Assembly (NCBI GenBank): GCA_048213135.1 | Contig: PS015010.1 | Location: forward strand, 372,001-436,000 | Direction of reading: 5' to 3' | DNA from: Reclinomonas americana ATCC 50394 | Taxonomy: Eukaryota | DNA: 64,000 bases | Shown: positions 1 to 64,000 of the stretch, piece by piece | Position numbering within the stretch: the stretch's first letter is position 1 | Layout of the letters: each line of letters starts with the position of its first letter | Notes under the pieces: model-generated | What the model was told of the DNA's origin: nothing | Database searches by the model: none | The model's input: only the letters and a program-made list of their open reading frames with translations | Translations under genes and position numbers: made by a program

Positions 1-64
1 TCCCGCTGATAAAAACGGGGAGCGCCAGCGCCGAACCATTTTGTATGAATTTTCTTCTGTTCAT
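1..64 (-). CDS. 5' end of a Tat-exported protein, probably DUF1501 family (runs off the window)
   Basis: Minus-strand ATG at 64 reads MNRRKFIQNGSALALPVFISG (twin-arginine RRxF). It starts 1 bp after the DUF1800 stop, and DUF1800-DUF1501 is a common gene pair. Confidence 0.7.
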   Translation of the reverse strand, partial: MNRRKFIQNGSALALPVFISG

Positions 65-65
65 A

Positions 66-1679
66 TCAGGTCAGTTGATATTCCGGTGCATTTACAAGGC
101 GCCGGAATAATTGGCGAAGCCGTGTTTCAACAATAAATTTTTTTTCTGCGTCTTCCGGTGATTGTATAAAATCTTTCCAGGCATTGGTCCAGTAATAATC
201 CTGCTCCTGGCCGGTCAGCAATGTGTCTTTTTTGAGTCGCTGCAGGGCCGCGAATGATACCGGTACGGAGTACAGGAGGTTGATGGAATCCTGTATCAGC
301 ATACCCGGGTCGGCAGGATCATGTAACGACTTTGCAAAATCAATAACATCGATGCTGAACAATCTCCCTTCCCTGTTATACCCGTAATCGATCATAGTAG
401 CGCTGAATTCATTTCTTTTGGGATAAGTACTGGTATTGATCCATAGCCTGTAAAACGCCGGTGACTGGTAATAAGCGGGCCAGCCCGATACGTTGGGTGG
501 CGATGAATAATTCTGGCCAAGCACCACGCAATACTCACCAACCAATTGCCACATACTATAATTATGGAGAAAAGAAGCCGGAGGGGCCATCTGCATATTA
601 AATTCCCTTAAGAAACCAATACAAAAATCGAACGGACTTTTGATCTGACCGCCGATGATTGTTTCTTCAAAAAAATGCCGGCTGCATAGTAATGTCTTCA
701 GCACAGGTTTGACCTCGAAATTATTTTTCCTGAGTATGGCGGCAAGAGGCTCTATTATATTTTTTTCTACAGAAGTATTGATATCAGAGTGTACAAACCA
801 GCGATACAGCTTGCGGCACAGAAAGAGCGAAGTTTCGGGATGACTGAATATCATATCCAGCAGCTCATTCAATTCCTCGTCTCCGGCATTGGGGCCGGTT
901 TTGCCTTTTATTGTTTTTCTGTTGTAAAAATTGGAAAATACTTTATCAGAAAGATCGTGGTCCCCGGGTACAAAATAGCTTTGCCCGGTCTCGAGGTTAA
1001 CTTTCCAGCCTGTAAGCACCCGTGCGGCTTGTTTTACGTCATCTTCAGTAAAAGCCGCATTAGGACCTTTACCTATGCAGAACAGTTCCTGCAACTCCCT
1101 TGCATAATTTTCATTGGGTGCTGTTTTGGTATTGAGCTCACCATTGAGGTACCGTAGCATATGGGGATCCAGTGTAATGGCTTTTGCGAGTGTTTTGATA
1201 TTGCCTAAAGCATTCCTGCGCACAAGATCGTGTTTGTTCCATACGAGGTTCATTCTTCCGATAACGCCTTCTGTGGCAAAATGATTGTGCCAGAATAAAG
1301 TCATTTTTTCCAGGATGGTGCTGTCTTGTGTAACAAGACTTTCCACGATCCATCTACCCAGTGAACCTCCTCTTTGTTCATCATCTCCCTGGTTGATATA
1401 TGGCGTATTGATCCATGTTTTACCAAAAGGTACCTGGGAATTCAGCGAATCGTAATCATTCAGGGGAAAGGAATCGAGCGCAGCATTGGCATTCAATAGG
1501 GTATCGACCGACTTTTTAACATCCAATGCCAGGAATCGGCTGATCTCTCTTTTTTTTACACCAAAAAGCGCCCGTTTAAGGAGATGGGTCACCTGCCGGG
1601 TTGTCCATTTTCCCGTGTAAGGCGCCAAGGGAGATTGCTCATTTACAGCAGTTCCGGTATGTTGTTCTTCTGGTGGCAT
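66..1679 (-). CDS. DUF1800 family protein
   Basis: 537 aa with EKMTLFWHNHFAT, PNENYARELQELF and PPNVSGWP motifs typical of DUF1800. Confidence 0.9.
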   Translation of the reverse strand: MPPEEQHTGTAVNEQSPLAPYTGKWTTRQVTHLLKRALFGVKKREISRFLALDVKKSVDTLLNANAALDSFPLNDYDSLNSQVPFGKTWINTPYINQGDDEQRGGSLGRWIVESLVTQDSTILEKMTLFWHNHFATEGVIGRMNLVWNKHDLVRRNALGNIKTLAKAITLDPHMLRYLNGELNTKTAPNENYARELQELFCIGKGPNAAFTEDDVKQAARVLTGWKVNLETGQSYFVPGDHDLSDKVFSNFYNRKTIKGKTGPNAGDEELNELLDMIFSHPETSLFLCRKLYRWFVHSDINTSVEKNIIEPLAAILRKNNFEVKPVLKTLLCSRHFFEETIIGGQIKSPFDFCIGFLREFNMQMAPPASFLHNYSMWQLVGEYCVVLGQNYSSPPNVSGWPAYYQSPAFYRLWINTSTYPKRNEFSATMIDYGYNREGRLFSIDVIDFAKSLHDPADPGMLIQDSINLLYSVPVSFAALQRLKKDTLLTGQEQDYYWTNAWKDFIQSPEDAEKKFIVETRLRQLFRRLVNAPEYQLT

Positions 1680-1729
1680 AAGTGTTGTATGCTGAAATTA
1701 AAGATACGCAATAGGGAGGTGATAAAAAT

Positions 1730-1759
1730 AAAAAAGCTGTCACACGAAGTGACAGCTTT
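1730..1759 (-). terminator. Intrinsic terminator closing the 5750-1781 operon
   Basis: Hairpin AAAGCTGTCAC-acgaa-GTGACAGCTTT with a U tract on the minus strand. Confidence 0.8.
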
Positions 1760-1780
1760 GGTTGGTTATTTGTGTTAAGA

Positions 1781-2143
1781 TTAATTGTCCTTACGGGGTT
1801 TCTCAACACCCTGGGTGGAAACCGCAGGCACTTTAGCTTCAGAAGCCAGTACAGGTTTTACTGCGGCTTCGGTGCCTTGTGTAGCAATGGCTGCCTGGGC
1901 TTTTTCTGTGGAAGCGGTTGGCGCCTCGGCAGGTTCAGTTTTAATAACAGGAGCAGCTACCGGTTTGCTTACAGGCATGCTGGAAGCAGTCTGTACTTCT
2001 ACCGGTTTTACTGCCGTCGCGTGAGCGGCAGATTTTGCAGACGCCGGGGCAGGAGATTCGCTTGCCAGTTGCTGCGCATTAGCAGTGCCGGCAATAAAGC
2101 AAAGACCAAGAACGGCGATGGAAGTTTTAATTACTTTTTTCAT
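1781..2143 (-). CDS. Small secreted Ala/Pro/Thr-rich low-complexity protein
   Basis: 120 aa with a Sec signal peptide (MKKVIK...TANA/QQ); the mature part looks disordered. Last gene of a co-oriented trio. Confidence 0.75.
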   Translation of the reverse strand: MKKVIKTSIAVLGLCFIAGTANAQQLASESPAPASAKSAAHATAVKPVEVQTASSMPVSKPVAAPVIKTEPAEAPTASTEKAQAAIATQGTEAAVKPVLASEAKVPAVSTQGVEKPRKDN

Positions 2144-2172
2144 TATTCTTATTTTGATAATGTGATTTAAAA

Positions 2173-5166
2173 TTATTTGATGCTAACCAGTACGTTTACT
2201 TTTCCTACTTCGCTGGCATTGTAATCCTGTAAAGCTTTACCAATCACCTGGCCAACTTTAACCAGTGAAGGATCAGCTTTCATGGCTACACCAGGAGTAG
2301 AAGAAGTAACCAGCAGGTCACCTCTCTTAATGGCACCACCTTCCAGGCAAACTTTGGTAGGGATAACACCAATAACACCCATTGGAACCATATCATCCAG
2401 TTTATCAGCTTCAGCATTCCTTTCAGTCAGCATGATACCTGGTTTGGTAGCATACACACCTGAAACCAGTGTGGAATAAGGAGCAGATGATTTTTCAACT
2501 TTACGGTCAGAATTTTGAGAGATCACCAGTACATCACCGGCTTCGTAGCTTTTCTTGCTGCCTTCTACTTCAAAGTATTCAGCAACGTCAGCACCGCCTA
2601 CCTGAGTACCACCGTTAAAGAAACCTTTACCGGCGTCATCGATACGGGCAACGTTACCGCTGTTTTTCCTGAACACGGCCAGGTTGGTAGCACCAGCGTT
2701 GGCATTGTTCACGATCAGGGCATTACCTGTACCATTGGTGGCGATGATCACAACGTCATTACCATTGGCAGCATTTACGTTTTCAAAACGACCGGCATTA
2801 CCTGTACCACCGCTGATACCGGTTTGTCCGAGTACACCAATACCATTTTTAGTATTGAAACCGCGAACACCGTAACCAGAACTATCGTTACGACCTACAA
2901 CCGCACCTACACCATTACCACCACGGTTACGGCCTACAACGGCTTCACCGAAAGTGTTATCACCGATTACACCGGCTGCGCTGATGGAAGCAGTGATACC
3001 CCAAACAGCGTTACCGCCCTGTGAAATAGAGAATACGCCGGGGCCAACACCTTGCTGGTTAACATCAATACCGCGTGCACCATTGGATGCGTTAGGCATA
3101 TCTACGAGGATACCGCCACCGATACCGTTGGTAGCTACTACCACAGTTTGGTTGGTGTTGGCAGCATTCACGTTTTCGAAACGACCGGCAGTACCTGTAC
3201 CACCGCTGATACCGGTTTGTCCGAGTACACCAATACCATTTTTAGTATTGAAACCACGAACACCGTAACCAGAACTATCGTTACGACCTACAACGGCACC
3301 TACACCATTACCACCACGGTTACGGCCTACAACGGCTTCACCGAAAGTGTTATCACCGATCACACCAGCTGCGCTGATAGAAGAAGTGATGCCCCAAACG
3401 GCATTACCACCGGCAGAAGTAGCGAATACGCCGGGGCCTACGCCAGCTTGCAGTACGTCAACACCACGTGCACCATTGGATGCATTGGTAAGCTGAACAG
3501 TAACGCCGCTGCCGATACCATTGGTTGTAACATTCATAGTGCTGCTGGTGCTGGCAGGATTAGAGATCTGAAAGAAACCGGCATTACCGTTTCCGGTAGC
3601 CTGTCCGAATACACCATAACCACCACCATTGGTTTCACCGCGAACGGCAGCTACGATATTTGAAGTATTAGCTATAGTTGCATATACACCACGACCGAGG
3701 CCTGCCTGTGTGGCACGAACCGCGTCGCCTGTACTTGCATTGTTGGTAACTTCAAACTGGCCTGCATGACCTGTTGAACTGATACCGTAAACACCTACAC
3801 CGGAGCTGCTGTTACCATATATGCCCCAGCCACCTGCGGTTGCGTTACCATATACACCTATACCGGTAGGCGTGGTACCATATACGCCCCAGCCGCTGCC
3901 GGCTTGTGAACCATATACACCGATACCGAGACCACCAGTACCATTATTAAGACCACGAACAGCAGCAGAGAAACCGCCCGGAGCAGTGGAATTGATCACA
4001 CCCTGAACAGCGATAGCGCTGGCGTCCTGGCTGGCATTGGTACCGATAATAGTAGGAGCGGTACCTGTAGTGGCGCTCCTGTTGGCAGCGATAGCGCTAC
4101 CTGTACCAGCGTTGTTGGAAGTTACTGTATTACTTGAGTTGGCATTGTTGGTGGTTTCGAAGAGTGCAGACTGACCGTTGGTGCTCAGTGCATATACACC
4201 TACACCGTTGGTGCTGAGGCCATACAGACCAAAGCCGCCGGCGCTGTTACCATGAACACCGATACCGGTAGGAGTAGTACCGTATACACCCCAGCCGCTG
4301 CCGGCCTGTGAACCGTATACACCAATACCTAAACCGCCGGTGCCATTGTTGATACCGCGTACACCGGAAGAGAAACCGCCGGGACCGGTAGGAACCACAA
4401 CACCCTGTACGCCCCAGGCGTTACCATCGGTGCTGGAAGAGTTGCCCAGTAAACCACCCCTTGTACCGGTAGCGGAAGTATTGGTCATTTCTATTAATGC
4501 GCTGGCGCCTTCACTTTGTGATTTTACCAGCGGGAAAGTTATTTTTTGAGCAGTTACCGCACCATCAGCAATTTTGATGGTAGTTACTGCGCCGTCAGCA
4601 ATTTTTGGAGTAGTTACGGCACCATCAGCCAGTTTAGGCGTGGTTACCGCTGCGTCGGCGATTTTAGGCGTAGTTACAGCCAGGGGAGCGATCACCGGGT
4701 TGGGATAAGTACCGGTAAGGTCGCCGCCGGCAGGTCCTACCGGAGCTGCGCCTGCTGCATACATAGCGTAAGGTACGCTTACCAGCTGGGTAGAACCCAC
4801 ATTGGTGAAGCTGGTACCGCCGTTGGGGTCTATTTCAACCTGCAGGTATTTGGGACCGCTGCCGGCACCAAAAGCTGTCCAGTTAATACCGCCGATAGTA
4901 CCGGTAGTATTGATGGCGCCTGCACTGCCTACCACTACGTTGAAAAGACCAAATGCATTGGTGATGAGGTTACGTGTTTCACTGTATACCACTGTACCGG
5001 CAGGACCGCCGTTGAGGATAGACAGCCTTAACGCGATATTCTGATTGGGAAGCACATTACCCACAGCATTGCGGGCCACACCCTGATAGTTCATCAGGTT
5101 GGGCGACTGCGCCATGGTGAGTAACGTAACAACTAAACTTGTTATCGTTAATAAAATCTTTTTCAT
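2173..5166 (-). CDS. Large secreted Gly-rich repeat fibre/adhesin-like protein with C-terminal Peptidase G2-like (IMC autocleavage) domain
   Basis: 997 aa: signal peptide; N-terminal MNYQGVARN domain; [10 protein letters not shown]; decapeptide [10 protein letters not shown] repeats; GxGVYG beta repeats; C-terminal GADVAEYF...GDLLVTS...IGKAL domain. Confidence 0.8.
2783..3360. repeat. Intragenic tandem duplication, 393-bp (131-aa) period, with a near-identical DNA core
   Basis: 2783-2967 vs 3176-3360 differ at only a few positions (e.g. ggcttcaccgaaagtgttatcaccgat at 2941 and 3334). Confidence 0.9.
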
Positions 5167-5222
5167 GTGTTAGATTTGTTTTAGTTAGTTTTTTAATGGT
5201 TTGATTAAGCCCTCTGCAGCTG

Positions 5223-5750
5223 TTATTTAACCTTTATTACTTTAAAGGCTCCTTTTTTAGCTACAGATGTACCTGTAGGCGCAAGCATGATGTTCAGGAA
5301 GTAAGTGCCGGAAACGAAACGGGTGAAGTCCCATTTCTCAATACGGCCTGTTCCATAGTAATCAAACTCTTTGCGGGCCATTAACCTGCCTGTTGCGTCG
5401 AACAGGTTCATGGTAACCTTGCCTTTTTGCTTACTGAAAAAGTCAATTTCCAGCAAGTCTCTTGTTGGGTTGGGCAAAATCTTAATTTCATCCTTTCCCC
5501 ATTCCTCATTATTGTTAATGGTGGCCGGATTATGTGTTCCGGGCTGTAGCACACCATTAGTAACTACCAGGTTCGGCGAAGACATAGTTTCAATAGCTAT
5601 GGCCTCCCCGAAGCTCCATTCAAACCGGTAAAAGGTGAAGAAATTCGTTCCACCCGTGGCGTTGAGAGTAGCAGGAGTTACACTTTGTGAGAAAGAAGCA
5701 AAGGAGAAAAATAGACCAACCGTTGCAAGTACGAGTCGTGTTTTTCTCAT
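5223..5750 (-). CDS. Small T9SS type A sorting-domain (CTD) protein
   Basis: 175 aa: signal peptide, short N-domain (ATGG...WSFGE...GVLQP), then ILPNPT...GTYFL...KVIKVK CTD. Confidence 0.85.
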   Translation of the reverse strand: MRKTRLVLATVGLFFSFASFSQSVTPATLNATGGTNFFTFYRFEWSFGEAIAIETMSSPNLVVTNGVLQPGTHNPATINNNEEWGKDEIKILPNPTRDLLEIDFFSKQKGKVTMNLFDATGRLMARKEFDYYGTGRIEKWDFTRFVSGTYFLNIMLAPTGTSVAKKGAFKVIKVK

Positions 5751-5820
5751 AAGCGATGTTTATTTAATTAGTGATTAGGTGAATTCCAAGCGTAAAAGTA
5801 TAATCTTTTTTAGTAATGGC

Positions 5821-5840
5821 AATACCCCAAAGGGGGTATT
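5821..5840. promoter_or_regulatory. Perfect palindrome, candidate operator for the T9SS/fibre operon
   Basis: AATACCCC-aaag-GGGGTATT, 70 bp upstream of the 5750 start; NarL/LuxR-like 7-2-7 layout. Confidence 0.55.
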
Positions 5841-5936
5841 TTTTCGAATTAATAAAACCGTAATAAATCGCTGATTATCATAGGAGATATGATGATCATT
5901 TTTAAACTGTAACCTGCATTAAAATAAGGGATGGGG

Positions 5937-6515
5937 TTATTTGGGGAACAGCATCCGGTAATCCACTTTCACTTTACCCTTGCTGATATCGGTAAGTTTA
6001 CGCTGGAGCAGCTTTCTTTTCAGGGGTTTGATATGGTCAATGAACAGCTTTCCGTCAATATGATCGTATTCATGCAGGATAACCCGGGCGGTAACGCCGT
6101 TGAAGGTGCGGGTTTGAGGGGTAAAATGCTCATCCACATAGTCGAGGGTCACTTCTTCCGACCGTAAAATGTCTTCCCGCACCTTGGGAATGCTGAGACA
6201 ACCTTCGTTGTAGGACCATTCCTTGCCGTTCAGTTCCCTGATATGGGCATTGATAAAAACGCCTTTGAACCCGGGTTCATCGGGATATTGTCCTTTTTCG
6301 TCCTCTTCCTGGTTTTCGAAGATCTGGTGACTGTCCACCACAAAAAGACGGATCGCCAGATTGATCTGCGGTGCGGCAAGTCCCACACCACTACTGTTGT
6401 ACATGGTTTCCCACATATCGGCAATGAGTTTTTCCAACCCGGGATAGTCGGGCGTAATATCATCACTGACCTGTCTCAGAACGGGGGAGCCATATGCTAC
6501 AATAGGTAAAATCAT
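5937..6515 (-). CDS. def: Peptide deformylase
   Basis: GVGLAAPQ, EGCLS and HEYDH motifs. Confidence 0.97.
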   Translation of the reverse strand: MILPIVAYGSPVLRQVSDDITPDYPGLEKLIADMWETMYNSSGVGLAAPQINLAIRLFVVDSHQIFENQEEDEKGQYPDEPGFKGVFINAHIRELNGKEWSYNEGCLSIPKVREDILRSEEVTLDYVDEHFTPQTRTFNGVTARVILHEYDHIDGKLFIDHIKPLKRKLLQRKLTDISKGKVKVDYRMLFPK

Positions 6516-6550
6516 TGAACGGAGCTTGTTTGAGAGGCAAAGTTAATTCA

Positions 6551-6672
6551 TCAATTACGAATTATGAATTACTAATTACGAATGCCTTTAATTCGTGGCC
6601 CTTTTCAAACTGATATGAATAGCCGCCGGGGTCAGTTAATAGCATCATTCGTAATTCATAATTCGTAATTAG
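6551..6672. repeat. Inverted pair of AATTAC(G/T) heptamer tandem repeats (family A)
   Basis: tcaattacgaattatgaattactaattacgaatgcc ... cattcgtaattcataattcgtaattag; the right arm overlaps the ruvX stop codon. Confidence 0.85.
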
Positions 6673-7079
6673 TATTTCGCCAGGTATTCCTGCAGCATAA
6701 TGGTGGCGGCAATAAGGTCAACATTCTTTTTATCCTGCCGGTCTTTTTTCTTCATGCCCATTTCTATCATGGCGTCCTTTGCCATTTTGGAAGTATATCT
6801 TTCGTCAACCGGGGTGATGGGGATGCCCGGAAAATTTTTTTCCAGTTCTTTGATGGCTTTCCTGACCAGGGGCGTGGCATGGGTGTCGGTATCGTCCCAG
6901 TTGGTAGGCCAGCCAATGAGTATGCGTTCTACAGTCTCACGGGCGAAATAAGCTTTGAGGTAGGGGATAAGCGTTTTACTCTCGATCGTTTCCAGCCCGG
7001 TAGCGATGAGTTGAAGCGGATCGGTAACGGCAAGGCCTGTACGCTTTCCGCCGTAGTCTATAGAGAGTATTCTTGCCAA
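6669..7079 (-). CDS. ruvX: Holliday junction resolvase-like protein RuvX/YqgF
   Basis: ILSIDYGGKRTGLAVTD, VDERYTS and VDLIAATIMLQEYL motifs; TTG start. Confidence 0.93.
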   Translation of the reverse strand: MARILSIDYGGKRTGLAVTDPLQLIATGLETIESKTLIPYLKAYFARETVERILIGWPTNWDDTDTHATPLVRKAIKELEKNFPGIPITPVDERYTSKMAKDAMIEMGMKKKDRQDKKNVDLIAATIMLQEYLAKY

Positions 7080-7135
7080 GGTATTTAATTACGGATTACA
7101 AATTACGAATTATGGTCATGCTCTGCCTGTATTTA

Positions 7136-8116
7136 TTACCGTAATAAAATATCGGTGATCACGAAAACGGCGAACACTACAGAGGCGATGCCGTTGGCTG
7201 TCATAAAAGCGATGTTCACGCGGCGCAGGTCATTGGGCTTTACAATAGAGTGCTGGTATAGCAACATACCGCCGAATACCGCCACACCTATCCAGTACAG
7301 GAAACCGAAATGACCATAAATGCCGGCGCCCACTACACAGGCGGCGGAAAAAATATGCAGCCATTCAGATACCTGCAATGCTCTTTCCTTACCCAGTGCG
7401 GCAGGGATAGAATGAAGCTGGTTGTTTTTATCGAACTCTTCGTCCTGCAGGGCATAGATGATATCGAAACCACTTACCCAGAACAGAACGGTAAACGAAA
7501 AAAGAATGGGCAGCCAGTTAAACTGTCCGGTTACGGCAAGATAGGCGCCAATGGGAGCCAGGCTGAGTCCCACACCCAGCACCAGGTGACACAGCGCGGT
7601 GAACCTTTTGGTATAACTGTAAAACAGCACCACGAACAACGCTACAAAGGACAGGTAGAAACAAAGCCGGTTAATGAACCAGCAGGTGATGATGAACGCG
7701 ATACAATTAATGATCACGAACAGCAAAGCGTTATTGGCTTTGATGATGCCCGCTGGTATTTCCCTGATGGCGGTACGTGGATTTTTCGCGTCAAAATTTT
7801 TATCGAGCCAGCGGTTGAAAGCCATTGCTGCAGAGCGGGCAAATACCATGCAAAGGATCACCAGCCCCAGGTACTTGGCCACCAGGAACCAGGGATTGGC
7901 ACCGGCAATGAGCTCCTGTACCAGCGGACCGGTATTGCCGCTGGCTTTCCATGCGGAACTCACAAACTCTCCCTGTTTCGGTAACAGGTCCTTATATAAA
8001 AAGTAAAAATCTTTGAAGTAAAAGATACCCAGTGTAAACCCGATCAATGCAAATGGCATCGCGAAAATGGTGTGGGAGAATTTTACCAGCGAGAGATATT
8101 TCCTGACAGTGTTCAT
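7136..8116 (-). CDS. UbiA-family polyprenyltransferase (MqnP-like, menaquinone futalosine route)
   Basis: HTIFAMPFA, ARSAAMAFNR..D..FD.KNPRT and GFDIIYALQD motifs; multiple TM segments. Confidence 0.85.
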   Translation of the reverse strand: MNTVRKYLSLVKFSHTIFAMPFALIGFTLGIFYFKDFYFLYKDLLPKQGEFVSSAWKASGNTGPLVQELIAGANPWFLVAKYLGLVILCMVFARSAAMAFNRWLDKNFDAKNPRTAIREIPAGIIKANNALLFVIINCIAFIITCWFINRLCFYLSFVALFVVLFYSYTKRFTALCHLVLGVGLSLAPIGAYLAVTGQFNWLPILFSFTVLFWVSGFDIIYALQDEEFDKNNQLHSIPAALGKERALQVSEWLHIFSAACVVGAGIYGHFGFLYWIGVAVFGGMLLYQHSIVKPNDLRRVNIAFMTANGIASVVFAVFVITDILLR

Positions 8117-8134
8117 TATTTACAAAATCTGAAA

Positions 8135-8689
8135 TTATTCATGATCCGGGATGGCGGTCTTTCCAACGCGTTGTTTCACCAGTTCCCAGAGTACGACCCC
8201 GGCGGCTGTGGCAATATTCAGCGAATGCTTCATGCCCATTTGCGGGATTTCTATGCAGCCGTCGCACAACGCGATGGTGTTTTGTTCCACGCCGGTTACC
8301 TCGTTGCCAAAAACCACGGCGATCTTTTCCTCTGCGTCAAAACAGGTATCCTGCAGCGCTATGCTGTTCTGTGCCTGTTCAACGGCGTATACTTTATAAC
8401 CTTCTTTTCTTAACTGGTCAATGGCTGCGCCGGCGTTGGGAAAATGCTGAAAGTGCACCGTGTCTTCGGCGCCCAGGGCGGTCTTCCTGATCTCTTTATG
8501 CGGAGGTACACAGGTATAGCCCGTAAGGTAAACGCCTTCGAGCAGGAAAGCGTCGGCGGTACGGAATACGCTGCCTACATTATAGGCACTGCGTACGTTT
8601 TCCAGTACGGCGATCACCGGGTTCTTTTCGGATTGCTTGAACTCCTCTACCGACTTGCGGTTGAGTTCTTCCATAGACAATTTACGCAT
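8135..8689 (-). CDS. SpoU/TrmH family RNA methyltransferase
   Basis: NVGSVFRTADAF, VFGNEVTG and HSLNIA SPOUT motifs. Confidence 0.9.
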   Translation of the reverse strand: MRKLSMEELNRKSVEEFKQSEKNPVIAVLENVRSAYNVGSVFRTADAFLLEGVYLTGYTCVPPHKEIRKTALGAEDTVHFQHFPNAGAAIDQLRKEGYKVYAVEQAQNSIALQDTCFDAEEKIAVVFGNEVTGVEQNTIALCDGCIEIPQMGMKHSLNIATAAGVVLWELVKQRVGKTAIPDHE

Positions 8690-8698
8690 GCTGCTGGT

Positions 8699-8802
8699 GA
8701 AAAATTAAAAATTCAAAAATCAAAAGAGATTACAAATGTCCAGTCTCTTTTTCACTTTTTAATTTTGACTTTTTACTTGTATCTCATATCCTGCATCCCG
8801 CA

Positions 8803-8803
<1 letters not shown>
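8699..8803. repeat. Inverted A-rich heptamer repeats (family C) followed by ATCC(T/C)GC-type repeats (family E)
   Basis: aaaattaaaaattcaaaaatcaaaag ... tttttaattttgactttttac, then atctcatatcctgcatcccgcat. Confidence 0.6.
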
Positions 8804-10491
<1,688 letters not shown>

Positions 10492-10604
10492 TTAAAAAAG
10501 ATTGACCATTAAAATTTTTGGAGTAAAATATTAGAGGTCATGCAAAGATACGAGGAATATTTGGGCGGAGGAAATTTGGGGACTATTTTGTGGAAAAATG
10601 GAAC

Positions 10605-11291
10605 ATGGGTAAAAAGGGAAGATTAGCAGGGGCCTTGCTGGTATTGGCTTTTGCCGCGGTTTCCTGCGGACCGAAAATATTTAACTTTTACGAAGGGCAC
10701 TGCGGGCTGTATTATAAAGATGCGGCCAAAATGCGGGAGCAGCAGGATTCCATTGCCGCGTTTTACCGGTTTGGCGAGGGGCAGGCAGTGGCCAGTATCG
10801 GCGCCCAGTGCTGCCACTGGGAGGCCATGATGGCCACATATATGAATAAGACACAATTCTACCTGGAAGATATCGACACTACTTATTTCAACGAGCGGCA
10901 GGCCCGGTTTGCCTGGGACTATTATGCCAGGCTTACCGGAAAAACAATGTCGCCTTATACATTGGTGCTGGGAGATGAAAAACAAACCCGTTTACCCGAC
11001 GGTATTTTCGACAAGATCATCATCATTAACAGTTTCCACGAATTTACCGGGAAGAATTCCATGTTGTCGGACATCAGTAAAAAACTAAAACCCGGCGGTT
11101 GGCTTTATGTAGATGAGATCATTGCCCGGCGCAGCGGAGAAAAACATGGCGGCTGTCATAAAATATTACTGACGGAAGACGAAATGAAAAACGTGATGAA
11201 AGAAAATGGTTTTGCGTACCGCGATGGAATGTATGTGACGTACAGGAAGGCCATACCGTACAGGAAAATTTACGTGTTTGGGAAAAGATGA
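10605..11291 (+). CDS. Class I SAM-methyltransferase-fold protein with lipoprotein signal
   Basis: LAFAAVSC lipobox; FDKIIIINSFHE and LKPGGWLYV motifs. Start ATG 10605 preferred over GTG 10590. Confidence 0.7.
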   Translation: MGKKGRLAGALLVLAFAAVSCGPKIFNFYEGHCGLYYKDAAKMREQQDSIAAFYRFGEGQAVASIGAQCCHWEAMMATYMNKTQFYLEDIDTTYFNERQARFAWDYYARLTGKTMSPYTLVLGDEKQTRLPDGIFDKIIIINSFHEFTGKNSMLSDISKKLKPGGWLYVDEIIARRSGEKHGGCHKILLTEDEMKNVMKENGFAYRDGMYVTYRKAIPYRKIYVFGKR

Positions 11292-11305
11292 ATTTATAAA
11301 CTGGA

Positions 11306-12100
11306 TTAACCCTTCACAATCTTATTATAACTCGTCGCGATTCCTTTGATCAGCGATGAACTGAATCCCTGGTGTTCCATCTCATTCAAACCGGCAATGG
11401 TGCAGCCTTTGGGTGTGGTCACTTTGTCGATCTCCTGTTCGGGGTGGGTGCCTTTCTGCAATAATAATTCCGCGGCGCCTTTTACCGTTTGTGCGGCAAT
11501 GAGGCTGGCTGTTACAGCGTCAAAACCGATCTCGATACCGCCCTGTATATTGGCCCGTATATAACGCATGGCATAAGCGGTACCGCAGGCGCCCAGTACG
11601 GTGGCGGCGTCCATCAGTTTTTCATCGATCACGGCTACCTTACCCAGTTGTTCGAATATTTCTTTTACGCGGCTGATCTCCGCTGTACCGGCATTGGTAT
11701 AACTGAGACAGGTCATACTTTCCTGTATGGCAATAGCGGTATTGGGCATGGCCCTGAAAACAGGTAGTTTCTTTTTGATGATGTCTTCCATGTCGCGGAT
11801 GCTTATGCCGGTAACAACGGAAACGAGTGTATGCTTTGCCGTTAGTACGGACCTGAAACCATTCAGCACTTCACTTACCTGGAAGGGTTTAACCGCCAGT
11901 ATCACCAGCCCCGCGCCGGCAACGGCTTTCTTATTATCAGAACTCACGTCAACACCTTTGTCAGCAAGGCTTTTCAGCGTAGCGGTGTTCCTTTTCGTAA
12001 TGCTGATATCGCCTGCTTTGCAGAATTTACTTTTCAACAGGCCTTCGGCTATCGCGGTACCCAGGTTGCCGCCGCCGATAATGGCTATTCTCTTACTCAT
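11306..12100 (-). CDS. proC: Pyrroline-5-carboxylate reductase
   Basis: IIGGGNLG, LAVKP, RAMPNT and VTTPKGCT motifs. Confidence 0.96.
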   Translation of the reverse strand: MSKRIAIIGGGNLGTAIAEGLLKSKFCKAGDISITKRNTATLKSLADKGVDVSSDNKKAVAGAGLVILAVKPFQVSEVLNGFRSVLTAKHTLVSVVTGISIRDMEDIIKKKLPVFRAMPNTAIAIQESMTCLSYTNAGTAEISRVKEIFEQLGKVAVIDEKLMDAATVLGACGTAYAMRYIRANIQGGIEIGFDAVTASLIAAQTVKGAAELLLQKGTHPEQEIDKVTTPKGCTIAGLNEMEHQGFSSSLIKGIATSYNKIVKG

Positions 12101-13113
12101 CAGTAAAAAATATTAGGGGAAAGATAATGTCTTACATAATCGCTTACTCCGTCTTCCAGTGAATGGAAGGGTTTTGTATAGCCGGCAGATTCCAGTTTGG
12201 TCATACGGGCTTCGGTGAAGTACTGGTATTTATCGCGGATGTCTTCGGGCATATCGATGTATTCGATCCGCGGTTCCAGGTCAAGCCCGGCAAAAGTGGC
12301 GTACACCAGGTCGTTGAAGGAGCGGGCTTTGCCGGCGCCCAGGTTGTAGAGGCCGGAACTGAGCGAGGAAAGTTCGTGTGCCGCGAAGGCTTCCATCAGC
12401 CAGGTACATACATTCACCACATCTTTCACATACACAAAATCGCGGAGCTGCTCACCGTCGCTGAATCCTTCTTTATGGGAACGGAACAGTTTTACCAGCC
12501 CGTTTTGTTTGATCTGGTTGAAAGAATGAAAGATCACGCTGGCCATCCGGCCTTTATGGTATTCATTGGGACCGTATACATTGAAAAATTTAAGCCCTGC
12601 CCAGAAAGGCGGACAATGTTTGCCATCCTCAATATGCCGCAGTACCCATTTATCAAATTCATTTTTGGAAATGCCGTAAGGGTTGAGTGGTTTCAGTTGT
12701 TCGGGAAGTTCGTGGGTGTCGTCGTAACCCAGTTCACCGCTGCCGTACGTTGCGGCGGAAGAAGCGTATACCAGTGGTATTTGCTGTGCCGTGCAATAAT
12801 TCCACATGTGCTGTGAATACTCCACGTTCAGCTTCTGGTGAATGCTGTAATCAAATTCGGTGGTATCTGTACGGGCGCCGAGGTGGAATACAAAATCCAC
12901 TTTAATATCTTCCTTGCTTATCCATTCAAAAAAGCCTTCGCGCTCCACCCTGACTTTATATTTTTTCTGGAGCAGGTTCAGCTCTTTGTCTTCCCTGTCA
13001 AATTCATCTACCAGCACCAGGTTCTCATAGCCCTGCTGGTTGAGGTAACCAACAAGACAACTCCCGATAAAACCGGCAGCGCCTGTAACAATGATGGTGG
13101 CATTTTTATCCAT
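12100..13113 (-). CDS. hldD: ADP-L-glycero-D-manno-heptose 6-epimerase
   Basis: IIVTGAAGFIGS, YASSAATYG, FNVYGPNEYHKGRMASV and KYQYFTEA. Confidence 0.93.
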   Translation of the reverse strand: MDKNATIIVTGAAGFIGSCLVGYLNQQGYENLVLVDEFDREDKELNLLQKKYKVRVEREGFFEWISKEDIKVDFVFHLGARTDTTEFDYSIHQKLNVEYSQHMWNYCTAQQIPLVYASSAATYGSGELGYDDTHELPEQLKPLNPYGISKNEFDKWVLRHIEDGKHCPPFWAGLKFFNVYGPNEYHKGRMASVIFHSFNQIKQNGLVKLFRSHKEGFSDGEQLRDFVYVKDVVNVCTWLMEAFAAHELSSLSSGLYNLGAGKARSFNDLVYATFAGLDLEPRIEYIDMPEDIRDKYQYFTEARMTKLESAGYTKPFHSLEDGVSDYVRHYLSPNIFY

Positions 13114-13119
13114 AAAAAA

Positions 13120-15351
13120 TTATAAGCTGCTTAATGCGTGACCGGCTTCTTCGGAAGACAGGATATTCCCGATGGCGTTGTCATATTTAGTTTTCCATTC
13201 TGTCACATGTCCCCAGTTGTCGCCATTGATGGTGATGTCCCCGGCTGAAACGGTACCCAGTTTTTCAAACGGTATGTTCCTGTTTGTCAACACAGTCTCA
13301 ATATCTGTACCATTTGCAACCGATACCACCACGCGACCCTGTGCTTCGCCGAACCAGTAGGCGTCGTTCCTTACCGATGCGCCCTTGCTGACATCAAATC
13401 CCAGGTTCCTGTTGAAACCGCTTTCCAGCAGGGTGATGAACAGTCCGCCTTCGCTTACATCGTGTGCCGAAAGAATAAGCTGATCAGCGATCAGTTGTTC
13501 AATGCCACGGTGAAGATTGAATTCTTCATCGAGGTTGAAATAGGGTGCCGGTGAATATTCAACGCCTGCGATTTTGTGCAGGTATTCTGAAGAACTGATG
13601 CAATCGCGGCTCTGGCCCACCAGGTAGATCACGTCGCCGGATTGTTTGTAGTCCATCGTCATTTTTTTATCACTGCTTTCCAGCAGGCCTACCATACCAA
13701 TCGTTGGCGTCGGGTACACGGCACCGTCAGGTCCCTGGTTATAGAAGCTCACATTACCGCCGGTTACAGGTGTATCGAATTTACGGCAGGCATCACCCAT
13801 GCCTTTGATGGCGTGTACGAATTGGTAGTACACTTCAGGGTCATAAGGATTACCGAAATTAAGACAGTTGGTAACACCCAAAGGTTGCCCGCCGCTGCAT
13901 ACAATATTCCTTGCGGCTTCGGCTACGGCGATCATGGCACCGGTTTGCGGATCGGCGAATACATAACGGCTGTTGCAGTCGGTTGTAAGCGCCAGTGCTT
14001 TATTGGTAGGTTTGGCAATTACGATGGCCGCATCGCTTGGGGCGTTGGTGCTGGCATTGCCGGTACCCACCATGCTGTCGTACTGTGTATATATCCAGCG
14101 TTTGGAAGCGATATTGGGCAGTTGTACCAGTTGCTCCGCAATACCTCTCAGGTCATCCGGAACGGATACATCAGCAGCATTGAACGCCTTTATCTTTTTA
14201 AAATATTCAGGTTCCTGGTAAGGCCTGTCGTTTTGCGGAGCGCCGCCGCCCAGTACCAGTTCGTGTGCGGGAAGGGTGGCTTCCAGTTGGCCGTGCATAT
14301 AAAAATTAAGGATGCCGTCATCTGTCACTTCACCGATCTCGCTGCAGGGCAGGTCCCATTTTTCAAACACATCATATATGAGTTGTTCTTTTCCTTTTTC
14401 AGCCACCAGCAGCATCCTTTCCTGGCTTTCGCTCAGCAGCAGTTCCCAAGCTTTCATGTCTTTCTGCCGGGTGGGTACTTTGTCCAGTTGTATGTTCATG
14501 CCCGCGTTGCCTTTGGCACTCATTTCCGAAGTAGAGCAGATGATGCCTGCGGCGCCCATGTCCTGCATGCCTACTACGGCACCGGTCTGTATAACTTCCA
14601 GGCAGGCTTCCAGCAGTTTCTTTTCCTGGAAGGGGTCGCCTACCTGTACCGCCGGCAGGTCTTCAGCACTGTCTTCAGTGATGTCCGCCGAAGCGAAACT
14701 GGCACCACCGATACCGTCTTTACCGGTAGCACTGCCCACAAAGAAAACCGGGTTGCCCTTGCCTTCGGCCGTAGCGGAAACGGTTTCACCATTCTTCACA
14801 ATGCCCACACTCATGGCGTTCACTAACGGGTTGGTATGATAGCAGTTCTCAAAATAGATCTCGCCGCCTACGGTAGGTACACCAAAGCAGTTGCCGTAAT
14901 GCCCGATGCCGTGTACCACGCCCGCCAGCAGGTGCTGTGTTTTGGCTTCCTGCAGGTTGCCGAAACGGAGGGAGTTGAGTGAAGCGATGGGACGTGCACC
15001 CATGGTAAAAATATCGCGGTTGATGCCGCCTACACCGGTCGCCGCTCCCTGGAAGGGTTCAATGGCGGAAGGGTGGTTGTGTGATTCGATCTTGAACACC
15101 ACGCCATAACCATCGCCAATGTCCATCAGCCCTGCATTTTCCTCGCCGGCTTTCACGAGCATTTTGGCGCCTTCGCGTGGCAGTGTCTTCAGCCATTTGA
15201 TGGAATTCTTGTAACTGCAGTGTTCGCTCCACATGGCACTGAAGGAGCAGAGTTCGTTGAAATTGGGCGTGCGGCCCAGTTTCTGTTTGATCAGTTCAAA
15301 TTCTTCAGGAGTAATGCGTAATTGTTCCGCGGTGGCAACGGTGATTTCCAT
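13120..15351 (-). CDS. purL: Phosphoribosylformylglycinamidine synthase subunit PurL (small type)
   Basis: WSEHCSYK, KIESHNHPS and QDMGAAG. Start set at ATG 15351; TACCTTTG box at 15383-15390 (-). Confidence 0.97.
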   Translation of the reverse strand: MEITVATAEQLRITPEEFELIKQKLGRTPNFNELCSFSAMWSEHCSYKNSIKWLKTLPREGAKMLVKAGEENAGLMDIGDGYGVVFKIESHNHPSAIEPFQGAATGVGGINRDIFTMGARPIASLNSLRFGNLQEAKTQHLLAGVVHGIGHYGNCFGVPTVGGEIYFENCYHTNPLVNAMSVGIVKNGETVSATAEGKGNPVFFVGSATGKDGIGGASFASADITEDSAEDLPAVQVGDPFQEKKLLEACLEVIQTGAVVGMQDMGAAGIICSTSEMSAKGNAGMNIQLDKVPTRQKDMKAWELLLSESQERMLLVAEKGKEQLIYDVFEKWDLPCSEIGEVTDDGILNFYMHGQLEATLPAHELVLGGGAPQNDRPYQEPEYFKKIKAFNAADVSVPDDLRGIAEQLVQLPNIASKRWIYTQYDSMVGTGNASTNAPSDAAIVIAKPTNKALALTTDCNSRYVFADPQTGAMIAVAEAARNIVCSGGQPLGVTNCLNFGNPYDPEVYYQFVHAIKGMGDACRKFDTPVTGGNVSFYNQGPDGAVYPTPTIGMVGLLESSDKKMTMDYKQSGDVIYLVGQSRDCISSSEYLHKIAGVEYSPAPYFNLDEEFNLHRGIEQLIADQLILSAHDVSEGGLFITLLESGFNRNLGFDVSKGASVRNDAYWFGEAQGRVVVSVANGTDIETVLTNRNIPFEKLGTVSAGDITINGDNWGHVTEWKTKYDNAIGNILSSEEAGHALSSL

Positions 15352-15456
15352 AAATAATATTGAAGAGCGTGTTGAGAAAGCGCAAAGGTAACACCTGCCG
15401 CCCTTTTCCTGAAACCACAATCGTAAATATTTTAACTATCTTCCCACACGAATCAG

Positions 15457-16719
15457 ATGTTGTTGTATTACCTGCTTTTTTTAGTATATAGTATCGCCTG
15501 TTGCTGGCTCATTAACCGTTCGGGATTTGTGAAGCGGTCGGGGCTGAGCACAAGGGAGGTATCCCTGCTGTTCCTGATCAAAGTGATGGCAGGGGTAGCT
15601 ATTGGCTGGGCATCGCTGCACCTGTATGGCAACGGCAACGATTACTGGGATGTGAACCGCGAAGCATGGACGGAATACCAGTTGCTGATGCACGACCCGG
15701 GTGAATACTTTCACAACTTTTTCCGTTCGGGATATGAACAGGGGTATGGCGGACTGTTCAGTTCATTCGATTCTTTCTGGAATGATATGAAGAACAACGT
15801 AGTCATTAAGATCGTGTCGGTGTTTAACCTCTTCAGCCGGGGTAACTATTATATCAACAGCCTCTTCTTCAACAGCCTTATCTTTTTCGGGCATGTGGTC
15901 TTATACCGTTTGTTCTCGGGTTTTTATCCTGGCAGAAAATGGGTGCTGATAGCGGGTTGCTTCCTGCTGCCTTCCTTCCTGTATTTCAGTTCGGGCATAC
16001 ATAAAGACGGGATCGTTTTCATATCCCTTGCTATGATCATGTACGTGGTGGTACGTGCTGCGCAGGACAAACGCCTGGGCTGGAAACGTGTACTGGCATT
16101 GGTGCTGGCCATGATCTTCCTTTTCCTGGCCCGCAACTTCGTACTGTTCGCCCTGCTGCCGGCCCTGCTGGGCTGGTGGTTATGTTCTGTAACCCGCTGG
16201 CCGGCTGGGATAACCATGGCTGGTATATATGTACTGACAATAGTGCTCCTGTTTACCCTGCACCTGTTTGTTCCTGCGATTGATCCTGTGCAGCTGATCC
16301 TTCAAAAGCAGTCCGACTTTGCGCAGTTGCCGGTTTCATCTACCTACCTGCCCCCGGCTGCGCTGGAACCCACTTTTACCAGCTTTGCCCGTAATGCACC
16401 ACAGGCGCTGAATCATGCTTTGATTAGGCCTTATGTTACCGGTAAGCCATTATCCCTTCTTCCTTTTGCGCTGGAAATGCTGGGGTATGGGCTGCTGTTG
16501 CTGCTTTTTATTTTCTTCAGGAGGAAAGAGGTGATTACCCGGGATTATGCTTTCTTTTTATGGGGAACAGGTTGTTTTTGCCTGTTGTTGTTTCTTTTTA
16601 TGGGTTATGTGGTACCCAATACCGGGTCGATGGTGCGGTACCGGAGCCTGTACCTGCCGTTGCTGGTAACGCCGTTGCTGGCGGGGCTGGATTGGAGGAA
16701 ATTCAAAAGGGAAAAGTAA
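15457..16719 (+). CDS. Polytopic membrane protein, possibly GT-C/Wzy-like
   Basis: 420 aa, about 10 hydrophobic segments with a large loop after TM2; no firm family. Confidence 0.6.
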   Translation: MLLYYLLFLVYSIACCWLINRSGFVKRSGLSTREVSLLFLIKVMAGVAIGWASLHLYGNGNDYWDVNREAWTEYQLLMHDPGEYFHNFFRSGYEQGYGGLFSSFDSFWNDMKNNVVIKIVSVFNLFSRGNYYINSLFFNSLIFFGHVVLYRLFSGFYPGRKWVLIAGCFLLPSFLYFSSGIHKDGIVFISLAMIMYVVVRAAQDKRLGWKRVLALVLAMIFLFLARNFVLFALLPALLGWWLCSVTRWPAGITMAGIYVLTIVLLFTLHLFVPAIDPVQLILQKQSDFAQLPVSSTYLPPAALEPTFTSFARNAPQALNHALIRPYVTGKPLSLLPFALEMLGYGLLLLLFIFFRRKEVITRDYAFFLWGTGCFCLLLFLFMGYVVPNTGSMVRYRSLYLPLLVTPLLAGLDWRKFKREK

Positions 16720-16913
16720 AAATTAAAAAAATGCGGTTTCAGGCTGGTGTTTTCCCTTCGGATGAGTAAAAATTGGTTGTTTTTTATTCTTATTATGTTT
16801 TAAAATAATATAAATTATTTTTCCACAAAGCATCAAATTTTAGTTAATTGAACAGAAAAATATTGGTTTATCGTAGGATTTAATGTTCTTTTGCCGCTTC
16901 AAAACTAAAAAAC

Positions 16914-19109
16914 ATGCAATCTTTACGTTTTAAGGCACTCGACAACCTCACCAGCAACCGCCACGAGGTGAAAGTGGAGGGCTCTAACAAGATCACCGCT
17001 ATTTTTAATGAAAACGTGTTCACCCTGCAGGTAGCCCGCAAGTACCTGAGTGATGAAGCGTATAAAAGTCTGCTGGCTTCCACCCGCGGCGGCAAAAAGA
17101 TCGACCGCAACATGGGTTCGCAGATTGCCAATGGCCTCCGTGCCTGGGCGGAAAGCAAAGGTGTTACCCACTTTACGCACTGGTTCCAGCCACTAACCGG
17201 CCTGTCTGCCGAAAAGCACGACTCTTTCTTCACCCTTAAATCAGATGGTACCGCCATTGAGGAATTCGACGGCGCCGCGCTGATTCAACAGGAACCCGAT
17301 GCTTCTTCTTTCCCCAGCGGCGGCTTAAGGGCTACTTTCGAAGCCCGCGGCTATACCGCCTGGGACCCATCTTCTCCCGCTTTTATCATGGAGATCGGCG
17401 AGGGTAAGACGTTGTGCATACCCACCATCTTCGTATCCTATACCGGCGAATCGCTGGATACAAAAACCCCGCTGCTGAAAGCACTGGTAGCACTTGATAA
17501 AGCCGCTACCGATGTTTGCCAGTATTTCGATAAGAACGTAACCAAAGTAACCGCCACGCTGGGCTGGGAACAGGAATATTTCCTGGTTGACGCCGGCCTG
17601 GCCAATGCCCGCCCCGACCTGGTACTTACCGGCCGTACCGTTTTCGGTCATGCGCCTGCAAAAGGACAGCAATTAGAAGATCATTATTTCGGTGCCATAC
17701 CTGAACGTATCTATGCTTTCATGCGTGACTTCGAACAGGAGAGCTATAAACTCGGTATTCCCATCCGCACCCGTCACAATGAAGTGGCGCCCGCCCAGTT
17801 TGAGTGTGCTCCTATTTTTGAGGAAACCAACCTGGCCGTGGATCACAATACCCTGCTCATGGACATCATGGAAAGGGTGGCCAAACGTCACAGCCTGAAA
17901 GTGCTGCTGCACGAAAAACCATTCGCCGGCATCAACGGCAGTGGTAAACACAACAACTGGAGCATGGCTACCGACACCGGCGTTAACCTGCTGGCACCGG
18001 GCAAAACACCCAAGACCAACCTCATGTTCCTGGCTTTCTTCGTGAACTCCATTAAAGCGGTATTCGAATACTCCGACCTGCTGAGGGCCTCTATCGCCAC
18101 AGCCGGTAACGATCACCGCCTGGGTGCCAACGAAGCGCCGCCGGCCATCATCTCCATCTTCATCGGTAAATACCTGAGTGAAGTGCTGAACCAGGTGGAA
18201 AGCCGTGTATCAGGCAAGTTTGATGAGCAGGACGAAGCCATGCTCAAACTCGATATTCATAAAAGCATTCCCGAGCTGATGCTCGACAATACCGACAGGA
18301 ACCGTACTTCACCGTTTGCGTTCACCGGTAATAAATTTGAATTCCGTGCGGTAGGCTCTTCCGCCAACTGCGCCAATGCCATGACCGTGCTGAACAGTAT
18401 TATGGCCGAAACGCTGAAAAAGTTCAAATCCGATGTAGACGGGCTGATCGAAAAAGGGGAGAAGAAGGAAGTGGCGATCATGCAGATCATCCAGCGCTAT
18501 ATCGTGGAAAGCAAATCCATTTTGTTTGAAGGCGACGGCTACAGCGAGGAGTGGGAAAAAGAAGCGGCGAAACGCGGTCTGCCTAACGTGAAAACCACAC
18601 CCCAGGCGCTGGACGCTTATGTGACTGCCAAGGCCAAGCAACTGTTTGAGCACAACGAGATCTACAACCACGCCGAACTGGAAGCCCGCCACGAGATCAT
18701 GCTGGAAGATTATATCAAGAAAGTGCAGATTGAAGCGAGGGTGATGGGAGACCTAGCTACCACTTTTATCCTGCCTTCGGCCATCAAATACCAGAACGTG
18801 CTCATCACCAATGTAAAAGGCCTGGCCGACGCGGGACTGAAACCAGCCGCTTACGCCAACCAGAAGCAGGTGCTGGAAAAGATCAGCGAACACATCAACG
18901 TGATCAGCGATAACGTGGAACAGATGATCGAGGCCCGTAAAAAAGCCAATGAACTGACAGGCAGCCGCGAAAAGGCCATTGCCTATTGCGACGAGGTAAA
19001 AGGTAAGTACTTCGATATCATACGTTACCACGTAGATAAGCTGGAACTGCTGGTAGACGACGCTTACTGGCTGTTGCCCAAATACAGGGAAATTCTCTTT
19101 TTGCGATAG
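16914..19109 (+). CDS. glnN: Glutamine synthetase type III
   Basis: 731 aa; HWFQPLT, EPDASSFPSGG, NGSGKHNNWS and DRNRTSPFAFTGNKFEFR. Confidence 0.95.
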   Translation: MQSLRFKALDNLTSNRHEVKVEGSNKITAIFNENVFTLQVARKYLSDEAYKSLLASTRGGKKIDRNMGSQIANGLRAWAESKGVTHFTHWFQPLTGLSAEKHDSFFTLKSDGTAIEEFDGAALIQQEPDASSFPSGGLRATFEARGYTAWDPSSPAFIMEIGEGKTLCIPTIFVSYTGESLDTKTPLLKALVALDKAATDVCQYFDKNVTKVTATLGWEQEYFLVDAGLANARPDLVLTGRTVFGHAPAKGQQLEDHYFGAIPERIYAFMRDFEQESYKLGIPIRTRHNEVAPAQFECAPIFEETNLAVDHNTLLMDIMERVAKRHSLKVLLHEKPFAGINGSGKHNNWSMATDTGVNLLAPGKTPKTNLMFLAFFVNSIKAVFEYSDLLRASIATAGNDHRLGANEAPPAIISIFIGKYLSEVLNQVESRVSGKFDEQDEAMLKLDIHKSIPELMLDNTDRNRTSPFAFTGNKFEFRAVGSSANCANAMTVLNSIMAETLKKFKSDVDGLIEKGEKKEVAIMQIIQRYIVESKSILFEGDGYSEEWEKEAAKRGLPNVKTTPQALDAYVTAKAKQLFEHNEIYNHAELEARHEIMLEDYIKKVQIEARVMGDLATTFILPSAIKYQNVLITNVKGLADAGLKPAAYANQKQVLEKISEHINVISDNVEQMIEARKKANELTGSREKAIAYCDEVKGKYFDIIRYHVDKLELLVDDAYWLLPKYREILFLR

Positions 19110-19130
19110 TAAATAAGCAATGAACAAAGG

Positions 19131-19156
19131 GCCCGGCTTTTTTGCCGGGTTTTTTT
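19131..19156 (+). terminator. Intrinsic terminator after GS-III
   Basis: GCCCGGC-ttttt-tGCCGGGT followed by a T run. Confidence 0.8.
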
Positions 19157-19164
19157 ATGTGCTG

Positions 19165-19196
19165 ATTAAACCTTTGCAAAAAAAGGGTGTCCAATA
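19165..19196 (+). promoter_or_regulatory. ECF-type promoter ATTAAAC-N16-TGTCCAATA
   Basis: Same spacing and nearly the same boxes as the site upstream of lolA (37236-37267). Confidence 0.55.
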
Positions 19197-19214
19197 CCCC
19201 AATAACAGCCATTC

Positions 19215-19625
19215 ATGAAGAGATTATTGGTATTGGTTACAGGTTTACTGGTTATGACCGCCGCCTCCGCCCAGGTGCAGCGCACCCCAACCCCTTCGAA
19301 ACAAAGGGATACGGCCGCTGTTCAGCAGGGAAAGATGGCGGGTGATAAAATGTCGAAGAAAGATATTTTCCGGGAACTGGACCTTACCAAAGAACAAAGA
19401 GGCAAACTGAAAGAGATCAACCAGTCGTCGAAAGCAAAAAAAGAAGCGGTAAACAATGACGAAAAACTGGATGATACCCAAAAGAAGCAAAAGCTCCGCG
19501 AAATACAACGCGATCAGCTGATGCAGGTTCAGGCCATCCTCACCGATGACCAGAAAACAAAATGGAAAGAACTGCGCCGCCGCAACCAGGGCGATAACAA
19601 TAACAATATGGAAGCAGAGAACTAA
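19215..19625 (+). CDS. Periplasmic Spy/CpxP-like helical protein
   Basis: Signal peptide plus two LTxEQ/LTxDQ motifs (LDLTKEQ, ILTDDQ); charged helical sequence. Confidence 0.7.
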   Translation: MKRLLVLVTGLLVMTAASAQVQRTPTPSKQRDTAAVQQGKMAGDKMSKKDIFRELDLTKEQRGKLKEINQSSKAKKEAVNNDEKLDDTQKKQKLREIQRDQLMQVQAILTDDQKTKWKELRRRNQGDNNNNMEAEN

Positions 19626-19657
19626 GTTTTTTAAGCAGTAAGGTTGAGCAAAAATGA

Positions 19658-19686
19658 AAAGCCGTCCAGTCATGGACGGCTTTCTT
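19658..19686 (+). terminator. Intrinsic terminator
   Basis: AAAGCCGTCCA-gtca-TGGACGGCTTT hairpin. Confidence 0.75.
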
Positions 19687-19805
19687 GTTTATGCTGAATA
19701 GCGGTATGCGGATGAAGAGATTGCGATGCAACGATGATGCCATGAAAAACCGCTGCCGGTAACATAATTCGTAAAAACGGCAGAGAATAGGTTTATTTTT
19801 GCCGC

Positions 19806-20888
19806 ATGACCTCACACTTCACTTACGAACAACTGCTGTCCTTTTCGACAGGTATTTTTCTTGCCATAGGCTGCCCGCCCGATGACGCGGAACTGGCAGC
19901 GGAATCCTTATTATCTGCCGACCTGCGTGGTGTGGACAGTCACGGTGTGGCCCGCCTCAGTGGTTATGTACGCCTGTGGGAAGTGAACCGGGTAAAAGCC
20001 GATCCGCAGATCAACGTGGTGCATGAAACGCCTTCCACCGCGGTGGTGGATGGAGACGCTGGTCTGGGCCTGGTAGTGGCGCCCTTTGCCATGCAGATCG
20101 CCATTGAAAAAGCCAAACAGGTAGGTACCGGCTGGGTGAGTGTGAAGAACAGCAATCACTTCGGCATCGCCGGTCAGCACGCCATGATGGCGCTGGAAGA
20201 AGATATGATCGGTATTGCCATGACGAATGCGTCAGCATTGGTGGCGCCTACTTTCTCCATCGAAAAAATGCTGGGCACCAACCCCATTGCCGTAGCCATT
20301 CCCGCCGGTAAGGAGCCTGCTTTTGTAGCCGACTTTGCTACAACGACTGCTGCCAATGGCAAACTGGAAATATTACAACGCAAACAAATGGATACACCCG
20401 CCGGTTGGGTACAGACTGCAACCGGTATGCCTTCCACCAATGCCAATGAACTGAAACAGGGCGGGGCGCTGCTGCCGCTGGGAGGCGACAGGGAGCATGG
20501 CAGCCACAAAGGATACGGACTGGGTGCTGTGGTGGATATTTTTTCAGCCGTATTGAGCGGTGCTAATTACGGTCCCTGGGTGCCGCCTTTTCCCGCCTAT
20601 GTGCCCATGCCGGAGAATATGCCGGGCGAAGGTATCGGCCACTTTTTTGGTGCCATGCGTATCGATGCTTTCCGCACGGCGGAAGAATTCAAGCATCATA
20701 TGGACAACTGGATACAACGTTTTCGTTCAGCCAAAACTGTTCCCGGTGAAGAGCGGGTGATCATACCCGGCGATCCGGAAAGAGAAATGGAAGCCGAACG
20801 TATGAAGAACGGGATCCCGCTGCTGGAAGCAGTTGTGGCCGATCTGAAGGAGCTGGGTGTTAAATTTGGTGTGACCTTCCCGGGGTGA
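19806..20888 (+). CDS. Ldh_2 family (malate/L-lactate/L-sulfolactate dehydrogenase-like) oxidoreductase
   Basis: DLRGVDSHG, NSNHFG, GTNPIA and HKGYGL motifs. Confidence 0.9.
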   Translation: MTSHFTYEQLLSFSTGIFLAIGCPPDDAELAAESLLSADLRGVDSHGVARLSGYVRLWEVNRVKADPQINVVHETPSTAVVDGDAGLGLVVAPFAMQIAIEKAKQVGTGWVSVKNSNHFGIAGQHAMMALEEDMIGIAMTNASALVAPTFSIEKMLGTNPIAVAIPAGKEPAFVADFATTTAANGKLEILQRKQMDTPAGWVQTATGMPSTNANELKQGGALLPLGGDREHGSHKGYGLGAVVDIFSAVLSGANYGPWVPPFPAYVPMPENMPGEGIGHFFGAMRIDAFRTAEEFKHHMDNWIQRFRSAKTVPGEERVIIPGDPEREMEAERMKNGIPLLEAVVADLKELGVKFGVTFPG

Positions 20889-21139
20889 TTATTAATTACG
20901 AATGATGAATTACGAATTACGAATGGCTTTGCCGGTTTGATCATATCACAATAGCAGAGCTACTTTATTATGTTGGCGGGCATCTTCATTTTCAAATTGG
21001 CATATCGTCACATTATTTAATTACATTTGCCACCCTGTTTCCCCATGCCATAAGGTGATTAACGAACGATTGCCGGTAGCCGTACAGAACGTGGCAGGGC
21101 AGTGGTATGAGCAGGTAAACCAATAAAACAATACAACAG

Positions 21140-22462
21140 ATGAAAGTAATGAAATTTGGCGGTACCAGTGTAGGCAAACCGCAGCGTATGCATGAAGTGG
21201 CGAAACTGATCACTAGGGATGAGGAGAAAAAGATCGTGGTATTGTCGGCCCTGAGCGGTACTACCAACGCACTGGTGGAGATCAGTAGCAGTATGGCGGC
21301 GGGTGACCGTAATGCTGCCAAGCAACAGATCGACACGCTGGAACAACATTACCGTAATTTTATTGGTGAACTGCTGAGCGACGAAGCGGCGCTGGACAAA
21401 GCCAAAGCCGTTATCGCCGAACATTTCGAATTCCTTACCATCATACTCCGCATTTCTTTCAGCGAAGCGCTGAACAAAGACATACTGGCGCAGGGCGAAT
21501 TGCTCAGCACCAAATTGTTCTCCATTTACCTGGGCCAGGAAAAGATAGACCACGTATTGCTGCCTGCCCTCGACTTTATGACCATTGACAGTTATGACGA
21601 ACCGCAGGTAGGTGCTATTAAAGTAAAGCTGTCGCAGTTGCTGCAGAAGAACAAAGACACGAATATATTTATCACACAGGGCTACATCAGCCGCAATGCC
21701 AAAGGCGAAGTGGACAACCTCAAACGTGGTGGCAGTGATTACAGCGCATCGCTGATTGCCGCGGCAGTGAATGCCAGCGTTTGTGAAATATGGACCGATA
21801 TCGACGGTATGCACAACAACGATCCCCGCGTGGTAAAGAAGACCGTGGCCATAGAACAGATGAGTTTTGAGGAAGCTGCCGAGCTCGCTTATTTCGGCGC
21901 CAAAATATTACACCCTGCCAGCATATGGCCGGCGCAATATTTCAATGTGCCCGTACGGCTGCTCAACACCATGCAACCCGAAGCCAAAGGAACGCTGATC
22001 GCGGAAAAAGCCAACAGTGTAGGGGTTAAAGCCGTAGCGGCGAAAGATGGCATTACCGCTATCAAGATCAAAAGCAGCCGCATGCTGCTGGCCTATGGTT
22101 TTTTAAGGAAGATATTTGAAGTGTTTGAAAAATACCGCACGTCCATAGATATGATCACCACTTCGGAAGTGGCGGTTTCCGTAACCATCGACAACGACAT
22201 CAACCTGCAGGATATCACCCGCGAGCTGGAACCTTTTGGTACGGTGGAAATAGATACCAACCAGAGCATCGTATCTATTGTGGGTAATGAGATCACCGAA
22301 ACACCTGAAGTGATGCGTAAGTTATTTGAATCCCTTTCTGCCATACCGGTACGTATGGTGAGCTATGGCGGCAGCCGGCACAATATTTCCCTGCTCATTC
22401 CCAGGAGTTATAAGGAAGAAACGCTGCAGTTGCTGAATAAGGGGTTGTTTGGACTGGAGTAA
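21140..22462 (+). CDS. lysC: Aspartate kinase (monofunctional, C-terminal ACT domains)
   Basis: KFGGTSV, RGGSDYSA, WTDIDG...DPR and ELAYFGAKILHP. Confidence 0.95.
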   Translation: MKVMKFGGTSVGKPQRMHEVAKLITRDEEKKIVVLSALSGTTNALVEISSSMAAGDRNAAKQQIDTLEQHYRNFIGELLSDEAALDKAKAVIAEHFEFLTIILRISFSEALNKDILAQGELLSTKLFSIYLGQEKIDHVLLPALDFMTIDSYDEPQVGAIKVKLSQLLQKNKDTNIFITQGYISRNAKGEVDNLKRGGSDYSASLIAAAVNASVCEIWTDIDGMHNNDPRVVKKTVAIEQMSFEEAAELAYFGAKILHPASIWPAQYFNVPVRLLNTMQPEAKGTLIAEKANSVGVKAVAAKDGITAIKIKSSRMLLAYGFLRKIFEVFEKYRTSIDMITTSEVAVSVTIDNDINLQDITRELEPFGTVEIDTNQSIVSIVGNEITETPEVMRKLFESLSAIPVRMVSYGGSRHNISLLIPRSYKEETLQLLNKGLFGLE

Positions 22463-22590
22463 TATTTGAAAATGTGACGATTTGAAGATTTAAAAACGAA
22501 AGTTGCCAGGGATGTATACAGTTACCTTTTATGGGTGATGTACAAACCTGCGCCAATTTTCACATTGGCACATCTTCAAATTTTCAAATT
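22463..22590. repeat. Inverted pair of TTTGAA(A/G)A-type octamer repeats (family B)
   Basis: atttgaaaatgtgacgatttgaagat ... cacattggcacatcttcaaattttcaaatt; related copies at 20981-21018 and 46270-46354. Confidence 0.7.
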
Positions 22591-23053
22591 ATAAGGCTAT
22601 CCCCATCTTCTTATAAATAAAACTCATCAGCCAGGCCGGGCCGATCATGAGGAACTGGAGGTCTTTAAGGAAAGAGGGTTTTTTGCCTTCTACCTTATGG
22701 CCATAGAACTGCCCGATCCAGGCGAGAACAAATACTATAACACATACCAGCCACAGCGGCGCCAGTCCCAATCGTTCAATATAATAACAAATGGCCAGGC
22801 ACAGCAGCCCGAAGAGCAGCATGCCGATCCATAAGGTCCGCGACAGTGAAAAATAATAGATCACGACCAGGGTCATTACGATCATGGCAACATTCACCGG
22901 AACTCCCGCCAGGGCAAAAGGCAGCTTAATGCTGTACAAAAGTCCCACTACGGAGAAGAAAATGGCGGGGACACATATCCAGTGGATGGTTTTGTTGGTG
23001 GCGTTCTGGTGGCTTTCACCATACTCAGACAACCATTGCTGAATGGATTTCAT
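22589..23053 (-). CDS. DUF962 / Mpo1-like membrane protein
   Basis: YGESHQNATNKTIHWICVP and QFYGHKVEGKKPSF motifs. Confidence 0.9.
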   Translation of the reverse strand: MKSIQQWLSEYGESHQNATNKTIHWICVPAIFFSVVGLLYSIKLPFALAGVPVNVAMIVMTLVVIYYFSLSRTLWIGMLLFGLLCLAICYYIERLGLAPLWLVCVIVFVLAWIGQFYGHKVEGKKPSFLKDLQFLMIGPAWLMSFIYKKMGIAL

Positions 23054-23105
23054 AACAAGCGTTTTCCTTCCTTAAAGTTAATTAAAAACTTAATTAACAA
23101 TCTGT

Positions 23106-23136
23106 TTGCAACTAAATCCTGTTCTCCGACGTCTTA
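23106..23136 (+). promoter_or_regulatory. ECF-type promoter TTGCAAC-N17-CGTCTTA
   Basis: Matches TTGCAGC-N17-CGTCTTA at 44188-44218. It ends just before the repeated sRNA-like unit. Confidence 0.55.
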
Positions 23137-23138
23137 TA

Positions 23139-23199
23139 ATTGGTTTTTCATAGGATATTGGATTAGAACGGGGCAGGATTTCCATCCAGCCCCTTTTTT
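23139..23199 (+). ncRNA. Candidate small RNA, copy 1
   Basis: 25-nt block ATTGGTTTTTCATAGGATATTGGAT, then hairpin GGGGCAGGAT-ttcc-ATCCAGCCCC and T6. Confidence 0.55.
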
Positions 23200-23242
23200 A
23201 TGCCCCTATAAATCCGGGTCTTGCATTTTCCCGTACATAATT

Positions 23243-23304
23243 ATTGGTTTTTCATAGGATATTGGATAAATACGGGGCAGGATATCTATCCGGCCCCTCA
23301 CTTT
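23243..23304 (+). ncRNA. Candidate small RNA, copy 2
   Basis: Identical 25-nt block, then hairpin GGGGCAGGAT-atct-ATCCGGCCCC and tcacttt. Confidence 0.5.
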
Positions 23305-23328
23305 CAGGCTTTTGTGACAATGTTTGAA

Positions 23329-23370
23329 TACAGAAAAAGGGCTTCCTGTACGGGAAGCCCTTTTTCTGTA
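23329..23370. terminator. Bidirectional-type terminator downstream of queA
   Basis: TACAGAAAAAGGGCTTCC-tgtacg-GGAAGCCCTTTTTCTGTA. Confidence 0.85.
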
Positions 23371-23383
23371 TAAAGTGAAAATG

Positions 23384-24433
23384 TTATACGATCAGCATGG
23401 CGTCGCCATAACTGAAGAAACGGTATTTGTCTTTTATTGCTTTTTTATAAGCTTCCATCATCAGGTCATAACCGGCAAAAGCGCAGGCCATGATCAGCAG
23501 GCTGGTTTTGGGCAGGTGAAAATTGGTTACCAGCGCATCAGCGATGTTAAAATTATAAGGCGGGTGGATGAAGTGATTCGTCCAGCCTTCGGAAGGTTTG
23601 AGCATTTTTTGTGCGGTAAACGAAGATTCCATAGCCCGCATGGTAGTGGTGCCGATGGAACAGATGCGGTGACCGCCTTCTTTCGCTTTGTTCACGATCT
23701 TACAGGCAGCTTCCTCGATGCGGTAGTATTCAGCATCCATTTTATGTTTACTGAGGTCCTCCACTTCAATGGGCCTGAAAGTACCCAGGCCGGTGTGCAG
23801 GGTGGCTTCCGCGAAACGGATGCCTTTGATCTCAAGTCTTTTGATCAGTTCCTTACTGAAATGCAGACCGGCAGTAGGAGCCGCCACAGCGCCTTCGTGT
23901 TTGGCGTATACTGTTTGGTAACGTTCTTTGTCGTCTTCTTCAGGCTTACGCTTGATGTATTTGGGCAGCGGCGTTTCTCCCATGAAGTCCAGCATCTGGC
24001 GGAACTCTTCTTCGGTTCCGTCCCACAGGAAACGGATGGTACGACCACGGCTGGTGGTATTATCGATCACTTCGGCTACCAGTTCGTCACTTTCACCGAA
24101 ATAGAGTTTGTTGCCCACGCGGATCTTACGGGCGGGGTCAACGATAACGTCCCAGAGTTTATTGGCTTTATTGAGTTCCCTTAACAGGAATACTTCAATT
24201 TTAGCGCCGGTCTTTTCCTTGCGGCCGTACATACGGGCAGGAAATACCTTGGTGTTGTTCACAACAAAAACATCTTTGTCGTCGAAGTATTCAATGATGT
24301 CTTTAAAATACCTGTTCTCGATCTGCCCGGTAGCACGGTGAACCACCATCATGCGGCTGTCTTCGCGTTTTTTGGTAGGATGCTGTGCAATGAGGTTAAG
24401 CGGGAGATCAAAACGGAATTGGGATAATTTCAT
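23384..24433 (-). CDS. queA: S-adenosylmethionine:tRNA ribosyltransferase-isomerase
   Basis: [24 protein letters not shown] and [12 protein letters not shown]. Confidence 0.97.
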
Positions 24434-24692
24434 GCAACAAATTTTGTTTTACAATGACTGTTACATGCCTTGTACTGTAGGTTTTACAGAGATCTGTTCC
24501 CGGGAGGTCCGGGACATTTATCATGTTACGGCATGATTTAAAGTGGGCAAAGGTACGATATTTTAAGCATTGCACCACACAGATATGTCGTTTTTTTAAT
24601 ACAAAAAAGAATTCGTTAAAGCTGGTACCGTAATTTTGTGCTTCAGCCACTTCTGCTCAACTTTATGGAAAGCCCTGTCAATATCAGCCATT

Positions 24693-27600
24693 ATGTCTAA
24701 AAGAACCTGCATCTTCCTGGTCGTCCTGTTGTTTTCCCTCCCCGTTCTTGCGCAACCCGGAAAGGCGCCGCAAAAATACCCCAGCCTGTTTTGGGAGATA
24801 ACCGGTAATGGCCTCAGCCGTCCTTCCTACCTGTTTGGAACCATGCACGTGAGCAATAAAATGGTGTTCCACCTGAGCGATTCGTTTTACCTGGCACTGA
24901 AAAGTGTGGATGCGGTAGCCCTGGAACTGAACCCCGAAGTATGGCAGGGGCAAATGGTGGATATGAACCTGGTGAAACAGAATTACAGCACCTACACCCA
25001 GGCGCCGCGTGGAGATTACCTTACGGAGAATTCTTTCCGCATCAATAAATTCAGCAACGAACTCAAACAGGCCATGAGCAGCGAACCCGCCATGGTGAAC
25101 AGCCTGCTGTACCGGAGCTATAAATCCAGGGAAGATTTTGAGGAAGACACTTTCCTGGACCTGTACATTTACCAGACCGGCAAAAAACTGGGCAAAAGAG
25201 GCGCGGGTGTGGAAGATTATTTCGAATCGGAAAAACTGGTGATGGAAGCCTATGCAGATATGGCCAGGGAAAAGAAAAAGAAATCGCTTGACCTGGATGT
25301 GGAGTCGATGTACAATATATCTGAAAAAACACAGGAGGCTTACCGCAGGGGCGATCTCGATCTGCTGGATTCCCTGAACCGCCTCATGGACCGCTCCGAT
25401 GCCTTCACCGAAAAATTCCTGTACAAACGCAACGAGATACAGGCTTATTCGATGGATACCATCATGAAAAAAAGTTCACTCTTTGTGGGTGTGGGTGCTG
25501 CTCACCTGCCCGGGAAAAGAGGTGTGATCGAAATACTGAGGAATATGGGCTATCACCTCCGCCCGATATTCATGAACGACCGCGACGCGGAACAGAAAGA
25601 AGAAGTCGATAAAAGAAAAGTACCCGTGTCTTTCAGCACCCGCCGCTCTGAAGACGGGTTTTATACCGTGGATATGCCCGGGCCGCTTTATAATATTTCC
25701 GATGATTCCCGCCGCATGGAACGCCGCCAGTATTCAGATATGAGCAACGGGTCTTATTACGTGGTGACCAGGGTAAAGACTTACTCGGCCTTCCTGGGCC
25801 AGCCCGATACGGAAGTGATGAAGCAGGTGGACAGTGTATTGTATGAAAACATTCCCGGAAAAATATTGTCTAAAAAAGCGATTACCCGTAACGGTTACAG
25901 CGGGTACGACATCAGCAACCGCACCCGCCGGGGCGATTTGCAGCGGTACAATATTTTTGTTACTCCTTTTGAGATACTCATTTTTAAAATGAGCGGAAAG
26001 GAAAATTATGTGGATGGAAAGGAGGGAGAACAATTCTTCTCTTCCATACAATTCCGCGAAGCCGCCAGTACCGGGAATATATTTGAACCGGCACAGGGAG
26101 GTTTCAGCATACGGTTTCCGCAGACACCGTCGGTGTATTTTAATGAGAATGTTGCCGATGGTATCGACAGGTGGGAATACAATGCCAATGATCCTGTCAC
26201 CGGCGATGCCTGTCTTGTGTTTAAGAAGTCAGTCAATAATTTCCGTTTCATCGACGAAGACAGTTTCGACCTGCGTTTGATAGAAGAGTCATTCCGTTCG
26301 CCCGATTTCTTCGACAAACAGCAAAGCCGTTCCTACAGCACCGTTGGAGGGTATCCGGCACTTACGGTTAAGGAAAAGATGAAGGACGGCAGTATTGTCA
26401 ATGCCCGTTACATCATAAAAGGCCCCGATTATTATGTACTCGCAGTTCGCAGTAAAAATAAAAAATCGGACCCCCAATCCTTCTTCAACTCTTTTCATTT
26501 TACACCTTATCGTTATCCCGAAGCCCGGAATTTTACCGATACATTTTTCCGTTTTTCCGTAATCACCCCTGTGGCGCCGGTGCTCGACGCATCTTACCGG
26601 GCACAGGTAGAGAAAACCGCCGCCGACCTGGCTGCCAGCGCAACCGGCAGTAATTCTTTCTGGCCGAAAGCGGGCAACGCCCTGTTCAAAAGTGATTCCA
26701 CAGGTGAGATGGTCGGACTGAGCGTACAGGAATATCCCAAATACTATTACCCGAAAGACAACACACAATTTTGGGTAGATGATATACGCAAGGCTTATGA
26801 ACGTACTGACATGACCCTGTGGAAATCAGATTCCGTGAAAGCAGGTACGGTAATGGCTTATCGTTTCGTACTCCGGGACACCGGCTCTTCCCGCACCATT
26901 ACCCGCATGGTAGCCATGAAAGGCAAATACACCTACAGCATGGTGTGCATGGGAGATACCCTGTCGGCAGGCAGCGATTTTATCAGCCGTTTCTTTAACA
27001 GCTTTCAGCCCGTGGTGAGCAATACTTCAGGTATTTATGATAATAAACCGGAAGATTTCTTTAGCGACCTGTTCAGTAAAGACAGCGCCATACACGCCAA
27101 AGCGCAGCAGAGTATCACCAGCATCAATTACGGTGAAAGAGGCGTGCAACTGCTCATAGACGCCATCGGCAAACTGAACCGTTCCGATAAGGACTATTTC
27201 GATACCAAAACAAAACTGATCGCTGAACTGGGTTATATCCGCGATACCACCAAACCGGTAGTGACCGAAGCGTTGCGTAACATTTACCGCCAGGCGATGG
27301 ACACCAGTCTTTTTCAGAATGAAGTGTTCCTCGCTTTGTCAAAACATAAAACGGCATCGTCCTATGCTTTGCTGAAAGAATTGCTGGTGCAGGACCCGCC
27401 TGTATTTGACAACAGTTACACATATGGCACGCTGTTCAGTTACCTCGATGATTCGCTGGCGCTGGCCAAACAAATGTTCCCGGAAATATTACAACTGTCT
27501 TCACTCAATGATTATAAAGACAGGGTGACCGACCTGCTGGTGAAACTGGTGGACAGCGGTATGCTGAAAGCCGCCGATTATGAAACCCACTATCCGAGGA

Positions 27601-28379
27601 TATATTTCGACGCGAAGATTGAACTGAAAAAGCAAAGAGGAAAGGATGAAAAAAGAATGGAAAAAGAAAGCCGACAGGATGATGACAACAATGCGCTGAT
27701 CTCCTCTGGCATACGCTATATAGGCTCAGGTTCGGGCAGGAGCGACCTGGATGAGTACAGCATATTACTGCTGCCGTTTTACGACAGCAATCCCAATGTG
27801 CCATTGTTCTTCAGCCGTTTGCTGCAATCGAATGACCCGGCTGTGCGTATGAACGCGGCCGTATTGCTTACGAAAGCCGGCAAGCCTGTTGACGACAGCC
27901 TGTTTACCCGTATTGCCGCCGATGATAAATACCGCGGTAAGCTGTACAGCAAGCTGGAAAAGATCAACCGCACCGATCGTTTTCCTGCCCGGTACCGCAA
28001 CCAGGCCGATATGGCCCGCAGCCTTATGATCGGCAGCCGGAGCTATGATAAAGTGGATTCCATTTCACTCATCAGCAAACAGCCGGCATCTTACAACCAC
28101 AAACAGGGCTTTGTTTATTTCTTCAAATACAGGGTCAGGAAAGACGACGACTGGAAGATCGGCATCAGTGGTTTACAACCTAAAGATGAAAAGCAGGTGA
28201 GCAGTGATGATAAACTCGTTCTGCTGACAGATAAAAAGATCAAAACCGATCAGCCGCTCGATGAACAGCTGCAGGAGCACCTGAAGAAACTGTTATTCGG
28301 CCTGCATAAAAGCGGCAGGAATTTCTATGGTCAGAATGACTACAGCAGGATGCTGCGTACCAATGAGTACAATAATTAG
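24693..28379 (+). CDS. TraB/GumN (Tiki-like) domain protein with ~900-aa C-terminal extension
   Basis: Signal peptide; SYLFGTMH, RN and VGVGAAHLPG...GY motifs in the first ~300 aa. Start set at ATG 24693. Confidence 0.85.
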   Translation: MSKRTCIFLVVLLFSLPVLAQPGKAPQKYPSLFWEITGNGLSRPSYLFGTMHVSNKMVFHLSDSFYLALKSVDAVALELNPEVWQGQMVDMNLVKQNYSTYTQAPRGDYLTENSFRINKFSNELKQAMSSEPAMVNSLLYRSYKSREDFEEDTFLDLYIYQTGKKLGKRGAGVEDYFESEKLVMEAYADMAREKKKKSLDLDVESMYNISEKTQEAYRRGDLDLLDSLNRLMDRSDAFTEKFLYKRNEIQAYSMDTIMKKSSLFVGVGAAHLPGKRGVIEILRNMGYHLRPIFMNDRDAEQKEEVDKRKVPVSFSTRRSEDGFYTVDMPGPLYNISDDSRRMERRQYSDMSNGSYYVVTRVKTYSAFLGQPDTEVMKQVDSVLYENIPGKILSKKAITRNGYSGYDISNRTRRGDLQRYNIFVTPFEILIFKMSGKENYVDGKEGEQFFSSIQFREAASTGNIFEPAQGGFSIRFPQTPSVYFNENVADGIDRWEYNANDPVTGDACLVFKKSVNNFRFIDEDSFDLRLIEESFRSPDFFDKQQSRSYSTVGGYPALTVKEKMKDGSIVNARYIIKGPDYYVLAVRSKNKKSDPQSFFNSFHFTPYRYPEARNFTDTFFRFSVITPVAPVLDASYRAQVEKTAADLAASATGSNSFWPKAGNALFKSDSTGEMVGLSVQEYPKYYYPKDNTQFWVDDIRKAYERTDMTLWKSDSVKAGTVMAYRFVLRDTGSSRTITRMVAMKGKYTYSMVCMGDTLSAGSDFISRFFNSFQPVVSNTSGIYDNKPEDFFSDLFSKDSAIHAKAQQSITSINYGERGVQLLIDAIGKLNRSDKDYFDTKTKLIAELGYIRDTTKPVVTEALRNIYRQAMDTSLFQNEVFLALSKHKTASSYALLKELLVQDPPVFDNSYTYGTLFSYLDDSLALAKQMFPEILQLSSLNDYKDRVTDLLVKLVDSGMLKAADYETHYPRIYFDAKIELKKQRGKDEKRMEKESRQDDDNNALISSGIRYIGSGSGRSDLDEYSILLLPFYDSNPNVPLFFSRLLQSNDPAVRMNAAVLLTKAGKPVDDSLFTRIAADDKYRGKLYSKLEKINRTDRFPARYRNQADMARSLMIGSRSYDKVDSISLISKQPASYNHKQGFVYFFKYRVRKDDDWKIGISGLQPKDEKQVSSDDKLVLLTDKKIKTDQPLDEQLQEHLKKLLFGLHKSGRNFYGQNDYSRMLRTNEYNN

Positions 28380-28391
28380 AGCTGTTTTTTA

Positions 28392-30083
28392 TCAGGAGGC
28401 CAGTGAACGGCCGGGTATGGCGTCGATGAGTGTTTTCGTGTAGGCGTTAACGGGATGGTGGTATACCTGTTCCGCGTCGCCTTCTTCAATGATTTTTCCC
28501 TTATGCATCACCATGATGCGGTTGCAGAGATAATGCACCACCGACAGGTCGTGTGAAATAAATACAGCGGTAAAACCAAATTCCGCTTTCAGGTCGTTCA
28601 GCAGGTTCAGCACCTGGGCCTGTACACTTACATCGAGGGCTGAAACACTTTCATCAAATACCAGGAAAGAAGGATGCAGGGCAAGTGCACGGGCTATGCA
28701 GATACGCTGGCGTTGCCCGCCGCTGAACTGGTGCGGATAGCGATGGTAATGATCGGCTTGCAGGTTTACTTTTTCTAAAAGGTCGGCTACTTTTTCCCTG
28801 CGGACTTTATCGTTAGCCAGCAACCCGTGCACTTTCATCGGTTCCAGTATGGCTTCACCGATGCTGATCCTGGGATTGAGCGAACCATAAGGATCCTGGA
28901 AAACGATCTGCAGGTCTTTGCGCATATCGCGGAGTGTGGCCGCTTTTATCCCGCTGATGTCTTTTCCATTCAATAAAATCTGCCCGGAAGTGACCGGTAC
29001 CAGGCGCAACAATGCCCTGCCCAGTGTAGTTTTGCCGCAACCGCTTTCACCCACCAATCCAACGATCTCACCTGTGTTCACTGTAAAGTTTATACCATCC
29101 ACCGCTTTGAAAAAAGAAACAGGCTTGCCGAACATATCCTTTCTCTCAGGAAAATGTACATGCAGGTCTTTTATATCGAGCAGCACATTTGATTGCGCCG
29201 CCGGGGCAGTATCCTTTTTTTGAATGATCTCTTCTTTAGCTGGAGGCGATAAAAAATCGCTCACTACCGGCAATCGTTCTCCTTTACTATGGAGTGCAGG
29301 CCGGCAGGCGAGGAGCGCTTTTGTATAAGGATGCTGCGGGTTGAACAGCAATTCCCTGGCAGGGCCCTGTTCCACGATAGCACCCCTGTACATCACGGCT
29401 ACCTGGTCCGCGGTATCTGCCACCAGGCCCAGGTCGTGGGTAATGAGGATGATGCTCATGCCGTTCTGCTGTTGTAAAGAACGCAACAGGGAAAGTATAT
29501 TTTTCTGAACGGTAACGTCCAGTGCCGTAGTGGGTTCGTCGGCAATGAGTATATCCGGATCGCAGCTCATGGCCATGGCGATCATCACCCTTTGTTTTTG
29601 TCCGCCGCTTAACTGGTGCGGGTGCCGGTCAATGATATTCCCGGGATTGGGCAGCTGTACCTGTGTAAATAATTCCACGGCTTTTTTCCGGGCTTCGGCT
29701 TTAGACATTTTTTTGTGCTGCCGCAGCGACTCCATTACCTGTTGTCCGCAGGTGAATACCGGGTTCAGCGAGGTCATGGGTTCCTGGAAGATCATGGCAA
29801 TGCGGTTGCCGCGTATCCTATTCATCTGCTTCGCTTGCAATTGAAGCAGGTTGGTTTCCACGTTATCGTTATGGTACATGATACTGCCGGAGGTTTGCGC
29901 TTTCGGTGGCAGCAGTTGCAGTACCGACAGGGCGGTAACCGATTTGCCGGAGCCGCTCTCGCCAACAATGGCCAGCGTTTCACCCCGGTTAAGCGTAAAT
30001 GAAATGTGATGCACCACCTGTTGCGGGCCATCGCCTGAAGGAAAGCTTATGCACAGGTCGCGTATGTCGAGCAGCGGCTGCAT
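28392..30083 (-). CDS. ABC transporter ATP-binding protein, fused DppD/DppF type
   Basis: Two NBDs: [16 protein letters not shown] and [16 protein letters not shown]. Confidence 0.95.
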
Positions 30084-30466
30084 CAGGGTTTTACCACTTT
30101 AAAAGGCAGGCTGCGTGGCGGTTTGGGATAGTAGGCCATGCACACGATGCAGTCCCTGCTGAGCGCCGTGTCAATCCGGAAATAAAATTCATCGCCCTGT
30201 TTCAGTGTATCGGGCAACTCGCAGGTATTGGCGGAAGCGAAAACATTTTTATAGACTTTACCTGTTACGCCGTCGGTCCATTCGGAAACGATCTTCGATG
30301 TGTCGATCTTTCCTTCCAGCAGCGTGAAAGTATAGTTGGAGCAGATGCCCTTGATCTCCAGCCGGGCTTTGTACACTTTTTTATCAGCGGAGGTTTTACC
30401 ACCGGTGCAATTGTCTGCCGAAACGGTCAGCAGGAACAGGGAGCCCAGGATGAGGATCAGTTTCAT
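30083..30466 (-). CDS. Hypothetical exported protein / lipoprotein
   Basis: 127 aa with a hydrophobic N-terminus ending ADNC and a CIVC motif; stop overlaps the ABC gene start. Confidence 0.7.
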   Translation of the reverse strand: MKLILILGSLFLLTVSADNCTGGKTSADKKVYKARLEIKGICSNYTFTLLEGKIDTSKIVSEWTDGVTGKVYKNVFASANTCELPDTLKQGDEFYFRIDTALSRDCIVCMAYYPKPPRSLPFKVVKP

Positions 30467-30483
30467 AACGGAAGATTTTTTAT

Positions 30484-31254
30484 TTAAAACTTCAAATGCC
30501 GTACCGTAAGTCCGTCATTGATGAGTTGTTTTAAAGAATCTATCCCAATCTTCAGGTGACGGTTCACAAATTCGGCGGTTACTTTCTTATCGCTTTCCTC
30601 GGTCTTCACGCCTTCGGGTATCATGGGGCTGTCGCTCACGAGCAAGAGGGCGCCGGTGGGTATCTTATTATAAAAACCCACAGAGAAGATGGTGGCAGTT
30701 TCCATATCAATGGCATAAGCCCTCACCTGTTCCAGCATATTCTTGAACTCTTCATCGTGCTCCCATACGCGGCGGTTGGTGGTGTACACCGTGCCTGTCC
30801 AGTAATCCGTTTCATAATCGCGGATGGTGGTGGAGATGGCTTTCTGCAACGCGAACGCCGGCAACGCGGGAACGATGGGCGGGAAGTAGTCATTGCTGGT
30901 ACCTTCGCCTCGCATGGCCGCGATGGGCAGTATCAGATCGCCGATATGATGCCTTTTTTTAAGACCGCCGCATTTACCCAGGAAGAGCACGGCTTTGGGT
31001 TCAATGGCGCTGAGCAGGTCCATTATGGTGGCGGCACCCGGGCTGCCCATGCCGAAGTTGATGATGGTAATGTTTTCGGCGGTGGCGCACTGCATGGGCC
31101 TGTCGCGGCCAATCACCTGAACATTGTTCCACCCCGCGAAGAGTTCCACGTAATTGCTGAAATTGGTCAGTAAGATGTACTCCCCGAATTCACTGATCGC
31201 CTGCCCCGTGTAGCGCGGAAGCCAGTTATTGACGATGTCCTTTTTTGTCTTCAT
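30484..31254 (-). CDS. amn: AMP nucleosidase (Bacteroidota type)
   Basis: NWLPRYTG, ILLTNF, FLGKCGGL, RGEGTS and DMETAT. Start MKTKKDIV at 31254. Confidence 0.92.
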   Translation of the reverse strand: MKTKKDIVNNWLPRYTGQAISEFGEYILLTNFSNYVELFAGWNNVQVIGRDRPMQCATAENITIINFGMGSPGAATIMDLLSAIEPKAVLFLGKCGGLKKRHHIGDLILPIAAMRGEGTSNDYFPPIVPALPAFALQKAISTTIRDYETDYWTGTVYTTNRRVWEHDEEFKNMLEQVRAYAIDMETATIFSVGFYNKIPTGALLLVSDSPMIPEGVKTEESDKKVTAEFVNRHLKIGIDSLKQLINDGLTVRHLKF

Positions 31255-31335
31255 AACCTGATTTATTCGTTTATTTGCCTGTTGTACAGGATTTTTGATA
31301 ATCTCTAAAAGTACAACAATTTTATTTGTCTGCCG

Positions 31336-31776
31336 ATGGTGCACATCGTTTACCCGCCATATCAGCCCCGTATTAAATCGGAAAATAACAAAGAGTTCAT
31401 TTTCGATCCCCTGCGCAAACGGTGGACTGCCCTCACGCCCGAAGAGTGGGTGCGCCAGCATTTCATCGCCTATCTTACGCAGGTGATGCAGTACCCGGCT
31501 TCGCTGATAGCGGTGGAAAGGGAGATCAGTCTGCCCGGGCTGAAAAAGCGTTTTGATATTGTAGTGTATAACCGCGATGCCCAGCCCTGGATGATCGTGG
31601 AATGCAAAGAAATGAATGTACCGTTGAACGCTGCCGTGCTGGACCAGGTGCTGCGGTACAACCAGGTGATGCAGGTGCGTTATTTAGTGATCACGAACGG
31701 AAATGAGTGTTATGCCTTCGCGGGAAAGGAAGGTAAACTGGAAGAATTGGGAGCGTTACCTCCCTTCTCGGAATAA
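31336..31776 (+). CDS. Stand-alone HsdR N-terminal (HSDR_N_2) domain protein
   Basis: IFDPLRKRW..LTPEEWVRQ, RFDIVV, VECK, QVLRYN and ITNG. Confidence 0.88.
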   Translation: MVHIVYPPYQPRIKSENNKEFIFDPLRKRWTALTPEEWVRQHFIAYLTQVMQYPASLIAVEREISLPGLKKRFDIVVYNRDAQPWMIVECKEMNVPLNAAVLDQVLRYNQVMQVRYLVITNGNECYAFAGKEGKLEELGALPPFSE

Positions 31777-31826
31777 CAAAGACCTTTCCAAAGTTTGCAG
31801 GTGAAATAATTACTGAATACCGTTAT

Positions 31827-33230
31827 CTATTCTATCCCCAATTTTTCCAATGCATTCGCAACAGACCTGTCAGTTGAAAAATACTTTTTTTCAACCACTT
31901 CTGCCAGGCCGGGATCGTTCAGGGCTGTTCGCAGTGTTTGTAACAGGAATGTATAATCCGTAAAAGCAGTAGCGGTATTCAGAAGCGTGTGCATCCATTT
32001 CCACATACGGGCTTCACCAATTTCTTTTTCAATGGCGAGGAAAATAATGGGTGCGTAATAGTACACATATAGTTCCCTGTCGTTGTAATCCTTATTCGAA
32101 TTCACTTTCGCGAATGGTACGGCGTCAAAACCCCGCAGCATACGGGCTTTGTTTGTAAGCCGGGTGCGGAACACGCTGTCGCTGATCAGGATCCGGGTGG
32201 TGATGAAGGACAGGTATTCAGAAAAGCCCTCGCTCATCATATCGCCAAGCGCCGAGTTAAACGTTTTATACGTGCCGAAATAATAATGGCCCAGTTCATG
32301 AGCGATATAGGGCTTCGACCAGTCTGCCCTGGACTTGTCTGTAAACTTCTTCATGCCAAATTGCTGCCTGCCAATATTTACAATGGTGGGATAGGAAACA
32401 AAGAGCCAGGCATTTCGTTCTGATGTAGGTGTTGTTTGTATGTAAACGGGATTGCCTTTATAAGGGATATCCAGTTTTTCCTGCAGGAACGATTTGTAGG
32501 AATTGTTGATCGCGGCAAATTCCAGCAGGTCTTTCTCATTGATATCCGGGTTTAGAAAATAGCTTCCCCGGATGTTGGACACTTCATAGTTGCCGGCAAA
32601 CATCGTCAGCTGGTAAGGCACAGCGCTTTGCAGGTGTGCTTTGGTACCCTTAACGGGCAGGGAACCATTTACGTATATCGTATTGCAATCCGCACAATCG
32701 ATCTCGATATCATATTTCAGTTCCGCGTATTTCCGGTCATTTTTGATGTCGTACAACACCGGGTACCAGGCGCTTTGCCTGCCGTCTGTCCGTACGGAAT
32801 ACCCGTTGAACGCGATATTGCCTTTCCAGTCCTCGGCGCTGTATTCACCGGCGCCTTCAGGTATTACCGGGAACATACCCATATACCGGAACTGTATTTT
32901 TCCGGGGAGGAAGCGGTTTCCTCCGTTGCCGGCCGGAAAATAATACGCATTGGTTTCACCGGTAGACAGGGTGTCTGTGAACGACTTATCGAAACGCAAC
33001 AGGTTGTTATAATCGAGATCTTTAAAATAGAAAATGTTCATCCCGGAATTGATCCTGATCACATAATCCTTTATTGCCGGGATATCACTAAGGGTAAAGT
33101 CGCATTCCACAGTACCCTTTGTGATGGACAATTTTACTTTTCCTTTCAGGAATGGAATGGTGTCCTGGGCGGCAGAGTTCTGAAATGACAGGAAAGCGCA
33201 CGCCAGCAGCAGCGGAATTATTTTGGCCAT
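31827..33230 (-). CDS. Secreted gluzincin (M1-like) metallopeptidase
   Basis: Signal peptide; HELGH followed by 18 residues and E (HEXXH-18-E); distal LYVYY. Confidence 0.8.
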   Translation of the reverse strand: MAKIIPLLLACAFLSFQNSAAQDTIPFLKGKVKLSITKGTVECDFTLSDIPAIKDYVIRINSGMNIFYFKDLDYNNLLRFDKSFTDTLSTGETNAYYFPAGNGGNRFLPGKIQFRYMGMFPVIPEGAGEYSAEDWKGNIAFNGYSVRTDGRQSAWYPVLYDIKNDRKYAELKYDIEIDCADCNTIYVNGSLPVKGTKAHLQSAVPYQLTMFAGNYEVSNIRGSYFLNPDINEKDLLEFAAINNSYKSFLQEKLDIPYKGNPVYIQTTPTSERNAWLFVSYPTIVNIGRQQFGMKKFTDKSRADWSKPYIAHELGHYYFGTYKTFNSALGDMMSEGFSEYLSFITTRILISDSVFRTRLTNKARMLRGFDAVPFAKVNSNKDYNDRELYVYYYAPIIFLAIEKEIGEARMWKWMHTLLNTATAFTDYTFLLQTLRTALNDPGLAEVVEKKYFSTDRSVANALEKLGIE

Positions 33231-33634
33231 AAGATCGTTGATTTAACGGGTAGCCTTAGTAGAATAGGAGCGTGGTTTGAGTTAATGATGAACTGCTGAG
33301 TTTATTGCGTTGCATGGATGAGATGCCGCTGCAGGAAAAAACGCTGCCGCAACTTTTCACTGAAGTTATACATTTTTCCGGATCTTGGTTTGTTCTCAAC
33401 GGTTGCTGTTGAATACAGTACAACCGCTCAGGGGCTGGGCGATAGCAGTGGAAACCAAGCGCAGCGAAGGTTGTAACGCATAGCGCCTGCGAATGCTGAT
33501 GGAAGGATCATTGCTGAAAGCCCGGTAAAAAAACATCCCCGGGAAAAGTGTCCTTCGCCTTTATGTGGTCTTATCCTTTGTATTCCTTATGAGGCCGATG
33601 CCGGCGATACCCAGCAAGGATAATATGATTTCCG

Positions 33635-34972
33635 CTAAAACGGCCATTGTTTCCGCAATTTCGCCTGTACCAGGAATACCACAATGCCGCTTCCGAATAC
33701 GATCAAAAATGCGCCGATCACATTCAACCCTGTAGAGTAGAAAATAAAAGCCCAGAGTATAACGGCGAGTATAACAGGGAGCGGGTAGAGCGGCATTTTG
33801 TAAGGAAGCTGTTGGGTACCGTTCCTTTTGCGCAGCAGCACTACACCTATGGCCTGGCCAATGAACTGCACCACGATGCGCATGGCGAGTATACCGCTGA
33901 TGACATCGGCCATGCGGAAAAGCATACTGAAGATAAAAGCCAGCGCGGCCAGTACGAGCAGGCTTACATAAGGAAAGTTTTTTGTGGGGTGCAGTTTGGC
34001 GAATACTTTAAAGAAGGCACCGTCTACCGCCGCCGCATACGGCACACGGGAATAGCCCAGCATAACGGCGAATAGGGAAGCCAACGCCACCCACAGGATC
34101 ATCACCGTGGCCACATTGGCGGCACCGTGACCATATAATCTTTCAATGAAAGTGCTTACCACAAAACTCTCCTTGCTGTTTTGTATCTCCTGCCAGGGGA
34201 TCACGCTGGTCACACTCATATTCATGGCGAGGTAGAGTATGGCGATGCCGATAACGGAGATGAACATGCTGCGGGGAATATTTTTACCGGGATTGGTGAT
34301 CTCACCGCCGAGGTGGCAAACATTATAATAACCGAGATAGCTGTACATGGTTTTGATGCAGGCCTGCCCGAATGCGAAAGAGGCCAGGTGCATCCAGTCG
34401 AACCCGGTGTTGATATCGCGGAGCGGCTGAAAAAAATTGCCATGCGCAATTCCGCCGATGATGATCCACCCCAGGGTGAGTAGCACGCCGCTCCAGAGAA
34501 GCACGCCAATGCGGCCCACACTGTCGATCTTACGATAGAGCAATATGGTGATCACGACAATCACCAGTGCCGAAACCATTTTTTGCTGAAATACATCAAG
34601 ATGAACCAGGTAACCCAGGTACTGCGCAAAACCGATGGCCGCGGAAGCTGCCACCAGCGGGGCTTGTATCACCGTTTGCCATACGTAGAGGAAACTCATC
34701 ATGCGGCCCATGCCATTCTTACCGTAGGCTTCTTTGAGGAAGTTGTAACTGCCACCGGCGAGGGGATAGGCAGCGCCGAGTTCGCTCCAGATCATGGCAT
34801 CGATGAGTGATAATACGGCTCCCGCCACCCAGGCCCAGAGGTACATGCCGCCGATAAAGCCGATAACAATGGGCAGGCTCACAAAGGGGCCGATGCCTAC
34901 CATGTCGATCATATTCAATACCGTAGACTGGAACAATCCCAGCCTTCTTTGCAGCGTGCCCGTTCTATCCAT
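33635..34972 (-). CDS. APC family amino-acid permease
   Basis: MVGIGPF, WSELGAAYPLAGGSY and GGEITNP; about 12 TM segments. Confidence 0.92.
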   Translation of the reverse strand: MDRTGTLQRRLGLFQSTVLNMIDMVGIGPFVSLPIVIGFIGGMYLWAWVAGAVLSLIDAMIWSELGAAYPLAGGSYNFLKEAYGKNGMGRMMSFLYVWQTVIQAPLVAASAAIGFAQYLGYLVHLDVFQQKMVSALVIVVITILLYRKIDSVGRIGVLLWSGVLLTLGWIIIGGIAHGNFFQPLRDINTGFDWMHLASFAFGQACIKTMYSYLGYYNVCHLGGEITNPGKNIPRSMFISVIGIAILYLAMNMSVTSVIPWQEIQNSKESFVVSTFIERLYGHGAANVATVMILWVALASLFAVMLGYSRVPYAAAVDGAFFKVFAKLHPTKNFPYVSLLVLAALAFIFSMLFRMADVISGILAMRIVVQFIGQAIGVVLLRKRNGTQQLPYKMPLYPLPVILAVILWAFIFYSTGLNVIGAFLIVFGSGIVVFLVQAKLRKQWPF

Positions 34973-35055
34973 TCATTGAAAAATTTGAATGGGTAAAATA
35001 CAATTCAAAATTGAAAAAGGAGAATTAGGTGGGAAATTATCCGGATTTCGTAAAT

Positions 35056-35230
35056 AATTACTAATGACCAATTACGAATTACGAATTGTGCTGGTCATTT
35101 CAGGCAATCAATCATTATCAGCTTTCTAATTCAAGGCAGAATATTAGATATCCGTTGGAAAAAGGGGGCCGCATGAAAAATGCCTGCTGATCAGAATCGC
35201 AGGCATTCGTAATTAGTAATTCGTAATTGA
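35056..35230. repeat. Inverted pair of family A heptamer repeats
   Basis: aattactaatgaccaattacgaattacgaatt ... aggcattcgtaattagtaattcgtaattga; the right arm is the exact reverse complement of 38630-38659. Confidence 0.85.
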
Positions 35231-35234
35231 AAAC

Positions 35235-35762
35235 CTACCACTTCGCCGCGAACACTTTCATAAACTGCGGGAAGTCCTGCGTTTTATAAGCGCCTTCGCC
35301 AAAGAACTTTAACGGGGGTTCCAGTTCGGAAGGTTTCATATAACCGGAGAGGGGAGCGGGCTGCGCATCGATAGCGGAAAGCAGTACGGTAGTGGGGTAA
35401 CCCATACGGCCCTGTAATAAGGTTACGGCCAGATCGTGCGAACGGTAACCGCTGTTGTAACCGTATTGCTTACCGGCAAACTCCACCGCTTCGGTCGACT
35501 CGGCGTTGAACTTAACGGCGTAATATTTATCGTTGATGTACTCGATCACTTTGGCATTGCTGTAGGTTTCCCTGTCCATTACCTTGCACCAGCCGCACCA
35601 GTTGGTGTATACATCAATAATGATGGGCTTGGGATTTTTAGCGTAAGCGGCTTTCAGCTCAGTAAAACTCAACCACTTGATACCCTCTTTTTTTGCAGGC
35701 GTGAAGGCCATAAAAAGTAAGGGTACGGACAAAACCAGGACAAACCGGATAACCTTTTGCAT
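35235..35762 (-). CDS. Exported thioredoxin-fold protein (DUF255/Thioredoxin_7-like)
   Basis: Signal peptide, WCGWC and GYPTTV. Confidence 0.9.
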   Translation of the reverse strand: MQKVIRFVLVLSVPLLFMAFTPAKKEGIKWLSFTELKAAYAKNPKPIIIDVYTNWCGWCKVMDRETYSNAKVIEYINDKYYAVKFNAESTEAVEFAGKQYGYNSGYRSHDLAVTLLQGRMGYPTTVLLSAIDAQPAPLSGYMKPSELEPPLKFFGEGAYKTQDFPQFMKVFAAKW

Positions 35763-35807
35763 AAATCAATTGTTTTGTAGCTTAGACATTTACAAAAACG
35801 GAAATTA

Positions 35808-36368
35808 ATGCAAAAAATTGTTGTAGCCATAACCGGGGCGAGTGGTTCGGTATATGCCAAATTGTTACTGGGTAAGCTGTTGAGCGTGAAGCAACAATGG
35901 GAAGCGCTGTCGGTGGTAATGACGGATAATGCACAGGCAGTGTGGAAAACTGAGCTTGGCGATGAGGGCTTCCGCGACCTGCCGGTGACCTTTTTTGACA
36001 GTAAAGACTTCTATGCTCCTTTTGCTTCGGGCTCGGGGAAGTACGATACCATGATCATCATTCCCTGCAGCATGGGTACGCTGGGCCGAATTGCCGGGGG
36101 GATTTCCAATGACCTCATCAGCCGGGCAGCGGATGTTGTGCTGAAAGAAAGAAGAAAGCTCATCTGCGTGGTGAGGGATACACCTTATAACCTGGTCCAT
36201 ATCCGCAACATGGAAACGGTAACCCTGGCGGGAGGTATTATTTGTCCGGCCACGCCATCATTCTACAGCAAGCCGGTTACTATTGAAGACCTGGCTACCA
36301 CGGTGGTTGACCGGGTGCTTGACCTGGCGGGGATTGAAGTGACGACGTTTCGCTGGGGGAGTAAATAA
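35808..36368 (+). CDS. ubiX: Flavin prenyltransferase UbiX
   Basis: ITGASG, ASGS, PCSMGTL, RAADVVLKERRKL and PSFY. Confidence 0.95.
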   Translation: MQKIVVAITGASGSVYAKLLLGKLLSVKQQWEALSVVMTDNAQAVWKTELGDEGFRDLPVTFFDSKDFYAPFASGSGKYDTMIIIPCSMGTLGRIAGGISNDLISRAADVVLKERRKLICVVRDTPYNLVHIRNMETVTLAGGIICPATPSFYSKPVTIEDLATTVVDRVLDLAGIEVTTFRWGSK

Positions 36369-36440
36369 TTACGAATTACTAATTACGAATGGTGGGGTGG
36401 GGTGTGTATTTGTTTTTCTTCTCTGTATGACGTTTACAGG

Positions 36441-36471
36441 AAAAGAAAAGCCCTTGGTGTGGAAGGGCTTT
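36441..36471 (-). terminator. Terminator between convergent ubiX and lolA
   Basis: AAAGCCCTT-ggtgtgg-AAGGGCTTT with an A run on the left. Confidence 0.7.
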
Positions 36472-36535
36472 AAATAAATTATCAAATATTCTTGGTGCTG
36501 TATCTCGTATCCGGTATCTCACATCCTGCATCCGC

Positions 36536-37183
36536 TTACCTCAAATCAACCACATCCACTCCGGGGTATTTCTTGGCGTCGTAAATGAACAGGTTGTCCG
36601 CTACGGCAGCATTGCCATTCATCCCGCTTACGGCATAAGTAATACGGTTGCCGGCTTTCTCAAAAATTTTCGCTGAGCTGATGGTCTGTGTGGCTTTGTT
36701 GATAAACAGCAACACTTTGTGGAACGGTTTGGTCTTGTCGATGGGCGTCAGCTCAATCTCCTGTACATTACCGGCATTACTGTTGAGCTTATACAGGAAG
36801 TCCTTATCGTAAAAATTGGTGAACAGTTTTTGCGGGGTGATGGAACTGCCGGAGGCGTCCAGTTTGCTGATCGTCACTTCTTTGGCGGCATTGTCGAGCG
36901 TCCATACATTGGCACCATCACTGAAAATTTCCTGCCCGGTTACGCTGATGCGGTAGCGGGTACCTTTCATGTAAACCGTACCTGACTTATTGCCAATCAG
37001 CTTGTTGGCGCTGTTCTCGATCTTTAATGTGAATTTGGACTGAACCGCTTTAAAACTTTTGAACCTGGCGCTTACCGCGTCGAGTATCTTTTTAGCCTCG
37101 GGATCATTTTTCCCCATTCCTTTTGGTTGTGCTACTGCACCCAGTGAAACCAGCAGCAGCAATCCGCTTACAATTTTCTTCAT
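36536..37183 (-). CDS. lolA: Outer-membrane lipoprotein carrier LolA
   Basis: Signal peptide MKKIVSG..AVA; SDGANVW; C-terminal KYPGVDVVDLR typical of Bacteroidota LolA. Confidence 0.85.
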   Translation of the reverse strand: MKKIVSGLLLLVSLGAVAQPKGMGKNDPEAKKILDAVSARFKSFKAVQSKFTLKIENSANKLIGNKSGTVYMKGTRYRISVTGQEIFSDGANVWTLDNAAKEVTISKLDASGSSITPQKLFTNFYDKDFLYKLNSNAGNVQEIELTPIDKTKPFHKVLLFINKATQTISSAKIFEKAGNRITYAVSGMNGNAAVADNLFIYDAKKYPGVDVVDLR

Positions 37184-37235
37184 ATGTTGTATTAAAGTAA
37201 TAAATCTTACCCTAAGAGGGTGCAAATATAGTACC

Positions 37236-37267
37236 TATTAGACGTTTTATGGGGGCCGATGTTTAAT
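37236..37267 (-). promoter_or_regulatory. ECF-type promoter ATTAAAC-N16-CGTCTAATA upstream of lolA (a TATATTTG box also lies at 37223-37230)
   Basis: Minus strand reads attaaac atcggcccccataaaa cgtctaata. Confidence 0.55.
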
Positions 37268-37426
37268 TGCGCTATTTAAGAAACTGTTAATGTGCATTTT
37301 ACTCCAAAATAATTGGGATAAGCGGTCGTTTATCCCATACATAATGGCTAATTTGCAGCTACTTCAACTCCATATTTTTCGCTTCAGCTCCACTATTGTA
37401 ACTATTCATCATTTTAATTTATTAAC

Positions 37427-38626
37427 ATGACGGACAAAAATATTTCCTTGTCCCAGCGGGAGAATTATAACCCCTCCTCCTTTACGGAATTCCTGTGGTG
37501 GTTATCCACTGCCGAAAAGGAATTGCTGGCCGATTGCGTGGTCGACCGTAACCGTTACCGCATCATTGGTATGACGGTACTCGCCACCTGGTTATTCGCC
37601 ACTTTTGCCTGGACCTGCTTTTTCACCACCATTACCGGTCAATTGCCGATGGCTGTGGCACTGGGGCTGTTCATGGGCTTTGTGATCCTTACCATTGACA
37701 GGGCGCTGATCAAAGGCATCACCCGCTCGGGCAGGCGTAAAGCGGGGCCGCTTATCTTTCGTGGTATTCTTGCGCTTACCATCGGCACTTTTATGGCGCA
37801 ACCCGTGGTGCTGTTTATGTTCGATAAAGAGATCCGCCTGCAAACCTCGCTCGACAATGAACAAAGAAAAAAACAGAAACAGCAGGAACTCGAAACCTTT
37901 TACAAAGCTCAGCAAGTACAGGTACAACAACAGACCGCCACTATAAAAAAAGAACTGTCGGATAAATCCGACGCCGTGTCCACCGCCCGGCAGCAATTTC
38001 TTGCCGAAACCGATGGCAGCGGCGGAACGGGTAAAGTGGGTATTAAAGATATCGCCATCGCCAAACGCAATGAATACCAGAAGCTCGATGCCGAATACCA
38101 GGCCATGCTGAAAGAACGGCAACCGCAACTCGACAGTGCCAGTGCCGCATTGAAACGTATCGACGAAGCCAAACAGGCAGAACAGGCGCAGTTCGCCGCT
38201 TTATTCAATGATGGGTTTCTTACGCGTATAACCGCCCTCAGCAACATGCTGAAGAACAATGACGCGTTGCAGTACCGTTACTACCTGATCGTTTTTATCC
38301 TGATGCTGATCGAACTCATGCCGGTGATCGCAAAAAGCCTGCTGCCATCGGGAAGTTATGATGAGAAGGCGGCGTTGCGGGAAGAGATGGAGATCGAGAT
38401 CGCCCAGAGCAATGTGCGCAAGGAAATGCACCTGAAAGAAATGTATAACCAGCTGGCGCACGAAAATGACGCCGAAGTGATCAAGGCCTTCTTTGCCCTC
38501 ACCCGCGATGAACGAACGGAGAAGATCCGCGTATTCAGCAAAAAATGGAAAGAAGAACAGCACCACAGTTTCGACAGCTTCTGGGAAAGGATGAAGAAAG
38601 AGGTGCTGACGAAGCAGGAGAATTAA
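37427..38626 (+). CDS. DUF4407 family membrane protein
   Basis: IDRALI after TMs, coiled coil with ETDGSGGTGKVG, GFLTRITAL and IELMPVIAK. Confidence 0.85.
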   Translation: MTDKNISLSQRENYNPSSFTEFLWWLSTAEKELLADCVVDRNRYRIIGMTVLATWLFATFAWTCFFTTITGQLPMAVALGLFMGFVILTIDRALIKGITRSGRRKAGPLIFRGILALTIGTFMAQPVVLFMFDKEIRLQTSLDNEQRKKQKQQELETFYKAQQVQVQQQTATIKKELSDKSDAVSTARQQFLAETDGSGGTGKVGIKDIAIAKRNEYQKLDAEYQAMLKERQPQLDSASAALKRIDEAKQAEQAQFAALFNDGFLTRITALSNMLKNNDALQYRYYLIVFILMLIELMPVIAKSLLPSGSYDEKAALREEMEIEIAQSNVRKEMHLKEMYNQLAHENDAEVIKAFFALTRDERTEKIRVFSKKWKEEQHHSFDSFWERMKKEVLTKQEN

Positions 38627-38629
38627 TTA

Positions 38630-38737
38630 TCAATTACGAATTACTAATTACGAATGCCTTTGGTTGCTTAGTGTAAGCTGATCGTCCAAAGGCATTTTTG
38701 TTTTGAAAATGATTAGTAATTAGTCATTAGTAATTAC
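38630..38737. repeat. Family A heptamer repeats flanking a hairpin
   Basis: tcaattacgaattactaattacgaatgcct; stem aatgcctttgg/ccaaaggcatt; inverted attagtaattagtcattagtaatt. Confidence 0.8.
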
Positions 38738-38841
38738 TATTTCACAGTCATCCAGTATTGATGAATCCATTTTTGTTAATCTTCTTTTCAAAAGAATAAA
38801 AAATCATATATCTTTAATGTGTAAATAATACACATTGCTAT

Positions 38842-41367
38842 ATGAAAAAGATCTACTTCGTTGGGTTTTTTGTGCTTTTGTCATTCCTCTCACAGGCGCA
38901 GCAGGTATTTATGCAGGGCTGGTATTGGGATTATCCCAAAACGGCAGGCGGTTACAGCTGGGCCGACACGCTCAGGCTGAAAGCGGCCTCACTTAAAGCT
39001 TCGGGTATTACACACATCTGGTTTCCCCCGCATGCAGTGGCCAGTTTTGGTACCAACAGCAATGGTTACGATCCCAAAGATCTTTTCATCGGCGATCAAA
39101 CCACCGGCCTGGGCACCCGCCCGGCGCTCAACAATATGCTGGCGGAATTTACAGCACAAGGGATAGCTCCCGTAGCCGATATGGTATACAACCACCGCGA
39201 TGGCGGATCGGCAGAAGTGAATACTGCCGTGAAGGATTACATCACCAGTTACTATACAGCAGCCAAAGAACCTTTCCCATCCGATCGTTTTCGCTGCATC
39301 ATTCCACTGGGAGGCGCCAGCGGCAACGGGGCAGGGGATTATTATTTCAAGATCAGCTCCAAAACCGGCGATGGTCGTTTCAATAATTACGGTTATAAAC
39401 TCTACATGGAAACCCAAACTACCGGTTACCAGGGCCTGCCCGATCTGAATGAATCGGAACCCAATGGTGGTGGTGATTGCGGGCAGGCCAATAATAATAT
39501 ATCGCTGGGTAAAAATTTGTTTGCTACTGTTGAGACTGGTGGCGGTTGCAATACCGACGAGTTTCACCTGTTTATCAGCAGTTCCGATTTTAACGCGGCA
39601 GGAGATACACTCTACATCTACATGAGCAATACCGGTGGTTATTCCGATCACCGCATTTACGGGATATGGAGCGCATCCCGCTCGGCGGATATTGTGGGTG
39701 ATGTTCGTTACCAGACTTACACCGATTTCAGCAGTATGCCCAGCGGCCGCGGACAAATGAATTTCGAATTCTTTAAACCCAACAGCAGCAATGCATCTTC
39801 CACTTTCCTTAACGGCGACTGGGATGGTATGTACTTCTTTTATGATTACGACCAGTTCCAGAAAAGAACGCAGGACACCCTCATTGAGTGGACCAAATGG
39901 AACTGGGACGAACTGGGTGTTCGCGGATTGCGTATGGACGCGGTGAAACATTTTACACCCGCTTTTGTAGGTAAGATGCTCGACAGTATGCACAAGTATG
40001 GCAAAGACCCCGGGCTGGTGGTAGGCGAGTGGTACAGCACCAATACCAGCGAACTCAGCGGCTGGGTAAACAGCGTGAAATCAAACATGAGTGCCGGTGC
40101 GCAGGCGGCCATCCAGCCTAAAATATTCGACTTTGCCCTGCGGGAACAACTGCGCCAGGCTTGCGACAATGGAAGTTATGATACAAGAAATGTTTTTTCC
40201 GGCAGTCTGCACGATGCGGCCGGTATGAGCGGATTCAACGTAGTTACTTTCGCCAATAACCACGACTTCCGCGACGCATCAGGTTTTGCTTCATTGATCA
40301 GGAACAACACCGACCTGGCCTATGCTTACCTGCTTACGAATAACCAGCTGGGAGTGCCTACGGTTTTTTACCCGGATTATTACGGGTACCCGGCACCGTC
40401 AGGCGGACTCTACAGTTACCATCCCACCAACCTGCCGCCTTATAAAACAAGGATCGACGAACTGATGGGCGTACTCAAACTGTACATCAACGGATCACCT
40501 TCGGTGGATTACCTCAACCGTTTCAGCACACCGTACAACAGCAGTTACAGCAGCGGATCGGCGGATAAAGCGCTCATCTACCAGTTGCAGGGATCGGCAC
40601 TGAACGGCTTCCGTGATGTGATCGTTGCCATCAATTTCAGCAGCAACCGCCTGCAGGTAGATCAGCAAATCAATAACCGCGGCGGCACTTTAACCACAGG
40701 CACCCGCTTTTACGATGCTTTGGGTTATTCCGCTTTTCCTTACCAGCAATTAAGTGCTTCCTCGCAGGTATACATCGACCTGCCAGCTAAAAGTTATTCG
40801 GTTTGGGTACAGAATGTGGGGCCGCTGCCTTTGTCGTTATTGTCTTTCGCTGCCACGCCACTGAGCGGACAGGTAAATGTGCAATGGACTGTAGCCAACG
40901 AGGATGGGATAACGCATTATGAAGTGGAACGTTCTGCTGACGGGCGCATTTTCAGCAAGCTGGGCGAGGTCGCCGGTAATAACAGCGGCTCCTATATGTA
41001 TCCCGATAAAGCGCTTCCCGCATCGGGCTATGTTTATTATCGTTTGAAATGGACCGGTAAAGATGGCAGGATTCAGTACAGCAGCATCGTAAAAATAAAA
41101 TTGTCGGGCAGCGGCTTTTTAATGCAGGTATCGCCCAACCCGGTTGAAGGTAATATGGCTAAAATAATGATCACTTCACCCTCAACGGAAAACCTGCGGG
41201 TAAACCTGTACAATGCCACAGGGCAAAAAGTACTGGCAGAACACATACAAGTGCAGGCCGGAACGGGATGGTATACTTTGCCGGTGAACGGGTTGCCGGC
41301 CGGGCTATACAACCTGGTGATTGCCGGTAAAAGCGGGAGTTATACAGCCAGGCTGGTGAAACAATAA
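38842..41367 (+). CDS. GH13 alpha-amylase-like enzyme with T9SS type A CTD
   Basis: GYDPKD, DMVYNH, GLRMDAVKH, VGEWY, NNHD and GVPTVFY; PLPLSLLSF linker; SPNPV...GLY...RLVKQ CTD. Confidence 0.9.
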   Translation: MKKIYFVGFFVLLSFLSQAQQVFMQGWYWDYPKTAGGYSWADTLRLKAASLKASGITHIWFPPHAVASFGTNSNGYDPKDLFIGDQTTGLGTRPALNNMLAEFTAQGIAPVADMVYNHRDGGSAEVNTAVKDYITSYYTAAKEPFPSDRFRCIIPLGGASGNGAGDYYFKISSKTGDGRFNNYGYKLYMETQTTGYQGLPDLNESEPNGGGDCGQANNNISLGKNLFATVETGGGCNTDEFHLFISSSDFNAAGDTLYIYMSNTGGYSDHRIYGIWSASRSADIVGDVRYQTYTDFSSMPSGRGQMNFEFFKPNSSNASSTFLNGDWDGMYFFYDYDQFQKRTQDTLIEWTKWNWDELGVRGLRMDAVKHFTPAFVGKMLDSMHKYGKDPGLVVGEWYSTNTSELSGWVNSVKSNMSAGAQAAIQPKIFDFALREQLRQACDNGSYDTRNVFSGSLHDAAGMSGFNVVTFANNHDFRDASGFASLIRNNTDLAYAYLLTNNQLGVPTVFYPDYYGYPAPSGGLYSYHPTNLPPYKTRIDELMGVLKLYINGSPSVDYLNRFSTPYNSSYSSGSADKALIYQLQGSALNGFRDVIVAINFSSNRLQVDQQINNRGGTLTTGTRFYDALGYSAFPYQQLSASSQVYIDLPAKSYSVWVQNVGPLPLSLLSFAATPLSGQVNVQWTVANEDGITHYEVERSADGRIFSKLGEVAGNNSGSYMYPDKALPASGYVYYRLKWTGKDGRIQYSSIVKIKLSGSGFLMQVSPNPVEGNMAKIMITSPSTENLRVNLYNATGQKVLAEHIQVQAGTGWYTLPVNGLPAGLYNLVIAGKSGSYTARLVKQ

Positions 41368-41507
41368 GCAATTCAAAATTCAAAAGTAAAAATTCAAAAG
41401 GGGCCGGTTCTGCTGAGCTCCTTTTTTAATTTTTCCTTTTGACTTTTTACCTCCTCCCCGACAACCCGCTATCCGCCTTATCTCCTAATCCCTTATTTTT
41501 GCCAACC

Positions 41508-44120
41508 ATGGCAAAAGCAGCGACAGAGACACCCTTAATGCAGCAACACGGGGCCATCAAGGCCCGGTATCCCGACGCGATACTGCTGTTCAGGGTGGGT
41601 GATTTTTATGAGACTTTCGGGCAGGATGCCGTGAATACAGCTGCCGTACTTGGCATTACCCTTACCAAAAGAAATAATGGTAATGAAGAATCCTCGCAAC
41701 TGGCGGGCTTTCCTCATCACGCACTGGATACCTACCTGCACAAACTGGTAAAAGCCGGTTACCGCGTGGCCATCTGCGACCAGCTCGAAGACCCCAAACA
41801 GGTAAAGGGCATTGTGAAACGCGGTGTTACCGAACTGGTGACGCCGGGCGTTGCCACCAGCGACAAACTGCTGGAGCACAACAGCAACAACTTCCTGGCC
41901 GCCCTTCATTTTGATAACGATACAACCGGGCTGGCCTTACTCGATATTTCTACCGGCGAATTTTTCATTGCCGAAGGCGATAAGGAATACACCGATAAAT
42001 TGCTGCAGAGCCTCAAACCCGCGGAAGTGATCTTCCAGCGCAACCGGCAAAAGCAATTCAAAGAAAATTTCGGCAACCGATTTTTTACTTATGGTCTTGA
42101 TGAATGGATATTCACCGAAGCCTACGCTACCGAAAGCCTGCTCAGGCATTTCGGCACACACAGCCTGAAAGGCTTTGGTGTGGAAGCCCTCAATGCCGGC
42201 ATCATTGCGGCAGGAGCGATACTGCATTACCTGAAAGATACCGAACATCCCAACCTGGGGCATATTACCTCTTTACAGCGTATAGAAAGGGAAGAGCATT
42301 TATGGATGGACCGGTTTACCATTCGCAACCTGGAATTGTTTGGCGGGGCGGAAGGCAGCCACAGCCTGTTGCAGGTGCTCGACAATACCGTTTCGCCCAT
42401 GGGCGCCCGCCTGCTTAAACGCTGGATGGTGCTGCCGCTCAACAACCCGGAAAAGATCAACGAACGGCTGGACGCGGTGGAGTTCTTTATCCGAGAAACA
42501 GATACCCGTAACAAGATGCTGCAATGCATCCGCCAGGCCGGCGATGTGGAAAGGCTGGTGAGTAAAGTGCCGCTGAAAAAAGTGAACCCGCGTGAAGTAT
42601 TGCAGATCGCCAAAGGATTGCAGCAGGCCGAACAGGTGAAGACCATGCTCACCGGTACATCGAATAATTATGTGAAACGCCTGAGCGAATCCATCAATCC
42701 CTGTACCTATATTTTTGAAAGGATAACCAAAGACATTGCTGAAAATCCCCCGGCAGTGGCTTCAAAAGGAGGGATGATCGCGGCGGGCGTGCACGAAGAG
42801 CTCGACAGCCTGCGCCGCATTGCCAGTGGCGGTAAAGAGTACCTGGTGGAATTGCAGCAGAAGGAAGCCGCCGCTACCGGCATATCTTCCCTGAAAATAG
42901 GTTTCAACAATGTATTCGGCTATTACCTGGAAGTGACGAACATCCACAAAGCCAAAGTGCCGGAAAGCTGGATACGCAAACAGACCCTCGCCAATGCGGA
43001 GCGTTACATCACCCCTGAATTAAAAGAATACGAAGAAAAGATCACCGGCGCTGAGGATAAGATATACCAGATAGAAATACAGTTATTCGAGCAACTACTT
43101 AATGAATTGCAGGACTTCATCGCACCCATGCAGGTGAACGGAAGTGTGCTGGCTACGCTCGACTGCCTGGCCTGTTTCGCCAATAATGCCCTGCAACTGA
43201 ATTATAAAAAACCGGTGGTGACCGACGGCGCTATTCTCGACATAAAAGACAGCCGTCATCCCGTAATAGAAAGACACCTGCCACCGGGCGAATCGTACAT
43301 CAGCAATGATATACTGCTCGACCCCGCTGGTCAGCAGGTCATCATCCTTACCGGTCCCAATATGAGTGGTAAGAGTGCCATCCTGCGGCAGACGGCCCTT
43401 ATTACCCTGATGGCGCATATCGGCAGTTTTGTACCTGCCAGTGAGGCAAAGATTCCTTTGACCGATAAGATCTTCACCCGGGTAGGCGCCAGCGACAACC
43501 TGAGTGGCGGTGAAAGTACCTTTATGGTGGAAATGAACGAGACTGCCAGCATCATCAACAACCTCACCAGCCGCAGCCTTATTTTGCTGGATGAGATCGG
43601 CCGCGGCACTTCCACCTACGATGGTATCAGTATCGCCTGGAGTATCGCCGAATTTCTTCACGAATCACCCTGCCAGCCCAAAACACTGTTTGCCACCCAC
43701 TACCACGAGCTGAATGAACTGGAAGACCGGCTGCCCCGCATCCGCAATTACCATGTTACCAATAAGGAAGTAGGCAACCGTGTCATTTTCCTGCGTAAAC
43801 TGGCGCCGGGGGGTAGTACCCACAGCTTCGGTATCCACGTAGCCCGTATGGCCGGTATGCCGCCTGCACTGATTGACCGGGCCAACGAAGTGCTGAAAGT
43901 GCTGGAAGACAGCAAAAATAACCTGGAAGGCAACGACCGCGATAACCTGAAAAACAAGGTTACCCCCGTAGCCATGCCCCATATGCAGCTGAATATCTTC
44001 GATGCCCATTCCGTTACCTTTGCCGATATCCGCGAATTGCTGGAATCGGTGGATATCAACCGCCTGACACCTGTTGAAGCCCTGTTAAAATTGCAGGAGA
44101 TCAAAAATAAATTGCAGTGA
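41508..44120 (+). CDS. mutS: DNA mismatch repair protein MutS
   Basis: TPLMQQ, FRVGDFYE, TGPNMSGKS, DEIGRGTST and FATHYHEL. Start ATG 41508. Confidence 0.98.
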   Translation: MAKAATETPLMQQHGAIKARYPDAILLFRVGDFYETFGQDAVNTAAVLGITLTKRNNGNEESSQLAGFPHHALDTYLHKLVKAGYRVAICDQLEDPKQVKGIVKRGVTELVTPGVATSDKLLEHNSNNFLAALHFDNDTTGLALLDISTGEFFIAEGDKEYTDKLLQSLKPAEVIFQRNRQKQFKENFGNRFFTYGLDEWIFTEAYATESLLRHFGTHSLKGFGVEALNAGIIAAGAILHYLKDTEHPNLGHITSLQRIEREEHLWMDRFTIRNLELFGGAEGSHSLLQVLDNTVSPMGARLLKRWMVLPLNNPEKINERLDAVEFFIRETDTRNKMLQCIRQAGDVERLVSKVPLKKVNPREVLQIAKGLQQAEQVKTMLTGTSNNYVKRLSESINPCTYIFERITKDIAENPPAVASKGGMIAAGVHEELDSLRRIASGGKEYLVELQQKEAAATGISSLKIGFNNVFGYYLEVTNIHKAKVPESWIRKQTLANAERYITPELKEYEEKITGAEDKIYQIEIQLFEQLLNELQDFIAPMQVNGSVLATLDCLACFANNALQLNYKKPVVTDGAILDIKDSRHPVIERHLPPGESYISNDILLDPAGQQVIILTGPNMSGKSAILRQTALITLMAHIGSFVPASEAKIPLTDKIFTRVGASDNLSGGESTFMVEMNETASIINNLTSRSLILLDEIGRGTSTYDGISIAWSIAEFLHESPCQPKTLFATHYHELNELEDRLPRIRNYHVTNKEVGNRVIFLRKLAPGGSTHSFGIHVARMAGMPPALIDRANEVLKVLEDSKNNLEGNDRDNLKNKVTPVAMPHMQLNIFDAHSVTFADIRELLESVDINRLTPVEALLKLQEIKNKLQ

Positions 44121-44187
44121 TGGCCACCCCGGCAATATGTAATTCGTTCAGTATTTAGCATCTTTGGGGCACAATTGTTGTGCGGCC

Positions 44188-44218
44188 TTGCAGCAAAATG
44201 ACGCATAAGGTCGTCTTA
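44188..44218 (+). promoter_or_regulatory. ECF-type promoter TTGCAGC-N17-CGTCTTA
   Basis: 20 bp upstream of the 44239 ATG; matches 23106-23136. Confidence 0.55.
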
Positions 44219-44238
44219 CCGATGATTATAACTGTTAT

Positions 44239-46263
44239 ATGCTTAAAAAAGGTTCCTTTCTTATTATAATATCTCTACTGGCTTTTTTCGAAGGCTTTTC
44301 GCAGTGTACCACTTTGGGGCAGAACCCCAGCACGGCTTTCCCGGTGTGTGGTACTACTACATTTGTACAGAATACGGTTCCGCTTTGCAGCTCCAATGCC
44401 CTTTATGTTCCGGGATGCACGGGCAGCAGCAGCGCCAATTACGAGAACCGCAATCCCTTCTGGTATAAATTTACCTGCTACCAGTCGGGCACCCTGGGTT
44501 TTGTGATCAATCCCAATAACAACGACGATTACGACTGGCAATTATATGATGTTACCGGTCTTAATCCCGATGATGTGTATACCAACACGTCTATCATCGT
44601 GTCCGGCAACTGGTCGGGTACCTACGGTCCAACCGGCGCCTCGGCATCCGGTGTGAGTTACCTGCAGTGCGCTTCCGACCCAACCGCCAATGAACCCACT
44701 TTTGCCCAAATGCCCAATCTCATTGCAGGGCACAATTACTTGCTGCTGGTGAGTCATTTTACCGATACCCAGTTTGGTTATTCTCTTTCTTTCGGGGGCG
44801 GCACCGCGGTGATCACCGATCCCAAAGATCCCCATCTTGATAAATCAAGGGCCATCTGCGACGGTACATCTGCCGCCATCACCCTTAATAAAAGGATGAA
44901 GTGCAACAGCCTTACCGCCACCGGTTCCGAATTCAGCATCAGCCCCGCGGTGGCCACCGTTATTGCGGCAACGGGTTATGGTTGCAGCAACGGGTTCGAT
45001 ATGGATTCTGTCAATCTTACTTTCAGCGCGCCGCTGCCACCGGGTAATTACACCATCATCATCAACAAAGGCACCGACGGCAATACCTTACTCGACAACT
45101 GCGGTAAAGCGATCCCGGATGGAGAAACCATCCCGATGGTCGTATATCCCGTGGTGCCCACGCCCATGGACAGCCTGACTAAAGTAAAATGTGCACCTGA
45201 TTCCCTGCAGCTGGTATTCCGCAAAGGGATACGTTGCAGTTCGCTGGCGGCAGATGGTACCGATTTCGACATAACCGGTCCCACCACGGTAACCGTTACT
45301 TCTGCTACAGCCAATTGTGATGCCGACGGCCTGTCGAAGGTCATCATCGTTCATTTATCCGCTCCCATACAAACAGCGGGCACTTATATTATCCGGCTGA
45401 AAAACGGTTCAGACGGCAACACCCTGGTTGATGAATGCGCACAGCAAACACCGGCGGGTTCGTTTATTCCTTTCGTAACAAAAGATACGGTGAATGCCGA
45501 TTTCAGTTTCGGTATCCGCTATGGCTGCCGCCGCGATACCGTAGATTATGTCCACGACGGAAGGAATGGTGTGAACGTATGGAAATGGAACTTCGACAAC
45601 CTGCGTACCAGTAACCTGCAAAGCCCGTCCATCATCTACGGCACATTCGGTTTGAAGCATACACAACTGATCGTTTCCAATGGCGTGTGCAGCGACACTT
45701 CTGCTGTAATTCCGGTTATGCTTGATAATGAACTGAAAGCGGAGTTTGAAGGAACAGCCATCGTATGCCCGGGCGACAGGGCGCATTTCGTGGATAAAAG
45801 CACGGGGCATATCGTTTCCTGGAACTGGATATTTGGCAACGGCAATACCAGCAACCTGCCATCTCCGCCCGATCAGACTTATCCCACTTCACAGATCACG
45901 CAGGATGTACCGGTGAAGCTGATCATTACTAATAATCTGGGTTGTAAAGATTCCATGATACACCGCGTAAAAGTGGCGGGCAATTGTTACATCGCTGTAG
46001 CGGGTGCCTTTACTCCGAATGGCGACGGACTGAATGATTTTCTTTATCCCATCAACGCCTACAAGGCACAGGACCTCATCTTCCGCGTATTCAACCGTTT
46101 CGGGCAAATGATATTTGAGACCCGTGACTGGACAAAAAAATGGGATGGAACCTTCAAAGGACAGGGCGCCGATCCTGCCACCTATGTATGGATGCTGGAA
46201 TATACAGACGGAGATTCGGGCAAACGGATCAAACAAAAAGGAACTTCTATTTTAATCAGGTAA
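44239..46263 (+). CDS. T9SS type B CTD (gliding motility-associated C-terminal domain) protein with PKD domains
   Basis: Signal peptide; DDYDWQLY N-domain; W.WNF PKD repeats; AFTPNGDGLND...FNRFGQ...WDG CTD. Confidence 0.92.
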   Translation: MLKKGSFLIIISLLAFFEGFSQCTTLGQNPSTAFPVCGTTTFVQNTVPLCSSNALYVPGCTGSSSANYENRNPFWYKFTCYQSGTLGFVINPNNNDDYDWQLYDVTGLNPDDVYTNTSIIVSGNWSGTYGPTGASASGVSYLQCASDPTANEPTFAQMPNLIAGHNYLLLVSHFTDTQFGYSLSFGGGTAVITDPKDPHLDKSRAICDGTSAAITLNKRMKCNSLTATGSEFSISPAVATVIAATGYGCSNGFDMDSVNLTFSAPLPPGNYTIIINKGTDGNTLLDNCGKAIPDGETIPMVVYPVVPTPMDSLTKVKCAPDSLQLVFRKGIRCSSLAADGTDFDITGPTTVTVTSATANCDADGLSKVIIVHLSAPIQTAGTYIIRLKNGSDGNTLVDECAQQTPAGSFIPFVTKDTVNADFSFGIRYGCRRDTVDYVHDGRNGVNVWKWNFDNLRTSNLQSPSIIYGTFGLKHTQLIVSNGVCSDTSAVIPVMLDNELKAEFEGTAIVCPGDRAHFVDKSTGHIVSWNWIFGNGNTSNLPSPPDQTYPTSQITQDVPVKLIITNNLGCKDSMIHRVKVAGNCYIAVAGAFTPNGDGLNDFLYPINAYKAQDLIFRVFNRFGQMIFETRDWTKKWDGTFKGQGADPATYVWMLEYTDGDSGKRIKQKGTSILIR

Positions 46264-46269
46264 TTGTAC

Positions 46270-46354
46270 GATTTGAAAATTTGAAGATGAAACTCATCAG
46301 TAGAGGTGAGCTCATCTTCATCTTCACATTTTCAAATTGGCACATCTTCAAATT
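46270..46354. repeat. Inverted family B octamer repeats between convergent genes
   Basis: gatttgaaaatttgaagatga ... tcatcttcacattttcaaattggcacatcttcaaatt. Confidence 0.75.
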
Positions 46355-46880
46355 ATTTACCCAGTTTTCTTCTTTCATCTCTTTCTTCGCGGAGCATCGC
46401 TCCAAAGTCCATCTTTCTCACCATTGTTTTTACCACCAGTGCAATACGTTTGGTGCGTGTGGGATCGGTTTTGGCGCTGTCGATCCATTTGGTAAAATAA
46501 TTGCGGTGGCCCTGGGGCAGGGAATTGTAATACGCAAGGGCTTCGGGTTCGTCGGCCAGGCATTCCAGTAATTCGGGCGGCGATTCAATCGGTGATTTAT
46601 CCAATTCAACCCGCACTTTTACCGTGGCGCCTTTTTTCTTGCCGATGCCTTTTTTTATGGCTGCATTTATGGGTATGATGAAGTCGCCTTCGCCCATGGG
46701 CAGCAGCGAAACTTTTTCTACAGGATGATCGTCGATGGTACCTTTTACCCGGTAAGATTTTTTTACCCCGGGGTTGATCTTTGCGGCTACGGCTGCAGGT
46801 ACCAGGATATAGGTCCAGCCGGTCTTTTCTCCCTGGCTGTCAAATTTTTCCAGTACCGCGTTGAATGGTGTTATGGCCAT
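46353..46880 (-). CDS. DUF1905 + YdeI/OmpD-associated domain protein
   Basis: GEKTGWTYI, LLPMGEG and WIDSAKTDPTRTKRI. Confidence 0.88.
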   Translation of the reverse strand: MAITPFNAVLEKFDSQGEKTGWTYILVPAAVAAKINPGVKKSYRVKGTIDDHPVEKVSLLPMGEGDFIIPINAAIKKGIGKKKGATVKVRVELDKSPIESPPELLECLADEPEALAYYNSLPQGHRNYFTKWIDSAKTDPTRTKRIALVVKTMVRKMDFGAMLREERDERRKLGK

Positions 46881-46883
46881 AAC

Positions 46884-48983
46884 TCACTTGTTTTTACCGT
46901 ATCGCTTATTGCTGATGAGCCAGCTGGCTACCTGGTAGTAAGCAATGGCCTGATGGGTAAGACTGTCGGCACCGGTGATCTCCTGCGCTTTACCCGTATT
47001 GAAATCGGGGCGGTAGGTCTTGATCTTTTTTACCGGCGACTGCACCACCAGCTGGCTGTCGCGAAGATAACCCAATCCCTGGTAGGTGCTGATGAAGGCC
47101 CGCTCATGACCGGGCTCTGTATGGAACATATCCTGTCCGAAAAATTTACTGGTATAACTCATGTTGAGGAAACCGAGGATGCTGGGTACGATGTCGATCT
47201 GCGCTGTAAGGTGATCATTGCGGGATGGTGCAATATGTGCAGGTGAATAAAAGATCAGCGGTATATGATAACCCGTAACCGGCAAGCCTGTACTTCCCGC
47301 ACTGGAAGCGCAATGATCGGCCACGATCACGAACAGGGTATTGCTGAACCAGGGATGCGAAGATGCCCTTTTGATGAAATCGCCGATGGCATAGTCGGTG
47401 TACTTGATGGCGCCCTCACGGCTTTGGGTAGACGAAGGAATGTCGATCCTGCCATCGGGGTAAGTATAGGGCCGGTGATTGGATACCGTCATCACATGCG
47501 AGAAAAAAGACTTGCCCGCTTTGTAGTTGCTGTCGAGCGTGCGGAGCGTTAAGGTAAACAGGTCTTCGTCGGCCACGCCCCATATATTGGCATAGTGTAT
47601 ATCTTTTGCAGCCAGTGCCGATCTGTCGATCACTTCATAATCATTGTGACCGAAGAAGTAATTCATGTTATCAAAATAACCATAGCCGCCATAAATGTAT
47701 TGCGAAACATAACCCTTGCTTTTGAATACACTGCCCAGGGAGAAGAGGTCTTCATTATTGGGCCGTTTTACGATGCTTTGCCCGGGTGTGGGCGGAATGG
47801 AAAGAGAAAGCGCTTCCAGTCCGCGTACCGTTCGGGTACCCGATGCGTAATGCTGCGTGAACAGCAGTCCCTGGCGGGCCAGTGCATCCAGTTGCGGGGT
47901 CAGGTTCTGCGTATTCCCGAAAGTCCCCATATAACTGGCGCTCAGGCTTTCCACGCTGATGAGCACTACGTTCATTTTCTTCTCGGGATCGGGGTAGCTG
48001 ATCTTTCTTTCAATGCTGAAAAGGTCATTGCCTGTGAAAGCCGAATAGGGAGATGACAACTGCTGTCTCAGCAACGTGAAAGCGGTGGAGTCGGGCAGGG
48101 TATAGTAGTATTTGTAATAATCCAGTTCATTGTTTTTATAGGCCTGTAAAAATTCATAGATGCCATTGCCGGCCAGTTCATTGGCATAATTGTTTTTGCT
48201 GAAATTCTTCCATTGGGGTTTTACCAGGTAAAGACAGGCAAAGGGTACCAGTAACAGCGCCAGGGCAAACAGCAGCCGTTTAACAAAATGCATCGGCACC
48301 TGTACCGACCGCACTATACTTTTCCGTGTAAACAAAAAAATGAGGAGTGTGGCAAATCCCAGCGCTGAAACAATGGCGAAGAGCGGATAGGATTCCCGGA
48401 TATTGCCCACCACCTCGTTGGTGTACACCAGGTAATCCACCGCGATGAAATTATACCGGGACGCAAACTCTTTCCAGAAGAACCATTCGCTGGCGGCATT
48501 GAAGAGCAGCAGGAAAACGATAAGAAAGAAAAGGAACTGCAGGATAAGCGCCCTCCACTTTAACCGTACCGACTGTTTTTGTGTATACAGCAGCAGGAAC
48601 ACCACTACGCGGAACAGGAGATAATATTCCAGGATCATGAACAGTGCGTGGCTGAAGTCTTTGGGCAGCACATGCGTGAAGAACAGCAGATAGGCCACCA
48701 CGGCAATAACCAGTACGGCGAGTATACCACCTTTCTTCGTGTAGATAAATTCATTGGTAAAAGTTACCTGCAGTACAAGCGGGATAATGAGGAAAGAGGC
48801 AATGACCAGGTCGTAGAACAGGCCAATAAAAAAACTGGAGATAAATTGGGCGAATGTCATATCCAGGTCTCCCCGGAAGGCAATGAACAAAGCCGTTCTT
48901 GTAACAACTGAAATGAGTACTGCAACTATAGCTAATAACAATGCAGGGGCATAGCGATGCCGCTTAATAGCAGTTAAATTCAT
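46884..48983 (-). CDS. LTA synthase family membrane sulfatase/phosphotransferase
   Basis: N-terminal TMs; VESLS, GTRTVRG, TVSNHRPY and VADH. Confidence 0.92.
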   Translation of the reverse strand: MNLTAIKRHRYAPALLLAIVAVLISVVTRTALFIAFRGDLDMTFAQFISSFFIGLFYDLVIASFLIIPLVLQVTFTNEFIYTKKGGILAVLVIAVVAYLLFFTHVLPKDFSHALFMILEYYLLFRVVVFLLLYTQKQSVRLKWRALILQFLFFLIVFLLLFNAASEWFFWKEFASRYNFIAVDYLVYTNEVVGNIRESYPLFAIVSALGFATLLIFLFTRKSIVRSVQVPMHFVKRLLFALALLLVPFACLYLVKPQWKNFSKNNYANELAGNGIYEFLQAYKNNELDYYKYYYTLPDSTAFTLLRQQLSSPYSAFTGNDLFSIERKISYPDPEKKMNVVLISVESLSASYMGTFGNTQNLTPQLDALARQGLLFTQHYASGTRTVRGLEALSLSIPPTPGQSIVKRPNNEDLFSLGSVFKSKGYVSQYIYGGYGYFDNMNYFFGHNDYEVIDRSALAAKDIHYANIWGVADEDLFTLTLRTLDSNYKAGKSFFSHVMTVSNHRPYTYPDGRIDIPSSTQSREGAIKYTDYAIGDFIKRASSHPWFSNTLFVIVADHCASSAGSTGLPVTGYHIPLIFYSPAHIAPSRNDHLTAQIDIVPSILGFLNMSYTSKFFGQDMFHTEPGHERAFISTYQGLGYLRDSQLVVQSPVKKIKTYRPDFNTGKAQEITGADSLTHQAIAYYQVASWLISNKRYGKNK

Positions 48984-49145
48984 GTCCTGATTTTTGGTCG
49001 TTCTTACAAATGTAATATTACATTCTGAAGAAAATCAGAAGAAGATGGGAGGGGAGTAAGTAAAAAGTCAACAGGAAAAAGTAAAAATGGCGTTTAATAC
49101 CTCCCGTGTTTTTTGAATTTTTACTTTTGATTTTCAAATTTGGCA

Positions 49146-50183
49146 TTAAGCATTCTTAGGTAACGCATACTTTCTCCACTTTTCAATCACCTGCTCCATA
49201 TCGGGAGGCAGCGGGCTTTCAAAATGAACAGGTTTGCCTGTAGCGGGGTGTGTAAAGCCCAGTTCACGGGCGTGCAGTGCCTGCCGCTGGCATATCTCGA
49301 AGCAATTATCGACGAACTGTTTGTATTTGCTGAAAACAGTGCCTTTTACGATCCTGTCGCCACCATAAAAATCATCGTTGAACAGGGGATGCCCGATCAG
49401 TTGCATGTGTACCCTTATCTGGTGTGTTCGACCGGTCTCCAGCCGGCACTCCACCAGGGTTACATAATTGAACCTTTCCAGTACCCGGTAATGGGTGATG
49501 GCATCTTTGCCATGATCGCCATCGGGGTAGGCGGTAAACAATTTGCGGAAACGCAGGTGACGGCCCACATGAGCAATGATGGTACCTTCTTCCTTTTCAA
49601 AATCTCCCCATACCAGGGCGATGTAGCGGCGGTGAACTGTATGGTTGAAGAACTGTTTGGCCAGTGAGGTCATCGCTTTCGCGGTTTTGGCCAGTACCAG
49701 CAGCCCGCTGGTGTTTTTGTCGATACGGTGTACCATGCCAAAGCGGGGCAGTTCGTTCTCGTCAAGATCGGGATTCTGCTGTTTCAGGTAATAAGCCACG
49801 CCGTTCACCAGGGTACCGTTGGGGTTGCCGCTTCCGGGATGCACCACCATTCCCGCGGGCTTGTTGATGATGAGGATGGACTCATCTTCATACACAATAT
49901 CCAGCGGCATGTCTTCGGGTACAATATCGGAGCTTTCGGGTGAGCGGTTATCATATACCACCACTTTGTCGTGGGGCTTTACCTTGTAATTGCTTTTGAT
50001 GGGTTTCTCATTCACCAGCACCATTTCATTGTCAATGGCCTGCTGTATTTTGTTGCGGGTGGCGCCTTCAATACGGCTCATCAGGAATTTGTCGATGCGC
50101 AGGGGGTCCTGGCCCTTATCAATGGTGATGAGCAGTTTCTCGTATAGTTCCTCGCTTTCCGGTTGTTCTATTTCTTCGTTCAT
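49146..50183 (-). CDS. rluD: RluA/RluD family pseudouridine synthase
   Basis: S4 domain; NKPAGMVVHP, VHRIDKNTSGL and GRTHQIRVH. Confidence 0.9.
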   Translation of the reverse strand: MNEEIEQPESEELYEKLLITIDKGQDPLRIDKFLMSRIEGATRNKIQQAIDNEMVLVNEKPIKSNYKVKPHDKVVVYDNRSPESSDIVPEDMPLDIVYEDESILIINKPAGMVVHPGSGNPNGTLVNGVAYYLKQQNPDLDENELPRFGMVHRIDKNTSGLLVLAKTAKAMTSLAKQFFNHTVHRRYIALVWGDFEKEEGTIIAHVGRHLRFRKLFTAYPDGDHGKDAITHYRVLERFNYVTLVECRLETGRTHQIRVHMQLIGHPLFNDDFYGGDRIVKGTVFSKYKQFVDNCFEICQRQALHARELGFTHPATGKPVHFESPLPPDMEQVIEKWRKYALPKNA

Positions 50184-50273
50184 AACAGCGTCTGATGTGG
50201 TGGTTTTATTCCGCCTGCCGGGCTTATTGCGGAAACCCGGCTTTCATTTAACTTTGCAAATTAAAACATTGCG

Positions 50274-51014
50274 GTGGATAAGCAGAAAGTCATATTCCGT
50301 GACCTGGGCCTGGTCGATTACAAAGACGCCTGGGATTACCAGGAAAACCTGCTGGCGGAGAATGTTTCGGTAAAATCGAAACTGCGCCAGCTGGAAGCTG
50401 TGCCGGCGGGTACAGACGAGCAGGAGCCGGCTGAGGGCGACCTCGTTACCCGGCATTACCTCCTTTTCTGCGAACACCCGCCTGTGTATACGCTGGGCAA
50501 AAGCGGCAACGCGGATAACCTGCTCATCAGCCAGTCGCAGATGCAGGAAAAGCAACTGCAGTTCTTCAACAGCAACCGCGGTGGCGATATCACTTTTCAT
50601 GGCCCGGGCCAGGTGGTGGGCTATCCTATCCTCGATCTTGAAAAATATTATACCGATATCGGCAAATACCTGCGTAACCTGGAAGAAGTGATCATCAGAA
50701 CCATCGGTGAATATGGTATTGAGGGCGGAAGGAGCAGCGGGGAAACCGGAGTATGGTTAGATGCCGGCATTCCCGGCAGGGAAAGAAAAATAGCAGCTAT
50801 CGGTGTACGTTGCAGCCGCTGGGTAACGATGCACGGCTTTGCGCTGAATGTAAATACCGACCTCAGTTACTTCAACAACATCATTCCCTGTGGTATCGTC
50901 AATAAACAGGTTACTTCTATAGAAAAGGAGTTGGGCCGTAAGGTGGATTTTGCACAGGTGCAGGAGTTGCTGAAAACGCAATTTGAAGAAGTGTTCCAGT
51001 CAGAACTGGTGTGA
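50274..51014 (+). CDS. lipB: Octanoyltransferase LipB
   Basis: EHPPVYTLG, RGGDITFHGPGQ, KIAAIG, HGFALNV and IPCG. Confidence 0.96.
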   Translation: MDKQKVIFRDLGLVDYKDAWDYQENLLAENVSVKSKLRQLEAVPAGTDEQEPAEGDLVTRHYLLFCEHPPVYTLGKSGNADNLLISQSQMQEKQLQFFNSNRGGDITFHGPGQVVGYPILDLEKYYTDIGKYLRNLEEVIIRTIGEYGIEGGRSSGETGVWLDAGIPGRERKIAAIGVRCSRWVTMHGFALNVNTDLSYFNNIIPCGIVNKQVTSIEKELGRKVDFAQVQELLKTQFEEVFQSELV

Positions 51015-51833
51015 TTATTGTTTCACATCCTTCGGAATAAAAAAGCGGTTCTTTTCAATACGTTTCCCATTCTCAAATATTTCGAAAAAGTACCAGCCTG
51101 AGCGCAGGAAATTCACTTTATCGAGTATAAGATAAGCTTCATTTATTTTGCTGAGCTCAAAAAGGAATTTTTCATTTTCATCAAAAAACTTCACCTGGTA
51201 TTTTCTTGATGTTGCCCAGGGCAGCAGGATGATGACATTATTATCCTTACCCGTATAAATACGCCGGCTGGGGTAAGTAGCCAGGTCGGGTGTATTGGTG
51301 GCTACCGGCAGGCTGACCGGGGGTTTGGTCACCAGTTGGTCGAGCTGCGAACGTGCCGAATCGGCGGGTACCCCTGAATCGGCTGGGTTGGGCCGGTTAA
51401 CGGAAGGCTGGGGCGGATTGCTCCGGGGTACACTGGTTACTACCGGGTCGAATGGCTGTGACGGCGGGTTGACGGTGGGCTGCTGAAAACTTTCTTTAAC
51501 CGGTCTCGCCGATTCACTGAAAATATAGTTGCCGCCATCAAAAGAAATGAAAACACGGTAGTACATTTTATTGTACGGTGTATTCTCATCTGCATAACCA
51601 TTCTCCTCGTTCTGCGGGTTCAGGACTGAGCCGATGGTGGAAAAATTACGCAGACTGTCATATGACCTTTGTATGTTGATCGTCTTTACAGAAAGCGGGT
51701 ACTGGTTGCGCCAGCTGATGATGATCCTGTTGTTGATGTTCTTAACGGAAATGCGGGGAAGTATCTCCTGGGCCAACAGGTGGTTGGAGATGCAGGCAAG
51801 GAACAGGGATGTAAGACAGATCAACTTGCGCAT
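51015..51833 (-). CDS. Hypothetical exported protein (two domains joined by a Pro-rich linker)
   Basis: 272 aa with a signal peptide and a central P/S/T-rich segment. Confidence 0.7.
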   Translation of the reverse strand: MRKLICLTSLFLACISNHLLAQEILPRISVKNINNRIIISWRNQYPLSVKTINIQRSYDSLRNFSTIGSVLNPQNEENGYADENTPYNKMYYRVFISFDGGNYIFSESARPVKESFQQPTVNPPSQPFDPVVTSVPRSNPPQPSVNRPNPADSGVPADSARSQLDQLVTKPPVSLPVATNTPDLATYPSRRIYTGKDNNVIILLPWATSRKYQVKFFDENEKFLFELSKINEAYLILDKVNFLRSGWYFFEIFENGKRIEKNRFFIPKDVKQ

Positions 51834-51955
51834 AACTGGAAAAACTTCCGGACGATTGGTAAGGCAAATATAATGGCAAATAGGTGAATACCGCTGTTAA
51901 CCGGGCAAGTTATGGGATGTGCTGATTATTTTTAATGCATTGCCGCCGTTCATCT

Positions 51956-52874
51956 TCAGTACCGCAACGTACCCTGCGGCAATGATCTGTTACCCTGCAG
52001 CCCGCCGGTATGCAGACATATAATATGACTCCCTTCGGGATATTTTCTTTGCCGGGTATCCTCAAAAACCCCGTACAGCATTTTGGCGGTGTACACAAAA
52101 TCAAGCGGTAACCGGAACTCCTCCCAGCAGGCATTCATAAAAGAAATGAGTTCAGGCGTATGCCGGGCATAACCGCCAAAATGATAGTCACCGGCTATCT
52201 CCATTTTTTTTTAGGAGAGTGTCATCACCGGCCAGGTAATGTATACGCTGCGGCAGATCACTCATGCCTTTGAGTACTTCATAGGCATGTACCCTTACCT
52301 GTTCAGCGCAGCCCATCAGCAGCCCGGCCAACGTGGTAGCTGTACCTGTCGCTGTTGCCACATGAGAATACATATGCGGATCAATGAGTTCGCAAATAAG
52401 CTGTGCTCCTTTTGCACCCAGCGGGTGATAGCCGCCTTCCGGGATAATGATGCCTTCTCCGTACCGCTTACTGAGTAATGATTCCATGCCCGGCGATTGC
52501 AGGTGCCGGTATTCATCGCGGGTAACAAATTCCAGTTGCATACCATAAGCCAGGCAATGCTGAAGAGTAGGCGACAATACCTTTGGCTCCTCGCCGCGAA
52601 CAATGCCTGTGCTTTTCTTGTTCAGTAGATGTGCGGCACAGGCAGTGGCCACGAGATGATTGGAATAGGCACCGCCGAAAGTGAGCAGGCAGGAAGAGGA
52701 GCGTGCCGCTTCTTCCTGCAGGAAATAATGCAGTTTGAATAATTTATTTCCGGAAACAACGGGGTGCAGCAGATCGAGGCGAAGTACCGATACCTGTACG
52801 CCATAATGGTCCATCCATGGGCTCTGCAATGGCTGGATAAGACAGGCGGAAGTATCGAAAAGCGTTTTGGTCAT
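51956..52874 (-). pseudogene. ACC deaminase / D-cysteine desulfhydrase family PLP enzyme, frameshifted
   Basis: N-part has SGNKLFKL, FGGAYSNH and IPEGG; C-part in another frame has YHFGGYA, LDFVYTAK and HTGGLQG. The break is at T9 (52204-52212). Confidence 0.85.
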
Positions 52875-52939
52875 ACAGGCCCGATTGTATTATTTTCGTG
52901 GAACAAAATTCAGGTATTCATTTTAATTGACGATATAAT

Positions 52940-53839
52940 ATGCAACCAACACTTTTGATACTGGCAGCAGGCATGGCCAGCCGTTATGGCAGTATGAAGC
53001 AGACAGAGGGATTTGGTCCTGCCGGTGAGACCATTATGGATTATTCTATTTATGATGCTATACGTGCGGGATTTGGTAAAGTGGTGTTCATCATCCGCCG
53101 CGATTTTGCGGATAGCTTTAAAGCCAGCTTTGAACCCAAACTCCAGGGAAAGATAGCTACCGATTATGTATACCAGGAAATGGACGCTTTTTTGGGCTAT
53201 GCGCAATTACCCGAGGGCAGAACCAAACCCTGGGGTACCGCTCATGCCGTGCTTTGTGCAAAGAATGCGGTGCAGGAGCCTTTCGCGGTGATCAATGCCG
53301 ATGATTTTTATGGCAAGGATGCATTTGAGCAGGCCGCCGCTTTCCTGAAGAACGGCTGCAGAGAAGATCAGTATGCGCTTATCGGTTACCAGCTGGCCAG
53401 AACGCTTAGCGAACATGGTACCGTAAGCCGTGGTGTTTGCGAGGTCAATGCAGCGCAGAACCTGGTGAGCATCAAAGAAAGAACGAAGATATACCGCGAC
53501 GGCAACCGCATTATTTTTGAAGATGAGCAGGGTATTCATGAAGTACCTTTTGACTCACCAGTATCCATGAATTTCTGGTGTTTCCACCCGTCGGTATTCC
53601 CGCATGCGGAAAAGTTATTCGCCGAATTCCTGGCGGCCAATGCCGAAAATCCAAAATCAGAATTTTTCATTCCCATACTGGCGGAAGATTTTATGTATAA
53701 CCGCGGCGGGCATATTAAAGTAATACCTACCGCATCGCAGTGGTTTGGGGTTACTTATAAAGAAGATGCGCCGATGGTAAAGGCCAGTGTGGATGCCCTG
53801 GTAGACAGTGGGCAATACCCCGCCTCACTCTGGGCCTGA
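52940..53839 (+). CDS. Sugar-phosphate nucleotidyltransferase
   Basis: ILAAGMASRYG, KPWGTAHA and INADDFYG. Confidence 0.9.
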   Translation: MQPTLLILAAGMASRYGSMKQTEGFGPAGETIMDYSIYDAIRAGFGKVVFIIRRDFADSFKASFEPKLQGKIATDYVYQEMDAFLGYAQLPEGRTKPWGTAHAVLCAKNAVQEPFAVINADDFYGKDAFEQAAAFLKNGCREDQYALIGYQLARTLSEHGTVSRGVCEVNAAQNLVSIKERTKIYRDGNRIIFEDEQGIHEVPFDSPVSMNFWCFHPSVFPHAEKLFAEFLAANAENPKSEFFIPILAEDFMYNRGGHIKVIPTASQWFGVTYKEDAPMVKASVDALVDSGQYPASLWA

Positions 53840-53884
53840 TCGTTGTTTTATAAACAACCGGCAAAGAACGATACCCATGCTATT

Positions 53885-53915
53885 AAAAAAGAAAGGCTCC
53901 GTAATGGGAGCCTTT
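53885..53915. terminator. Terminator between convergent genes
   Basis: AAAGGCTCC-gtaatg-GGAGCCTTT with an A run on the left. Confidence 0.75.
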
Positions 53916-53938
53916 AATATTTTCGGGTGTTCAGGTTT

Positions 53939-55036
53939 TTAGTTACCCAGTACCATAAACACGTAATCTTCCAGTTTCTTCACCTGCTGTGTACGTTCCA
54001 TTCCTTTGAGTGCGGAACTGGAAGGAATTTTGATATGAGCAGAAGCGGTATCTGATTTTTTCAGTTCATCTACCAGCTTGAAGATGTTCTTCGATTTGGC
54101 GGCATAAACAACGCCGTCGGCTGTAAGGTTTTTAGAAGTGATGATGCCGATCACTTCACCGTTCCTGTTCAGCACGGGGCCGCCACTGTTACCGGGGTTG
54201 GCCGAAACGGAGAGCTGGTAAGCGGTGGAGTCACCGTCGTTGCCCGATTTGGCGCTGAGGTAACCTTCACCGTATACGATCTCGCTGCGGGGATAGCCCA
54301 GTGTAAAAATAGCTTCACCAAGATCGGACGTGCTCTTCCGGATGCTGTAAGGCAATGAAGAGATGGTTTTAAAAGCGGTATCCGTGATTTTTAAGATCGC
54401 CAGGTCGGCAGCAGGATCGGTATGCACGGCTACAGCAGAATAGATGCCTTTATTGCTTTGTACATAGATGTTCCTCATGCGGTTCACCACGTGGGCATTG
54501 GTAACAATATAACCGTTGCCATCAACGAGGAAACCGGTAGCCCGGAATTCAGCAGCCGGGATGGGCTTGGCCGATGGAGTGTTGTGGGCACCATCCAGGA
54601 TCTTATCAACCTTGGTATTCGTCTTTTTGATTTCGCCGATCAGTTCAGTGATGTTGTTATTGCCTACTTTATTATTGTAGCTAACAACAAGCGCTGTTGT
54701 AAATAAAGAAACCAGGCCCGCGATGCTGGCGGCCACGGCGATGTTGCGTTTGTATTTTTTCCAGAGGTAAACAACTTTGGCTTTGCCGCTGAGCTGGGGC
54801 CTGCTGATGAGCCCTTCTTCGGCCAGCTTGTTTTCCACCTCGTAGAGTGAATGTTTGAAAGCTTTGATACCCGCATGACGATCCAGCTCGTTGTAGAGAA
54901 AACTATGCTCTACCACCAGTTGGTCCATTTCGGGATTATTTTTCCGCAGGTCTTCAAAAAAGGCTTTTTCCTGGGGTGTCATCTCGCCCTTCAGGTACCT
55001 TTCCACCGCTTCCATGAGTAAAATCTCGTCCATCAT
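53939..55036 (-). CDS. Anti-sigma-like N-terminus + TM + trypsin-like (S1) serine protease, no PDZ
   Basis: ERYLKGEMTPQEKAFFE N-domain; TM IAVAASIAGLVSLF; triad TNAH / DLAI / GNSGGP. Confidence 0.85.
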   Translation of the reverse strand: MMDEILLMEAVERYLKGEMTPQEKAFFEDLRKNNPEMDQLVVEHSFLYNELDRHAGIKAFKHSLYEVENKLAEEGLISRPQLSGKAKVVYLWKKYKRNIAVAASIAGLVSLFTTALVVSYNNKVGNNNITELIGEIKKTNTKVDKILDGAHNTPSAKPIPAAEFRATGFLVDGNGYIVTNAHVVNRMRNIYVQSNKGIYSAVAVHTDPAADLAILKITDTAFKTISSLPYSIRKSTSDLGEAIFTLGYPRSEIVYGEGYLSAKSGNDGDSTAYQLSVSANPGNSGGPVLNRNGEVIGIITSKNLTADGVVYAAKSKNIFKLVDELKKSDTASAHIKIPSSSALKGMERTQQVKKLEDYVFMVLGN

Positions 55037-55599
55037 GATCCGTTTTTATATTGAGCAAAAAACAGTTTTTTCAGTCGCATCAGGCACTTGTACTTCTGTG
55101 TTTTTGCATTGTCTGCATTGGTATATCCAAAATCTGCCGCTATTTCCTGCATATTCTTGTGCTGGATATAGTAGGCGTCGAGCAGGCTTTTACAGGGTTC
55201 CCCGATCTTGGCCATGGCGCTTTCCATAAGCAGGAAATCGTTGTTCTTTTTTTCGTGCATCTCCATCTCTTCTTCCACGGGAACGGTATCTTCCAGCATT
55301 TCTACCTGGCCAGCGTAGCGGTTCATTTGCTGTAATCGCTTGAGCCACAGTCTTCTGCAAACAGAAAACAAGTAAGTTCTTAACTGGCTGTGCAGTTCAA
55401 AACTGCCCGAAACCGCCTTTTCATACAGCACGATCATCGCCTCCTGGAAAAGATCTCTCGCCTCATCGGCATTACCACTGTTATTCAGCACAAATGCCTG
55501 AATAACAGCATAGTTGTCCCGGTATATCGTTTCAATAGCCTGCCTGTCATTCAGCGCCAGCCCTTCCAGTAACAATTTTTCCTGTTCTAAGTTGCTCAC
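55033..55599 (-). CDS. ECF sigma-70 factor
   Basis: 188 aa; DLFQEAMIVLY, TYLFSVCRRLW region 2; EIAADFGY...KTQKYKC region 4. Confidence 0.92.
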   Translation of the reverse strand: MSNLEQEKLLLEGLALNDRQAIETIYRDNYAVIQAFVLNNSGNADEARDLFQEAMIVLYEKAVSGSFELHSQLRTYLFSVCRRLWLKRLQQMNRYAGQVEMLEDTVPVEEEMEMHEKKNNDFLLMESAMAKIGEPCKSLLDAYYIQHKNMQEIAADFGYTNADNAKTQKYKCLMRLKKLFFAQYKNGS

Positions 55600-55609
55600 C
55601 CGGTATTAT

Positions 55610-55698
55610 TAATACGATTAATGTTGATTTGTAACCCAAAACAACGAAAAAAAAATAATTTTAAAAAGTTGGGTTACCTTTTCTCAAATGCGGTATAA
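55610..55698. promoter_or_regulatory. Back-to-back promoters TTGGGTTAC-N15-GTAT(T/A)A
   Basis: Minus strand 55639-55610 points at the sigma gene; plus strand 55669-55698 points at the small lipoprotein. Confidence 0.7.
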
Positions 55699-55737
55699 AT
55701 GTCAAATTATAATTTTAAAAATTAAACAAAACACAAA

Positions 55738-55935
55738 ATGAAAAAAGTAATCTTAGCTCTGGCAGTTGTATCTGTATCTTTTGCAGCTTGCAACAGCGGC
55801 GACAAAAAAACTGAAACTCCTGCAACTGATTCTCCTAAAGTAGAAACTCCTGCTGTTCCAGTTGATACCGCTACTAAAGCTCCAGCTGACACTGCTGCTA
55901 AAGCCCCAGTTGCTGACACTGCCGCTAAAAAATAA
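55738..55935 (+). CDS. Small lipoprotein (65 aa)
   Basis: Lipobox FAAC; A/P/T/K-rich mature part with three DTA motifs; strongly T/A-ending codons. Confidence 0.85.
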   Translation: MKKVILALAVVSVSFAACNSGDKKTETPATDSPKVETPAVPVDTATKAPADTAAKAPVADTAAKK

Positions 55936-56019
55936 TTTTTTTATAGCAACATAACCGGTCCCGTTGCTTGTCGTTAACCGGTTAGCATGAAAGATTTTCA
56001 TATGGCAAGCAATCGTTGA

Positions 56020-56052
56020 AGCCCCGCTTACTCCTAAGCGGGGCATTTTTTT
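56020..56052 (+). terminator. Intrinsic terminator after the small lipoprotein
   Basis: GCCCCGCTTA-ctcc-TAAGCGGGGC followed by ATTTTTTT. Confidence 0.85.
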
Positions 56053-56154
56053 GGGGAAGTCTGAATTCAAAAGTGAAAATTCAAAATGGTGTCCGGGGCC
56101 GCAGCGTTCTTCGTTATTACCAGTCTTCCTATATTCCTGATCTGAACTGGGATT

Positions 56155-56246
56155 TGCATATCCACACATCCACAAATCTGCACATCCACCCATCCGCACA
56201 TCAGCATATTCGCACATCCACTCATTCACACACCCGCACATCCACA
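56155..56246. repeat. Degenerate octamer tandem array (consensus (G/A)CACATCC, ~11 units; family D)
   Basis: gcatatcc acacatcc acaaatct gcacatcc acccatcc gcacatca gcatattc gcacatcc actcattc acacaccc gcacatcc. Confidence 0.85.
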
Positions 56247-56254
56247 TAAAACTT

Positions 56255-56285
56255 TTTGTTTTTTCAAACGGGTTACCTACTTTTG
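56255..56285 (+). promoter_or_regulatory. Bacteroidota housekeeping promoter TTTG-N19-TACTTTTG
   Basis: Matches the -33/-7 consensus; the leader ATG lies 5 bp downstream. Confidence 0.7.
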
Positions 56286-56290
56286 TTTCA

Positions 56291-56371
56291 ATGACGACCA
56301 AAAACACCAATACCTGGTTTTATTTTTACTACTATTTTACCAATAGGCCGGGTACCTGTGTTATCAACTGA
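56291..56371 (+). CDS. Attenuator leader peptide MTTKNTNTWFYFYYYFTNRPGTCVIN
   Basis: 26 codons with 8 consecutive aromatic codons, directly upstream of the aromatic biosynthesis operon. Confidence 0.9.
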   Translation: MTTKNTNTWFYFYYYFTNRPGTCVIN

Positions 56372-56394
56372 AATATCAACTAAATAACATACTG

Positions 56395-56428
56395 AAGTCC
56401 CGGCACCAATTGCCGGGACTTTTTTTTT
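56395..56428 (+). terminator. Attenuator terminator hairpin
   Basis: AAGTCCCGGCA-ccaat-TGCCGGGACTT plus T run, ending 4 bp before the pheA ATG. Confidence 0.9.
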
Positions 56429-56432
56429 GCAT

Positions 56433-57260
56433 ATGCATAAAAAGATCGCGATACAAGGCTTTGAAGGCTGCTTTCACCAGGAAGCTGCCCGGCAGTTCTA
56501 TGGTAAACAGGTAAACGCCGTATGCTGTGGCAGTTTCAGGGAACTGGTAAAGAAAGCGTCCCTGAAACAGGATACCGACGCGGCCGTGATGGCTATTGAG
56601 AACTCCATTGCCGGAAGCATATTGCCCAACTACGGGCTGTTACAAAAAAGTCAGCTCCGCATTGTGGGCGAAGTGTACCTGCAGATCAGGCAGCACCTCA
56701 TGGTTAACCCCGGTGTGCAACTGAATGACATCCGTGAAGTGCATTCACATCCCATGGCGCTGTTGCAATGCAGCGATTTCCTGGATAAGCATGGTTTCAA
56801 ACTTGTGGAAACGGAAGACACCGCCCTCAGCGCCCGCCATGTACAACAACACAGGAGCCGACATATTGCCGCTATTGCCGGGCGGCTCGCCGCTGAATTA
56901 TATGGACTGGATATCATCGCGCCGAACATCCACACACAAAAAAGCAATTACACCCGGTTCCTCGCCCTGGAAAGAATACAGGAAGCAAAGCCTGTTGAAG
57001 GAGCTAATAAAGCGTCGGTTAATTTTTTTGTAAGTCATACCCGTGGCAGCCTCGCTAAAGTACTTACGCGTATCGCTGATGCAGGCATCAACCTGAGCAA
57101 ACTGCAGAGTATGCCTATTCCGGGCACAGACTTCAGTTACTCCTTCCACGCCGACCTGGAATTTGAGGAAGAAAAACAATTACACGATACCATAAAAACG
57201 ATACAACCCCTGGTACAGGAACTGCTTGTGCTGGGCGTATACAAAAAAGGAAAACGATGA
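56433..57260 (+). CDS. pheA: Prephenate dehydratase
   Basis: IENSIAGS, SHPMALLQC, NYTRF and ACT domain INLSKLQSMP. Start ATG 56433. Confidence 0.95.
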   Translation: MHKKIAIQGFEGCFHQEAARQFYGKQVNAVCCGSFRELVKKASLKQDTDAAVMAIENSIAGSILPNYGLLQKSQLRIVGEVYLQIRQHLMVNPGVQLNDIREVHSHPMALLQCSDFLDKHGFKLVETEDTALSARHVQQHRSRHIAAIAGRLAAELYGLDIIAPNIHTQKSNYTRFLALERIQEAKPVEGANKASVNFFVSHTRGSLAKVLTRIADAGINLSKLQSMPIPGTDFSYSFHADLEFEEEKQLHDTIKTIQPLVQELLVLGVYKKGKR

Positions 57261-58426
57261 ATACGGCCAAACGACTGAACGGAACAGGGGAATACTATTT
57301 TTCGCAGAAACTGCGGGAGATCGACGCGTTGAATGCAGCCGGCAAACAGGTGATCAACCTGGGCATCGGCAGCCCCGACCTGCCACCGCATCCTGATGTG
57401 ATCGCCGCATTGCAGGAAACAGCTGCCCGTTCCGATGTACACGCCTACCAATCCTATAAAGGTTCACCGGTATTGCGTAAAGCATTTGCAGACTGGTACC
57501 GTCAGTGGTATGATGTGGAACTTAATCCTGATACAGAAATATTACCGCTCATCGGCAGTAAGGAAGGTATTATGCACATTTGTATGACCTACCTCGATGA
57601 AGGGGATGGCGTATGGATACCCAACCCGGGTTACCCGACCTATAAAAGTGCCGCTACACTTGCCGGTGGTGTTTGTTATGGTTATGATCTTTTGGAAGAG
57701 AACCAGTGGCAACCGGATCTGCAGCAGATGCAGCAACAGCTCGATGGCGGGCTGCCCATCAAACTGATGTTTGTGAACTACCCGCATATGCCGACAGGCA
57801 AACTGCCCGGCCGGGAAATATTTGAACAACTGGTGGCTTTTGCCGCGGCGAATAAGATTTTGCTTGTGCATGATAACCCTTACAGTTTTATCCTGAATGA
57901 TCAGCCAGTGAGCCTGCTGTCGGTAAACGGGGCAAAGGATCATGTAATAGAGCTGAACTCGCTCAGTAAAAGCCATAATCTTGCCGGGTGGCGGGTGGGC
58001 GTACTGTGCGGTGCGGCGGAGCGTATTAATGAGATATTGCGTTTCAAAAGCAATATGGACAGTGGTATGTTCCTGCCCGTGCAACTGGCTGCCGCGAAGG
58101 CATTGGCACTGGGTACAGACTGGTTTGAACAACTCAACCAGGTATACCGGGAACGTCGCGAAAAAGTATTTGAATTGCTGGAGACGGTTGGTTGTGTGCC
58201 GGGAAAAGAGCAGGCCGGTTTGTTTGTATGGGCAAAGATACCCGGAACTTACGCTGATGCCTATGCGCTGAGTGATGAGATATTGCAGAACGCTTCCGTA
58301 TTCCTTACCCCGGGTGGAATATTTGGAACTAACGGTAATGGATACATCAGGATCAGTCTTTGTGCAACTGTTGAAAAAATTGAAGAAGCCATCCGCCGGA
58401 TCAGGAATGCCGGCAATAAAAACTAA
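57257..58426 (+). CDS. Class I/II PLP aminotransferase (likely aromatic pathway)
   Basis: LGIGSPD, NYPHMPTG, HDNPY and SLSKSHNLAGWRVG. Confidence 0.9.
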   Translation: MNTAKRLNGTGEYYFSQKLREIDALNAAGKQVINLGIGSPDLPPHPDVIAALQETAARSDVHAYQSYKGSPVLRKAFADWYRQWYDVELNPDTEILPLIGSKEGIMHICMTYLDEGDGVWIPNPGYPTYKSAATLAGGVCYGYDLLEENQWQPDLQQMQQQLDGGLPIKLMFVNYPHMPTGKLPGREIFEQLVAFAAANKILLVHDNPYSFILNDQPVSLLSVNGAKDHVIELNSLSKSHNLAGWRVGVLCGAAERINEILRFKSNMDSGMFLPVQLAAAKALALGTDWFEQLNQVYRERREKVFELLETVGCVPGKEQAGLFVWAKIPGTYADAYALSDEILQNASVFLTPGGIFGTNGNGYIRISLCATVEKIEEAIRRIRNAGNKN

Positions 58427-58431
58427 AGGAT

Positions 58432-59271
58432 ATGCAGGTAACAATAATAGGTATCGGTTTAATTGGCGGGTCTATGGCCCTGGCATTGAAGGAAAAGGGC
58501 ATTGCCACTCATATTACGGGTGTGGATGAAAACCCGGTTCACCGCCAGCGGGCGATGGAACTGGGCCTGGTAGATGAAGTGGCTGTGCCGGAAGTAGCAG
58601 TGCCCCGCGCCGACCTGGTCATACTGGCCGTACCCGTGAACGCCGCTGAAAAACTGGTCTTACCCATGCTGGACCTTGTTGAAAGACAGGTGCTGATGGA
58701 TGTAGGTTCAACCAAACAGCAGTTATGCTCTTTACTGGCCGGTCATCCCAAGAGGGGAAGGTTTGTAGCCACGCACCCCATGTGGGGTACAGAGCACAGC
58801 GGCCCGGATGCAGCGGTAACCGGGGCTTTCAGGAATAAGGCTGCCGTAATTTGTAATCGTCAGGATAGTGATGCGCAGGCTGTAGAGATGGTGGAAGAGT
58901 TGTACCGGAAACTGGGGATGCATATTCTTCATATGGATGCCGCGTCGCATGATCTGCATGCAGCTTATGTAAGTCATATTTCACATATCACTTCGTTTGC
59001 CCTGGCGAATACCGTACTGGAAAAGGAAAAAGAAGAGGACACCATTTTTGAACTGGCCAGTGGTGGTTTTGAGAGTACCGTGAGGCTGGCAAAAAGTAAC
59101 CCGGCCATGTGGGTGCCGATATTTATGCAGAACCGGGAGAATGTACTGGATGTGCTGAATGAACATATTTCGCAGCTGAAAAAGATCAGGAGCTGCCTCG
59201 AAAAAGAAAACTATGATTACCTGCAGGACCTGATCATGCAGGCCAACCAGATCAAAAGAATATTAAAATGA
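58432..59271 (+). CDS. tyrA: Prephenate dehydrogenase
   Basis: GIGLIGGS, DVGSTK, HPMWGTE, HD...SH and RLAKS.P.MW. Confidence 0.95.
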   Translation: MQVTIIGIGLIGGSMALALKEKGIATHITGVDENPVHRQRAMELGLVDEVAVPEVAVPRADLVILAVPVNAAEKLVLPMLDLVERQVLMDVGSTKQQLCSLLAGHPKRGRFVATHPMWGTEHSGPDAAVTGAFRNKAAVICNRQDSDAQAVEMVEELYRKLGMHILHMDAASHDLHAAYVSHISHITSFALANTVLEKEKEEDTIFELASGGFESTVRLAKSNPAMWVPIFMQNRENVLDVLNEHISQLKKIRSCLEKENYDYLQDLIMQANQIKRILK

Positions 59272-59723
59272 GTGAAAATGTAATATACAGGCAGGCTGTA
59301 TCAGCCGATATCCCCCAGATACAGGTGGTCCGGCATTCCGTTAAAGAGAACCAGTTGTCGGACCCGTCGCTGGTACCCGACAGCGATGTGGAGGATTATA
59401 TCAACCGCCGCGGCCGGGGCTGGGTAGGTGAAGTTGATGGAAGGATCGTTGGGTTTTCGATTGCCGACCTGGTCGATCATAATGTGTGGGCTTTATTTCT
59501 TCATCCTGATTTTGAGGCCCGGGGTATTGGCAAGGAGTTGCACCGGCTTATGATGGACTGGTATTTCGGGCAGACGAAGGATACGATCTGGCTGGGTACG
59601 GCCCCTGCCAGCCGTGCTGAAACCTTTTACCGGATGCAGGGTTGGAAAGAGGTGGGAAAGCATGGGGACGAAGTGAAGTTTGAGATGGCGTATGAGGATT
59701 GGAATAAGGTTGACATCTCCTGA
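59268..59723 (+). CDS. GNAT family N-acetyltransferase
   Basis: LFLHPDFEARGIGKEL and AETFYRMQGW. Confidence 0.9.
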   Translation: MSENVIYRQAVSADIPQIQVVRHSVKENQLSDPSLVPDSDVEDYINRRGRGWVGEVDGRIVGFSIADLVDHNVWALFLHPDFEARGIGKELHRLMMDWYFGQTKDTIWLGTAPASRAETFYRMQGWKEVGKHGDEVKFEMAYEDWNKVDIS

Positions 59724-59907
59724 ATAACGAGATGTCAACCGGAAATAGCCGGAAATAAAAAGGCGATTTTGCTTAAGTGATTAATTATCAATAGGTTGGA
59801 TTTTTGAGGAGGTAAAAATTGCTCTATTATTAGACCGAGATGTCAACCGAATCAGGAGATGTCAACCTAAATCAGGAGATGTCAACCTGAATTAAGAGAT
59901 GTCATCC
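59707..59907. repeat. GAGATGTCAACC repeat cluster (1 inverted + 5 direct copies)
   Basis: Inverted at 59708-59719; direct at 59729, 59837, 59856, 59876 and 59896 (last has 1 mismatch). Confidence 0.9.
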
Positions 59908-59994
59908 TGCCCATCAATGCACAAACGTACAAGTGAGTGACACAACCGCTGCTGAATAAAGAACGGCAGTTGGTAACATAAAAATTAATTTTAC

Positions 59995-61083
59995 ATGCAA
60001 ACAGCAACCCAATCAATGAAAGAGAGTGTACAGGAACTCTGGCAGAAAAAGCCGCTTATCATCAGCGGCCCCTGCAGCGCAGAGACAGAACAACAGGTAT
60101 TGGACACCGCCACGCAGCTGGCAGCAACCGGGCAGGTAGATATGCTTCGTGCCGGCATCTGGAAACCCCGCACCAAACCCGGTATGTTTGAAGGCATCGG
60201 CACAAAAGGTCTGCCCTGGCTTTTACAGGCCAAAAAAATGACTGGTCTGCCTACAACAGTAGAGGTAGCCACTGCCAAACACGTGGAAGACGCCCTGCAA
60301 TTTGACGTGGATGTATTATGGATCGGTGCCCGCACCACGGTAAATCCTTTCAGCGTGCAGGAAGTGGCCGATGCCCTCCGCGGCATTGATATTCCCGTGC
60401 TCATCAAAAACCCCATCAACCCCGATCTCGAACTGTGGAGCGGTGGTATTGAACGGCTTCAAAAAGTGGGGCTTCAGCAGGTAGGTATGATCCACCGTGG
60501 TTTCTCGGCTTATGGCAATACGCAATACCGTAACGCACCCATGTGGCACCTGCCCATAGAAATGAAACGCCGGTTCCCGGGCATGCCCCTCATTTGTGAT
60601 CCTTCGCACATCTGCGGTAACCGTACACTCCTGCAGGACATTGCACAAAAAAGTATTGACCTCGATTTCAGCGGACTGATGCTGGAAAGTCATATCGACC
60701 CCGATAATGCCTGGAGCGATGCCAAACAACAGGTAACTCCCCAGCGCCTGTCGGAATTACTGGGCAGCCTGCTGTGGCGCAACGAGGTAAGTACCGAAGA
60801 AGAATTCATTACGGCCCTGAGCACTTTACGTGAACAGATCAACCATATCGATGATGAACTGCTTACCCTGCTGGGGCAGCGGATGAAGATCGCCGACCGT
60901 ATCGGTGAATACAAACGCAGTAACAACATCACCATCCTGCAAACCAACCGGTGGAATGAAATACTGGAAAGAGCATTCCAGAAAGGAGAGTTGCTGGGAC
61001 TGAGTAAAGAGTTTATCGTAAAATATTTTGACGCGGTGCACCTGGAAAGCATCAGTCACCAGAACCGGATCATGAACACCTAA
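59995..61083 (+). CDS. Bifunctional DAHP synthase (type I-beta) / C-terminal chorismate mutase
   Basis: ISGPCSAET, WKPRT, WIGART, DPSH and SDAKQQ, then LREQINHIDDELL CM domain. Confidence 0.93.
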   Translation: MQTATQSMKESVQELWQKKPLIISGPCSAETEQQVLDTATQLAATGQVDMLRAGIWKPRTKPGMFEGIGTKGLPWLLQAKKMTGLPTTVEVATAKHVEDALQFDVDVLWIGARTTVNPFSVQEVADALRGIDIPVLIKNPINPDLELWSGGIERLQKVGLQQVGMIHRGFSAYGNTQYRNAPMWHLPIEMKRRFPGMPLICDPSHICGNRTLLQDIAQKSIDLDFSGLMLESHIDPDNAWSDAKQQVTPQRLSELLGSLLWRNEVSTEEEFITALSTLREQINHIDDELLTLLGQRMKIADRIGEYKRSNNITILQTNRWNEILERAFQKGELLGLSKEFIVKYFDAVHLESISHQNRIMNT

Positions 61084-61092
61084 AACAGGTCT

Positions 61093-62121
61093 ATGCAAAA
61101 AAGCGAATACCTGTTTCCCGGCAAACAGGTCACCCATCACTGCTTTGGAGAGATTGAACAGCTGGAATTGTTGTACCCAAAGGAGCGGATCGTCGTCATA
61201 ACGGATACGAATGTACGCCGTTCTATAGGTAACCGCCTGGATGGATGGCGCATGATCGTGATCGAGCCCGGTGAAATACAAAAGCAGCAGGGTACTGTTG
61301 ATCATATCATCGGCGAACTGGTAAAGCTGGAAGCAGACCGCGATACCTGCATCATTGGAGTGGGTGGTGGCGTAATAACGGATATCGCAGGTTATGTGGC
61401 GGGCATCTATATGCGGGGTTTGAATTTTGGTTTTGTACCCACCAGCATACTCGCAGCTGTTGACGCGTCGATGGGTGGTAAGAATGGTATTGACAGGGGA
61501 TTGTATAAAAATCTTGTGGGACTGATCAGGCAACCGCCGTTTTTGCTGACCGATCTTTCACTGCTGAAAACTTTACCGCAGGAAGAATGGGTGAATGGTT
61601 TCGCGGAGATCATCAAACACGCCGCGATCAAAGACGAAGAGCTGTTTGAAGAACTGGAAAAGACTTCCCTGGAAACTTACCAAAACGATGAAGAAGCTTT
61701 ACAAAAGCTGATCGGCAGAAATGTAAAGATCAAAATGGGGGTCGTAACCCGCGACGAAACAGAACAGGGAGAAAGAAAACTCCTCAACTTCGGACATACT
61801 TTCGGGCATGCTGTCGAAAACCTGTACAACCTGCCGCACGGACATGCAATCAGCATAGGTATGAACATGGCGGCGGTATTATCTGAACAACTCAATGGGT
61901 TTTCTCCGGATAGTAAACTGCGCCTGCAACAATTGCTGACCCGCTATGGTTTACCCGTGTCTTACCCTTATGAAAAAGAAAAATTGCTTGACCTGCTGAA
62001 AATGGATAAAAAGCGCAGGCAGAACAGCATTCATTTTATTTTACTCAACCGTATTGGAGAGGCCGTTGTGCAACCTATTGCCATCGACAGGCTGTACCAA
62101 TTATTAAACGATCATTTATAA
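61093..62121 (+). CDS. aroB: 3-dehydroquinate synthase
   Basis: GGGVITD, DASMGGKNG, EIIKH, LNFGHTFGHA and HGHAI. Confidence 0.96.
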   Translation: MQKSEYLFPGKQVTHHCFGEIEQLELLYPKERIVVITDTNVRRSIGNRLDGWRMIVIEPGEIQKQQGTVDHIIGELVKLEADRDTCIIGVGGGVITDIAGYVAGIYMRGLNFGFVPTSILAAVDASMGGKNGIDRGLYKNLVGLIRQPPFLLTDLSLLKTLPQEEWVNGFAEIIKHAAIKDEELFEELEKTSLETYQNDEEALQKLIGRNVKIKMGVVTRDETEQGERKLLNFGHTFGHAVENLYNLPHGHAISIGMNMAAVLSEQLNGFSPDSKLRLQQLLTRYGLPVSYPYEKEKLLDLLKMDKKRRQNSIHFILLNRIGEAVVQPIAIDRLYQLLNDHL

Positions 62122-62122
62122 C

Positions 62123-63409
62123 GTGCAGGCCCAGATATTTCCTTCCACTTTATCAGGTACTTTACCGGCGCCGGTATCCAAAAGCAGTATGCAAAGGGCC
62201 TGTGCCGCGGCTTTGCTGCACACAGGTGAAACCATCATCCATAACCCCGGCAACAGCAACGATGATCTTGCGGCATTAGATGTGATCAGCAAGCTGGGAG
62301 CCGTCATTACCCGGAACGATGACGGTACCATCACCATAATAAGTGAAGGTGTGCAGCCAGTTGCGGAAACGATCAATTGCGGCGAAAGCGGCCTCGGAAT
62401 ACGCATGTTCACCCCGCTGGCGGCATTGGCTGCCCAGCATGTACGCATCACCGGTAGTGGCAGCCTGCTTACCCGCCCGATGGATTTTTTTGATACCGTA
62501 CTTCCGCAGTCAGGCGTTACCGTTAGTTCCAGACAAGGGCGGCTTCCTTTGGAAATAAAAGGACCCTTACAACCGGTGGATATTACCATCGACGGATCAC
62601 TGAGTTCGCAGTTCCTTACGGGTTTATTATTTGCCTATGGTCAATCCGTCACGGCGCCCGTTACCATAAATGTCACCAACCTCAGCAGCAAACCTTATAT
62701 CGATCTTACACTGGATGTGATGGAACGTTTTGGATATCGTGTAGTCAATGAAAATTATGAGCGCTTCATTATTTATCCTAAAGAGCATCCTCCTTTTCGT
62801 ATTGAATATACTGTGGAAGGGGACTGGAGCGGCGCGGCTTTCCTGCTGGTGGCCGGTGCTGTGGCCGGACCCGTAACCGTTACAGGACTGAATGTTTTTT
62901 CCACCCAGGCCGATAAAGCGGTACTGGGGCCACTGATGGCCTGCGGCGCCCTGGTTTCGATAGAAGAAACGCAGGTGAGTATTTCACCTGCCCCGTTAAA
63001 AGCTTTTCATTTTAATGCGAACGACTGTCCTGATCTTTTCCCCCCGCTTGCAGCGTTGGCATGCTACTGCGAAGGCCGTTCGGTTATTGAAGGCGTGGGC
63101 CGCTTACGGCATAAGGAAAGCGACAGGGGACTAACCATACAGGAGGAACTGGGTAAAATGGGTGTGAATGTCACGTTACAGGACGACCTTATGATCATCG
63201 ATGGTGGTGAAGCTGTAAAAAGCGCCCTGGTTCATTCCCGCCACGATCACCGCATCGCCATGGCATGTGCTGTTGCGGCATTGAAAGCCAGCGGACCGGT
63301 AACCATCGACAGTGCGGACGCCATTAATAAATCTTATCCCGGTTTTTTCAATGATTTGCAAATGCTGGGCGCAAACGTATCTTTACAAACAACATCAGCT
63401 ATATCGTGA
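62123..63409 (+). CDS. aroA: EPSP synthase
   Basis: SKSSMQR, GESGLGIR, SSQFLTG, KESDR and DHRIAMA. Confidence 0.96.
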   Translation: MQAQIFPSTLSGTLPAPVSKSSMQRACAAALLHTGETIIHNPGNSNDDLAALDVISKLGAVITRNDDGTITIISEGVQPVAETINCGESGLGIRMFTPLAALAAQHVRITGSGSLLTRPMDFFDTVLPQSGVTVSSRQGRLPLEIKGPLQPVDITIDGSLSSQFLTGLLFAYGQSVTAPVTINVTNLSSKPYIDLTLDVMERFGYRVVNENYERFIIYPKEHPPFRIEYTVEGDWSGAAFLLVAGAVAGPVTVTGLNVFSTQADKAVLGPLMACGALVSIEETQVSISPAPLKAFHFNANDCPDLFPPLAALACYCEGRSVIEGVGRLRHKESDRGLTIQEELGKMGVNVTLQDDLMIIDGGEAVKSALVHSRHDHRIAMACAVAALKASGPVTIDSADAINKSYPGFFNDLQMLGANVSLQTTSAIS

Positions 63410-64000
63410 ATTCATTCGGACGTATTTTCAGGATCAGTATTTTCGGCGAATCGCATGGAGAATGCGTAGGAATAACCATCGACGGTTGCCCGGCAGGACT
63501 TCCTTTAACCGCCACCGATTTTACCGAAGACATTGAAAGAAGAAAGGGTGGCACCAAAGGGACCACGCCCCGTAAAGAGGACGACATCCCCCAGATCAAA
63601 ACCGGTGTGTTCAATGGCTTTACCACCGGCGCCCCGCTCACCATTATTTTCGACAATACCAATACCCGCAGCAGTGATTATGTAAAGCAACGGGATATTC
63701 CACGCCCTGGCCATGCTGATTTTGTAGCCCATAAAAAATTCGGAGGATACGAGGATTACAGGGGTAGCGGGCATTTCAGCGGACGGCTTACCGTGGCGCT
63801 CGTAGCAGCCGGTGTGGTTGCCAAAAAGATCATGGGGCCGGTATCGGTGCAATCTTCCATCCTTGAAATTGGTGGAGAGACAGACCTGGACAAAGGCCTG
63901 CAAAAAGCGATCGGCGCCAAAGACAGCATCGGGGGTATCATTGAATGCCGGGTGTCTGGCTTACCGGTAGGATTGGGAGAGCCCTTTTTTGATTCCGCCG
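63406..64000 (+). CDS. aroC: Chorismate synthase (partial, runs off the window)
   Basis: GTG 63406 reads MNSFGRIFRISIFGESHG...IDGCPAG...RPGHAD...SGRLT. Confidence 0.95.
   Translation, partial: MNSFGRIFRISIFGESHGECVGITIDGCPAGLPLTATDFTEDIERRKGGTKGTTPRKEDDIPQIKTGVFNGFTTGAPLTIIFDNTNTRSSDYVKQRDIPRPGHADFVAHKKFGGYEDYRGSGHFSGRLTVALVAAGVVAKKIMGPVSVQSSILEIGGETDLDKGLQKAIGAKDSIGGIIECRVSGLPVGLGEPFFDSA

What the first reader, a model, noticed from the sequence alone, without database searches (positions are those of the whole stretch)
23106..23304. Two tandem sibling sRNA-like units behind an ECF promoter, with a seed complementary to ATGAAAAA start regions
Seen: in the DUF962-queA gap two ~60-nt units lie 104 bp apart. 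They share an identical 25-nt block (ATTGGTTTTTCATAGGATATTGGAT) followed by a GC hairpin GGGGCAGGAT/ATCC(A/G)GCCCC and a T-rich tail. Differences fall only in the linker, loop and the unpaired internal position, which is what selection on RNA structure would give. Unit 1 begins right after TTGCAAC-N17-CGTCTTA. No useful ORF exists (minus strand gives only MKNQ(L)*). Inference: sibling trans-acting sRNAs. The UUUUUCAU seed is antisense to AUGAAAAA, the start of many exported Bacteroidota proteins (here 2143, 5166, 38842, 55738), which suggests an ECF-driven repressor of envelope-protein translation analogous to MicA/RybB. A protein-titrating RNA is an alternative. I do not recognise it as a named Rfam family but cannot search.
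Basis: partly seen in the sequence, partly recalled or inferred. Interest (0 to 1): 0.72.

Follow-up and report, generated by a model that had tools for sequence, protein, structure and literature searches.

The report
FopS-like small RNA pair, Chitinophagaceae
These two short repeats are most likely genes for ~58-base regulatory RNAs of a multicopy family in Chitinophagaceae bacteria, related to the start-codon-blocking FopS RNAs of gut Bacteroides; one copy appears to be under a stress sigma factor, and the same genome holds a long RNA with many docking sites that could soak them up.

Summary
The two units are real. They belong to a multicopy family: 39 of 61 family genomes carry the 22-nt 5' block, with 104 of 116 matches exact. 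This genome has 5 canonical copies and at least 2 variants. The hairpin covaries, and promoter boxes sit at a fixed distance before the block.

The closest known family is FopS (RF04319). The seed and layout are shared, but the Rfam cut-off is not met.

Unit 1's promoter fits the predicted ECF21 motif, and 7 of 8 orthologs at this locus keep an ECF-like box. Unit 2 is a local duplicate with a weak promoter and a weak terminator.

The seed's first half complements AUGAAAAA starts, which are enriched in signal-peptide genes (21/107 vs 6/295). Its second half is not explained by mRNA starts. It is explained by a conserved ~410-nt RNA with many start-codon-less docking sites, a lead from earlier scan notes that I tested here.

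Likely mechanism: translational repression of exported proteins, buffered by a sponge. Expression is not shown. The scan found this family and the sponge before on other DNA.

The parts
23107..23135 (+). ECF21-type promoter of unit 1 (-35 TGCAAC, 17-nt spacer, -10 CGTCTT)
   Evidence: Sequence. Predicted ECF21 motif is GCAACC/CGTCT (PMC7826278 supplement). 10 such sites on contigs C1+C2 vs 1.6 expected. ECF-like box in 7 of 8 syntenic orthologs.
23142..23199 (+). sRNA unit 1 (~58 nt): invariant 5' block 23142-23163, linker, hairpin 23170-23193, U6 tail; predicted +1 = G23142
   Evidence: 77.6 bits with family model R1, which includes it. Fold. Covariation in the family. The start is inferred from the fixed promoter spacing.
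23234..23241 (+). Slot where family members carry the -7 box; unit 2 has TACATAAT, only 3 of 6 matches to TAnnTTTG (weak or doubtful promoter)
23246..23304 (+). sRNA unit 2: local tandem duplicate with the same seed, hairpin 23274-23297 and a degenerate tail; may read on to the queA terminator (~125 nt)
   Evidence: 68.5 bits with R1. All 8 syntenic orthologs examined have one copy only. Weak GibS model match over 23245-23370 (27.8 bits vs cut-off 115).
23328..23371 (.). Strong bidirectional terminator-like hairpin ending queA; possible 3' end of a read-through from unit 2
   Evidence: 22-nt arms, 95% complementary; fold
22589..23053 (-). Flanking gene, Mpo1-like / DUF962 membrane protein (divergent)
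   Evidence: PF06127, E 6e-21
23384..24433 (-). Flanking gene queA (convergent)
   Evidence: PF02547, E 1e-136

Best explanation
Units 1 and 2 are genes for ~58-nt trans-acting sRNAs of a Chitinophagaceae branch of the FopS/GibS superfamily. Shown by sequence analysis: each family member is a unit of promoter, invariant 22-nt 5' block, hairpin and U-tract, and paralogs with the same block sit behind different promoter types (sigmaA-like, sigma54-like, ECF-like); the copy at queA carries the ECF21-type promoter. Inferred: (1) nt 1-10 pair across the start codon of mRNAs beginning AUGAAAAA, mostly exported MKK.. proteins including T9SS cargo, and block initiation as FopS does. (2) The whole block, including UUGGA and the 5' GG, pairs with the repeated UCC/UCCAA..AAACC modules of a long non-coding RNA that nearly always lack a start codon; this RNA titrates the sRNAs and sets a threshold. 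(3) Unit 1 feeds envelope-type ECF signals into this shared pool. Unit 2 is a recent dosage duplicate of doubtful independent expression.
For: Family and copy number. Inner stem 99.2% paired, 40 double-sided changes, 0/500 shuffles as high. The + strand is favoured: hairpin more stable on + in 121 of 161 copies, median 7 T after the stem on + vs 4 on -. TAnnTTYR exactly 4 nt before the block in 78 of 160 copies and a sigma54-like box in 12 of 160, controls 0; FopS copies show the same 4-nt spacing. The FopS consensus shares GUUUUUCAUAG and UAUURGAUUU with the block (PMC11697453 supplement; alignment). Bridging forms occur in Chitinophagaceae genomes. FopS blocks initiation next to the start codon (PMC11697453). 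ATGAAAAA starts: 21 of 107 signal-peptide-like vs 6 of 295 other genes; the real seed's preference for signal-peptide starts beats 100 of 100 shuffles. Partner RNA: 14 perfect 7-mer complements vs background mean 1.07 and max 10 in 2960 windows, 0 on the other strand; site energy sum -132 vs -46+-20 (0/60); best site -25.2 kcal/mol. 7 homologous loci from 5 genomes hold 61 sites, only 1 containing AUGAAAA. Two small RRM proteins are on the bacterial contigs.
Against: No expression evidence: only assembled contigs could be laid. The RF04319 cut-off is not reached. Start regions as a whole pair no better than mid-gene controls (-9.1 vs -9.3 kcal/mol), and the count of strong sites is not clearly above shuffles (25 vs 14.6+-7.6; 11/100 as high). 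The second half of the block adds nothing to mRNA pairing (336/500; AATCCAAT before ATGAAAA 44 matches vs anagrams 33 and 41). No recurrent target family among 40 fetched hits (one related pair). The seed is predicted partly self-paired in unit 1 (unpaired probability 0.1-0.3 at nt 2-9). The cognate ECF was not identified. The partner RNA was found by BLAST in only 5 of 61 genomes, against 39 of 61 for the sRNA.
Confidence: 0.68

Rival explanations
1. The long multi-site RNA is the real target or partner. The small RNAs act mainly on it (antagonist, or building block of an RNA-RNA or RNP scaffold), and mRNA repression is minor.
For: The best predicted duplex is with the long RNA (-25.2) rather than with any of 420 gene starts (best -23.3 and -20.7). 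Only the long RNA explains invariance of both halves of the block. mRNA-level tests of the second half were negative.
Against: The seed spells the exact complement of a start codon plus Lys-Lys. Relatives with the same seed are proven translation repressors (PMC11697453, PMC7366714). Most long-RNA sites are imperfect and lack the AUG, as decoys would.
Confidence: 0.15
2. Protein-titrating RNA: the invariant block and conserved UUUCUA-type loop bind an RNA-binding protein (for example an RbpB-like RRM protein), and base pairing is incidental.
For: The loop is conserved in sequence (TTCT in 73 of 120 copies). Two RRM_1 proteins lie on C1/C2. FopS RNAs are bound by RbpB (PMC11697453).
Against: Strand-specific arrays of complementary sites are conserved across genera. 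Each RNA has one motif, not the repeated motifs of a decoy.
Confidence: 0.08
3. A DNA-level repeat (REP/MITE) or a recurrent bidirectional terminator, not an RNA gene.
For: Multiple dispersed copies. 9 distinct tandem pairs. Several copies lie head-on to convergent genes.
Against: Only 1-10 copies per genome. The unit is asymmetric, without terminal inverted repeats. Promoter boxes lie at a fixed distance. The position is kept beside queA/DUF962 in 8 other genomes. Strand bias and covariation.
Confidence: 0.04
4. The functional strand is the minus strand, encoding a short MKN.. peptide.
For: The minus strand reads like a Bacteroidota start region followed by ATGAAAAAC.
Against: The frame is not conserved past three or four codons: median 17 aa, 43 of 161 at most 10 aa, many different fifth residues; here 4-5 aa.
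Confidence: 0.02

Closest known systems
FopS, family of paralogous sRNAs of Bacteroides thetaiotaomicron (Rfam RF04319; PMC11697453)
   Same: Multicopy RNAs of ~60-70 nt: single 5' stretch plus terminator hairpin. 11-nt identical seed GUUUUUCAUAG and a similar UAUURGAUUU extension. Start 4 nt after a -7 box. Seed complements start-codon regions. RRM proteins present in the host.
   Different: Below the Rfam cut-off (family copies ~20-22 bits vs 56). 2-nt insertion in the seed, GG rather than GUG 5' end, no AAGGUUAA segment, different two-part hairpin with a UUCU-type loop. Found in Chitinophagaceae, whereas the paper reports Bacteroidaceae only. Paralogs sit behind three promoter types, whereas all FopS use sigmaABfr. 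A multi-site complementary RNA is present, and none was found in print.
GibS (Rfam RF04182; PMC7366714)
   Same: R1 seed at the 5' end. A weak model match spans unit 2 plus the downstream terminator (27.8 bits). Non-housekeeping promoter, like unit 1.
   Different: GibS is about 145 nt (model 142 positions) with a second seed R2. The score is far below the cut-off of 115.
ECF21 sigma factors (Das1/Das2 of B. thetaiotaomicron; PMC7826278, PMC13088901)
   Same: The predicted motif GCAACC / CGTCT fits unit 1's promoter and 9 more sites on the two bacterial contigs.
   Different: The motif is a prediction in the cited supplement. The cognate sigma was not identified here, and no sRNA is mentioned in the Dma2 paper's main text (0 occurrences).
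MicA/RybB/MicL of the enterobacterial sigmaE response (recalled, not from a call)
   Same: ECF-driven small RNA predicted to damp envelope protein synthesis (unit 1 only).
   Different: No sequence relation. Hfq-dependent in Proteobacteria. Not a multicopy invariant family with a multi-site sponge.

Membership tests
FopS (RF04319) | Score at or above the Rfam gathering threshold (56 bits) | tested here: not met
   0 of 5 genomes including G000 have a match over the cut-off; best 30.4 bits, canonical copies ~20-22. Not listed for the window at E<=10. True FopS controls score 59.7-80.9.
FopS (RF04319) | GibS R1 seed at the 5' end | tested here: met
   GUUUUUCAUAG identical to the FopS 70% consensus and to Rfam-positive copies
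FopS (RF04319) | Extended seed R1' as in the consensus | tested here: inconclusive
   UAUURGAUUU is shared after a 2-nt insertion; the following AAGGUUAA is absent here but present in similar form in bridging copies L122, L130
FopS (RF04319) | Single-stranded 5' stretch plus Rho-independent terminator hairpin | tested here: met
   Hairpin covaries with a U-tract. A weak 5' helix is predicted but never varies, so it has no covariation support.
FopS (RF04319) | Multicopy in the genome | tested here: met
   5 canonical copies and 2 variants in the 460 kb scanned
FopS (RF04319) | All copies driven by sigmaABfr (TAnnTTTG) promoters | tested here: not met
   78 of 160 copies have a strict -7 box, 12 of 160 a sigma54-like box, and unit 1 with its orthologs an ECF-like box
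FopS (RF04319) | Binds RbpB; represses translation of susC-type mRNAs | not testable with these tools
   Two RRM_1 genes are present on C1/C2; binding and repression need experiments
GibS (RF04182) | Gathering score 115 and second seed R2 | tested here: not met
   27.8 bits, E 0.38
ECF21 regulon | GCAACC -35 and CGTCT -10 | tested here: met
   GCAACT-N16-CGTCT at 23108-23134, one mismatch. 10 sites on C1+C2 vs 1.6 expected, P 6e-6.
ECF21 regulon | Cognate autoregulated ECF21 sigma with anti-sigma in +1 | tested here: inconclusive
   No convincing site upstream of 25 sigma genes scanned; two loose matches. One lies inside the first codons of a sigma gene that has a one-helix partner in +1 and sits beside a variant sRNA.
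REP/MITE | High copy number, terminal inverted repeats, variable positions | tested here: not met
   1-10 copies per genome; no terminal repeats; syntenic in 8 genomes

The most novel reading that the evidence does not exclude
Chitinophagaceae run an RNA-only signal integrator for protein export. One invariant anti-'Met-Lys-Lys' seed is expressed from paralogs wired to the housekeeping sigma, sigma54 and ECF sigmas (this locus being the ECF21 input). It throttles translation of the whole class of signal-peptide mRNAs by reading the codons of the signal peptide's N-region. A family of long RNAs with 3-18 start-codon-less docking sites sets the threshold, like CsrB but by base pairing.
Probability: 0.35. 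Interest if true: 0.82.

Novelty: new variant of a known kind. Interest (0 to 1): 0.6.

Why it matters
FopS has been described only in gut Bacteroidaceae, under one sigma factor. This locus extends the superfamily to environmental Chitinophagaceae. It names a candidate small-RNA arm for ECF21 sigma factors, which control outer-membrane vesicles in Bacteroides. It also ties the family to a multi-site RNA sponge, which explains why 22 nt stay unchanged across paralogs and genera. If true, it gives a testable circuit for how Hfq-less Bacteroidota ration secreted and outer-membrane proteins. The basic mechanism (blocking the start codon) is known, which caps the score.

Tried and rejected
Rfam scan of 22000-24500: nothing at cut-off. 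The generic sigma70 promoter and terminator scan found nothing; it does not cover Bacteroidota promoters or interrupted stems.

Reads: four runs were laid, all as contigs. They show that relatives at roughly 94-99% identity span both units without gaps, but say nothing on expression.

A strict promoter-plus-seed pattern was too tight (1 of 151 genomes); synteny was taken from tblastn on fetched loci instead.

Specific mRNA targets:
- The first target pattern looked enriched over its reversed control, but two anagram controls gave similar counts (33 and 41 vs 44).
- A TCCAA enrichment (4/76 vs 1/344) vanished once the three motif-selected loci were dropped (1/71 vs 1/331).
- No near-perfect (<=3 mismatch) mRNA target was found in G000.

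The search for an autoregulated cognate ECF failed. REP/MITE, plain terminator and antisense peptide were rejected (see rivals). About 12% of the bacterial part of the assembly was read, so variant copies and targets are lower bounds.

Full report
SETTING. The window lies on contig C2 of a 108-Mb, 16,441-contig assembly. C1 and C2 (2.33 and 2.05 Mb) carry bacterial genes. The flanking proteins are 71-75% (DUF962) and up to 98% (part of QueA) identical to those of records titled Chitinophagaceae, so I read the source as a Chitinophagaceae bacterium within a larger assembly (inference). The gap lies between an Mpo1-like/DUF962 gene and queA, both on the minus strand.

OBSERVATION. Confirmed: two units 104 nt apart, with 25 identical bases, hairpins at 23170-23193 and 23274-23297, and TGCAAC-N17-CGTCTT before unit 1. 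Unit 1 ends in six T. Unit 2 ends in TCACTTT and is followed 30 nt later by the strong queA terminator. The minus strand gives only 4-5-residue frames.

A FAMILY, NOT A LOCAL ODDITY. G000 holds 5 copies of the block (C1: 2, C2: 3; reversed control 0). Two variants turned up in the 460 kb of fetched own-genome stretches (43.7 and 31.1 bits). An exact 20-mer scan of the genome collection stopped at its limit with 110 stretches. Of the 80 titles shown, 60 name Chitinophagales, Chitinophagaceae or genera I recall as such, and 20 are generic Bacteroidota, Sphingobacteriales or unnamed. In 61 genomes of the family, 39 carry the 22-mer with at most one mismatch (1-10 copies; 104 of 116 matches exact; control 0), so the invariance is not an artefact of exact searching. 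In a phylum-wide sample a looser pattern hit 22 of 401 genomes; these hits include true FopS copies and at least two that are mRNA start regions read on the other strand. Five viral contigs carry the block.

RNA EVIDENCE. I aligned 96 distinct copies out of 118 (2 more were skipped at contig ends). The inner 4-bp stem is 99.2% paired, with 40 double-sided changes; 0 of 500 shuffles and no slid control come near (relatedness inflates such counts). Among 161 distinct copies the hairpin is more stable on the + strand in 121, with a median of 7 T behind it versus 4 on the other strand. Promoter boxes stand at a fixed distance: TAnnTTYR exactly 4 nt before the GG in 78 of 160 copies and a sigma54-like box (consensus recalled) in 12 of 160, with 0 for both at a control position. 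TAnnTTTG is the Bacteroidetes -7 box (PMC7366714, passages). FopS copies show the same 4-nt spacing before their GUG, so +1 is probably G23142. No expression data could be had: all runs laid were contigs.

THIS LOCUS IS THE ECF-TYPE MEMBER. Eight other loci have a copy next to queA or DUF962. Seven of the 8 carry an ECF-like CAAY-N16/17-(C/A)GTYT box against 4 of 151 other copies (Fisher P 6e-9; the pattern was written after seeing the data). The ECF reclassification gives GCAACC/CGTCT as the predicted ECF21 motif (PMC7826278, supplement passages, file cut when stored). GCAACY-N16-CGTCT occurs 10 times on C1+C2 against 1.6 expected. The six strictest sites point into intergenic DNA or gene starts, among them a T9SS-tail protein and one of the variant sRNAs. 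ECF21 members Das1/Das2 control outer-membrane vesicles in B. thetaiotaomicron (PMC13088901, passages). I could not identify the cognate sigma (25 loci scanned). All 8 orthologous loci have a single copy, so unit 2 is a local duplicate; its -7 slot matches only 3 of 6. Tandem pairs recur in the family at other loci (9 distinct pairs, 104-279 nt apart).

RELATION TO KNOWN RNAs. Rfam gives nothing at cut-off; a weak GibS match covers the seed. FopS (PMC11697453: abstract, sections 8, 10, 12, 13, 14, 28, passages and supplement rows) is a 14-member family with the GibS R1 seed and a terminator. It is reported from Bacteroidaceae, driven by sigmaABfr, and blocks initiation beside the start codon. 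Its consensus shares GUUUUUCAUAG and UAUURGAUUU with our block. RF04319 is not reached in 5 genomes (best 30.4 vs 56 bits), while true FopS copies score 60-81. Recognition is weak but mutual: my model scores FopS copies at 16-19 bits. Chitinophagaceae genomes hold bridging forms with a FopS-like 5' end and middle but our hairpin loop (31-37 bits). I read this as a homologous branch, not a member; convergence on the same targets is not excluded. Five literature searches (listings and abstract starts only) showed no description of the Chitinophagaceae branch or of a multi-site sponge; subscription papers and bioRxiv supplements were not visible.

TARGETS. I called 420 genes in 524 kb, about 12% of C1+C2, with my own gene finder and a simple signal-peptide rule. 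ATGAAAAA starts 24 of 114 signal-peptide-like genes and 7 of 306 others; without three motif-selected loci the counts are 21/107 and 6/295 (P 1e-8). The real seed prefers signal-peptide starts more than 100 of 100 shuffles. Against this: start regions overall pair no better than mid-gene controls, the second half of the block adds nothing (336/500), family-wide motif counts equal anagram controls (44 vs 33 and 41), and no recurring target family emerged from 40 of 44 hits fetched. So only the first ~10 nt are explained by mRNAs. Plausible individual targets in G000 are two divergent T9SS-tail genes (-16.8, -15.1) and a GT2 glycosyltransferase (-20.7).

THE PARTNER RNA. Earlier scan notes pointed to a ~410-nt RNA at about C2:844,760, which I tested. 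Its minus strand has 14 perfect 7-mer complements of the block (other strand 0; background mean 1.07, maximum 10 in 2,960 windows). It has 7-8 sites, with summed energy -132 against -46+-20 for shuffles (0/60). Its best site (-25.2) beats all 420 gene starts. It has no Rfam match. BLAST found relatives in 5 of 61 genomes (8 loci). The 7 non-overlapping loci share a -7 box, a closing helix and 3-18 docking sites each: 61 in all, of which 1 contains AUGAAAA, with 7-38 7-mers against 0-2 on the other strand. These loci were found by their 5' part, so the first sites are partly selected; the downstream ones are not. The sites pair both the 5' GGUU and the UUGGA half, which explains what mRNAs do not.

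MECHANISM AND VERDICT. Shown: gene-like anatomy, covariation, strand, three promoter classes, synteny, and complementarity to AUGAAAAA starts and to a conserved multi-site RNA. Inferred: transcription, ECF21 control of unit 1, translational repression of exported proteins, and titration by the long RNA (0.68 together). Rivals: the long RNA as the main partner (0.15), protein titration (0.08), DNA repeat or terminator (0.04), antisense peptide (0.02). It works like FopS but fails the FopS membership score: a new variant of a known kind. The scan has noted the family and the sponge before on other DNA. What this locus adds is the ECF21-type input, the recent duplicate, and the negative mRNA tests that make the sponge the better explanation for the block's second half. 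Interest 0.6.

Noticed in passing
window 56291-56432 (+): A 26-codon leader peptide rich in Trp/Phe/Tyr, followed by a GC hairpin and U-tract, directly before a prephenate-dehydratase-like gene (56433) and further aromatic biosynthesis genes: looks like an aromatic amino-acid attenuator.
   Followed up: partly
window 55738-55935 (+): 65-aa lipoprotein-like ORF with Ala/Pro/Thr/Lys repeats, divergent from an ECF sigma (55033-55599) and a trypsin-like protein (53939-55036); GTAACCC/GGGTTACC boxes recur in the gap and at 56270.
   Followed up: no
window 22461-22590: AT-rich imperfect inverted repeat after the aspartokinase gene; many unrelated contigs align to it with loose ends, as for a dispersed REP-like element.
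   Followed up: no
L267:7237-7420 (+) (G000 C1 ~922,236-922,419): A second ECF21-type promoter with a variant family unit ~90 nt downstream (possibly a ~155-nt RNA), head-on to an ECF sigma / one-helix partner / GLPGLI-like operon. The sigma gene has a GCAAC-N17-CGTCTTA match inside its first codons.
   Followed up: partly
L287:9247-9308 (+) (G000 C1 ~469,247); also L244, L252, L255-L257: A distinct conserved subfamily with a changed second half of the seed, seen in several genomes: a possible test for seed-sponge covariation.
   Followed up: partly
L003 (G000 C1 ~580,000): A canonical paralog lies directly downstream of gldN of the T9SS/gliding operon.
   Followed up: partly
L357:1260-1690 (-) (G000 C2 ~844,760-845,190); homologs L358-L364: Multi-site RNA complementary to the seed; one genome (G187) has three separate paralogs on one contig.
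   Followed up: yes
L150 and L152: Start regions of long signal-peptide ORFs in other Bacteroidota are near-perfect complements of the whole block (-28.7, -31.6 kcal/mol), a hint that the seed may derive from, or track, such start regions.
   Followed up: no
L352, L353, L355, L356 (viral contigs): The invariant 20-mer joined to a different linker and hairpin on four viral contigs; a fifth (L354) has the canonical form.
   Followed up: no
L300:2502-2900 (-): The start region of a small 132-aa ORF gave the strongest gene-start duplex in the sample (-23.3); the start codon call (GTG) is uncertain and no Pfam family matched.
   Followed up: partly
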